Below, piece by piece: positions 1 through 41,544 of a DNA stretch of 41,544 nt (positions are counted from its first letter, which is position 1; each line of letters opens with the position of its first letter). Where the stretch lies: positions 1 to 41,544 of the IMG/VR virus record IMGVR_UViG_3300037511_000230; one strand, 5' to 3'. The notes below the pieces were generated by a model. It did no database searches, was not told the DNA's origin, and was given only the letters and a program-made list of their open reading frames with translations. The stretch is from a virus. Lineage: Duplodnaviria > Caudoviricetes. Both the position numbers and the translations under genes were made by a program.

Positions 1-96
1 GGTCACCTTCTCGACCGCGACGACCCGCTGGCCGAGGCGGACAACCTCTCCCCGCTCCAGCTCACCGGCGGGGGTCACACGCAGGTGCATCAGCAT
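1..96 (-). CDS. hypothetical protein (5' part; runs off window)
   Basis: ATG at 96 preceded by GACCACGGAAGAAGGAACAGATC RBS; reads MLMHLRVTPAGELERGEVV... Confidence 0.55.
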   Translation of the reverse strand, partial: MLMHLRVTPAGELERGEVVRLGQRVVAVEKVT

Positions 97-134
97 GATC
101 TGTTCCTTCTTCCGTGGTCGGCCGGGGACGGTTG

Positions 135-473
135 TCAGACCGTCTTGCCGGACTTCTTGAGGGTGGTCACCTTGTGCCCTGAGCGGACTGCTTCGAGCAG
201 CCTCCCGTTGAGGTGGAACCGCACCGTGCGTACGTAGTGGCTGCGCTTGACCCGTCCCCCGAGGGCCCCCGCCGGAACCCGGCGCCGGGACGGCTCCAGG
301 GTGAAGGCGTTGGGCAGCTTGACCTTGAACCCGGCCGCCAGCGCCCGGCCCGTGATGTCCACGACCGCCTGGACCGCCTGCTGCGCGTCGGCCTGGCTCC
401 AGCCCGTCTCGGCTGCCACGGCCTTGCTCATCTCGATGAAGTTGAGGTCTTCGGTGATCTTCGCACGGACCAT
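135..473 (-). CDS. HU/IHF-like histone-like DNA-binding protein
   Basis: N-terminal helices (MSKAVAAETGWSQADAQQAVQAVVDITGRAL), VKLPNAFTLEP arm and VRF motif match the HU fold; strong RBS. Confidence 0.75.
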   Translation of the reverse strand: MVRAKITEDLNFIEMSKAVAAETGWSQADAQQAVQAVVDITGRALAAGFKVKLPNAFTLEPSRRRVPAGALGGRVKRSHYVRTVRFHLNGRLLEAVRSGHKVTTLKKSGKTV

Positions 474-567
474 GATCCGTTCTCCCTTGGTCTGCTGGGG
501 TCCAGTTGCCCCGTACAGCGGCCGGGCCCGAGGGTCCCCGGTACCGGCCGCTGGCCGCGAACTGGAT

Positions 568-747
568 CTACTTCTTGGGGTTGTCGTCCTTCTTGCCCCA
601 GGGGGTGCCGCCGAAGAGCTTGCGGTCCTTCTGCCGCCGCTTACCGGCGGACGACTTCCGCTTGCGGCCGGTGGGGTTCTGGCTCGCCGGGTCGTCGTCC
701 TTGTCCCAGGAGTCGTCCTCGCCGCCGCTGCCGTTGATGTAGCCCAT
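568..747 (-). CDS. small charged hypothetical protein (59 aa)
   Basis: MGYINGSGGEDDSWD... start overlaps the upstream stop (TGATG coupling). Confidence 0.55.
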   Translation of the reverse strand: MGYINGSGGEDDSWDKDDDPASQNPTGRKRKSSAGKRRQKDRKLFGGTPWGKKDDNPKK

Positions 748-1310
748 CAGAATCCGTATCCCTTCCGCCAGGTCATCGGGTAGCTGTTGCCGTTGTTGCC
801 GGACTCGTCGGCGTACCGGCCGAAGGGGGTAGGCCGGACGGTCGCCTCCACGATCTCGTCCCCGTCGGCGATCTTGTCCAGGATCAGGTCCCAGCCGGTG
901 TCGGTCTGCTCCGGCCCGCTGAAGTAGAAGGTGTCCGAGCCGTCGGCCAGGTAGCCGGTGCCCCGGTCGATGATGACCTCCAGGGTCCAGTCGACCTGCG
1001 TCCCGGCGCCCTTGTGCTTGACGAACGACTCCTCGGGGACGTCGGTGTTCTCGTAGACGTCGGCGTTGACCCACCGGCCGCCCTCAGCCACGGAGATCGA
1101 GATGCCGTGGGCCGACAGCACACCGCACCGGAAGTTGCCCCGGCCCACGTGCACCTCGTTGTCCGGCGCCGGGGGCGTCATGCACCGCCAGGAGCACTCC
1201 GTGGCCTCCTTGAGGGCGAGCGCCCGAGCCTTGTCCAGGCTGCGGAAGCCGCGCTCGCCGGGGTTCAGGACGCCCCCAGCCTCGCTGGTGACGTAGTACA
1301 GCTTTGCCAT
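747..1310 (-). CDS. hypothetical protein
   Basis: 187-aa ORF, GAGGAG RBS, GC3-rich codons. Confidence 0.75.
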   Translation of the reverse strand: MAKLYYVTSEAGGVLNPGERGFRSLDKARALALKEATECSWRCMTPPAPDNEVHVGRGNFRCGVLSAHGISISVAEGGRWVNADVYENTDVPEESFVKHKGAGTQVDWTLEVIIDRGTGYLADGSDTFYFSGPEQTDTGWDLILDKIADGDEIVEATVRPTPFGRYADESGNNGNSYPMTWRKGYGF

Positions 1311-1334
1311 GATCAGTTCTCCTCAAGCATGTAG

Positions 1335-1358
1335 GGGCCCGGCCAGTCGGCCGGGCCC
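1335..1358 (-). terminator. GC hairpin, probable terminator after the WYL gene
   Basis: GGGCCCGGCC-AGTC-GGCCGGGCCC 10-bp stem immediately downstream of the stop at 1366. Confidence 0.55.
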
Positions 1359-1365
1359 GGGGCTG

Positions 1366-2115
1366 TTACGCGTAGACCTTGACGTACCGGCGGCCCGAGG
1401 CGAACGCCTCGGCCAGCTTGTCCTGGACGCTCTCCGGGGCCTCCAGGGCCGTCGCGCTGCCGGGGGTGGTGTCGTAGAGGAACCACTCCGCCGACTCCTC
1501 CAGGGCCGGGCGAGGGGCCGGGACGGCCGGGGAGTTCGGGTCCAGGAGGTTCCAGCCGGGGTGCGACGGACCGGCCGGGACGGTCGCCCGGAACGCGGCG
1601 GCGAGGGCGGCCTTGGTCGGCCGGGCGGGGGCGGTCGCGCGGTGCAGGGTGGAGTGGGTGATGCGGTCGGCCCGGAAGCTGCGCTCCTCGTCCTTGCGGA
1701 CGTCCAGGGCGCGGACGACGGTGTGGCCGTCCTTGGTCCGGCGGACCGAGCCGACCCGGATCTCACGGCGGCTGACGGAGCCGTCGGTCTTGACGTAGCG
1801 GATCGCCATCGTCCGGCCGGTACGGACTGCGGTGTGGTAGCGGGCGATGTCCGCGTCCTCGACGGTCCAGACGGTGAACGCCTTGCCGTCGATCATCAGG
1901 GCGACGACCCTCAGCCCGGCCAGCTCGTACTCGAACACCTCGGCCAGCCCGTACTCGGCCAGGTACTCGGGGTCCTGGGCGTTCTCCCGGTGGGCGTCCG
2001 CGTAGCTGTCGATGATGTCCGCGTACTGGTGCTCTTCCGGGGTCCACTCGGTCTCGCACACGCCGTCGGCGAAGTTGATCGTGGTGATGATCTGGCGGCC
2101 GGTGTTGATTCGCAT
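1366..2115 (-). CDS. WYL-domain protein
   Basis: AVRTGRTMAIRYVKTDGSVSRREI...VRALDVRKDEERSFRADRI is a typical WYL pattern; ATG at 2115 with AGGAG RBS. Confidence 0.8.
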   Translation of the reverse strand: MRINTGRQIITTINFADGVCETEWTPEEHQYADIIDSYADAHRENAQDPEYLAEYGLAEVFEYELAGLRVVALMIDGKAFTVWTVEDADIARYHTAVRTGRTMAIRYVKTDGSVSRREIRVGSVRRTKDGHTVVRALDVRKDEERSFRADRITHSTLHRATAPARPTKAALAAAFRATVPAGPSHPGWNLLDPNSPAVPAPRPALEESAEWFLYDTTPGSATALEAPESVQDKLAEAFASGRRYVKVYA

Positions 2116-2228
2116 GGTCTGCTCCTGCTGGTCTGTGGTCTGTGTTCGCCTTACTGGGTACAACCTACGCTGAACAGGGCCGGTCTAAACACCCCTTAGG
2201 AAGGGGAGTTGAGACCAGCCCCGAATTG

Positions 2229-3125
2229 TTACAAAGACAGCGCCCGGCGGATGCCCTCCTCCAGGGTGACCTGCGGCGCGTAGTGGGTCAGCATCCGGCT
2301 CGGATCACCGACCCGGTACGCCACGCCCTGGGGCGCATCGGGGTCGACATGGATCGCGGGCTCGTACCCGGCCTCCCGGGCCATCATCCGCGCCAGCAGG
2401 ACGAACGACGTAGGTTTGCCGGTGCAGAGGTTGACCGGCTGCTCCGTGCCCGACTCGGCGACCGCGAGCGCTCCGGCCACGACGTCATCCACGTGAATCC
2501 AGTCCCGCGTGCAGTCCCCGCACCACAGCTGGACCGGATCGTCCCCCGCCTTGACCCGCTCCAGGATCGCCCGGAACGGGTAGCTCGGGTCCTGGTCCTC
2601 GCCGTAGCCGCTGAACGGCCGGACGACCGTGACCGGTACGCCGGTCCGGCGAAGCCGGTCGGCCAGCAGCTCGCCGGTGACCTTGCTCCAGCCGTAGACC
2701 TCGTCCGGCTGGGCGGTCCAGATCCCGCCCGGGTTCAGCACGTCCTCACGCAGCCGGGTCTCGTCTCCTCCGCTCTGGAGCATGACCGGGTACGCGGCCG
2801 AGCTGCTGAAGTACAGCACCCGGCCCGGCCGCGTGATGGCTGCCCAGCGGAACATCTCCGCGTCGATGGACAGCGACTCCGCCGTCTTGAGCGGATCGCG
2901 CTCGATGGTCTCCCGGCCGCCGACCACGGCCGCGCAGTGCACCACGAGGTCGAACGGCATCCAGTCGTGCTCCGGGTGCCGGGCCTGCTGCTGGAAGAAC
3001 AGACGGCAGTCCTGGGAGCTGGACGCCTTCACGTCCAGGCCGGTGACCTCGTACCCCCGACGCTCCAGCTCCGCCTTGAAGTGCCGCCCGAGGAAGCCCC
3101 GGTCGCCGGTGATCAGTGCCCTCAC
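2229..3125 (-). CDS. NAD-dependent epimerase/dehydratase (NDP-sugar modifying, extended SDR)
   Basis: LITGDRGFLG Rossmann motif, VVHCAA, FSSSAAY, YGWSK (YxxxK), RPFSGYG, RDWIHVDD; GTGA overlap start. Confidence 0.9.
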   Translation of the reverse strand: MRALITGDRGFLGRHFKAELERRGYEVTGLDVKASSSQDCRLFFQQQARHPEHDWMPFDLVVHCAAVVGGRETIERDPLKTAESLSIDAEMFRWAAITRPGRVLYFSSSAAYPVMLQSGGDETRLREDVLNPGGIWTAQPDEVYGWSKVTGELLADRLRRTGVPVTVVRPFSGYGEDQDPSYPFRAILERVKAGDDPVQLWCGDCTRDWIHVDDVVAGALAVAESGTEQPVNLCTGKPTSFVLLARMMAREAGYEPAIHVDPDAPQGVAYRVGDPSRMLTHYAPQVTLEEGIRRALSL

Positions 3126-3718
3126 CACTTGTCGCTCCGTCCGCTCGTGTTGCCCCCGTGCCAGTGCCAGATCCAGGTCCGGCGGTTGAGGTGTTCGATC
3201 TTCGCACCGGCGGCCACGATCCGCTCCCAGGTCCCCCAGTCGTCGCAAGGATTGTCCGGCGGCCCCTTCGGGGTGAAGCCCCCGACCTCCCAGATCACAT
3301 CGCTCCGCACCAGGACCGTGACCGGGATGTAGTTCTCCGTCCGCAGCAGCTCCTCACTGAACGGCTGACCCTCCCGGTACGGCCACGGGTCCCAGCCCTC
3401 CGGCACCGTGAACCACGGGTAGACCATGTCCGCCCCGGTGGCTTCGGCGTGCTCCATCAGCAGCCGGATGTGGTCGGGGTTCCACTCGTCGTCGTCGTCC
3501 AGGAACGCCATCCACTCCGTGTTCACGGACGAGCAGGCGTGGCTGCGGTTGCGGGCTGAGCCCTCACGCTCGTGGTCTACACGGATGCTCACTGCCTCGA
3601 CCGGCCGCTCCTGCTGGAGGACGGAGTCGACGGCCCGGTGCAGGTGTGTCTGGACCCGGGGCGGGATGGCCGGGATGACGGCCGTGACCCCGGGGCGCAG
3701 ATGCTTCAAGTGGTTCAC
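3122..3718 (-). CDS. glycosyltransferase family 2 (GT-A)
   Basis: VTAVIPAI, GSARNR, WMAFLDDDD (DxD), VGGF, DDWGTW; GTGA-coupled start. Confidence 0.85.
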   Translation of the reverse strand: MNHLKHLRPGVTAVIPAIPPRVQTHLHRAVDSVLQQERPVEAVSIRVDHEREGSARNRSHACSSVNTEWMAFLDDDDEWNPDHIRLLMEHAEATGADMVYPWFTVPEGWDPWPYREGQPFSEELLRTENYIPVTVLVRSDVIWEVGGFTPKGPPDNPCDDWGTWERIVAAGAKIEHLNRRTWIWHWHGGNTSGRSDKW

Positions 3719-4359
3719 CGGGCGACCGCCATCCAGAGCTGGTACGTGTAGGCGTTGTCCATGTGCCGGGTCGACTCCGGCACCAGCAGCCGGACCTCCA
3801 GCGGGCTCCAGCCCGCCTCCCACAGCATGTGATGGATGTCCGACTGCCCCCAGCCCCAGTAGTGCTCCTCGTTGCCGACCGAGGCGGCTTCGTCCAGCGG
3901 GGTGGACAGGAACAGGTACCGGCTGACGCCGGTCAGCTTCTGGAGCAGACCATCAGGGTCGGGGACGTGCTCCAGCGTCTCGGACAGGATGAACAGATCC
4001 ACCGGCAGCGACCGACCGGGGATGTCCTGGAACCCGGCCAGGCTGTCCGGCAGAGGTCCCGGCTCCAGGACCCGCACGTGTGTCCGGAGCGGGTAGTCGC
4101 CCCGGGCCCCGATCAGGTCCCCGACGTACGCCTGTTCCAGCAGATCGTCAATGCCCCGCAGGATCGCCGCGTCCCCGCAGGACAGGTCGGCCGCTGTCCT
4201 GATCCGGCCGCTGTACCGGCGGATCAGATCCACCGAGGCGGCCACCCGCTCCACGTGGTCCGGCCAGCGGTCGTGCCGGTACCCGAGGGGGTACCGGCCC
4301 TCGTAGAACGTAACCTCCTCGGCCTCGGTCCGGACCGGCCTCAGCTGTACCCGGGTCAC
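3715..4359 (-). CDS. class I SAM-dependent methyltransferase
   Basis: AADLSCGDA motif I; DLFILSETLEHVPDP; LFLSTP. Confidence 0.8.
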   Translation of the reverse strand: MTRVQLRPVRTEAEEVTFYEGRYPLGYRHDRWPDHVERVAASVDLIRRYSGRIRTAADLSCGDAAILRGIDDLLEQAYVGDLIGARGDYPLRTHVRVLEPGPLPDSLAGFQDIPGRSLPVDLFILSETLEHVPDPDGLLQKLTGVSRYLFLSTPLDEAASVGNEEHYWGWGQSDIHHMLWEAGWSPLEVRLLVPESTRHMDNAYTYQLWMAVAR

Positions 4360-5057
4360 AGCGCGTACTCCTCTCGCACCAGCTTGAGCGTGGCTTCCAT
4401 GCCGACTCCGTCCCGGTACTGCTCCCAGGCGAGCCGGTCGGCCGTGTCGGCGACCGAGGCGTTCACGGCCCGGTAGCGCTCGTCCCACTCCGCCTTACCG
4501 GCCACGGGGTGCAGGTGCTCGATGATCACGTCCTCCCTGTACCGGAGCCCGCCGGTCTGCTCCCCGAGGTGCTTCCAGAAGTTGTCCAGGTAGAGGTGCC
4601 GCATGCACTGCGGGGCCATCACCCCGATCGCCCGGATCATCCGCGACTGCATGAACACGGCGGTCGGCAGGTTCGCGCCCTGGAGCAGGTCATTGCCGTA
4701 GACGATGCGGGGCTCCAGGCTGTCCAGCTCGCTGATCATCTGCATGTCCCACCCGGCCGTCCGGGGCAGGTGGTCGTCCCCCATGAAGCCCACGTAGTCC
4801 ACCAGGTCGGCGTACGCGGTCGCCGCGTAGTTGAGCGGGCCGCACAGGCCCGTGCCTCCTGTGCTGCCGTAGATCATGAGCCGGGGGATGCCTCCCGTGT
4901 CCAGCAGGGCCTTGTAGCCGGGCAGCTCGGGGTCGTCCTTGTCGGCCACGAACACGGGCAGGGCGCCCGAGGCTGTGGTCTCCTCGAACGCCCTGGCCAG
5001 CCGGGCCGCGTTCTGGGGCCGTCCCCTGGTGGGGACGATCACTGCGAGTGCGGTCAC
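4356..5057 (-). CDS. glycosyltransferase family 2 (GT-A)
   Basis: LAVIVPTRGRP, GPLNYAA, VGFMGDDH, HLYLDN, VIIEHLHP. Confidence 0.85.
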   Translation of the reverse strand: MTALAVIVPTRGRPQNAARLARAFEETTASGALPVFVADKDDPELPGYKALLDTGGIPRLMIYGSTGGTGLCGPLNYAATAYADLVDYVGFMGDDHLPRTAGWDMQMISELDSLEPRIVYGNDLLQGANLPTAVFMQSRMIRAIGVMAPQCMRHLYLDNFWKHLGEQTGGLRYREDVIIEHLHPVAGKAEWDERYRAVNASVADTADRLAWEQYRDGVGMEATLKLVREEYAL

Positions 5058-5467
5058 CGCTTCCTCCTCGGAGCGGCCCGCTCACGGGTCAGCTCCATGT
5101 TGATCTGTGATTCCCTGGTCGTCCGGATCAGGTACGCGACAGCTGCCGCCGCAATGGCGACGCCGATCAGCCCGATCAGGAGTGCCGTCATGACGACGGC
5201 GAGGATCATGGCACAGATCGTGCCGATGATCAGTGCCCCGAGCGCCAGCCACATGTACGGCAGCGCCTGCTGCGCGAGCGTGGGCTTCGGCGGAGGGGGC
5301 GGCGGAGCCGGGGGCGCGTAGTGGTGGTGTTCATGGACGTGGATGATCTGCGGCGCACCCGGCCCCGTGGAGATCTCCGTACCCGGCAGCGAGCTGGTCG
5401 GGTGCATCTTCAGGTACTCCACGATGGCCGGGAGCCGGTCGTTGCTGGACTCGTGTTCCATGGTCAT
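5054..5467 (-). CDS. membrane protein, SpdD-like (plasmid spreading)
   Basis: Pro/His-rich N-terminus followed by two hydrophobic helices and a basic tail; lies just downstream of traB. Confidence 0.55.
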   Translation of the reverse strand: MTMEHESSNDRLPAIVEYLKMHPTSSLPGTEISTGPGAPQIIHVHEHHHYAPPAPPPPPPKPTLAQQALPYMWLALGALIIGTICAMILAVVMTALLIGLIGVAIAAAAVAYLIRTTRESQINMELTRERAAPRRKR

Positions 5468-5479
5468 GACGCTCCTTGC

Positions 5480-5689
5480 TCAGCGGGTCAGGTGGGCCTT
5501 CACGTACCGGCGCGCGAACCAGTACGGCCCGGCGATGACGGCCCACAGCACGGCCGACCCCAGCACGTTGAAGTTGAGGGTGTCCTTGGGCAGCAGGCCC
5601 AGGAGCAGGAGCCAGAACGGGAACCCCAGCACCAGCTCGGCGATGATCGCGAGGTCCAGCTTGGCCTCGGCGATCAGCTTTTCGATCAT
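5480..5689 (-). CDS. small two-TM membrane protein
   Basis: 69 aa, two hydrophobic segments, GAAGGA RBS. Confidence 0.65.
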   Translation of the reverse strand: MIEKLIAEAKLDLAIIAELVLGFPFWLLLLGLLPKDTLNFNVLGSAVLWAVIAGPYWFARRYVKAHLTR

Positions 5690-5710
5690 TCCAGTTTCCT
5701 TCGTCTAGGG

Positions 5711-5843
5711 CCCTGACTCGTCAGGGCTGCGTGGCCCAAGAACATACCCAGGCCAGGACGGTCGTCAGAAGTCTGATCAGACGTCTGATCAGCTCCTGAC
5801 GGCCATCCTGATCAGAGTCTGATCAGGTTCCTGACGCCTCCTG
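5711..5843. repeat. clustered CTGATCAG/CTGAC repeats; candidate clt (cis-acting locus of transfer)
   Basis: CTGATCAG at 5773, 5785, 5808 and 5819; 5773-5792 is a perfect 20-bp palindrome; CCCTGAC-TC-GTCAGGG at 5711; overlaps the traB stop. Confidence 0.6.
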
Positions 5844-7814
5844 AGAAGCGCCGGGGAACTGCCGGATGATGCTGAAGATCTTCTTGCCCTTCGGGGGCTG
5901 GTATGCCCGCAGAACGCCCGCCTCCACCAGGAGGTTCAGGTTGTTGTAGACCCAGCCCGGGGTCTTGCCGACCTCCCGGGGGATGTCCTCCAGGTCATCG
6001 AAGGTGATGTCCATGTGGCCGCCCCGGGCCAGCACCTCCAGCCTGTTCATCAGCCGGGCGCGGGCCTCCTCGGTGGACATCTTCACCTTGGGCTCGTCGC
6101 TGAAGGTGATGTCCAGCCCCGGACGGGGCGGTGTGAGGGGCTGGTTCGGGTCCGCCCCCGACACTCCGGCGAACGGGCTCATGATCTCCTCTTCCTCCTC
6201 TCCGAGCTCGTCTTCCTCCAGGTCAGCGTCCTCGGACGGGGTGAGCGCGGGGTCGATTCCGTACGCCATGCGCTCGTACGTCCCCGCGTCCATCCCGGCC
6301 CAGAACTGCCGTGAGCCCTCGATGCTGAACTGCTTCTCGGCCGGGGTCATGTAGACGGCCCGGCCGTCGACCGGCCAGTGGGTCTTGTCCGTGCCGGACA
6401 CCTCGGCGTACAGGCTGCCGGGGGCGTCGTTGCGCCACTTCGTCGGGTCGGCCCCGGCTTCCAGGGACTCGTTGCTCAGGCTGTACTTGGCGTCCTGGTA
6501 CTCGTTCTGGCCGTGGGCCAGGGACTCCACGAACTGCCCGCGCACCTTCCGGGGGATGTCGTCGTGGGGCATGGTCTGCATGCTGATGTTGAGCTTGACC
6601 CCGCAGGACCGCAGCTTGCGGACCGCCTCGTAGACCTCCTCGTCCATCTCCATCATGATGTCGGCGGCCTCTTCGATGTTGACGAAGACCGCCGGGATGC
6701 CGTGCAGCGTGTAGCACTCCGGCTCCCACTGCTTGTAGCCGGTGCCGCCGTCCGACCTGACGAGCGATCCGAGCAGGTCAGCCCGGTACTCCACCACCGG
6801 CCCGGCCAGGTTGACCAGCAGCTGCTTGCACTGGTCGGCGTTGACGGCCTTGAGCGCGAGCGTCTCCTCGATGTCGCCGAAGGACTGCCGGAACTTGGCC
6901 GGGTCGCCGACGACCGGCACGATGTCCGTCCGCCAGCGCATGTCCAGGATCGCCGTGCAGATCGTCTCGGTCTTGCCGGAGCCGTTGACGCCGGTGGTCT
7001 TGCAGTGCGCCAGGGGGCGGGCGTTCTCGGGGTCCGTGTTGCCGACCATCCACCACTCGATGTCCGAGCCGTCGGTCCGGCGGCCGAGGTACAGCGGAGC
7101 CGCCGCGCAGGACTGTCCCGGGGCCGAGGGTCCCCGGTAGGACACCGGACGTGACGTGTCCGCCCGCCGGTTGAGGACAACATCGGCGATGTCCTCCCGC
7201 CCCGGGACACGGAGCACCTTGACCTGATCCTTGTCCACCCCCGCCACGGCAGCGACCTGCTCCCGTGTCCTCTGCGCGTCCCCGACGGTGGTCGGGGCGT
7301 CCAGGTGGTGACGGATGCGCAGCTCGTCCGGGGACACGGACACGTCACCCTTCGCGACCTTGGCGTTCTTGAACGCGCTGATCTTGTCACCGAGCCAGGA
7401 CCCCGAGCTGTCCGCTGTCCTGTCACGGTCGTGTCCGCCGACTGTCCCGGCGTGACGGATCATCCAGAAGGAGGACAGGGACACCGAACCGATGACCCAC
7501 GCCTTGAGCATGTCCCCCCGCCAGGGGACACCCGACCCGGCGAACGCGATCCAGGACAGGGCGAGGACAACGGACAGCGTCGCTGTCACCCGGGTCTCGT
7601 GCCTGCGCCCCTTCCAGGTGCGCCACGTGCCGTAGGACATGACCGTGAAGATGGCCCCGATGATCGCCATCCAGCGGCCGTCCCCACCCACGGTGAAGTG
7701 GATGGCCACGGCCACCGGAAAGGCAGCGAGCGCGAGCAGCCACGGGGCCACGTACGGGGCTGCCTTCTCTCCGATGCGGAGCCCAAGAGAGCCCCGGCGG
7801 CCGTGACCAGCCAT
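5823..7814 (-). CDS. traB: TraB-like FtsK/SpoIIIE conjugative DNA translocase
   Basis: N-terminal TM helices, Walker A GVNGSGKT, Walker B VNIEEAA, RSCGVKLNISMQ, acidic linker and C-terminal wHTH, the architecture of Streptomyces plasmid TraB. Confidence 0.85.
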   Translation of the reverse strand: MAGHGRRGSLGLRIGEKAAPYVAPWLLALAAFPVAVAIHFTVGGDGRWMAIIGAIFTVMSYGTWRTWKGRRHETRVTATLSVVLALSWIAFAGSGVPWRGDMLKAWVIGSVSLSSFWMIRHAGTVGGHDRDRTADSSGSWLGDKISAFKNAKVAKGDVSVSPDELRIRHHLDAPTTVGDAQRTREQVAAVAGVDKDQVKVLRVPGREDIADVVLNRRADTSRPVSYRGPSAPGQSCAAAPLYLGRRTDGSDIEWWMVGNTDPENARPLAHCKTTGVNGSGKTETICTAILDMRWRTDIVPVVGDPAKFRQSFGDIEETLALKAVNADQCKQLLVNLAGPVVEYRADLLGSLVRSDGGTGYKQWEPECYTLHGIPAVFVNIEEAADIMMEMDEEVYEAVRKLRSCGVKLNISMQTMPHDDIPRKVRGQFVESLAHGQNEYQDAKYSLSNESLEAGADPTKWRNDAPGSLYAEVSGTDKTHWPVDGRAVYMTPAEKQFSIEGSRQFWAGMDAGTYERMAYGIDPALTPSEDADLEEDELGEEEEEIMSPFAGVSGADPNQPLTPPRPGLDITFSDEPKVKMSTEEARARLMNRLEVLARGGHMDITFDDLEDIPREVGKTPGWVYNNLNLLVEAGVLRAYQPPKGKKIFSIIRQFPGASQEASGT

Positions 7815-7815
7815 G

Positions 7816-8328
7816 TCAGCGACCTCCGAACGGGTCGAAGCCGCTCCGGCCCTTGTGGGGCTTGGCGACGGACGCGGACTCCAGGGACTCCAGGAAGTCC
7901 TCCATCAGGGCCCAGGTCTTGACGGCCCCGGTGGCGCTGGCCAGCAGGGACTCGGCAGACCCGGAGTTGAGCTGACGGCTCATGCGGATCAGGAGCGCCT
8001 TGAGCTTGCTCTTCTGGACCATGGTCATGCGGCCGTCGTCGGAGCGCTCACGGGCGGCCTTGCGGGCCGCTGCGTGGAGCTGAGCGGCCCCGGCGTGCGC
8101 GAAGAACGCCAGACCCTGGGACAGGGCCCGCAGGCTCTCCAGGAAGTCGTACAGCTCCTCCGGAGTCATCACCTCACCTGCGGCGATGGTCTCCAGGTGC
8201 TGCTCCATGGTCTTGCGAGTGGCGGCCGGAGCTCCGGTGGCCTTGGCGCCGGTGGCCGAGGTGCCGCTGGGGCGCCTCGGGGCGGCGGCCGTCTTCTTGG
8301 CGGCGCCGGTGCTGGGTGCTGTGGTCAT
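7816..8328 (-). CDS. TraA-like plasmid transfer protein
   Basis: Ala/Thr-rich N-terminus plus helical core, directly upstream of and coupled to traB, as traA is on Streptomyces plasmids. Confidence 0.55.
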   Translation of the reverse strand: MTTAPSTGAAKKTAAAPRRPSGTSATGAKATGAPAATRKTMEQHLETIAAGEVMTPEELYDFLESLRALSQGLAFFAHAGAAQLHAAARKAARERSDDGRMTMVQKSKLKALLIRMSRQLNSGSAESLLASATGAVKTWALMEDFLESLESASVAKPHKGRSGFDPFGGR

Positions 8329-8346
8329 GGTTCCTTGATCCTCTCG

Positions 8347-9246
8347 TTACGGGCGGGGGTGCTTGGCCTCGGCCCGGCGGATGGCTACGGACAGGCTGTT
8401 GGGCTTGGGCGGTGTCCCGTCCGGGGACACGTATTCGGCCTTGAGCGTGTCCCGGATCTTGTCCTTGTCCCACCCGGACAGCCACAGCTCGGCCGCCCTG
8501 GCGGACAGGGACACGGGGTTCTGTCCCGCCGTCTGTCCCGGGGACGCCGTCGCCTGTGTCCCCTTGGTGAGGGACAGGACATTGGACGCTGCCGGGACAG
8601 ACGGGCGGGACACCGGCTGTCCCGTGTCCTGTCCCACGGGGGACAGGACAGGAGCGGCCGGTACCGGTGACGGGACAGGACGGGGCCGAAGCCGTGTCAC
8701 GGTCGCCACCGGAGTCTGGATGTCCTGTCCCGTGTCCTCGGGGACACGGACAGGAGCGGGACGGACAGGGGACGCCGCCAGGTGCAGCAGGTGTCCCAGG
8801 ATGAACGGCGGAATGCCGGACACGATCACGACCAGCCACAGCGGCGGCCGGGGCTCGGCGCTCAGCCAGCCGGTGGTGAACATGTGACTGACGGGCTGAG
8901 CCGCCATGGCCAGGAGAAGGCTCAGTCCGGCCCCTACGACGGCCGTAGCCTTGCCCCGGGCCCCTCGGGGCCGGACGGTCGCCACAACGGCGGAAATGCC
9001 CGCGTAGAGGCTCAGGAGCCCGGCCCATCCCCACGACAGCCATGCCCGGTCGCCGTTCCACCCGGCCAGGTACGCCAGGTGCTGCTCACCGGGGGCACAG
9101 AGCACGAGCACGACCACAGCCGCCAGCGGGCGGCCCCAGTCGGTGAAGATCGGGACCCACCAGGGGATGTCCGGCCCGTGTCCCGCCTCGGGGACAGCGG
9201 TGTCACCGCCGGACACCCGGCGGGACACAAAGGGGATGCGAAGCAT
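8347..9246 (-). CDS. Spd/DUF2637-like membrane protein with Pro-rich linker and C-terminal putative DNA-binding domain
   Basis: Four TM segments (APGEQHLAYLAGW; VSGIPPFILGHLLHL), low-complexity linker, C-terminal helical domain. Confidence 0.65.
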   Translation of the reverse strand: MLRIPFVSRRVSGGDTAVPEAGHGPDIPWWVPIFTDWGRPLAAVVVLVLCAPGEQHLAYLAGWNGDRAWLSWGWAGLLSLYAGISAVVATVRPRGARGKATAVVGAGLSLLLAMAAQPVSHMFTTGWLSAEPRPPLWLVVIVSGIPPFILGHLLHLAASPVRPAPVRVPEDTGQDIQTPVATVTRLRPRPVPSPVPAAPVLSPVGQDTGQPVSRPSVPAASNVLSLTKGTQATASPGQTAGQNPVSLSARAAELWLSGWDKDKIRDTLKAEYVSPDGTPPKPNSLSVAIRRAEAKHPRP

Positions 9247-9337
9247 GGTCCTGTCCTTCCGTGGTCCGGTTTCCTTAAATCGGTGTGCTGAGGGTATGTC
9301 CTGTGCCGTGTCCCGTCAAACGTCCCGGGCGTGACAA

Positions 9338-9363
9338 AGGGCCGGGGACATGTCCCCGGCCCT
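9338..9363 (-). terminator. perfect 26-bp palindrome; terminator and/or binding site
   Basis: AGGGCCGGGGACATGTCCCCGGCCCT, followed by T residues on the minus strand; built around GGACA/TGTCC. Confidence 0.6.
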
Positions 9364-9383
9364 GCTGCCTGCGGTGTCCTCGG

Positions 9384-9617
9384 TCAGATGTCCCCGAGGA
9401 CACTGGCTCGGGCCGTCCGCCTGTCACTCGTCCGGCGGAAGTCCTCCTCCTCGGACACGAGCCGTGTCACCTCCTCCAGGGTGAAGGACAGCAGGGCCCT
9501 GTCCCGGGGCGCCATGTCCCGGATGATGTCCCGGGCGGTGTCCGGCTCGTCCGCGAGAACGGCCGTGAACGCCCGGACCATGTCCATGTCCTCGGCCCGC
9601 TCCAGTCGAATGTCCAT
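9384..9617 (-). CDS. hypothetical protein (77 aa)
   Basis: GACCAAGGGAGAACGATCATG start context. Confidence 0.7.
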   Translation of the reverse strand: MDIRLERAEDMDMVRAFTAVLADEPDTARDIIRDMAPRDRALLSFTLEEVTRLVSEEEDFRRTSDRRTARASVLGDI

Positions 9618-9860
9618 GATCGTTCTCCCTTGGTCGATGCTCTCTGTGCTGTATACCTACACGGTTACCGTCCGTGTCATTTTGCTAAACCTACCTGTCC
9701 GTAGCGTAGCCGTGTCCGGAGGTTCCCTTCTGAGGAACGAACAGGACCACCCCCTCACACTCCCAAGGGGTGGTCCGAGTTCGCAGTCGCCCAGGTCAGG
9801 CAGTGGTTTTATCAAATCGGGCATTCCGGGCGGCTGGCCGGACCGTATGCCTATACGGCG
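9615..9860 (-). repeat. copy 1 of ~250-bp inverted-repeat regulatory element
   Basis: 9651-9710 is identical to the reverse complement of 29778-29837; flanking blocks also match. Confidence 0.9.
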
Positions 9861-9871
9861 ATCCTGTATAT

Positions 9872-10525
9872 CTACGCGCCGCGCCCGGCCGTGGAGTGCC
9901 GGTTGGGGCTGGCGTTCCAGTTCCAGGTCTTGGCGTCCAGGTGCTCGATAGTCACTGGGGGCTGGCCGATGTCCGGCACACCGTCCAGCAGCCGGATCAG
10001 GTAGTCCTCGTCCTCGCCCCGGTACCGGCCGCCGTCCAGCGTGTACCCGGGGCGGAAGCCACCGATCCCCCGGACCAGACCGGTCAGCACGAGGTGCGTC
10101 ATGGGAATGAATGAGCCGTACGCCCGCAGGTGCGCCTCGTGCTCCGGCGACCACCGCAGCCCCCACGGGCTGACCGGGAACCGGCCCTGGTGCGTGAGCG
10201 CGGTCGGGTCGGTTCCGCCGATCATCCTCGGCCTCGGGTACACCAGCCCCGGCTTGAACGGCGACTGCTCCAGCACCCGCATGCACGCCCGCAGGTGATG
10301 AGGCTGGAGGGTGTCGTCATCGTCGAGCCAGGCGATCACGTCCGTCGTCACCCGGGCCAGCGCCCGGTTGCGGGCCGCCCACGCGCCGGTCCGCTCGCTG
10401 TCCCGCTCGACCACGATCTGATCGGGCAGCCGGGTCTGCGCGTGCACGGACGTCCGGGCCCGGTCCAGCAGGGCCTCCCGGCCAGGGATCGTGGGTATGC
10501 AGACTGCGACTGTCAGGCGGGCCAC
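9872..10525 (-). CDS. glycosyltransferase family 2 (GT-A)
   Basis: VAVCIPTIPGR, GAWAARNRAL, IAWLDDDD, IGGF, GEDEDY; resembles the GT at 3122-3718. Confidence 0.85.
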   Translation of the reverse strand: MARLTVAVCIPTIPGREALLDRARTSVHAQTRLPDQIVVERDSERTGAWAARNRALARVTTDVIAWLDDDDTLQPHHLRACMRVLEQSPFKPGLVYPRPRMIGGTDPTALTHQGRFPVSPWGLRWSPEHEAHLRAYGSFIPMTHLVLTGLVRGIGGFRPGYTLDGGRYRGEDEDYLIRLLDGVPDIGQPPVTIEHLDAKTWNWNASPNRHSTAGRGA

Positions 10526-10689
10526 GGCTGCCTCCCCATGCGCTCGGTCCAGCACCCGTTCGCGACACAGTCCGAACCGATGCACGCACACATCCGGCTG
10601 TCCCGCACCACCTGGTTGAACTGCCGGGCGGTCACCTTCCGGCGTCCCCGCTTCACCTGGTGCAGAGCTTTCTCCACGGTCGTCCTCAT
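10513..10689 (-). CDS. small Cys-containing hypothetical protein (58 aa)
   Basis: MRTTVEKALHQVKRG...MCACIGSDCVANGCW; ATGA overlap with the upstream gene; fills the gap. Confidence 0.5.
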   Translation of the reverse strand: MRTTVEKALHQVKRGRRKVTARQFNQVVRDSRMCACIGSDCVANGCWTERMGRQPWPA

Positions 10690-11495
10690 GGACAGCTCCT
10701 GATCTTCTCGTCGGGGTCGTCCGGCGGGGTCCAGTGACTGGTGCCCTGGTCCCCCGGGTACACCCGGCCGTAGTCGAGCGGGTCGTGCGGGAACTCGGCC
10801 CGCGCCTCCTCCAGGATGCGCTCGTGCTCAGCCGACCGGCTGACGGCCGTGTCCAGCGTGGCGCGGACGTCGTCGTCCGAGTAGACGATCTCCTCCGGCA
10901 GGCCGAACGCCTCGGCGACCAGGGACCGGTAGCGGCGGCGCCGGTCCTCCGCTGAGATCATCCGGTCCAGGACAGAAGGAGAGGACACCTGCCGCAGGGC
11001 CTCCTGGAACGACATGATCCCTTGTGCGGCGTTCTCCATGACCGGGGCCATCTGGGTCCTGATCACCTCCAGCGGGGCCCAGTGGCTGGTGTCCCGGCGC
11101 AGCGCCTCGTGCCGCGCCTCGTGCCGGGCCCGGCGCTCCTCCACCGTCTCGAACGACTGCTCCAGCACGTCCTTGAGCCAGCCGAGCCGGTCCGCCGGGC
11201 AGCGCAGGCGCAGCTCGGTGATGGCCTCCGGCTCGGGTACGGAGATCATCACCGGGGGGTCCAGGCTGAACTCGAACACCGGCACCGGCCGGACCAGCCG
11301 GTGAGCCGACCACCCCGGGGAGACCGTGTTCAGGAACTCAGCGATGTCCAGGGACCGGCCCCGGCGCTCGTTCCCGACGCGCCGCGTCTGCCGGATCTCG
11401 ACCCGCTCCCCGAGGGCGTTCCGGAACTGGACCAGCTCGCCCTCGCCCTCGTACACCAGCTCGCCGCCGTCGCCGACGATACGGATCAGGGGCAT
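10686..11495 (-). CDS. hypothetical protein
   Basis: MPLIRIVGDGG..., overlapping the upstream stop. Confidence 0.7.
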   Translation of the reverse strand: MPLIRIVGDGGELVYEGEGELVQFRNALGERVEIRQTRRVGNERRGRSLDIAEFLNTVSPGWSAHRLVRPVPVFEFSLDPPVMISVPEPEAITELRLRCPADRLGWLKDVLEQSFETVEERRARHEARHEALRRDTSHWAPLEVIRTQMAPVMENAAQGIMSFQEALRQVSSPSVLDRMISAEDRRRRYRSLVAEAFGLPEEIVYSDDDVRATLDTAVSRSAEHERILEEARAEFPHDPLDYGRVYPGDQGTSHWTPPDDPDEKIRSCP

Positions 11496-11740
11496 GGCGC
11501 ATCGACCTGTGCGGTCCAGATGGCGTCCGGGCCGCCCTGCGGGCCACACAGACGGACCTGGTTGTCCCGGCGGAGCCTGTCCAGGCTGAGCCAGATCTTC
11601 GACTTCTCCTGGCCGAGCGCGTCGGCCAGCACGTTGCGGGTCTGGGGGCCGTGCTCGGTCAGGTACGCCAGCACGGCGTTGTCCCGGTCGATGGTCTCCT
11701 GCGGCCGGGGACGGCCCCGGGGCCGCTTGGTCTCACTCAT
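11486..11740 (-). CDS. AT-hook plus winged-HTH DNA-binding protein
   Basis: RPRGRPR AT-hook then VLAYLTEHGPQTRNVLADALGQEKSKIWLSLDRL; GGAGGAG RBS. Confidence 0.7.
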   Translation of the reverse strand: MSETKRPRGRPRPQETIDRDNAVLAYLTEHGPQTRNVLADALGQEKSKIWLSLDRLRRDNQVRLCGPQGGPDAIWTAQVDAPCP

Positions 11741-11772
11741 GGTGTTCTCCTCCATTTCCGTGGTCATTTACC

Positions 11773-12078
11773 TTAACCGGTGTTACCCCGGGCGGAGCTC
11801 CACGAACCGGCCGGGACATTCAGCAGCCCCGTGTTCCTGACCAGTGCGTCGGCCTTGTCGGGGTCCAGCCCGGCCGAGGTGATGACGGGTATCTCCTCCG
11901 TCACGGCCCAGGAAGGCACGTGCCGCAGGGGCTGGGTCCCCGGGGGCCGCTCGGCCAGTGCGTCCCGGTCCCCGGCCAGCACACGGTAGTGGTGCTCCAG
12001 TTCCTGGTACCGGCGCAGCAGGTCCAGAAAGACCCTGCGCCGGACCAGGAGGGGTGCCTTGCGGCGGTGACGGCCCAT
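11773..12078 (-). CDS. hypothetical protein
   Basis: MGRHRRKAPLL... start coupled to the GH16 stop. Confidence 0.55.
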   Translation of the reverse strand: MGRHRRKAPLLVRRRVFLDLLRRYQELEHHYRVLAGDRDALAERPPGTQPLRHVPSWAVTEEIPVITSAGLDPDKADALVRNTGLLNVPAGSWSSARGNTG

Positions 12079-12980
12079 CAGCCGCTGTACCGGTAGCAGG
12101 TGAGCCAGCTCGTCATGACGTCCACGGACGACCCCCGGGCCGCGTACCCTCCGTCCAGGCTGGACTCGTTCTGGAGCACCCAGTCGGCCGCGTCCGGGAA
12201 GTCGGCCGACACCGTCTTGACGAGCCTGCCGTCCAGATAGAAGCGGACCTTGCCGGGGACGATCTCCGTGCTGAAGGTGTGCCAGGCGGTCCAGGAGGAG
12301 TTGGGCGCGACGTCGGCCCCCGACTCCGCGAACCCGTGCGTGAACTCCGAGATCGGGTCCGTGCTGAAGTTGCCCCCGGCTTCGGGGTAGTCGATCTCGT
12401 TCGGGGTGTAGCGCAGGTGGGCCATCTTGAAGCCGTCGGTGCGGGCGGTGATCCGGGTCCGCTCGGTGAACTTGCCGTAGCGGATGTTCATGCACTGCCG
12501 GGGCACCGGGGCGGCCACGTGGTTGTCCCCGGTGGACGGCCGGAACATGTGGACCTTGAGCTGGCCGTCACCGGCGGAGTCCTTGACCACGCTCATGGTG
12601 GTGTCCGGCCTGTACTCCCCGCCGAAGGTCCGGTCGTTGCCGTTGCTGTGGTTCCGGGGGTTGGCGGTGTCGTACCAGCCCCTCGGGTACGCCCCGAGGC
12701 TGCTGTAGTAGCTGGGGTACTTGGTCTTGAGCCCGGCGCAGCGGAAGTCTCCGTCACCGGCGCAGCCGCTGAAGGCTCCCACCGGCACCTGCACCGCGTT
12801 GAAGTTCAGGGCGCTCACCTGGGTGAAGGAGCCACAGTTGCCCTTGGGCATGGCGTTGCGGGTGACGTGACAGGCGTCCTGGGAGGGGAAGGTGTCAGCA
12901 GCCGGGGCCGCTGAGGCAGAGGCCAGCAGAAGGGCCCCCACGGCGATGAACGCCATGAGGGCCCTGCGGAAGAGGCTCAT
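12078..12980 (-). CDS. secreted glycoside hydrolase family 16-like (ConA/jelly-roll) protein
   Basis: Signal peptide; YGKFTER, EIDYPE (EIDxxE catalytic motif), WHTFSTEIVPGKVRFYLDG. Confidence 0.75.
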   Translation of the reverse strand: MSLFRRALMAFIAVGALLLASASAAPAADTFPSQDACHVTRNAMPKGNCGSFTQVSALNFNAVQVPVGAFSGCAGDGDFRCAGLKTKYPSYYSSLGAYPRGWYDTANPRNHSNGNDRTFGGEYRPDTTMSVVKDSAGDGQLKVHMFRPSTGDNHVAAPVPRQCMNIRYGKFTERTRITARTDGFKMAHLRYTPNEIDYPEAGGNFSTDPISEFTHGFAESGADVAPNSSWTAWHTFSTEIVPGKVRFYLDGRLVKTVSADFPDAADWVLQNESSLDGGYAARGSSVDVMTSWLTCYRYSG

Positions 12981-13096
12981 CGGTGGTCCTCGGGGTCGGG
13001 AGTGGTCCGGCCCGAGACTAGCTCACCACCCCCGGACAGCGGCGGCCACGAGGAGCGTGGCCAGCAGCACGATCACCACCGCGAAGGCGGTCCAGC

Positions 13097-13225
13097 TCAC
13101 CCGAGCACCATCTTCACCACGGTCGTCAGGCCCAGGATCACGAGGGCCGTCAGGGCCCCGGCCAGGAAGAGCTGTACGTAGCTGGCCCTGTCGAGCCAGG
13201 ATGCGACCCTTCGGACTGTGCTCAT
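13097..13225 (-). CDS. small membrane protein (42 aa)
   Basis: MSTVRRVASW...LFLAGALTALVILGL, single TM. Confidence 0.5.
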   Translation of the reverse strand: MSTVRRVASWLDRASYVQLFLAGALTALVILGLTTVVKMVLG

Positions 13226-13239
13226 GTTCCGTGTTCCTC

Positions 13240-13521
13240 TCAGGTGCGGTAGATGTACCAGCTGAGCAGGTCGTCCATCTCTTCCCGCTCTTCCGGGGTC
13301 AGGTCGTCGTCCGGCCGGGCCAGGAGCACCTTGAGGCGCTCCCGGCGCAGCTTCTCCCTGCGGCTCTGTCCGGCGGAGTGGTCGATGCCGGGGCCGGGCT
13401 GGCACTCGGGGCAGGGACACCCCGAGGCGTGGCCCCGTTCCGCTCTCCGGTCCTTGCAGCCCGGACAGGCGCACTGCGCCCAGGTGATGCCCTCCAGGAC
13501 GGGAGGCGGCTGCTCAGACAC
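13240..13521 (-). CDS. small Cys-rich hypothetical protein
   Basis: CACPGC and CPCPEC motifs; GGAG RBS before GTG. Confidence 0.55.
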   Translation of the reverse strand: MSEQPPPVLEGITWAQCACPGCKDRRAERGHASGCPCPECQPGPGIDHSAGQSRREKLRRERLKVLLARPDDDLTPEEREEMDDLLSWYIYRT

Positions 13522-13822
13522 GATGCTCCACCCCCGGGTGTCCAGCGGAGACACAGTCCGGTCGACTGGGCCCCGAGGGGTCGCATCGGCATTCGCCGAG
13601 CCCGTACCCGGCCGGGAGCCCCTGACGGACGTTCTCCCGGCGCCACCACTGCTCGGCCCCGGCCCGGCTCCGGCAGTTCAGGCAGTAGTGCTGTCCCAGC
13701 CGGTCCGGGGCGTGCCAGCCCTTGTCGCGGGCCTGCTGCTCCATGACGGCCTGGGTCGGCCGCCCCTCCCAGGTGAGTTGCCGTCCGCAGCCGCCGTCAC
13801 AGGCCATGACGCGTTTGACCAT
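13514..13822 (-). CDS. putative Zn-binding hypothetical protein
   Basis: CDGGC...ARDKGW...HYCLNC pattern common in actinophage small proteins. Confidence 0.6.
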   Translation of the reverse strand: MVKRVMACDGGCGRQLTWEGRPTQAVMEQQARDKGWHAPDRLGQHYCLNCRSRAGAEQWWRRENVRQGLPAGYGLGECRCDPSGPSRPDCVSAGHPGVEHRV

Positions 13823-13959
13823 CACGCCCTCCCGGTCTGCACGGCGTACAGGATCATGACGGCCATGGCCACCAGCAGCCAGAAGCCCGGCTGGCTGAAG
13901 ACCGTACGGCGGTGCCTGCGGGAACCCCTCCGGCCGCAGGACCGGCACCGGCGGCTCAT
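13822..13959 (-). CDS. small membrane protein (45 aa)
   Basis: MSRRCRSCG...FWLLVAMAVMILYAV; coupled to neighbours at both ends. Confidence 0.5.
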   Translation of the reverse strand: MSRRCRSCGRRGSRRHRRTVFSQPGFWLLVAMAVMILYAVQTGRA

Positions 13960-14417
13960 CACGTCACCGGCGAGTTGATGTAGGCGTCCCGGATGGCCGG
14001 GTCGTGCGTGGCGGCCTGTGCCAGCGCACGCCGGGCAGGCATCGGCAGCACCGTCATCCGGGTGCGCCGGTCCTGCGTGGTGAGGGACTCCACCATCTCG
14101 AACGGGGTGTCCACTCGCGACACCCGGACCAGGTCACGCTCGTCGGGGACGTCACTGGCCCCGCAGTTGACCACGTACAGCTCCCGGTCCGACGTCTTGA
14201 AGATGCGCAGCTCGGTCCAGCGGCAGGTGGAGCAGTGCACACCCCTCGGGGCCCACTCGGTGGCCGGGTGGCCCTTGTGCTCCGGCCGGAAGCTGGAGCC
14301 CATGCCGAGGAACACACCGTCGATGGTGTGGACGGCCCCGTCCCGGTCAGCGAAGACCCAGGTGGCCATGTCACCGTGTTCGTCCGGTGCGGGCAGCTCG
14401 TGTCGGATGTCGCTCAT
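13959..14417 (-). CDS. hypothetical protein
   Basis: GAGGAG RBS; CSTCRW motif. Confidence 0.7.
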   Translation of the reverse strand: MSDIRHELPAPDEHGDMATWVFADRDGAVHTIDGVFLGMGSSFRPEHKGHPATEWAPRGVHCSTCRWTELRIFKTSDRELYVVNCGASDVPDERDLVRVSRVDTPFEMVESLTTQDRRTRMTVLPMPARRALAQAATHDPAIRDAYINSPVT

Positions 14418-14479
14418 GGTCGTGACTCCTCGTCCCGTGGTCGCGTGATCCCCGAGGGGGATGGTACCCAGGATGGCAG

Positions 14480-15313
14480 TCATGACCGGGGCTCAAGCTG
14501 CTTGGTGCGCTTGCCGGAGTTGTAGAGCTTGATCACGTACCGGTAGGCGGCCTCGGTGCGGCTGATGCCGGTCGCGGCCCGGTAGGCCATCACGTTGGCC
14601 TTGAAGGTCTGCGGGGTCTCGGTGGCCGCGAGCTTCTTGGCGAAGGTGACGACGTCGACCGCGCTGCCGTGCCGGTGGAACAGCAGCCCGAGCCCGTCCA
14701 CGGCTTCGGCGGACGCGGCCCCGTCCCGGTAGCCCCAGCTGCGGGCCAGCAGCTCGAAGGCCCTGTCCAGAGCGCTCATGCCGTCGGGGAGCTTGATGAT
14801 CCGCTGTGCGGTGCTGATGGCGGTGAACCGGCGCTCCCGGGAGCCGGAGTCGCTGGCCTCGTACCCGTGCCGGGCGATGACCGAGTTCAGCTCCACGGCC
14901 CACTCGTGCCGGGCGACCAGCGCCAGACGGAACAGGTCGATCTTGCGGACCGCCGCCCGGTCGTTGTGCTCGATGAAGATCTCGGCTTCCTGGGCCCGGG
15001 TGAGGTTGTGGAACACCTGGCACACGACGGGCATCTTGGTGTCGTCGGTGCCGGTGAACTTGCGGATGGCCGCGAGCCGGGTCTGGCCGTCGAGCACGAC
15101 GTACCGGGTGAACTTCGTGTTCGTCTCGGGGTCCAGGCTGTCCCGGGCGGACACGATCAGCACGCCGAGGGCGGCCTCGTGGAAGTCGGCCGCGAGCTTG
15201 GCCACGCGGCTCTCGTTGAGCTTGCGCTGGACGTGGACGTCCACGTCGAGCAGGTTGGCGGGCAGGGTCTCGATGGTGAACCGTCGGCCCTCGGCCTCTC
15301 CGGGAATGGTCAT
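14480..15313 (-). CDS. ParB/Srx-like N-terminal domain protein (DUF6551-like)
   Basis: VQRKLNESRVAKLAADF...LGVLIVS...VLDGQTRLAA...EAEIF. Confidence 0.75.
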   Translation of the reverse strand: MTIPGEAEGRRFTIETLPANLLDVDVHVQRKLNESRVAKLAADFHEAALGVLIVSARDSLDPETNTKFTRYVVLDGQTRLAAIRKFTGTDDTKMPVVCQVFHNLTRAQEAEIFIEHNDRAAVRKIDLFRLALVARHEWAVELNSVIARHGYEASDSGSRERRFTAISTAQRIIKLPDGMSALDRAFELLARSWGYRDGAASAEAVDGLGLLFHRHGSAVDVVTFAKKLAATETPQTFKANVMAYRAATGISRTEAAYRYVIKLYNSGKRTKQLEPRS

Positions 15314-15422
15314 GGTCTGTGGTCCTTTGGTCTGTGGGCCCCGTCGGCCGGGGCCGGTGGGTGGTGCATCACTGTGATGGGTACCGTCATTAGACGAAAC
15401 CGAAACACGAGGAGACCACGGA

Positions 15423-16121
15423 ATGAAGATCATGGGAGTGGACCCGAGCATCACCCGCACTGGCATCAGCCTGCCGGACACATCGACGTTCACCGTCAAG
15501 CCGCCCAGGCCGGTCACCGGGGACGACCGGCTGGAGTACTTCGCCGACCACATCCTGATCGCGGCACGGACGGCACGGGTGGACCTGGTGGTGATGGAGG
15601 ACGCGCCCACCACCCTGCTCGGCAACGCGGGCCGGGTGCTGCTGCACCTCCAGGGGTCCATCCGGCTGGACCTGAAGCGTCACCGGATCCCGTACATGAT
15701 CCTCAGCCCGAGCACGCTGAAGAAGTTCGCCACCGGCTCCGGGGCGGCCGACAAGGACGCCATGGCCGCCTCGGCCCTCCAGCTCCTCGGCCGGACCTAC
15801 GAGACCAACGACGAGTGCGACGCCGACTGGCTGCGGATCGCGGGCCGGATGGCGTACGGGTTCGGGGAGTACGTGCCCCGGTGGGACGCGGACCGGCCTG
15901 AAGGCCTGCGTATGCCTCAGGAACAGCTCCAGGCACTGCGCTGGGCAGGCACCGGCAAGAAGCGGCACGCCATCTTCTGGCCCGAAGTCGGCGGCCGGAG
16001 GCCCTGGCCGCTGATCGGCCTGCGGGGCGTCGTCCTGTACGACGAAGGGCAGCCCCACGCACCCGGCAAGGCCGTGCTGTGCCAGATGTGCGCCTCGGTC
16101 GGGCACACGGTCTGCCGCTGA
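15423..16121 (+). CDS. ruvC: RuvC-like Holliday junction resolvase
   Basis: IMGVDPSITRTG, VVMED, PSTLKKFATGSGAADK, NDECDA. Confidence 0.85.
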   Translation: MKIMGVDPSITRTGISLPDTSTFTVKPPRPVTGDDRLEYFADHILIAARTARVDLVVMEDAPTTLLGNAGRVLLHLQGSIRLDLKRHRIPYMILSPSTLKKFATGSGAADKDAMAASALQLLGRTYETNDECDADWLRIAGRMAYGFGEYVPRWDADRPEGLRMPQEQLQALRWAGTGKKRHAIFWPEVGGRRPWPLIGLRGVVLYDEGQPHAPGKAVLCQMCASVGHTVCR

Positions 16122-16130
16122 GGACAGCCA

Positions 16131-16165
16131 ACAGCCCCGGCCCAATGTCGGAGGGCCGGGGCTGT
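16131..16165. terminator. hairpin between convergent genes
   Basis: ACAGCCCCGGCCC-9 nt-GGGCCGGGGCTGT 13-bp stem. Confidence 0.7.
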
Positions 16166-16178
16166 CGGGGTGCGGGTG

Positions 16179-16622
16179 CTACGCCTTGGCGAACGGGTCG
16201 GCGGGCTCGCTCTTCTTCCCTGCGAGGTAGTCCCGAGCGGCCTGCGCCTGCTCCGCGTTCGGCTCGGCCAGCACCCACGGTGCGGACTGGTTCTTCTTCT
16301 GGCGCGCGGTGTCCTGGATCAGGACACCGAGCGTCATCTTCGGGTGGCCTGTCTTCTCGTCCACCCCGTTCCGCTCGTTGAACTTCGCCTGGCTCTTGAG
16401 CGCACCGATCAGCATGCGCTGGAACACCAGGGTGTCCTCGATCTCCTCCGGGCCCTCCGGCCCGTCCAGGACGACGAAGTCGACACGGACGGTGTCCGTG
16501 TCCCCGAAGGTCGTCGGGAAGGACTCGACGTACTCCGTGGGAGTGACGAGCAGGAGTCGTCCCTCGTACTCGGTGATGCCTGCTCCGCCGTCGGATCCGG
16601 ACTTGAACGGGTCGTCGCTCAT
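16179..16622 (-). CDS. putative ssDNA-binding/recombination accessory protein
   Basis: Beta-rich core with acidic DPF ends, next to the exonuclease; the function is inferred from context. Confidence 0.5.
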   Translation of the reverse strand: MSDDPFKSGSDGGAGITEYEGRLLLVTPTEYVESFPTTFGDTDTVRVDFVVLDGPEGPEEIEDTLVFQRMLIGALKSQAKFNERNGVDEKTGHPKMTLGVLIQDTARQKKNQSAPWVLAEPNAEQAQAARDYLAGKKSEPADPFAKA

Positions 16623-16767
16623 GGGCTTCCTCTTTCGCTTGATCGTGCTCTGGATGGTGAGGCGGGGCCGCCGTCTTCACGTCCCCGGAAGGATCATCGG
16701 GCGGCCCCGGTCGTACACCTGAAGCCTACCGGCCCCGGTGATTAGCTAAACCGGGTTCCGGAGCAGG

Positions 16768-17949
16768 TCAGGCGCCTTTTTCGACGAGGCTGTCCAGCCG
16801 GTCCTTCATGATCTGGACCAGCCGGTCGACCTCGGCCTTGGGGGTGCGGGCGGCCACGGCTTCCTTCCAGACGGCCGAGGCGGCCTCCTGGGTGGTGACG
16901 ATGCGCGCTTTGTCCTCCAGGGTCACCGGCCGGGAGGTGATGACCTCCCGCGCACGGGCCGCCGCACGCTGCATGGGCTCGTTGGACGGCTCGGGGGTTT
17001 CCTCCACATCGGCCACGGTGAGCGGCGTGGCGAGGTTGCCCTTCTTGCGGGTGGCGCGGACCTGCTCGCACAGCACCGCCGCCGCCCATCCGGCGTCCAG
17101 GTCAATGGCGAACAGCGTCGCCAGGTCGGCGCCCTCCTTGCGGTCCACCGGCAGGTGAGGCACGAGCGCGACGTCCGTGCGCACCTTGAGCAGCACGTCG
17201 GGGTTGTCGGGCAGGGTGGGCTTGCCCCAGGTACGGGTGTTCCAGTCCCACACACCCGAGGTGTTCAACCCCTGAGCGTAGATGGCCAGTTGGATACAGA
17301 TCTCCATCCAGCCGTAGCTGAGGTCCGCCCCGGTCTTGACGTCGCCGATGACGTACTCGCCCGAGTACAGGGTGACGGTCCGCTTGTTGATCTTGAAAGT
17401 GATGTCCCGCGTCACCCTGTAGCAGCGGTCCGAGGTGCCCGCGATCTCGTACTGGACGACACCTGTGGAGAATTCGATCAGCCCAGGGACGGGCTCCAGC
17501 CCGAAGTCCCGCAGCAGCAGCTCGTACGCGTCCACCGTCGGCCGCAGGTCGTCGGGGATGGCCTTGGCCTGGACCGGCATGCCGACCAGAGCCTTGTCCC
17601 GGTCCTCCGTGAAGGAGTGAACGGCGGTACCGAGGTTGGCTGCGACCTTGTTCCCGGCCGCCTTCTTCGCGTCCTCCACGAGGGTGTTGACGCGGTCCTT
17701 GTCCTGCTTGACGTCCAGGGTGGACACGGCGGCCACGATGTCCGGCCGCAGTGCCGCGCCCTTGAGCGTCATCCGCTGTGCCCACTGGGACAGGGCGAAC
17801 GTGTCCTGGATGGACTTGGCGAAGGTGGTGGCCCGGGTCCAGTTGACAGGCTTGCCGGTGACGGGGTGGAGCATCTTGTAACGGCCGTAGCGGTCGTACT
17901 TGTCCGACTCGCTGGCGGTCTGCTTGGGGGTGCTGAAGGCGTCAGGCAC
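16768..17949 (-). CDS. PD-(D/E)XK (Cas4/RecE-like) exonuclease; own GTG start, also in frame with the upstream ORF
   Basis: RATTFAK, AANLGTAVH, IAGTSDR, IGDVKTG, IQLAIYA; GAGGA RBS before the GTG at 17949. Confidence 0.8.
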   Translation of the reverse strand: MPDAFSTPKQTASESDKYDRYGRYKMLHPVTGKPVNWTRATTFAKSIQDTFALSQWAQRMTLKGAALRPDIVAAVSTLDVKQDKDRVNTLVEDAKKAAGNKVAANLGTAVHSFTEDRDKALVGMPVQAKAIPDDLRPTVDAYELLLRDFGLEPVPGLIEFSTGVVQYEIAGTSDRCYRVTRDITFKINKRTVTLYSGEYVIGDVKTGADLSYGWMEICIQLAIYAQGLNTSGVWDWNTRTWGKPTLPDNPDVLLKVRTDVALVPHLPVDRKEGADLATLFAIDLDAGWAAAVLCEQVRATRKKGNLATPLTVADVEETPEPSNEPMQRAAARAREVITSRPVTLEDKARIVTTQEAASAVWKEAVAARTPKAEVDRLVQIMKDRLDSLVEKGA

Positions 17950-19434
17950 TGGTGACTTCCTCGCTGTCGTCCCCGCCGCAGTCCTCGCAGAGGTACCCGC
18001 CTTCGCCGTCGGCCCGGATGCGGTCTCCTTCGTCGATGAAGCACCAGCACCCGGCGCACTCACCCTCGTACCGTGCGTCGAACCAGGGCCCGAAACCGCT
18101 GGGGTCGGCGTCGGGCTGCTCGTCCCGCCCTGCGGTCCGCTCTGCCCCGTTCGAGCCGAGGGCGAAAGGGTCGATGACGGCAACGGGCCGGGGCTGCTCG
18201 GCGAGGTGGCGCCTGTACCTCGGTCCCGCCGGGGGCGCGGTGTTCCGTTCAGATCCGTGCATGTGATCTCCTCGGTCAGGTTGGTGAGGGAGCCGGTCCG
18301 GCCAGCGTAGGGACCCGCACTGACAATGGTGGCGGTGACGGCCGTGGACGACTCGTGCTCGGCCAGCCGGTAGACCAGCTCGTTCAGCGGGGGCCGGGCC
18401 GTGTGCCGGACAAAGAGCACGCCCTCGTCCAGGTTGGACAGGATGTCCCGGGCCCGGCTGTGCGACCGCATGCGGGTGACGGCCTCGGGCTCCACCTCCC
18501 GGCAGTACTTGCAGGCCCAGACGATCCGCTCCTGGCCGTCGTCGTCCAGGTCGTCCCAGGCCACGTAATCGTGCCTGCACGGCTCGGGCTCCTCCGTGCC
18601 GCAGACGGGACAGAACGACCCGCTGTGGCCGTTGTCATCGTCCCCGTACTCGAACCCACTGGGGTGAGTGCAGCAGCCCGGGAGACGGCAGCCTCCGGCC
18701 TCACCGGGGTGGATCTCCGTGCCGAGGTCGGTCGTGACCGTGTGCGTGGGGTCGAACACGGTGGTGCTGCCCGACTGGACCCGGTCCATCCGGCTCCGGT
18801 AGTCCTCGGCCTGCTGCCCCGGCGATCGGGACTCCTCCAGGCCGTCCCGCAGGGCCTGCTCGTAGTCGGCGTCCTGCTCGCGCTGGATACGCTCGGCCTC
18901 GGCCCGGTGCGGGTCGGGCTGCCGGTCGTGCGGCAGGTCCACGTCCTGAACCGGCCGGGGGTCGAAGTCCCGATCCGGCTCGATACGGAGGTCTTCCGGA
19001 GCAGCGGCCGGAAGGATTTCGCCGCCGCGTACAGGCTTGGGCAGCGCCTGCGCCCACTGCTCCTCGGTCCACTCCGCCGTGTCCTGCCGGAAGCCCTCCG
19101 GTCCGACCGCGATCGGCCACGCGCTGCCGCCCTCGGCACAAGGCGTGCCCTGCGGGGTGAGGTGGCTGCGAGCGCGCCGGTTGGCGGTGAGCTGGACCTG
19201 GTGGCCGCAGCCCTCGGGCCCGCTCGGTACTCGGCACAGGAACCGGACGTCCCCGGCCGCCGGGGCCGCGCCCTGGGGCGGCTGACCAACGCCCTTGCAC
19301 TTCCGGCTGTCCGGCCCGGCCTGCTGCGCCGGGTCGTCGGTGAGGTGGTGCCGCACACCACCCTCGTCCGTGATCGCGCAGTTCTTCTTACCGCACACGG
19401 AGCAAGTGCCCCTCGGACGCTCAGCTCGTGCCAT
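16768..19434 (-). CDS. long form: multi-Zn-finger protein fused in frame to the exonuclease (888 aa)
   Basis: ATG at 19434 with GGGAGG RBS; several CxxC/H clusters; no stop before the exonuclease domain. Confidence 0.6.
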   Translation of the reverse strand: MARAERPRGTCSVCGKKNCAITDEGGVRHHLTDDPAQQAGPDSRKCKGVGQPPQGAAPAAGDVRFLCRVPSGPEGCGHQVQLTANRRARSHLTPQGTPCAEGGSAWPIAVGPEGFRQDTAEWTEEQWAQALPKPVRGGEILPAAAPEDLRIEPDRDFDPRPVQDVDLPHDRQPDPHRAEAERIQREQDADYEQALRDGLEESRSPGQQAEDYRSRMDRVQSGSTTVFDPTHTVTTDLGTEIHPGEAGGCRLPGCCTHPSGFEYGDDDNGHSGSFCPVCGTEEPEPCRHDYVAWDDLDDDGQERIVWACKYCREVEPEAVTRMRSHSRARDILSNLDEGVLFVRHTARPPLNELVYRLAEHESSTAVTATIVSAGPYAGRTGSLTNLTEEITCTDLNGTPRPRRDRGTGATSPSSPGPLPSSTLSPSARTGQSGPQGGTSSPTPTPAVSGPGSTHGTRVSAPGAGASSTKETASGPTAKAGTSARTAAGTTARKSPVPDAFSTPKQTASESDKYDRYGRYKMLHPVTGKPVNWTRATTFAKSIQDTFALSQWAQRMTLKGAALRPDIVAAVSTLDVKQDKDRVNTLVEDAKKAAGNKVAANLGTAVHSFTEDRDKALVGMPVQAKAIPDDLRPTVDAYELLLRDFGLEPVPGLIEFSTGVVQYEIAGTSDRCYRVTRDITFKINKRTVTLYSGEYVIGDVKTGADLSYGWMEICIQLAIYAQGLNTSGVWDWNTRTWGKPTLPDNPDVLLKVRTDVALVPHLPVDRKEGADLATLFAIDLDAGWAAAVLCEQVRATRKKGNLATPLTVADVEETPEPSNEPMQRAAARAREVITSRPVTLEDKARIVTTQEAASAVWKEAVAARTPKAEVDRLVQIMKDRLDSLVEKGA
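17942..18262 (-). CDS. nested small Zn-ribbon protein in an alternative frame (106 aa)
   Basis: GAGGAG RBS plus ATG; FDARYEGECAGC...IDEGDRI...YLCEDC; its stop overlaps the exonuclease start. Confidence 0.7.
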   Translation of the reverse strand: MHGSERNTAPPAGPRYRRHLAEQPRPVAVIDPFALGSNGAERTAGRDEQPDADPSGFGPWFDARYEGECAGCWCFIDEGDRIRADGEGGYLCEDCGGDDSEEVTSA

Positions 19435-19891
19435 GGTGGCCTCCCTGCTCCAGCAGCCGCTGGACAACCTCGTCGCGGTCGTAGTCCTTGTCGTCCTCGG
19501 TGTGCACCTCGTAGAGGTGGGTCCGGAGCGTGTTCTGGTCCAGGAGGAACCCGCAGACCTCTGGGTCCACGGGGCAGACACGGGCCTTGCCCTCGGGCTC
19601 GAAGGGGTTGACCGGCTCGGGGGCGGGCTCATCGCAGCGCCAGCAGCGGTCCGGCTGGTAGTCCTTGAACTCGTGTTCACACGTCAGGCGCCGGACCGTG
19701 TTCTCGGCAGCCTTCTCGATGTTCCCCAGGGCACGGCTGTCCAGCTCCGCCGTGTCATAGTCGTCCAGCCCGTCGGCCGCACGGGCCAGCACCCCGAGCG
19801 CGGCCACGATCTCCTCGCGCACGATGCGCCGGATGCGGGCCTCCTCGACCCGGCGGCGAGCCTCCCGGGCCTGTTCGTCATTCAGCCTCAT
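19421..19891 (-). CDS. hypothetical protein with Zn-finger-like motifs
   Basis: CEHEF..CWRC and C-x5-C...HLYEVH; RBS present. Confidence 0.7.
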   Translation of the reverse strand: MRLNDEQAREARRRVEEARIRRIVREEIVAALGVLARAADGLDDYDTAELDSRALGNIEKAAENTVRRLTCEHEFKDYQPDRCWRCDEPAPEPVNPFEPEGKARVCPVDPEVCGFLLDQNTLRTHLYEVHTEDDKDYDRDEVVQRLLEQGGHHGTS

Positions 19892-19933
19892 GTTCCCTCT
19901 TCCGTGGTCGTGTTGACCGGGACCTTACCCTGC

Positions 19934-21625
19934 TTAGCGGCGGACGAACCGGTCCACCTTCTTGCTCGCGAGCCCGATGCTGATCAGGTCGCCGACGTCC
20001 CCGGCGCGCGCGCCCTCGGGGACCGCCTGGCCGAGGTTACCGGCGTAGCGGATCTGTGCCTCGGAGGCGGGCTTGCGGCGCCAGCTGGCCTTCTTGCCGG
20101 TGTTGATGGCGGAGCGCTCATCGGCCTCCGACTCACCCCAGGCCATGGCCATGCCGAGGTCGAGGCAGGTGTGCAGCCGCTGCCACTTCTCCCGGCCCTC
20201 CGGCGCCCACACGACATCCCACAGGCCCTCGGTGTCCACGCACGGCCACAGCAGGATGAGCCCGTTGCCCCCCAGGGGGATGAACTGGACCCCGCCCTCG
20301 GTGCGCAGCCACTGGTACGCGGCCGACGCGCCGAACAGATCGAGATCCTTGTGCTTGAGCTCGAACCGGACCGACCCGGCGGGCGCCTTCTTCTCCTTGC
20401 GCTCCTCCTCGCGCTCGTACGCCTCGGTCAGGGACTCGCCGTCCTGCACGTCGGGTACCGCGTCCGGTTCCAGGTCGACCAGCGTGGCGATCTTCCCGCC
20501 GCCGTCCGACAGGATGAGCACCAGCGCGTCGGTCTTGCCGGTCACCCGGCTCGGGCGGAGCACCCGGCCGACCATCTGGATGAACAGCGACTGGTTCGAG
20601 GTCGGGCGGGCGATCACTGCACAGTCGGCGAACGGGAAGTCGGCCCCCTCGGTGAGCACCATGCAGTTGACGATCACCCGCAGCGTCCCCCGGCGGAACT
20701 GCTCGTACAGGTGCAGGCGCTCCTCCCGGGGCGTGGCGCCGGACACCACCCCCGAGGCGATGCCTCCGGCGGTCAGGTGCTTCTGCACCTCGTGAGCCAT
20801 CGACACGGTCGGTACGAACACCAGGATGGAGCGCCGGTCGGCCGCCTGTGCCGTGAGCACCTGACGGATGATCTCCGGAGCCCCTGCGGCCTCCATCGCC
20901 TCACCGAGCGACTTGGCCTGGTAATCGCCGCCGGTCCGCTTGACGGCGGAGAGGTCCAGGTCGGCCATCTCGATCTGCCGGGCTCGCACGTCGACCAGGT
21001 GGCCCTTGCTGATCATCCAGAGGATCGAGCGCTGGTAGACGACGTCCTCCCACACGCCCCCGAGGCCGCGCCCGTCACCCCGGGCGAGCGTGGCCGTGAA
21101 GCCGACCGCGAGCCGGTCGGTGCCGCCGTCGTAGCAGCCGAGGGCGGCCATCACGTTGCGATAGCTGTCCGCCACGGCGTGGTGGCACTCGTCCACGATC
21201 GTGAGCCCGACGGGCCCCGCGTACGACTGCGCGTCCAGCAGCTCCTGAGCGCGCTTCTCCCGCGCCAGCGTCTGGACCGAGCAGACCATCACGTCGGCGA
21301 AGAGGTCGTTGTCGGCCGCCTTGACCTTGCCGAGGCTGAGGTGCGGGGCGATGACGCGGAGCTTGGCGAGGGTCTGGTCGGCGAGCTCGTCCCGGTGCAC
21401 GAGAATGACCACGCGCCGGGGAGCCCGCGCGCCGCCGCCGACCGACGTACGCCAGTCCCTGAAGCGGTGCGCCAGATGGCTGAAGACGACGGTCTTCCCG
21501 GCCCCGGTCGGCAGCACGACCGCCGGGCGCTGCATGCCCTCGGTCCAGGACTTCATGATGGCCTGGATGGCCTCGTCCTGGTACGGCCGGGGGCGGAGCA
21601 TGTCCTTGGGTGCGGTGTCGATCAC
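19934..21625 (-). CDS. SF2 DEAD/DEAH-box helicase (Irc3/RadD-like)
   Basis: RPYQ, LPTGAGKT, DECHH, GFTAT, VLTEGADFP, QMVGRVLR. Confidence 0.92.
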   Translation of the reverse strand: MIDTAPKDMLRPRPYQDEAIQAIMKSWTEGMQRPAVVLPTGAGKTVVFSHLAHRFRDWRTSVGGGARAPRRVVILVHRDELADQTLAKLRVIAPHLSLGKVKAADNDLFADVMVCSVQTLAREKRAQELLDAQSYAGPVGLTIVDECHHAVADSYRNVMAALGCYDGGTDRLAVGFTATLARGDGRGLGGVWEDVVYQRSILWMISKGHLVDVRARQIEMADLDLSAVKRTGGDYQAKSLGEAMEAAGAPEIIRQVLTAQAADRRSILVFVPTVSMAHEVQKHLTAGGIASGVVSGATPREERLHLYEQFRRGTLRVIVNCMVLTEGADFPFADCAVIARPTSNQSLFIQMVGRVLRPSRVTGKTDALVLILSDGGGKIATLVDLEPDAVPDVQDGESLTEAYEREEERKEKKAPAGSVRFELKHKDLDLFGASAAYQWLRTEGGVQFIPLGGNGLILLWPCVDTEGLWDVVWAPEGREKWQRLHTCLDLGMAMAWGESEADERSAINTGKKASWRRKPASEAQIRYAGNLGQAVPEGARAGDVGDLISIGLASKKVDRFVRR

Positions 21626-22131
21626 TGTCCGGCTTCCTTTCGGTGCTGATCGGCCCGGGTACGGGCGAAGTTCTCGGCCATCGTCCCCGTCGCGACCGTG
21701 CGGGTGTACGGGCCGTTGGCCTCCCAGCCACACGAGCAGCGCGCCCACCACAGTCCGCCGGGCTCCTCGTCGGAGGGGGTGACGCCGTGCTCGGTGGTGT
21801 GCTCGGCGACGTCGGGGTCCTGGTCCAGCCAGTCCGGGTCGGGCGGGGGGCTGCCCGCGTCACAGGCGCGCAGGTGCTCGTTCAGCCGGTCGGCCAGGTA
21901 GCCGTTCCCGCAGCGGGGACAGTCGGCCTGGGGGAGCTGGGGGATCTCCACAGTCCGGGAGTGCTCCGGCGGAACGAGCAGGTGTGGGCGCCGGGGGTCC
22001 GGCGGAGGAACGAACCGGGGCGGCTGTACCGGGGCCCGGAACGCCTCCAGCAGCAGCACCCGGCACGTCGGACAGTCAGCCTCGGGGCCGTTGCGGACCT
22101 CGTTGTCCAGGCAGGTGTGTCGGGTGATCAC
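21622..22131 (-). CDS. hypothetical Zn-binding protein
   Basis: CPTC, CPRC..HLRAC and CSCGW motifs; GTGA coupling. Confidence 0.6.
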   Translation of the reverse strand: MITRHTCLDNEVRNGPEADCPTCRVLLLEAFRAPVQPPRFVPPPDPRRPHLLVPPEHSRTVEIPQLPQADCPRCGNGYLADRLNEHLRACDAGSPPPDPDWLDQDPDVAEHTTEHGVTPSDEEPGGLWWARCSCGWEANGPYTRTVATGTMAENFARTRADQHRKEAGQ

Positions 22132-22499
22132 GGCCGGGCTCCTTCCTTCAGCCGGTCCAGGATGTGCTCCGGCAGGGGCTCCAGGGCGCCCGGCCGGGGC
22201 TGGCCCTTCGGGAACCTCCAGCGCCACCGGTACGGGAACTCCAGGATGCCCAGCTCCATCAGGGCCACGGCACGGTGGTGTCCGTCGGTGAGGAACGGCC
22301 GGTGGTTGTGGTTGCGGACCTCGATCCACAACGGCTCCAGCACCCCGACTTCGGGGATGGACCGCATCAGCTCGTCCAGCTTCGCCCGGTCGTCGGGGTA
22401 ACGCTTGATCGCTGAGCAGGCTTCGGCCCAGTCGTCGTAGTCTCCGCAGTCGATGAACCCGTCATCCAGCAGGCTGACGGGCAGGGTCGGGTACCTCAC
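22128..22499 (-). CDS. ParB-like nuclease-domain protein
   Basis: LMRSIPEVGVLEPL...LTDGHHRAVAL. Confidence 0.75.
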   Translation of the reverse strand: MRYPTLPVSLLDDGFIDCGDYDDWAEACSAIKRYPDDRAKLDELMRSIPEVGVLEPLWIEVRNHNHRPFLTDGHHRAVALMELGILEFPYRWRWRFPKGQPRPGALEPLPEHILDRLKEGARP

Positions 22500-22735
22500 C
22501 CCCGCACCGCCCCCGGGTCGTAGCCGAGGATGGCCGGGTCGCCGTGGAGCGGGCAGTCGGCCCGGAGGCCCCCGGAGTTCTCCGGGCTGCCCGAGGCGCA
22601 CGAACAGCCATGGCTGGCCTCGGCCCGGTCATGCATGCGGTGCAGCGCCCGGGCGATACCGGGGTCCGTGTCGGCGATCTCGTCCGAACCGAGCACGTCC
22701 AGCCACCAGGCGTAGACGGAGTCCTCACCGGTCAC
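22496..22735 (-). CDS. hypothetical protein
   Basis: 79 aa, CSC...DCPLHG; overlaps neighbours. Confidence 0.6.
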   Translation of the reverse strand: MTGEDSVYAWWLDVLGSDEIADTDPGIARALHRMHDRAEASHGCSCASGSPENSGGLRADCPLHGDPAILGYDPGAVRG

Positions 22736-22913
22736 GGCGCACCTCCCGGGCTCCGCCCTGCTTCAGGACGGCCATGGCGCGCTCCTGCTGCTCCGGGGTG
22801 GCCTTGTTGAACTTGTGCTGGAACTTCCACAGGGCCCACAGCAGGCGGGGGAGGTCCCGCAGGGGGTAACCCTGCACACGGGTGACGAGCAGCAGGCTCC
22901 GGTTCTTCTTCAC
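22725..22913 (-). CDS. hypothetical protein
   Basis: GTGA-coupled small ORF. Confidence 0.5.
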   Translation of the reverse strand: MKKNRSLLLVTRVQGYPLRDLPRLLWALWKFQHKFNKATPEQQERAMAVLKQGGAREVRRDR

Positions 22914-23218
22914 GTCTCGCTCCACATCATGTTGATCAGTTCGGTCAGCAGGGCCAGGTAGGCCTGGCGCTCGGACGGGCCCATCGAGCCGACCAGCTCC
23001 TGTGCCTTGGCACGATCATTGCTGTGCGCGAGGGCCCACACGGCGTGAGTGAGGGCGTTGGCGGTGACCTTGGGGACGACGGTGGCCGGGGGCGAGACGG
23101 CCACCATGCGGGCCGTACAGATCTGGTGCCTCCACCAGCCGCCGATGACCTCGACCTCCTCGCCCTTCCGGATGTTCCCCTGGCAGGTGATGCACCGGGC
23201 GTTGTGGGTGGCCTTCAC
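22910..23218 (-). CDS. hypothetical protein with N-terminal Zn ribbon
   Basis: ARCITCQGNIRKGE...HQIC. Confidence 0.6.
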   Translation of the reverse strand: MKATHNARCITCQGNIRKGEEVEVIGGWWRHQICTARMVAVSPPATVVPKVTANALTHAVWALAHSNDRAKAQELVGSMGPSERQAYLALLTELINMMWSET

Positions 23219-23418
23219 ATCCGCCCCCTCGCCCGGCGCAGGCTCTTGCGGTGCGCCTCGGCCAGCTCGCTGACGGCGTAGAGGGTGTTGCGCAGGCGGG
23301 ACGCCTCGGACTCGTCCAGGCGGGCGAGGGCGGCCCGGATGTCCTGTTCCCCGCCGGTCAGCGACGCCTTGAGCACGTCGGTGTACTTCACGAGCGTCTG
23401 CTCCAGAGCCCTGCTCAT
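23215..23418 (-). CDS. hypothetical protein, first gene of the leftward arm
   Basis: GACCAAGGAAGGAGAG RBS before ATG 23418. Confidence 0.7.
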   Translation of the reverse strand: MSRALEQTLVKYTDVLKASLTGGEQDIRAALARLDESEASRLRNTLYAVSELAEAHRKSLRRARGRM

Positions 23419-23459
23419 GGGCTCTCCTTCCTTGGTCCGGTTGGTCTGTGCGGTGACTG

Positions 23460-23505
23460 TACCCCCTAAGGCGTACATTTACGCCCTCAGGGGTATGAAG
23501 GCGTA
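23460..23505. promoter_or_regulatory. divergent promoter/operator region
   Basis: Imperfect palindrome TACCCCCTAAGGCGTA-CATT-TACGCCCTCAGGGGTA (13/16 paired) plus a second direct AAGGCGTA; sits between the two arms. Confidence 0.65.
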
Positions 23506-23526
23506 ACGGTACTGAAAGGAGGGGCG

Positions 23527-23703
23527 ATGCCCCAGCACTACATCACGGTCAAGGAGGCGGCAGCCCGGCTGCGCGTCCATGACCGGACCGTGCGCGCTTA
23601 CCTGCGCGACCGCAAGCTGACCAAGTACACGACCCCGACCGGCCGCGTGCGGCTGGACGAAGCCGAGGTGGAACAGTTCGTGACCCTGAAGGCCAGCGCA
23701 TGA
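23527..23703 (+). CDS. excisionase/MerR-like HTH protein (58 aa)
   Basis: YITVKEAAARLRVHDRTVRAYLRDRKL...GRVRLDEAEV; AAGGAGG RBS; absent from the ORF track. Confidence 0.85.
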   Translation: MPQHYITVKEAAARLRVHDRTVRAYLRDRKLTKYTTPTGRVRLDEAEVEQFVTLKASA

Positions 23704-24005
23704 GGGAGTACCAGATCCGGATGACCGTCCGGACCAACGACCGGCCCGATGAGGCCGAGCGCGGCGAGCCCTACTACGACGACCAGGAGATGGCCGGGCA
23801 GATCCGGACCTGGTTCGACTCGGCGCTGTACGACCAGGACGACCACCCGGAGATCATCTGGACGGAGATCGTGCTGCGGGGGACGACGGAGAACCACGAG
23901 CACAGGTTCCGGCTGCCCGCCCGGGACGAGGACACGTGCCTCGCGTTCCCTGGGTGTGCGGTGACCTGGAGCCAGGAACGGGCACGAAGGGCGGCCGGGT
24001 CATGA
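23700..24005 (+). CDS. hypothetical protein
   Basis: ATGA coupling on both sides. Confidence 0.65.
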   Translation: MREYQIRMTVRTNDRPDEAERGEPYYDDQEMAGQIRTWFDSALYDQDDHPEIIWTEIVLRGTTENHEHRFRLPARDEDTCLAFPGCAVTWSQERARRAAGS

Positions 24006-24499
24006 GCACCGGCCGCATCCCGGCCATCGAGACCCGGGCGTACGGGTGCAGGTTCCGCAGCCGCCTGGAGGCCCGCTGGGCCGTGTTCCTGACCGAGGCG
24101 GGGTTCGACTGGGAGTACGAGCCCGAGGGCGCGGCGCTGGACGCCGGACGCTACCTGTGCGACTTCAGGGTCACGGGGCCGACGGGGGTCCAGGTCTGGC
24201 TGGAGGTGAAGCCTCCGGTCGACACGGTGGACGACCCGCGCTGGGCGGAGCTGGCGGCCCGGAGCGGCATGATGCTCTTCACCGTCCGGGGGATGCACCG
24301 CCGGGGAGACCGGTGTGACACTGCTCACTCGGCCCGGGTGTGGATGCCGGACGGGACGGTGGCCGACGTGCACCGGCTGTGGCAGGCGAAGGAGTACGAG
24401 AGGGCGTGGGACAGGGCCTCGGAGGCCCGGTTCGACGGCAAGGACGGGCTGAAGCACCCGGTGGGTCGGGGACCTCGGCGCCGGAGCCGCAGGAAGTAG
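24002..24499 (+). CDS. PD-(D/E)XK-type nuclease
   Basis: FRSRLEARWAVFL...WEYEPEG...YLCDF...WLEVKP. Confidence 0.75.
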   Translation: MSTGRIPAIETRAYGCRFRSRLEARWAVFLTEAGFDWEYEPEGAALDAGRYLCDFRVTGPTGVQVWLEVKPPVDTVDDPRWAELAARSGMMLFTVRGMHRRGDRCDTAHSARVWMPDGTVADVHRLWQAKEYERAWDRASEARFDGKDGLKHPVGRGPRRRSRRK

Positions 24500-24511
24500 G
24501 AGGAGCGAACC

Positions 24512-27500
24512 GTGACCACAGTGGACGACCCAGGGGTCCGTGCGCCCTCGGAGCTGATGCCCGGCCACCAGCGCGAGCTGGAGGAGAGCTGCATCTCGGC
24601 CGAGGTACAGGCGGCCCGCCGGTACGAGACCCTGTACGGAACGGATGAGGACCGGGCCCGGCTCAAGGAGCTGCGGGTGCCGAGGTGGGCCTGGCGGGAC
24701 GACATGGCCTTCCCGGCGCTGCTGCTGCCCATGTACCGGGTGAGCGGCGAGGAGATCGGGTTCCAGTTCAAGCCAGCCATCCCGCAGGAAGCCCCCGGCG
24801 GCAAGCGGCAGAAGTACGCCAGCCAGTCCGGCGTGCCCAACCGGCTGGACGTACCGCCGTCCGTGGCCGACGCAGTCCGTGATCCGAGCGAAGCTCTGTG
24901 GATCACGGAGGGGATCAAGAAGGCGGACTGCCTGGCGAGCTACGGGCGGCCGGTCGTCACGCTGACCGGCGTGTTCAACTGGCGCAGCAAGATGGGCACG
25001 CTCGGCGACTGGGAGGACATCCCGCTCCAGGGCCGGAACGTGGTGATCTGCTTCGACGCCGACGCGCGCGACAAGCGGAACGTCATGCTCGCGATGCAGC
25101 GGCTAGGGCGCTGGCTGGAGAGCAAGCAGGCCAAACCCCTGTACCTGATCGTGCCCGGCTCGGTGGAGGCGGCCGACGGCCGGACCGTCGAGACCAAGGG
25201 CGTGGACGACTACCTGCACGCGGGCGGCACCATGGACGGCCTGCGCAATGCGGCCATGGAGCAGCTTCCCCAGGACGGACAGGACGCCTCGTTCACGGAC
25301 AGGGTGCTGGCGGACACGGTGGTCTCCGAGGAGCTGGAGGGCCGGTTCAGGTGGGCCTCGGGACTCGGCTGGATGCAGTGGACCGGCAAGGTCTGGAAGG
25401 AGGCCACCGAGGTCACCGTGACCGAGGCGGTCAGCCGGTGGGCCCTGGAGCAGTACCACGACGCAGTCGACCGGCAGCACCGGGGCACCGGCCGTGACCT
25501 GTCGGCGGCGGTCGACGGCTGGCGCGGTGTGCTGAGCGCGAGCCGGGTGAGTGCCGTAGTCCGCCTCGCCAAGGGCACCCTGGAGTGCGACGCGGAAGCC
25601 TTCGACAGGGACCCGGACCTGCTCAACTGCCCGAACGGGATCGTCGACCTGCGGACGGGGGTGCTGACCCCGCACGACCCCGACATGCTGATGACGAAGA
25701 TCACGGGGGCGGACTTCGTCAAGAACGCGAGCCACCCGGACTGGGACAAGGCGCTGAGGGCCCTGCCGGACGAGGTGGTGGACTGGTTCCAGATCCGTGT
25801 CGGCCAGGCGGCCACCGGTCACATGACCTCGGACGGCAAGGTGCTCATCTGCCAGGGCGGCGGCGCCAACGGCAAGTCAACCGTGTACGACGGCATCGCC
25901 CTCGCGCTCGGCAAGTACCACGCACAGGTGAGCGACCGGGCCATGCTCGGCAACGCGAGCGACAACCACCCGACCGAGATCATGGACCTGATGGGCGCGC
26001 GGTACGCGGTGCTGGAGGAGACACCCGAGGCCCGGCGCCTGGACACCAACCGGCTCAAGAAGCTGGCCGACACCCGGGAGATCACCGGCAGGCGGATCCG
26101 GCAGGACCCGGTGACCTTCGAGGCGACGCACAGCCTGTTCATCAACAGCAACTACCGGCCGGTGGTGGACGAGACCGACCACGGCACCTGGAGGCGCCTG
26201 GCTCTGGTGTGCTGGCCGTTCACATTCCGGGACCACGCGGACGAGATCCGGGGCGAGAACGACCGGCTGGGGGACCCCACGCTGCGGGAGCGGGTGCAGC
26301 AGAACCCCCAGGCGCTTGAGGCTGCGCTCGCGTGGGTGGCGGCGGGGGCCCGGCGCTGGTACGAGCTGGAGCGGATCATGCCCCGGGTGCCGGACCGGGT
26401 GGAGGCCGACACCCTCGCGTGGCGCAAGGAGTCGGACCTGATCCTGGCGTTCGCCGACGAGCACCTGGAGTTCGACCCCGAGGCGTGCATCCAGGGGTCG
26501 GAACTGCGCTCCGTGTTCAACACGTGGATCAAGGACAAGGGCGGCCGGGAGTGGGGCGACAAGACGTTCATCGCCCGGTTCGGCGGTCACGATGTGTGTG
26601 CGCAGAACAGCGTGATCTACAAGGCCGTCTACAGCCCGAAGAAGCTGTCCTCACTCAGCGGGACGGGGGCGCACAAGGGCACCGTGAGGGCGTGGCTCGG
26701 GGTGGCGTGGAAGACGGACGACTCAGGGCCCGAGACAGGAGCAAACGAGGCCGACGGACCTGACAAAGATCCTTTCTCAAGTGCTCCGACCAGCAACATT
26801 ACACGTATTACACGTGCGCCTGGTACCGCTCTAGAGACTCCTCGCGTAAGGGGTAATGGGACGACGTGTAATAGCCGTAATGAGGAACAGTTGTACACCG
26901 AAAACGAGGCGCCCATGGATCAAGGAACCGACTACGGCGAGGACCCTTTCGCACCCGTGCAGGAGGCTCCCCCGGCTCCCGTCTCCCGGCCTGCGCTGCC
27001 CACCCTGGTGGGTTCGGTCGGGTGGGACATCGAGACCCCCTCAGCCAAGAAACTGTTCACGTTCCGTAGTCGGCCGGAGGCGTCCTTCGCCCGGCTGAAC
27101 GGACTCGTGGACGAGAACGGCCAGGAGGTGATCACCAACGACCCGGCGGAGCTGATCGAGCTGCTGGAGCGGGCGCCGGTGATCTACGGCCACAACATCT
27201 TCCGGTTCGACCTGATGGCGCTGGCCCTCCACCACGGGGCCGACTACGACCGGCTGGCCAAGAAGGCCTGGGACTCCTACGTGGACGAGGCCACCACCGA
27301 CCCGTCCGGCGGGCAGTACCTCGCCCCCTGGAACCAGGAGGGGTACTACGGGCTGGACAAGGCCCTGGAGCGCAGGGGCGAGCCCGGCAAGACCGACCAC
27401 CTCCCCGAGTTGGCGAAGGAGTACGCGGCCCCCGGCCTGGTCGGCAAGAAGGCTGCGGAGGACGGGTACGAGAAGATCCCGGTGGACAACGAGCGATACC

Positions 27501-28897
27501 GCTCATACCTGTCCGGCGACTTGAAGGCCACCGGCCGCCTGTACCGCGCGCAGCAGGCCGAACGGCCCGAGCGCATGCCGTACCGGCAGCGGGAGCAGCG
27601 CGTCGCCTACATCCAGAACCGGATGACGCTGTCCGGCTGGAAGATCGACGTCCCCCTGTTGCGGCAGCGCGTGGCCGAGGAAGAGGAGAAGAAGCAGGAG
27701 TCTCTGGAGTGGCTGGCCGAGAACGCCGGGGTCCCCCTGACCGAGACCAAGAGCCGGGGCCGGGGCTCGAAGAAGGAGTTCTACGAGGAGGTACGCAAGA
27801 GCCCCCTCGGCTCCAACGCAGGGCGTGAGGCGCTGGCGCGTGCGTTCCGGGAGCGGGGCCTGCCGTACGTGCTCACCACGGAGTCCGGCGTGCTCGCCCT
27901 GAACAAGGACGCCATGGGGGAGGGCTCGTACATGGTCGGCAAGGGCGCCAAGGGCCAGTCCCTGCCGGGGCTGCTGAACCCGCTGCGCCGGGAGCGCACG
28001 CCGGACGCCGACTGGCAGGCGATCGAGGAGATGGCCGGGCACATCCGGACCGTCACCACCACCGTGGCGAAGTACCAGGAGATCATGGATCACCTGATCG
28101 GTGACCGGGTGCACGGGCTCGTCGGCGAGACACAGGGCTCGGGCCGGTGGGCGATGGTGAAGCCGAGCGTGACCAACCTCGGCAAGCGCGGCGGCAAGGT
28201 CGTACAGCGGGCGCCGTTCATCGCCGACGACGGGTGCGTGCTGATCGCCTTCGACCTGGACCAGGTGGACATGCGCGCGTTCGCCGGGCACTGCGGTGAC
28301 CCCGAGTACGCCGGGATGTTCATCCGGGGCGAGGACCCGCACTCGATGATCGCCACGATGGTGTTCGGGCGGGCCGACGGCGAGTGGCGTGACCGGGCCA
28401 AGGCGTCCGGCCACGGCTGGAACTACGGCCTGAGCGTGAACGGCCTCGTGAACCAGGGCATCGAGCGGTCGCTGGCGGAGCGGTTTGACGCCGGTATGAA
28501 CGAGAGCTACCCGGCGCTGTGCAGCTGGCGCAGCGAGGTGCGCAGCAGGGGCGAGAGCGGGGAGCTGCTGGACAACGGCTTCGGCCGCCTGATGCGCGTG
28601 GACCCCCGCCGGGCCTACACCCAGGCACCGGCCCTGATGGGCCAGGGGACCGCCCGGGACATCCTGGTGGAGGGGCTGCTCCGCCTGCCGGACGAATACA
28701 TCCCGTGGATGCGCGGCGTGGTGCACGACGAGGTGATCTTCAACGTCCCCGAGGCCCGGGTCCAGGAGTGCATCGAGACCGTGACGGCCGCCCTGACCTT
28801 CGACCTGGCTGAGGTGAGCACGCTGCACTCGGTACCGATCACGACTGGGGCGAGCAAGCCCGCCAAGAGCTGGGACGGCTGCTATGCGAAGGACTGA
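24512..28897 (+). CDS. primase (DUF3854/TOPRIM) - D5/P4-type SF3 helicase - 3'-5' exonuclease - family A DNA polymerase fusion
   Basis: ITEGIKKAD, CFDAD, KGVDDY (TOPRIM); LLNCPNGIVDL, GGGANGKST (SF3); WDIET, GHNIFRFD, YLSGD (Exo I-III); DLDQVDMR, RDRAKASGHGWNYG, VHDEV (Pol A motifs A, B, C). Confidence 0.92.
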   Translation: MTTVDDPGVRAPSELMPGHQRELEESCISAEVQAARRYETLYGTDEDRARLKELRVPRWAWRDDMAFPALLLPMYRVSGEEIGFQFKPAIPQEAPGGKRQKYASQSGVPNRLDVPPSVADAVRDPSEALWITEGIKKADCLASYGRPVVTLTGVFNWRSKMGTLGDWEDIPLQGRNVVICFDADARDKRNVMLAMQRLGRWLESKQAKPLYLIVPGSVEAADGRTVETKGVDDYLHAGGTMDGLRNAAMEQLPQDGQDASFTDRVLADTVVSEELEGRFRWASGLGWMQWTGKVWKEATEVTVTEAVSRWALEQYHDAVDRQHRGTGRDLSAAVDGWRGVLSASRVSAVVRLAKGTLECDAEAFDRDPDLLNCPNGIVDLRTGVLTPHDPDMLMTKITGADFVKNASHPDWDKALRALPDEVVDWFQIRVGQAATGHMTSDGKVLICQGGGANGKSTVYDGIALALGKYHAQVSDRAMLGNASDNHPTEIMDLMGARYAVLEETPEARRLDTNRLKKLADTREITGRRIRQDPVTFEATHSLFINSNYRPVVDETDHGTWRRLALVCWPFTFRDHADEIRGENDRLGDPTLRERVQQNPQALEAALAWVAAGARRWYELERIMPRVPDRVEADTLAWRKESDLILAFADEHLEFDPEACIQGSELRSVFNTWIKDKGGREWGDKTFIARFGGHDVCAQNSVIYKAVYSPKKLSSLSGTGAHKGTVRAWLGVAWKTDDSGPETGANEADGPDKDPFSSAPTSNITRITRAPGTALETPRVRGNGTTCNSRNEEQLYTENEAPMDQGTDYGEDPFAPVQEAPPAPVSRPALPTLVGSVGWDIETPSAKKLFTFRSRPEASFARLNGLVDENGQEVITNDPAELIELLERAPVIYGHNIFRFDLMALALHHGADYDRLAKKAWDSYVDEATTDPSGGQYLAPWNQEGYYGLDKALERRGEPGKTDHLPELAKEYAAPGLVGKKAAEDGYEKIPVDNERYRSYLSGDLKATGRLYRAQQAERPERMPYRQREQRVAYIQNRMTLSGWKIDVPLLRQRVAEEEEKKQESLEWLAENAGVPLTETKSRGRGSKKEFYEEVRKSPLGSNAGREALARAFRERGLPYVLTTESGVLALNKDAMGEGSYMVGKGAKGQSLPGLLNPLRRERTPDADWQAIEEMAGHIRTVTTTVAKYQEIMDHLIGDRVHGLVGETQGSGRWAMVKPSVTNLGKRGGKVVQRAPFIADDGCVLIAFDLDQVDMRAFAGHCGDPEYAGMFIRGEDPHSMIATMVFGRADGEWRDRAKASGHGWNYGLSVNGLVNQGIERSLAERFDAGMNESYPALCSWRSEVRSRGESGELLDNGFGRLMRVDPRRAYTQAPALMGQGTARDILVEGLLRLPDEYIPWMRGVVHDEVIFNVPEARVQECIETVTAALTFDLAEVSTLHSVPITTGASKPAKSWDGCYAKD
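26798..26882. repeat. iteron-like repeats in the AT-richer linker; candidate replication origin
   Basis: ATTACACGT twice in tandem (26798-26815), inverted copy ACGTGTAAT (26864-26872), extra GTAAT half-sites. Confidence 0.55.
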
Positions 28898-28916
28898 ACG
28901 CTGGTGGGGCAGGGTC

Positions 28917-29108
28917 GTGGCGGACAGTCCCCGGTTCGTGGAGTGCCCGGTGTGCGGAGACTGCCTGTGGCTGGTGCTCATGCCGGAGCCGTACGACCCC
29001 GTGCTGCCGGGTCATCTGACCGAGGGCCAGGTCGCCTGCTCCGGCGCGAACAGGACCCTGAAGGCCGCCGGGGAGCTTGCCCGGCTCCGTCTGCGGGCAC
29101 ACCCCTAG
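28917..29108 (+). CDS. small Zn-binding protein (CxxC..H..C)
   Basis: VECPVCG...LPGH...ACSG; ends RAHP. Confidence 0.55.
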   Translation: MADSPRFVECPVCGDCLWLVLMPEPYDPVLPGHLTEGQVACSGANRTLKAAGELARLRLRAHP

Positions 29109-29134
29109 TACTGACCAAGGAAGGAGAGTTGACC

Positions 29135-29383
29135 ATGGAACGTCTCAAGTGCCCTTTGTGCAAGGCGAATGTGACCGTGTCCACGGATCGCCCGCACATG
29201 TTCGAGGCCGAGTCCGAACTCGTGATCCTCTGGCACATCCCGGGGCCGAGGGCCGTCCTCGACGGCCGGGCGGTGCGGCACGTCAACTCGGCCGCCTGCC
29301 TCGCCACCGGCTGCACCGTGGAGCTGGCCGAGGGAATCGCCGCCGACCGGGCGGCCGGGGTGCACCTGGCGGCGCACCCGTGA
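29135..29383 (+). CDS. small Zn-binding protein (CxxC..H..C)
   Basis: LKCPLCK...LWHIP...ACLATG; ends AAHP; AAGGAG RBS. Confidence 0.7.
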   Translation: MERLKCPLCKANVTVSTDRPHMFEAESELVILWHIPGPRAVLDGRAVRHVNSAACLATGCTVELAEGIAADRAAGVHLAAHP

Positions 29384-29628
29384 GCGCGCCCGAGCCGGAC
29401 ACGGTGGACATCGTCTGTCCGGCCTGCGGGACCACGGTGACCACCTGGGCCCAGGAGAACGAGGGCGCGTGGCCGGTGCCGAAGCACCGGCCGGACGAGC
29501 CGGGTCAGCGAGCCGGGGGCTCCAGTCCGTGGTGCTGGACCACGGGATGGAGCTGGGACTCGGTGCGCATCATGATCGCGATGCAGCAGGAGAACGGGGG
29601 CCGTCTGCTGCGGGCGGCTCATCCGTGA
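29380..29628 (+). CDS. small Zn-binding protein (CxxC..H..C)
   Basis: IVCPACG...PKHRP...WCWTTG; ends AAHP; GTGA coupling. Confidence 0.65.
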   Translation: MSAPEPDTVDIVCPACGTTVTTWAQENEGAWPVPKHRPDEPGQRAGGSSPWCWTTGWSWDSVRIMIAMQQENGGRLLRAAHP

Positions 29629-29871
29629 GGCGTATAGCCATACGGCGGCCGGGGTGAGGGCCCGGGGGTAACGCTCCGGACACCCACTCTGACCAGCCAC
29701 ACTGCGAACGTGCGGGTGGTAGTGCAAGGCCATCACCCGGCCCGTGTTCGCTCCTCAGAAGGGAGCCTCCGGCCTTCGCTACGCTACGGACAGGTAGGTT
29801 TAGCAAAATGACACGGACGGTAACCGTGTAGGTATACGGCCCGCCGTATGGACCAAGGGAGAAGGATCATG
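29628..29871 (+). repeat. copy 2 of ~250-bp inverted-repeat regulatory element
   Basis: 29778-29837 is the reverse complement of 9651-9710; shared RBS block GACCAAGGGAGAAnGATCATG. Confidence 0.9.
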
Positions 29872-30159
29872 GAGCACAAGTGCCTGAAGAACGGCAAGCC
29901 GACCGGCGCACTCGGGCCCGACCGGCCCTCCTGGGCCGAGCCGGGGGCCGTTACCAAGATTGCTGACGAGAAGCGCTGGGGCCGGGTGGACCTGCTCTGG
30001 ACCTGCTGCGGGGCCCGGCAGGTGACCTTGCAGGCTGAAGGCCAGGAATGGTTCGAGACCTTGTGCCTGCCCGTGGACGCGCTGGAGAACCCGGTCGGTG
30101 CGCACCGGGTCCCGAAGGGTGTCCTGCTGCCGACCCCGTGGCCGAGGGGGCGGTCCTGA
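29869..30159 (+). CDS. hypothetical protein
   Basis: ATG directly after the repeated element's RBS. Confidence 0.7.
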   Translation: MEHKCLKNGKPTGALGPDRPSWAEPGAVTKIADEKRWGRVDLLWTCCGARQVTLQAEGQEWFETLCLPVDALENPVGAHRVPKGVLLPTPWPRGRS

Positions 30160-30413
30160 TGTGGAAGCTGCTGAAGAAGGTGCTGCGCGCGGCCGTGGCG
30201 CAGCCGTGGGAGTACGTCGGCGAGGGCGCGCCCCACGACTGGGAGTTCCGGGTCAGCCCGGCCGACGACGGCATGTGCGCGGTCTACAACCCCGTGCACG
30301 GCGAGTGGTGGATCTTCAAGGACGTCGTCATCCTCGCCAAGGCCCGGATGAGCGAGATGGACGACCACACCGAGGACTGGCGGCAGTTCCTGAGCGTGGA
30401 GGACCCCGACTGA
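30159..30413 (+). CDS. hypothetical protein
   Basis: MWKLLKKV..., TGATG coupling. Confidence 0.65.
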   Translation: MWKLLKKVLRAAVAQPWEYVGEGAPHDWEFRVSPADDGMCAVYNPVHGEWWIFKDVVILAKARMSEMDDHTEDWRQFLSVEDPD

Positions 30414-30472
30414 TCACCCCGGCCTCGGGGCGCCGTGTCATCATCGTCCCGAGGCCGGATGAGAGGAACAGC

Positions 30473-31219
30473 ATGACCACGGAGTACGTCGACACGCGCA
30501 TGGTGCCGCTGGCAGACCTGACCCCCTTCCCGGGCAACGCCCGGCGGGGCAACAGGAAGGTGCTGCTGGAGTCGCTGGAGGAGAACGGGCAGTACCGGTC
30601 GCTCATCGTCCGGGACACCGATGGTGAGCTGGTCGTCCTCGCGGGCAACAACACCATGGAGGCCCTGGAGGCCCGGGGCGACACCGAGGCCCGGTGCGAG
30701 ATCGTCCGCTGCGACGACGCCACCGCCCTGCGCGTCAACTTGATCGACAACAAGGCCAACGACGAGGCCACCTACGACGACGAGGCGCGGGCCCGGCTCA
30801 TCGCGCTGCTGGACGGAGAGCTCAAGGGCACCGGCTACGAGGAGGACGAGGCTGACGCCATACTCGCCCGGTACGAGGAGGAGGAGTTCACCGACGTCGC
30901 CGAGCCTGAGGTCGCCGAGTTCAACGACGACGCCGAGGAGCGGCAGGCCCGGGTACGCAGCCACGGCGGTGAAGACTCCAAGACCATGGAGTCCCGGGGC
31001 ATCCGGGACATCTTCATCCCCCTGCCGGTGGCGCAGGCGGATGAGCTCGGGCGGCTGATCATGGCGTTGCGCGAGACCTGGGGCGCACTGCCGCAGGGCG
31101 AGATCCTGCTCAAGGCGGCCCGGGTGGCTCAACTAGTTGTGCAGGGCGGCGTTTACGGGGACGAGGACGTAGTCGACGTGGCAGACACGGTGTTCGAGGC
31201 CGAGGACACGGATGCCTGA
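30473..31219 (+). CDS. ParB-like N-terminal domain protein heading the DNA-modification cluster
   Basis: LTPFPGNARRG...ESLEENGQYRSLIV...VLAGNNTMEA...LIDNK; GAGGA RBS. Confidence 0.85.
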   Translation: MTTEYVDTRMVPLADLTPFPGNARRGNRKVLLESLEENGQYRSLIVRDTDGELVVLAGNNTMEALEARGDTEARCEIVRCDDATALRVNLIDNKANDEATYDDEARARLIALLDGELKGTGYEEDEADAILARYEEEEFTDVAEPEVAEFNDDAEERQARVRSHGGEDSKTMESRGIRDIFIPLPVAQADELGRLIMALRETWGALPQGEILLKAARVAQLVVQGGVYGDEDVVDVADTVFEAEDTDA

Positions 31220-32303
31220 GCTGACCGAGGGGGCCGACTTCCGCCGGGTGGAGTACCGGCGGGAGGTCTTCCTGCGCTTCTACGAGTGGAGCGTGCGCTA
31301 CAACAGCTTCCCCGGCGGGGTGCACTACGTGCTGCCGCACATCGCCTCGGCCCTGGAGCTGGACACCGAGGGCCGCTACTGGCTGGCCTGGCTCAACGCC
31401 AACACCCAGAACCCGGTGACGTCTCTCCTGCTCCTCCAGGCCGCTCCCCGGCCCCGGGACTGGAAGGCGGCCGTCGACTTCTGGCGCGCCAACTACCGCT
31501 CCCTCGACTGGGACACCGACCGCCGGTATCACAAAGCCCGGTTCGAGGACGCGCTCACCGGCTACGCCTCGGCCACGGACTGCTCCTGCACCCTGCCTCA
31601 GCACAAGTACTTCCGCTCGGCCGGGGGCGACTGGACCGGCTGGTGGGACCGGGCCCGAGCGCTGCCGACCATGGGCCGCCTGAGCACGTGGAGCTACTTG
31701 GAGTACCTGCGCATCCTGCTCGGACCGAGCGTCGTGCCCGATGCGATGGACCTGATGCTGGACGATATCCAGGGCAGCCGGTCGCACCGCAACGGGCTCG
31801 CGCTCGTGCTGGGTCAGGATCATCTGATCGTGGACAAGCAGCTTGGCTCGGGGACCACGGACAAGGTCTATGACCAGGACGTGCTCTACAACTTCGGCTG
31901 GGCTGCGCATGATCTGTACACCGAGGCGCAGCAGCGTGCCGGAGCCGAGGCCAACCGGCTCTCCCTGGAGTCCGCTCTCTGCACCTACAAGAGCTGGCAC
32001 AAGCCCAACCGCCGCTACCCGGGCGTCTACAACGACATGCTCTACAACCGGCTGGTCTCGGCCGAGAACCGCTGGGGGCGCCGGTTCGGCGTCATCTGGG
32101 ACGCGCGCCGGGCCGCGCTCCCCACCCGGCTCCGGCTGGAGGACCAGCCGTACGATCCGGGCCTGAGCCCGGTCAAGCAGAACTGGTATCTGACCACGGG
32201 CCAGGTGATCAACATGACGGAGGACTGGTCATGCTTCCGGAACGACTTCGAGGCCAAGGTGCAGGCGCACGAGTTCGGGAAGCGCGCCCGCCCCTGGATC
32301 TGA
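31212..32303 (+). CDS. amino acid:DNA transferase (aGPT-PPlase clade 2-like; HhH glycosylase fold)
   Basis: DTDRRYHK, MGRLSTWSYLEYL, GSRSHRNGL, LESALCTYKSW, RRYPGVYND. Confidence 0.8.
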   Translation: MPELTEGADFRRVEYRREVFLRFYEWSVRYNSFPGGVHYVLPHIASALELDTEGRYWLAWLNANTQNPVTSLLLLQAAPRPRDWKAAVDFWRANYRSLDWDTDRRYHKARFEDALTGYASATDCSCTLPQHKYFRSAGGDWTGWWDRARALPTMGRLSTWSYLEYLRILLGPSVVPDAMDLMLDDIQGSRSHRNGLALVLGQDHLIVDKQLGSGTTDKVYDQDVLYNFGWAAHDLYTEAQQRAGAEANRLSLESALCTYKSWHKPNRRYPGVYNDMLYNRLVSAENRWGRRFGVIWDARRAALPTRLRLEDQPYDPGLSPVKQNWYLTTGQVINMTEDWSCFRNDFEAKVQAHEFGKRARPWI

Positions 32304-33160
32304 GGAACTGGCTCAGCCCCGTGCAGGACCGGGACGGGCTGATCTACAAGCGCGAGGATCTCTGTACGCTCCCGGCCGGTGTCAACGGAGCCAAGCTGCG
32401 CGCCTGCGATCACCTCATCCGCCAGGGCGCCGCCTCGGGCAAGACCCGTATCGTGTCGGCCGCCTCGGTCCTGAGCCCGCAGAACGCCATGGCTGCTGTG
32501 CTTGCCGCGCGCTACGGGCTGGCGTGCACGATCGTGCTCGGAGGCACTCACCCGAGTACTGCCTTCCGGCACCGCAGCCCGGCCCTGGCCCGGGAGTACG
32601 GGGCGGAGTTCGACTTCATCCGGGTGGGGTACAACCCGGCGCTCCAGCGCAGGGCCGCCGACCTGCTCGCCCTGGACCGGCAGGCCTACTGGCTCCAGTA
32701 CGGCATCACCACCCCGCCCTCGGCCTCGGCCCGGGAGATGCGCGCCTTCCACCAGATCGCAGCCGACCAGGTGACCAACCTGCCCGACACGGTGCGCACG
32801 CTGGTGGTCCCGTTCGGTTCAGGCAACACGGCCGCCGGGGTGCTCATGGGCCTGAACCAGCACCGCCCCCGTGACCTGGAGCGGATCATCCTGGTCGGCA
32901 TCGGGCCCGACCGCCGGGCTTGGCTGCGGGACCGGTTCGAGTTCATGGGTGTCAGCCTGCCGAGGTACAGGCACCTCGACCTGCACGGCTCGGGCTATGC
33001 CACGTACTCCGACCGGATGCCCGGCCAGGCCGACGGCATCGTGCTCCACCCCACCTACGAAGGCAAGGTCGTCCGCTACCTCAACGAGAAGGCGCCCGAC
33101 TGGTGGGTCCGGCGCGACGGCACCACCTGTCTCTGGATCGTAGGAGGGCCGCTCAAGTGA
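32294..33160 (+). CDS. PLP-dependent enzyme, fold type II (ACC deaminase/Cys desulfhydrase-like); start uncertain
   Basis: YKREDL...NGAKLR (PLP lysine), SPQ, VVPFGSGNTAAG, LHPTYEGK, LWIVG. Confidence 0.85.
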   Translation: MDLRNWLSPVQDRDGLIYKREDLCTLPAGVNGAKLRACDHLIRQGAASGKTRIVSAASVLSPQNAMAAVLAARYGLACTIVLGGTHPSTAFRHRSPALAREYGAEFDFIRVGYNPALQRRAADLLALDRQAYWLQYGITTPPSASAREMRAFHQIAADQVTNLPDTVRTLVVPFGSGNTAAGVLMGLNQHRPRDLERIILVGIGPDRRAWLRDRFEFMGVSLPRYRHLDLHGSGYATYSDRMPGQADGIVLHPTYEGKVVRYLNEKAPDWWVRRDGTTCLWIVGGPLK

Positions 33161-33242
33161 TCGAGTGCACCTGCCCCCGCTGGCCGACCCCGGCCGAGAG
33201 CCACCGCCGCGCCTGCCCGATGAAGATCCTGGAGAGCCAACG

Positions 33243-33782
33243 ATGACCTACGCACCGCAGCCCGGCGACATCGGGCTCACCGTCATCACAGGCTGGGGAC
33301 GGCTCATCCGCCTCGGCCAGTGGCTCAACGGGGACGGCTTCGCCGACTTCGAGCATGCCTTCGTCGTCACCGATCTCGACTCCGGCGGCGCACCCTGGAT
33401 CGTGGAGGCCATGCCCGGCGGGGCGCAGTACGTGCGCAACTGGCACCCCGCCGACCGCACCGTCTACCTCCGCTGCCCGGCCGAGTACCGGGAGGCGGTA
33501 GCCGCCTCGGCCCGGGGGTTCATCGGCGTGCCGTACAGCGTGGCCGACTACTTCTTGCTCGCCGCACACCGGCTGCACATCCCAGCCCCGCACCTGAAGC
33601 GCTACATCCGTGACTCGGGCCACATGATCTGCTCCCAGCTCGCCGACACGGCGGCGGCCGAGGGCGGGTGGCACCTGTTCGACGACGGCCGCTGGCACGG
33701 GGACGTCACCCCGGGCGATCTCTATCGCCTGTACGTTACACAGCGCGCTCTGCGCATGAAGACCGGAGACGTGTCACGGTGA
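33243..33782 (+). CDS. permuted papain-like NlpC/P60 (YiiX/YebB-like) protein
   Basis: QPGDIGL, FEHAFV (His), VEAMPGG, GVPYS, MICSQLA (Cys), VTPGDL. Confidence 0.75.
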   Translation: MTYAPQPGDIGLTVITGWGRLIRLGQWLNGDGFADFEHAFVVTDLDSGGAPWIVEAMPGGAQYVRNWHPADRTVYLRCPAEYREAVAASARGFIGVPYSVADYFLLAAHRLHIPAPHLKRYIRDSGHMICSQLADTAAAEGGWHLFDDGRWHGDVTPGDLYRLYVTQRALRMKTGDVSR

Positions 33783-34024
33783 CCCTCGACTCCTTGACCT
33801 TGCTCGCCGCTCGGCACCTGGACGAGACAGAGGGCCCGGTACAGGTCGGTCGTGTCCTCACTGCCACAGATCGCTCCGCCATCAACACCCTGCTGCGTTA
33901 CGTGTCCCGGATGCACAACGGTGCCAGCACGGCGTGCCCCAGGTGCTCGCATCGAGCCCATCCCGGCCGGGAATGCGGCGCCGTGATGCAGGGCATGACC
34001 TGTTACTGCGGGAGGACCACGTGA
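33779..34024 (+). CDS. hypothetical protein with C-terminal Cys/His cluster
   Basis: CPRCSHRAH...C..CYC; GTGA coupling on both sides. Confidence 0.55.
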   Translation: MTLDSLTLLAARHLDETEGPVQVGRVLTATDRSAINTLLRYVSRMHNGASTACPRCSHRAHPGRECGAVMQGMTCYCGRTT

Positions 34025-34617
34025 TCAACAATCTGCTGTACCTCACGGGCCCGCCCGGCGTCGGCAAGTCCACCGTCGCCCGGGAACTGACCGCCGGGTG
34101 GGACCGGACCGTGCTGCGCCACGTGCCCGTGCCGCACTCCCGGCTCAGTCACCCGGCCTCGGGCCGCGTACTCGGGGTGGAGCTGGGCGTGCCCCGTGAT
34201 CAGTTCCCCGGCACCGACACCCTCGCCATGGACATCGGCCCCCGTGCGCTCCAGTTCCTGCTCGGGCAGTGCGTCCCGTTCGTCCTCGGGGAGGGCTCAC
34301 GGCTGGCTACGCGCCCGTTCCTGGGCGAGCTGGCCCGGGCGGGCGTGGCCGTCACGCTCGTGCGCCTGACGGCGGACGAGGAGCTTCTCACCGCACGCTG
34401 GCAGGCCCGAGGCGCCAAGCAGAACCCCTCCTGGCGCAAGGGCGCCGGGACCCGGGCCGACCGGCTGGCCGACTGGTTCCTCACCCAGACCTCGGAGCAC
34501 CGTCCCGGCTTCCGCACGTATCTCGATCTCGACGTCACCGAGATGGAACCGGGCGCTGTGGCCGACCGCGTCCGGGACGTGTTCCCCCTCATCGACCTGA
34601 GAGAATCAGCAACATGA
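34021..34617 (+). CDS. P-loop nucleotide/5-hmU kinase-like protein
   Basis: YLTGPPGVGKST; FPGTDTLAM, GEGSRL and RGAKQNPSW resemble the P-loop kinases of phage thymine-modification clusters. Confidence 0.75.
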   Translation: MINNLLYLTGPPGVGKSTVARELTAGWDRTVLRHVPVPHSRLSHPASGRVLGVELGVPRDQFPGTDTLAMDIGPRALQFLLGQCVPFVLGEGSRLATRPFLGELARAGVAVTLVRLTADEELLTARWQARGAKQNPSWRKGAGTRADRLADWFLTQTSEHRPGFRTYLDLDVTEMEPGAVADRVRDVFPLIDLRESAT

Positions 34618-34793
34618 TCAGCGAAGCAGAGGCCAAGGAACACGCCGACCGCCTGGTCCGGCTCACCCTCATGGACGGCACGGTGGTCGAGGGCTACCTG
34701 TTCACCCCCGGGTACTCGGGCGTGCGCATCCAGGTGCGCGGGGTAGACCGGCCGTACCGGTTCAGTCAGATCAGGTCGGTGGAGGACCAGTGA
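34614..34793 (+). CDS. small beta-rich hypothetical protein (59 aa)
   Basis: MISEAEAKEH...VRLTLMDGTVVEGYL; ATGA/GTGA coupling. Confidence 0.6.
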   Translation: MISEAEAKEHADRLVRLTLMDGTVVEGYLFTPGYSGVRIQVRGVDRPYRFSQIRSVEDQ

Positions 34794-35683
34794 TCAGCAT
34801 CCGTACCCGCACCCGGGTTCCGCAGGCCGAGCTGGACCTCAAGGTCGGCAAGGTGCTCGGCCCCGACAGCTACAACGTGCTGCTCACCGGGCCGACCCGC
34901 GTCTACCGGCCGAACGGCGCGCTGCTGTGCGTCTACCTGCCGGGCGCGATGAAGGGATTCGTCACCCCGGAGCAGTACGACATCCTCCACGGCCTGCGGT
35001 CCATTCGCACCAACAACCGGGGCAACGCCTCCGGCTCTCAGGCCATGCACGTCGGCAACCAGAAGCGCCAGTACTGGATGCACGTCAGCTCCAACATCAT
35101 CGGCTCGTTCGACCCGGCGGGGAGCTACAAGTTCTGCCGCCTCACCTCCTGGACCGGGCAGAACCTCCCCGCCTGGCAGGCGCTCCAGCCCGCCCTTCAG
35201 CGGGTCGGTGAGCAGTTCGCCGAGCACGTGCCCGACAGGTACGAAGCCCAGATGGAGGAGATCCGTCTCACGCACCCGGACTGGGTCGTGCCCGGCACCC
35301 CGTTCACCACCGTCACAGTCAACAACACGTACCCGACCGGCATGCACCAGGACAAGGGTGACCTGGACAAGGGCTTCAGCACGATCTTCACCCTGCGCCG
35401 GGGCAGCTACACCGGCGGGGTGTTCATGTTCCCGGAGTTCCGCCTCGGGGTGGACCTGCAAGACGGCGACCTCATCCTCATGGACGCGCACCAGTGGCAC
35501 GCCAACTCGGCCATCACCTGCGCCTGCGACAAACGGATCACCCGGTACTGCGAGGAGTGCGGGGCCGAGCGGATCAGCGTGGTCAGCTACATGAGGACCA
35601 ACATGGTGCGCTGCGCGAGTGAGGCCGAGGAGATCAAAAGGGCCCAGAATCACCGCGAGAAGTTCAAGGGCGCGGGCCGTTAA
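34790..35683 (+). CDS. TET/JBP-family 2OG-Fe(II) dioxygenase (5-methylpyrimidine oxidase)
   Basis: FTTVTVN, HQDKGD (HxD), GGVFMFPE, GDLILMDAHQWHAN (distal His), ERISVVSYMR (2OG Arg). Confidence 0.88.
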   Translation: MISIRTRTRVPQAELDLKVGKVLGPDSYNVLLTGPTRVYRPNGALLCVYLPGAMKGFVTPEQYDILHGLRSIRTNNRGNASGSQAMHVGNQKRQYWMHVSSNIIGSFDPAGSYKFCRLTSWTGQNLPAWQALQPALQRVGEQFAEHVPDRYEAQMEEIRLTHPDWVVPGTPFTTVTVNNTYPTGMHQDKGDLDKGFSTIFTLRRGSYTGGVFMFPEFRLGVDLQDGDLILMDAHQWHANSAITCACDKRITRYCEECGAERISVVSYMRTNMVRCASEAEEIKRAQNHREKFKGAGR

Positions 35684-35704
35684 CGCTCACCGGAGGTAAC
35701 GATC

Positions 35705-36367
35705 ATGGCGGGTGGGGACTGGCGGGACAATGCCGAGCACGCGGTCGTAGAGGCCCGCAGGTGGAGGGCTGTAACGCTGCACAACCGAGGGCTCACACAC
35801 CGCATGGTCGCTGAGCAGATGATGGACGACTACCGCGCGACCAGCATGAACCCCGGGGCCCTGACCCTGGAGTCCGTGGCCAACATGGTCGGGGTGGATA
35901 TCCACCGCGCGCTCAAGTCGTACCGGCAGCGCACGGACACCGGCCTGGAGGAGAAGCTGACGGCGGCCACTCTCCGCCTCAACGAACTCCGCCGCCGCCT
36001 GTACGCCGTCATCGTGGCTGATCACTTCGTGCTGTACCAGGGAGAGATCGTCAAGGACGAGGAGGGCCGTCCGCTCAGGGACAACGCCCCCGTCCTCGCC
36101 GCCATCGGCCAGCTCCGCGCCCTGGAGGAGCAGCAGGCACGCCTGGAAGGCACCAACGCCCGGGAGAAGATCGACATCGCGCTGGAGCGCCGTGTCGAGT
36201 CCGAGGCCACGGACGTGGTGGAGGCGATCCTGGCCGGGTTCAGCGCCGTGCCCGAGCTGGAGCCCGCTGTCCGGCAGCGGGTGCTGGAGGCGGCCGGTGC
36301 ACACCTGCGCGCCCTGGAGCCCGGCCCCGGCGACGACGGGATCACGGACGCCGAGATCGTAGAGTAG
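35705..36367 (+). CDS. terminase small subunit-like HTH protein
   Basis: N-terminal HTH (RRWRAVTLHNRGLTHRMVAEQ), helical core, ARLEGTNA, C-terminal ITDAEIVE; upstream of terL. Confidence 0.6.
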   Translation: MAGGDWRDNAEHAVVEARRWRAVTLHNRGLTHRMVAEQMMDDYRATSMNPGALTLESVANMVGVDIHRALKSYRQRTDTGLEEKLTAATLRLNELRRRLYAVIVADHFVLYQGEIVKDEEGRPLRDNAPVLAAIGQLRALEEQQARLEGTNAREKIDIALERRVESEATDVVEAILAGFSAVPELEPAVRQRVLEAAGAHLRALEPGPGDDGITDAEIVE

Positions 36368-36397
36368 GGCCGAGGCGCGGACCAAGGGAGACAGATC

Positions 36398-36613
36398 ATG
36401 ACCGAGATACCCGGCTTCGACTTCACCGACATCAACACGACCGAGTCCGTGGAGGTGGAACCCTTCCGGGAGTTCGAGTTCGACCTCAAGACCAGCCGTC
36501 TGCGCGTGGCCGGGTACACCCCGGGGGAGGCGGCCGACCTGCTGGCGCTGTACCGGGCGCACCTGGAGGCCATGCAGCAGATCGCTCTCGCAGCACAGCG
36601 CGCAGGGCACTGA
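36398..36613 (+). CDS. hypothetical protein
   Basis: GACCAAGGGAGACAGATCATG start context. Confidence 0.7.
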   Translation: MTEIPGFDFTDINTTESVEVEPFREFEFDLKTSRLRVAGYTPGEAADLLALYRAHLEAMQQIALAAQRAGH

Positions 36614-36630
36614 CAGGCAGGTTTGGCCAG

Positions 36631-36647
36631 ACACCGGTTTAGGTAAA
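36631..36647 (+). promoter_or_regulatory. recurrent AT-rich intergenic motif ACACCGGTTTAGGTAAA
   Basis: Near-identical copy on the minus strand at 11767-11783; related copies at 9270-9286 and 16741-16757. Confidence 0.5.
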
Positions 36648-36785
36648 TACTCGCCAGAGTGACGGGACCGCAGGCGGCGATGACCTTGCGGATCAGTTGC
36701 CAGACGCCCTCGGGAGGGTGGTGGGTGTGGGTCCCCACCGGGGCCCCGAGGGCGTCCTCCAATTCCACCGTGACCAAGGACGCCC

Positions 36786-38700
<1,915 letters not shown>

Positions 38701-38737
38701 TCTGGCCCTGCTCACTCAGGCACTCCATCCAGGTGCC

Positions 38738-38772
38738 CGCGACCCCGGGGAAGTCCACGCCCCGGGGTCGCG
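38738..38772 (+). terminator. GC hairpin between the rpf-like gene and terL
   Basis: CGCGACCCCGGGG-9 nt-CCCCGGGGTCGCG 13-bp stem. Confidence 0.65.
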
Positions 38773-38800
38773 CCGTGTCCGGCCGTGGCACACTCACTGC

Positions 38801-40168
38801 ATGAGTGATCAGGTGCTGCGTCGGCGTAAGGCGGGAGACCGCCTGCTCATGCACGCGCGCACGCTCACCGAGCCCCGCTGGACCCCCCTGCCGCACCAGG
38901 TCCCGCCCCCCGGCGACTGGTACGGGTGGATGCTACTGGCGGGCCGAGGCGCGGGTAAGACCGACGCCTGTGCCCGCTACGTGCACGAGCACGTCAACGG
39001 TCCGGCCTGTATGCCCGGCCCCGTCCCCCACTGGGTCGGCATCATCGCCCCGACCCTGGGGGACGCGGCCACAGCGTGTTTCTCCGGGCCCTCGGGCCTG
39101 AGCGCTCACAGCCCCCAGGCCAAGATGGTCAACACCACCGGCGGCACGATCATCAAATGGCCCAACGGCTCCGTCGCCAAGCTCTTCGGTGCCCACACCC
39201 CCGAGGACGTCGAACGACTGCGGGCCGGTGGTAACCGGTGCCTGGCGTGGCTGGAGGAGATGGCCGCGTGGCGGTACCTCGACGCTGCCTGGGCGCAGAT
39301 GCGGTTCGGTCTGCGCTCCGGCCGCCGCCCGCACTGGATCGCCTCCACCACCCCCAAGCCCCGGCCGCTCATCAAGAAGATCGCCACCGGTGGCTACCGG
39401 AACGTGGTCAAGACCCACGCCTCCATGTACGACAACCCGCACATCCAGCCCGAGCTGCGTCAGGCCCTCGAAGAGGAGTACGCCAACACCGACCTCGGAC
39501 GGCAGGAGCTCTACGCCGAGATTCTCGACGAGGACTCGCAGGCGCTCTGGAACCGGGCCGCCCTGGAGGCCAGCCGCATCGCCGTCGGTACCGAGCTGCC
39601 GAAGCTGGCCCGTGTCTCTGTCGGGGTGGACCCGAGCGGCGGCGCCGGGGAGCAGGGCATCGTCGTCGTCGGCAAGTCCATGGTCGAGTACGAGCGGGAG
39701 AGCGGCCGGAAGTCCATGCTCGCGCACGGGTACGTCCTCGGAGACCGCACCGTCCACCTCAAGCCCGAGGGCTGGGGCGCGGCGGCGGTCAAGGCGGCCG
39801 TGGAGTTCGAGGCAGACGACATCGCCGTGGAGATCAACTACGGAGGGGAGATGGCCATTTCGACCATCCGGGCCGCCGCCGACAACATGGGCATCAGCAT
39901 CCCGATCAAGATGGTCCGGGCCACGAGGGGCAAGATGGTCCGCGCGCAGCCCGTGTCGGCCCTCACGTCGCAGAACCGCTGGCACATGGTGGGGGTCATG
40001 CCCGAGCTGGAGGACCAGCTCTGCACCTGGTACCCCGAGCTGGACTGGTCGCCCGACCGCCTTGACGCGATGGTCTGGCCAGCCTGGCACAACCGGATCG
40101 TCAAGCTCACCGCGACAACAACCGTCGGTGCCGGGGGAATGTCCTCCATGTCCCGGTCCATCGGCTGA
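38801..40168 (+). CDS. terL: terminase large subunit
   Basis: LAGRGAGKT Walker A, WLEEMA Walker B, STTPKP, VGVDPS RNase H-like Asp, SPDRLDAMVW. Confidence 0.92.
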   Translation: MSDQVLRRRKAGDRLLMHARTLTEPRWTPLPHQVPPPGDWYGWMLLAGRGAGKTDACARYVHEHVNGPACMPGPVPHWVGIIAPTLGDAATACFSGPSGLSAHSPQAKMVNTTGGTIIKWPNGSVAKLFGAHTPEDVERLRAGGNRCLAWLEEMAAWRYLDAAWAQMRFGLRSGRRPHWIASTTPKPRPLIKKIATGGYRNVVKTHASMYDNPHIQPELRQALEEEYANTDLGRQELYAEILDEDSQALWNRAALEASRIAVGTELPKLARVSVGVDPSGGAGEQGIVVVGKSMVEYERESGRKSMLAHGYVLGDRTVHLKPEGWGAAAVKAAVEFEADDIAVEINYGGEMAISTIRAAADNMGISIPIKMVRATRGKMVRAQPVSALTSQNRWHMVGVMPELEDQLCTWYPELDWSPDRLDAMVWPAWHNRIVKLTATTTVGAGGMSSMSRSIG

Positions 40169-40179
40169 TACTGGACCCC

Positions 40180-40359
40180 GTGGACATCCCCTCACTCACC
40201 GTCGTACTGCTCATCTTCCTGGCCGGGTTCGCACTGCACCGGCACCGCACCGTTCTCATCGCCGCCGTGGCTGCTCTCGTGCTCGGGGTCCTGCTCTCGG
40301 GCACGTGGCTCGGCGCGGTAGTGCATACTCTCGACCGAGTGTTCAGCTCAATCACCTGA
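40180..40359 (+). CDS. small membrane protein (59 aa)
   Basis: VDIPSLTVVLLIFLAGF..., two hydrophobic segments; absent from the ORF track. Confidence 0.55.
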   Translation: MDIPSLTVVLLIFLAGFALHRHRTVLIAAVAALVLGVLLSGTWLGAVVHTLDRVFSSIT

Positions 40360-40374
40360 GCCCCGGAGGGCCCC

Positions 40375-40740
40375 ATGGTAAAGATCTTCGGACGGGAACT
40401 GGCGGTCTGGCTCGCCACCATCGCGTCCGTCTTCCAGGTCGTCACGGCGTACGGCTTCGACGTGGACGGCAAGTTCCAGGGCATCGCCACGGCCATCGTC
40501 GTGTTCGTGTTCGCGGTGTACACGGCCTGGCGATCCCACGACGGCATCGTCGCCTTCGCCACGGGCGTGTTCCAGGCGGGGGTCGTGCTGTTCGCCGCGT
40601 TCGGTCTCCACATGTCCGCTCAGGACCAGGCCGTCTGGATCAACGGCATCACTGCCGCACTGTCGTTCTTCCTCATCCGGCCGAACGTGGGTGCACCTGT
40701 CGGCCCCGAGGTCAGTCCCCCGGGGAAGCTGGTCGTCTGA
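40375..40740 (+). CDS. four-TM membrane protein, holin-like
   Basis: KIFGRELAVWL start, four TM segments, GGAGG RBS. Confidence 0.6.
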   Translation: MVKIFGRELAVWLATIASVFQVVTAYGFDVDGKFQGIATAIVVFVFAVYTAWRSHDGIVAFATGVFQAGVVLFAAFGLHMSAQDQAVWINGITAALSFFLIRPNVGAPVGPEVSPPGKLVV

Positions 40741-40844
40741 CCCTGGAACCGAACCGTTGGCCGGAGCATCCTCGTCTGTGACGGGGCCCGGCCAACGACC
40801 ACCTCCAACCGGCTTAGCCGGGTCCCGCCCACAGAAGGCAGATC

Positions 40845-41072
40845 ATGGAAGTACTGCTCGTTCTCCTCGTGCTCATCGGTCTCGGCACGCTCGTGCTCGG
40901 GGTGGCGTTCTACGTCCGGCTCTGGAGCACCCTCGGGGTGCACCGCCGGGCCATGGAGACTCTCTACCTCCATCTCTCCGAACAGCGTGCTTTCCCGCCC
41001 GAGCCTCTCGGCCACGTCCCGCCCCAGTCCAGCCCGCACACCCGCTGGAACACCCAGGGAGACCAGTCTTGA
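40845..41072 (+). CDS. single-TM membrane protein
   Basis: N-terminal hydrophobic helix; GAAGG RBS. Confidence 0.6.
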   Translation: MEVLLVLLVLIGLGTLVLGVAFYVRLWSTLGVHRRAMETLYLHLSEQRAFPPEPLGHVPPQSSPHTRWNTQGDQS

Positions 41073-41506
41073 TCTGGTTCGTCTTCATGGTCATGTGCCT
41101 GGGGGCGTACCGGCTCACGCGCTTGATCGTCAAGGACACGTTCCCGCCCGTGCTGTGGCTGCGGGACCGGCTGGCCGGGGGATACCGGCAGCCGACCCGA
41201 GCCGAGATGTACCACCCCGCGTACCCCGTCGGGGAGCTGGAACCGCACACGAGCCGGATGGTCCCGGGCATGCGGGGGCTCTGGTCCCTGGACAAGAGCG
41301 GCCAGATCCAGGTCTGGCGCGCGCACTGGAGGTACTCACCCCACTGGCTGGCCGAGCTGATCACATGCCCGTGGTGCGCGTCGGCGTACGTGTCCGGCGC
41401 GCTCACGGCGGCCGTGGATGTCCTGTACGGCGTGCCGGTGCCGTGGCTGGTGGGTCCGGCCGTGTGGGCCGTGTCCGCTCTTCTCGCGAGCAGGGAGTGG
41501 GCCTGA
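41069..41506 (+). CDS. DUF1360-like membrane protein
   Basis: AYRLTRLIVKDTFPP...LRDR and ELITCPWCASAY; TTGA coupling. Confidence 0.75.
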   Translation: MIWFVFMVMCLGAYRLTRLIVKDTFPPVLWLRDRLAGGYRQPTRAEMYHPAYPVGELEPHTSRMVPGMRGLWSLDKSGQIQVWRAHWRYSPHWLAELITCPWCASAYVSGALTAAVDVLYGVPVPWLVGPAVWAVSALLASREWA

Positions 41507-41544
41507 TGAACGACTTCACCGCGTTCGTGCTCGGGGCAGTTGGT

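Follow-up and report, generated by a model that had tools for sequence, protein, structure and literature searches.

Why is one short DNA word packed into the transfer module of a phage at several times its background density, and what reads it? The window, by which we mean the whole stretch of 41,544 nucleotides analyzed, belongs to a Streptomyces-type phage. Between positions 7110 and 9720 it holds 77 copies of GGACA/TGTCC (29.5 per kb) against 4.0 per kb in the rest of the genome, an overall enrichment of ~7-fold over genome background. A preliminary description had put that background at fewer than one copy per 450 bp, which is too low, as 4.0 per kb amounts to about 1.8. The k-mer enrichment check it had proposed returned GGACA as the strongest local 5-mer excess within the window (Poisson about 1e-37). 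RGGACA is the longer form of the word, and the variant TGACA occurred 10 times where 1.2 were expected. The two orientations occur 36 and 41 times, hence the field has no polarity. Copies fell on both strands and in five of six frames, included intergenic DNA, and showed no period, in agreement with the border-crossing spread described previously.

The densest block (8389 to 8822, 30 copies) lies on the codons for the linker and C-terminal domain of a 299-aa membrane protein (8347 to 9246, minus strand). An upstream block of 24 copies (9168 to 9720) covers the 5' end of the same gene, its promoter region, and a 77-aa ORF (9384 to 9617, minus strand) kept in close relatives only. The third block (7110 to 7650, 22 copies) occupies codons 59 to 233 of traB, which encodes a TraB-like DNA translocase (5823 to 7814, minus strand); it varies between relatives, with a single copy in L014. 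Earlier hand counts of 30 copies in 8389 to 8822 and 22 in 9168 to 9615 were correct, as was the density noted in 5' traB. No copies were present in 8823 to 9167, the transmembrane-coding part of the membrane-protein gene, and only one was counted in the traA-like gene (7816 to 8328, minus strand; NF041213, E 5.5e-4, below cut-off), which is nearly word-free here and in relatives, as had been claimed. The field had been said to cover three genes; this holds for traB and the membrane-protein gene, the third being the 77-aa ORF plus the intergenic promoter region, and not traA.

Field counts were compared with three null models (synonymous resampling, synonymous shuffling, and codon-order shuffling), each run 2000 times. 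Codons 1 to 240 of traB carried 22 copies and the membrane-protein gene 35, whereas the maxima across all three nulls were 14 and 25, respectively. The 11 copies in ORF 9384-9617 were equaled by 6 of 2000 synonymous shuffles. The remainder of traB (aa 241 to the end), the transmembrane part of the membrane-protein gene, and traA were not enriched in codon-preserving shuffles. These shuffles rule out a peptide-repeat or codon-bias origin of the window's field and uphold the proposal of a DNA-level signal.

The candidate reader is the membrane protein itself, for which 246 homologs were collected. An AlphaFold model of moderate confidence predicts four transmembrane helices (aa 30-60, 68-90, 99-124, and 136-158), followed by a disordered linker, coded by the word, and a three-helix C-terminal domain (aa 247-295) in which Asn283 opens helix 3. 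Modeled in isolation, this tail again formed three helices (pLDDT 80). Its closest structural match was BsaWI (Z 6.2, rmsd 2.1, 50 residues aligned), tied by a designed protein, which gives no clear match to a described DNA-binding fold, and it matched no Pfam family. Neither the protein nor its tail returned anything significant from Pfam, PHROGs, NCBIfam, Foldseek, VIA-align, or the ESM Atlas, and the protein had no tblastn match in the plasmid collection.

A comparison of homologs, also suggested in the preliminary description, links the word to this tail. Across 83 deduplicated loci, 7 of which were left out as cut or frameshifted, every locus with the same tail type carried the field (27/27, 13 to 40 GGACA per kb), while none of 49 loci with other tails (24 MerR-like and 25 of a third type) reached 10 per kb. 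The swapped-in tails match HTH_17/MerR, unlike that of the window, and some MerR-like tails have other words. CGTCTCA, for example, forms a field in 9 of 10 loci whose MerR-like tails share one helix type. The third tail type (25/25 loci) and several MerR-like loci had no field. Since the word changes whenever the tail changes across relatives, the three-helix C-terminal domain is likely the reader of the GGACA field, and the earlier suggestion to that effect is strongly supported by this covariation.

Covariation extended to the base preceding the word. Loci with Asn at residue 283 had a purine before GGACA in all 13 cases, and those with Asp a pyrimidine in all 9 (one marginal, 0.48); Asn283 combined with an aromatic three residues further on was accompanied by a pyrimidine in 5 of 5. 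Outside the gene, in blocks holding at least 8 sites, the rule was retained both upstream (Asn, purine 10/10; Asp, pyrimidine 8/9 with one tie) and downstream (8/8 and 5/6 with one tie, respectively). A linker-peptide proxy for this base (Spearman 0.87 on 27 loci) was purine-type in 71 of 72 Asn283 proteins and C-type in 48 of 66 Asp283 proteins, 13 of the 66 still looking purine-type. Binary tests on independent pairs were not significant, the pairs being too few. A continuous score, picked after the binary tests and built on the peptide proxy, placed 15.5 of 17 pairs in the predicted direction on the transmembrane-domain tree (median p 5e-4) and, with the tail tree, 6.5 of 7 (median p 0.03, spanning 0.016 to 0.45), with the caveat that pairs may not be independent origins because the transmembrane domain recombines. 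We infer that helix 3 contacts RGGACA, with Asn accepting a purine and Asp a cytosine.

The same anatomy was found in plasmids and chromosomal elements. SpdB2/DUF2637-type genes bearing an HTH (helix-turn-helix) tail have words of their own in pJV1, pSN22, pWTY27, and pCQ3, among them CGTGAGC in pJV1 and CGCGAAC in pWTY27, and 29 of 30 chromosomal loci of this type carry an own-word field, the exception having another C-terminus. Synonymous shuffling was beaten by 35 of 36 such genes. Many chromosomal SpdB2 genes have every copy in a single frame of a coiled coil, a pattern to which tandem duplication could contribute. Conversely, 29 of 30 top DUF2637 hits (mostly one family), pIJ101 spdB, and three other plasmid genes had no field. 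Together with the fieldless third-tail and MerR-like genes, these indicate that not all such proteins need a field. pS1D4-14.2 offers no simple fit, with a stand-alone Asp-type tail inside a CGAAAG field and a CGGGAC field 1.5 kb off.

TraB could be proposed as the reader, and the preliminary description had offered a TraB loading field as its alternative. By sequence, the TraB-like protein is a divergent homolog of plasmid TraB (full-length match to NF041214, E 6.6e-91, 306 bits, under the 800-bit cut-off; 49 plasmid hits), with no tblastn match in cultured phages. One block lies inside traB, and TraB follows in 25 of 27 field loci but in 2 of 49 with other tails, a co-occurrence so nearly perfect that presence or absence alone cannot separate tail from TraB. 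However, the compact non-coding direct repeats at the traB 3' end that characterize clt are found not in the field but at 5765 to 5845, where four CTGATCAG at the traB stop form a separate clt-like repeat, the likely TraB site, placed just as the tested clt is in pWTY27 (PMC3583192). TraB is an unlikely reader of the field because of this separate repeat. The GGACA field is shared by elements whose clt words and TraB tails differ (comparison by eye), and no covariation of the word with the TraB winged HTH was seen. TGACACC is the tested TraB site of pWTY27 (PMC3583192), whereas its field word is CGCGAAC. The CGTCTCA field occurs at two loci with TraB and at five without it within 5.6 kb downstream. 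Given also the lack of polarity, a TraB loading or polarity field is the least probable reading of all. That the field arose neutrally, through slippage or peptide repeats where complexity is low, is very improbable. Copies do avoid conserved transmembrane codons, a distant block falls within a repeat protein, and single-frame arrays occur in many SpdB2 genes, but the window's field has the frame, strand, and intergenic spread given above, lacks a period, survives codon-preserving shuffling, and spares even the low-complexity start of traA, and drift leaves the tracking of residue 283 unexplained. Another element- or host-encoded protein, with the tail covarying through linkage only, is quite improbable as reader. 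Genes of the module are inherited together, and a distant virion-region repeat-protein gene carries a second GGACA block in 4 of 11 paired relatives; in three genomes this block had looked like a further covarying site, a candidate dropped on that count. Against another reader, the word switches on tail swap and shifts with one helix 3 residue, and the 77-aa ORF and traA were detected in close relatives only.

More serious, if still unlikely, is a reading with the same reader but a regulatory main job. Here the protein would be an autorepressor anchored in the membrane, capturing its own gene and promoter and keeping a toxic spd-traA-traB operon in check, while the dispersed copies would only raise local concentration. 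Copies of the word abut both boxes of a promoter-like pattern (9291 to 9319, minus strand; -35 at 9319-9314, 17-bp spacer, -10 at 9296-9291) and another overlaps the ribosome-binding site (9252-9256); the copy beside the -10 and the one overlapping the ribosome-binding site were unchanged in all 7 relatives aligned. The pattern was matched in 6 of 28 loci, and a stricter sigma-70 scan found no promoter. Among same-strand spacings of the word in pooled loci, 12 bp, the one seen in this promoter, is the commonest (102 vs. about 35). No GntR-type TraR was found among the 54 window ORFs scanned, and unregulated traB is toxic (PMC4447253). However, in pJV1, pWTY27, and pCQ3, each with a GntR regulator in its record, the field sits within the gene body and the 600 bp upstream hold no copies, and about 70 sites or a traB block would be superfluous for repression. 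Fixed dimer geometry was ruled out, as no inverted spacing dominated in 27 pooled loci; a head-to-head 10-mer was present in 8 of 28. The perfect 26-bp palindrome reported previously is present at 9338 to 9363, 20 bp after ORF 9384-9617. Several relatives have hairpins of other sequence (loop 0 to 6) at a similar place; with position conserved but loop and sequence variable, a fixed dimer site was rejected, and the palindrome is likely a terminator-type hairpin decorated with the word.

On balance, the GGACA array is centered on the membrane-protein gene, and we think it probable that this protein's tail reads it and would thereby tether the transfer locus beside TraB. A tether to the membrane is what the predicted architecture would imply. 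A single word recurs every 250 bp in such DNA, therefore specificity would come from density: anchored in the membrane, several tails with long, flexible linkers would gain avidity from many weak sites. In this way they would pick the element's own DNA, 1.3 to 4 kb away from clt, and keep it at the Spd/TraB complex, either to be spread through the hyphae or to be retained in the absence of ParA. The conserved promoter copies suggest added autorepression, by which the protein would probably also restrain the operon that encodes it. The term centromere-like, applied previously, holds loosely only, as no ParA-type ATPase (PF13614) was detected in any of five complete relatives (14 of 14 controls detected).

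The field bears on how Spd proteins choose the plasmid DNA to be spread within Streptomyces mycelium. A short word met every few hundred bases would appear non-specific in a gel shift and nonetheless be selective through its density. The field names a candidate site and recognition residue open to direct test in pJV1, pSN22, and pWTY27, and would provide a natural code between protein and DNA that has changed independently many times, as well as an example of coding sequence shaped by a DNA-binding overlay. More broadly, and at a little under an even chance, actinomycete phages, plasmids, and integrative elements may have in common an unrecognized self-addressing system, whereby unrelated membrane spreading proteins take on interchangeable DNA-binding tails and the element then turns its coding DNA into a dense field of the tail's word under a residue-to-base code, with density in place of a long site marking the self DNA moved between hyphal compartments.

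Among known systems, parS/ParB, ram/RacA, and NBS/Noc also pair cis sites with a protein linking DNA to a cell location. Their sites are long palindromes, and we know of no integral membrane reader among them. No published description of such a word field was found among the openly accessible papers searched. Like the 8-bp repeats of clt/TraB, the field is an element-specific short word with a candidate reader helix on a membrane protein of the same module; unlike clt, which is compact, non-coding, and placed after traB as direct repeats, it is scattered on both strands through 2.6 kb of coding DNA. The SpdB2 protein of pSVH1 is a four-transmembrane oligomer required for spreading that interacts with TraB, its DNA binding is reported as non-specific, and homologs have been noted on actinophages (PMC4447253); spdB2 also stabilizes SLP2 (cited in PMC4170104). 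The window's protein resembles SpdB2/DUF2637 (PF10935) in its four predicted transmembrane helices, long C-terminal region, and position beside traA/traB. In contrast, its transmembrane domain has no sequence similarity to DUF2637 (0/47 members match PF10935; hhalign 0.6% against 18 SpdB2-type transmembrane domains), and the papers examined give no cognate site for SpdB2. Gbn (SCO1839) is likewise a small three-helix actinobacterial domain with a very short word, GATC, clustered at its own promoter, but is soluble, chromosomal, and genome-wide (PMC9239103). Similar in placement are SpdA2/sps of pIJ101, where sps influences segregational stability (PMC4170104), and RepAM of pMEA300 (PMC2440964), whose sites lie inside the binder's own coding sequence. 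Neither is described as a membrane protein in these papers, and their sites are either a conserved 12-bp palindrome in one to three copies or 8-bp repeats within a hairpin, whereas the GGACA field comprises dozens of 5- to 6-bp words that vary with the candidate reader.

Within the window, GGACA/TGTCC occurred at 29.5/kb in the field (7110-9720) versus 4.0/kb elsewhere, and a recount bore out all the hand counts and the perfect palindrome of the preliminary description; this palindrome is best interpreted as forming a hairpin 3' of the 77-aa ORF. Three blocks make up the field, comprising the upstream region and promoter, the linker and tail of the membrane-protein gene (8347-9246), and the 5' part of traB. 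For both traB aa 1-240 and the membrane-protein gene, GGACA counts lay beyond three codon-aware shuffles, and copies occupied five of the six reading frames as well as intergenic DNA, consistent with the proposed DNA-level signal. The traA-like gene (7816-8328), described previously as nearly free of the motif, and the TM codons were spared in the window and on average over 28 loci. We consider the field real and likely functional. Of 11 paired relatives, 4 (locus L208 of genome G156, at 8408-9781 of the locus; genome G153, ~62.5-63.5 kb; L218; and L227) had a second GGACA-rich block of 17 to 37 copies, which lay within an Ala-rich ORF of low complexity in the virion region; the others lacked it. 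This block could be either a repeat at the peptide level or an additional site of sporadic occurrence.

The field is centered on the membrane-protein gene. AlphaFold models the product with four hydrophobic helices, followed by a linker of ~85 residues without structure and a tail of three confidently predicted helices. Among homologs, the TM part was kept while the tail was exchanged. The tail encoded in the window shared 89% identity with that of locus L001 while its TM part clustered elsewhere, which suggests a recent domain exchange. The profile of this tail also matched short proteins of 41 to 143 aa (P0122-P0235); 53 matches lacked a TM match, some of these being fragments or noise from repeat proteins. 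After removal of six cut and one frameshifted locus, 76 of 83 deduplicated loci were retained, with tail classes assigned from sequence patterns plus one correction by hand: 27 of the type encoded in the window (termed GGACA-type here), 24 MerR-like HTH, and 25 of a third type. GGACA density was 13-40/kb in all 27 loci with a GGACA-type tail and <10/kb in all 49 with other tails, covariation that points to the tail as the reader, as had been proposed. On the TM tree, tail type and field each required four changes, and the pair test is weak on its own because only two pairs were supported.

Other tails were accompanied by other words. For one MerR-like helix type the word was CGTCTCA in 9 of 10 loci, seven of them belonging to a single clade and the other two lying on different branches; remaining MerR-like tails had TGAGCA, CGGGAC, or CCGCGCA, and ~7 loci had no clear word. 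Unrelated TM families behaved similarly, each with its own word, including CGTGAGC (pJV1, pSN22, and two more plasmids), CGCGAAC (pWTY27), CGCATCA (pCQ3), CGTGAAC-type words in 29 of 30 chromosomal SpdB2-type loci, and CTGAGC in both other loci. Of 36 such loci, scored with words chosen after inspection, 35 beat synonymous shuffling. No field was found in pIJ101 spdB, three plasmid genes, 29 of 30 top DUF2637 hits, or any locus with a third-type tail, and these count as much as the positive loci. The SpdB2-type gene is continuous in pJV1, but in the pSN22 record (L081, 5361-6444) a frameshift apparently breaks it in two, leaving the HTH-like portion to the following ORF. Thermobispora plasmid NZ_CP039125.1 (L238, 7083-9500) had an extreme CGGTACC field directly downstream of traB and a clt-like repeat, with 50 copies in one gene and more beyond its end. 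Plasmid pS1D4-14.2 (L080, 4500-7300) had adjoining CGGGAC and CGAAAG/CGAGAG fields; the TM protein encoded there is of another kind, and the three-helix tail is present as a free-standing copy.

The base preceding GGACA tracked the first residue of helix 3 (residue 283). With Asn, it was a purine in 13/13 loci (background, 41%); with Asp, a pyrimidine in 9/9, L061 being marginal; and with Asn plus an aromatic, a pyrimidine in 5/5, all of one clade. The Asn/Asp rule extended beyond the membrane-protein gene to both the upstream and the downstream block. To increase the number of pairs, the word was inferred from linker peptides of 149 proteins, a proxy that matched the DNA word at 26 of 27 loci. 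Binary pair tests with this proxy were non-significant; with a continuous score, selected after these tests, the direction of change agreed with the prediction for 15.5/17 pairs on the TM tree and for 6.5/7 on the tail tree. Intermediate Asp proteins inside an Asn clade may reflect fields lagging a recent residue change.

The window, a virus record of 41.5 kb, encodes terminase, primase-polymerase, and helicase, and relatives sharing the transfer module were phage records of 76-93 kb, several complete. Among five complete relatives examined, all lacked a ParA-type ATPase and a serine recombinase, and four lacked a tyrosine integrase. The closest TraB match (51%) was encoded by a linear plasmid of Streptomyces, where the neighboring genes were also the same. 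We infer a phage-plasmid lifestyle. Glycosyltransferase, methyltransferase, and epimerase genes flanked the transfer module on both sides (2229-5057 and 9872-10591), as in pS1D4-14.2. A cluster matching ParB-like, PLP-enzyme, and tRNA-guanine-transglycosylase-like proteins (30098-35683) is suggestive of DNA modification, and AT-rich repeats (ATTAC x5; 26001-27500) lay within or upstream of the replication region.

The suggestion that the field loads TraB was not supported. Four copies of a separate repeat, CTGATCAG, were located at the traB stop (5765-5845), where a TraB footprint is reported in pWTY27 (PMC3583192); in relatives the repeats at this position differed while GGACA was retained, and the pWTY27 field word, CGCGAAC, differs from the footprinted site. 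The tail of the membrane protein very probably binds the GGACA word. Several membrane-anchored tails may well engage many weak sites in the field and would thereby tether the element close to its clt, in the service of spreading or of retention. The main rival to tethering is autorepression by the membrane protein, itself likely as a second role. A promoter-like -35/17/-10 pattern match (9319-9291) has GGACA adjoining both boxes, and the copies at the -10 and the ribosome-binding site were invariant in 7/7 aligned close relatives; a stricter promoter scan did not call this promoter.

Searches of the open literature turned up no description of a degenerate, densely written field that changes with the tail of a membrane protein. 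Sites within the reader's own gene are known, as reported for sps (PMC4170104) and RepAM (PMC2440964), as is an element-specific word coded by a helix (clt). Tethering gains support by analogy from SpdB2, a four-TM oligomer reported to be required for spreading, to have TraB as an interaction partner, and to bind DNA 'non-specifically' (PMC4447253), and from SLP2, which is unstable with a spdB2 mutation (cited in PMC4170104). The membrane protein resembles SpdB2 in architecture, but by sequence is not a member of DUF2637.
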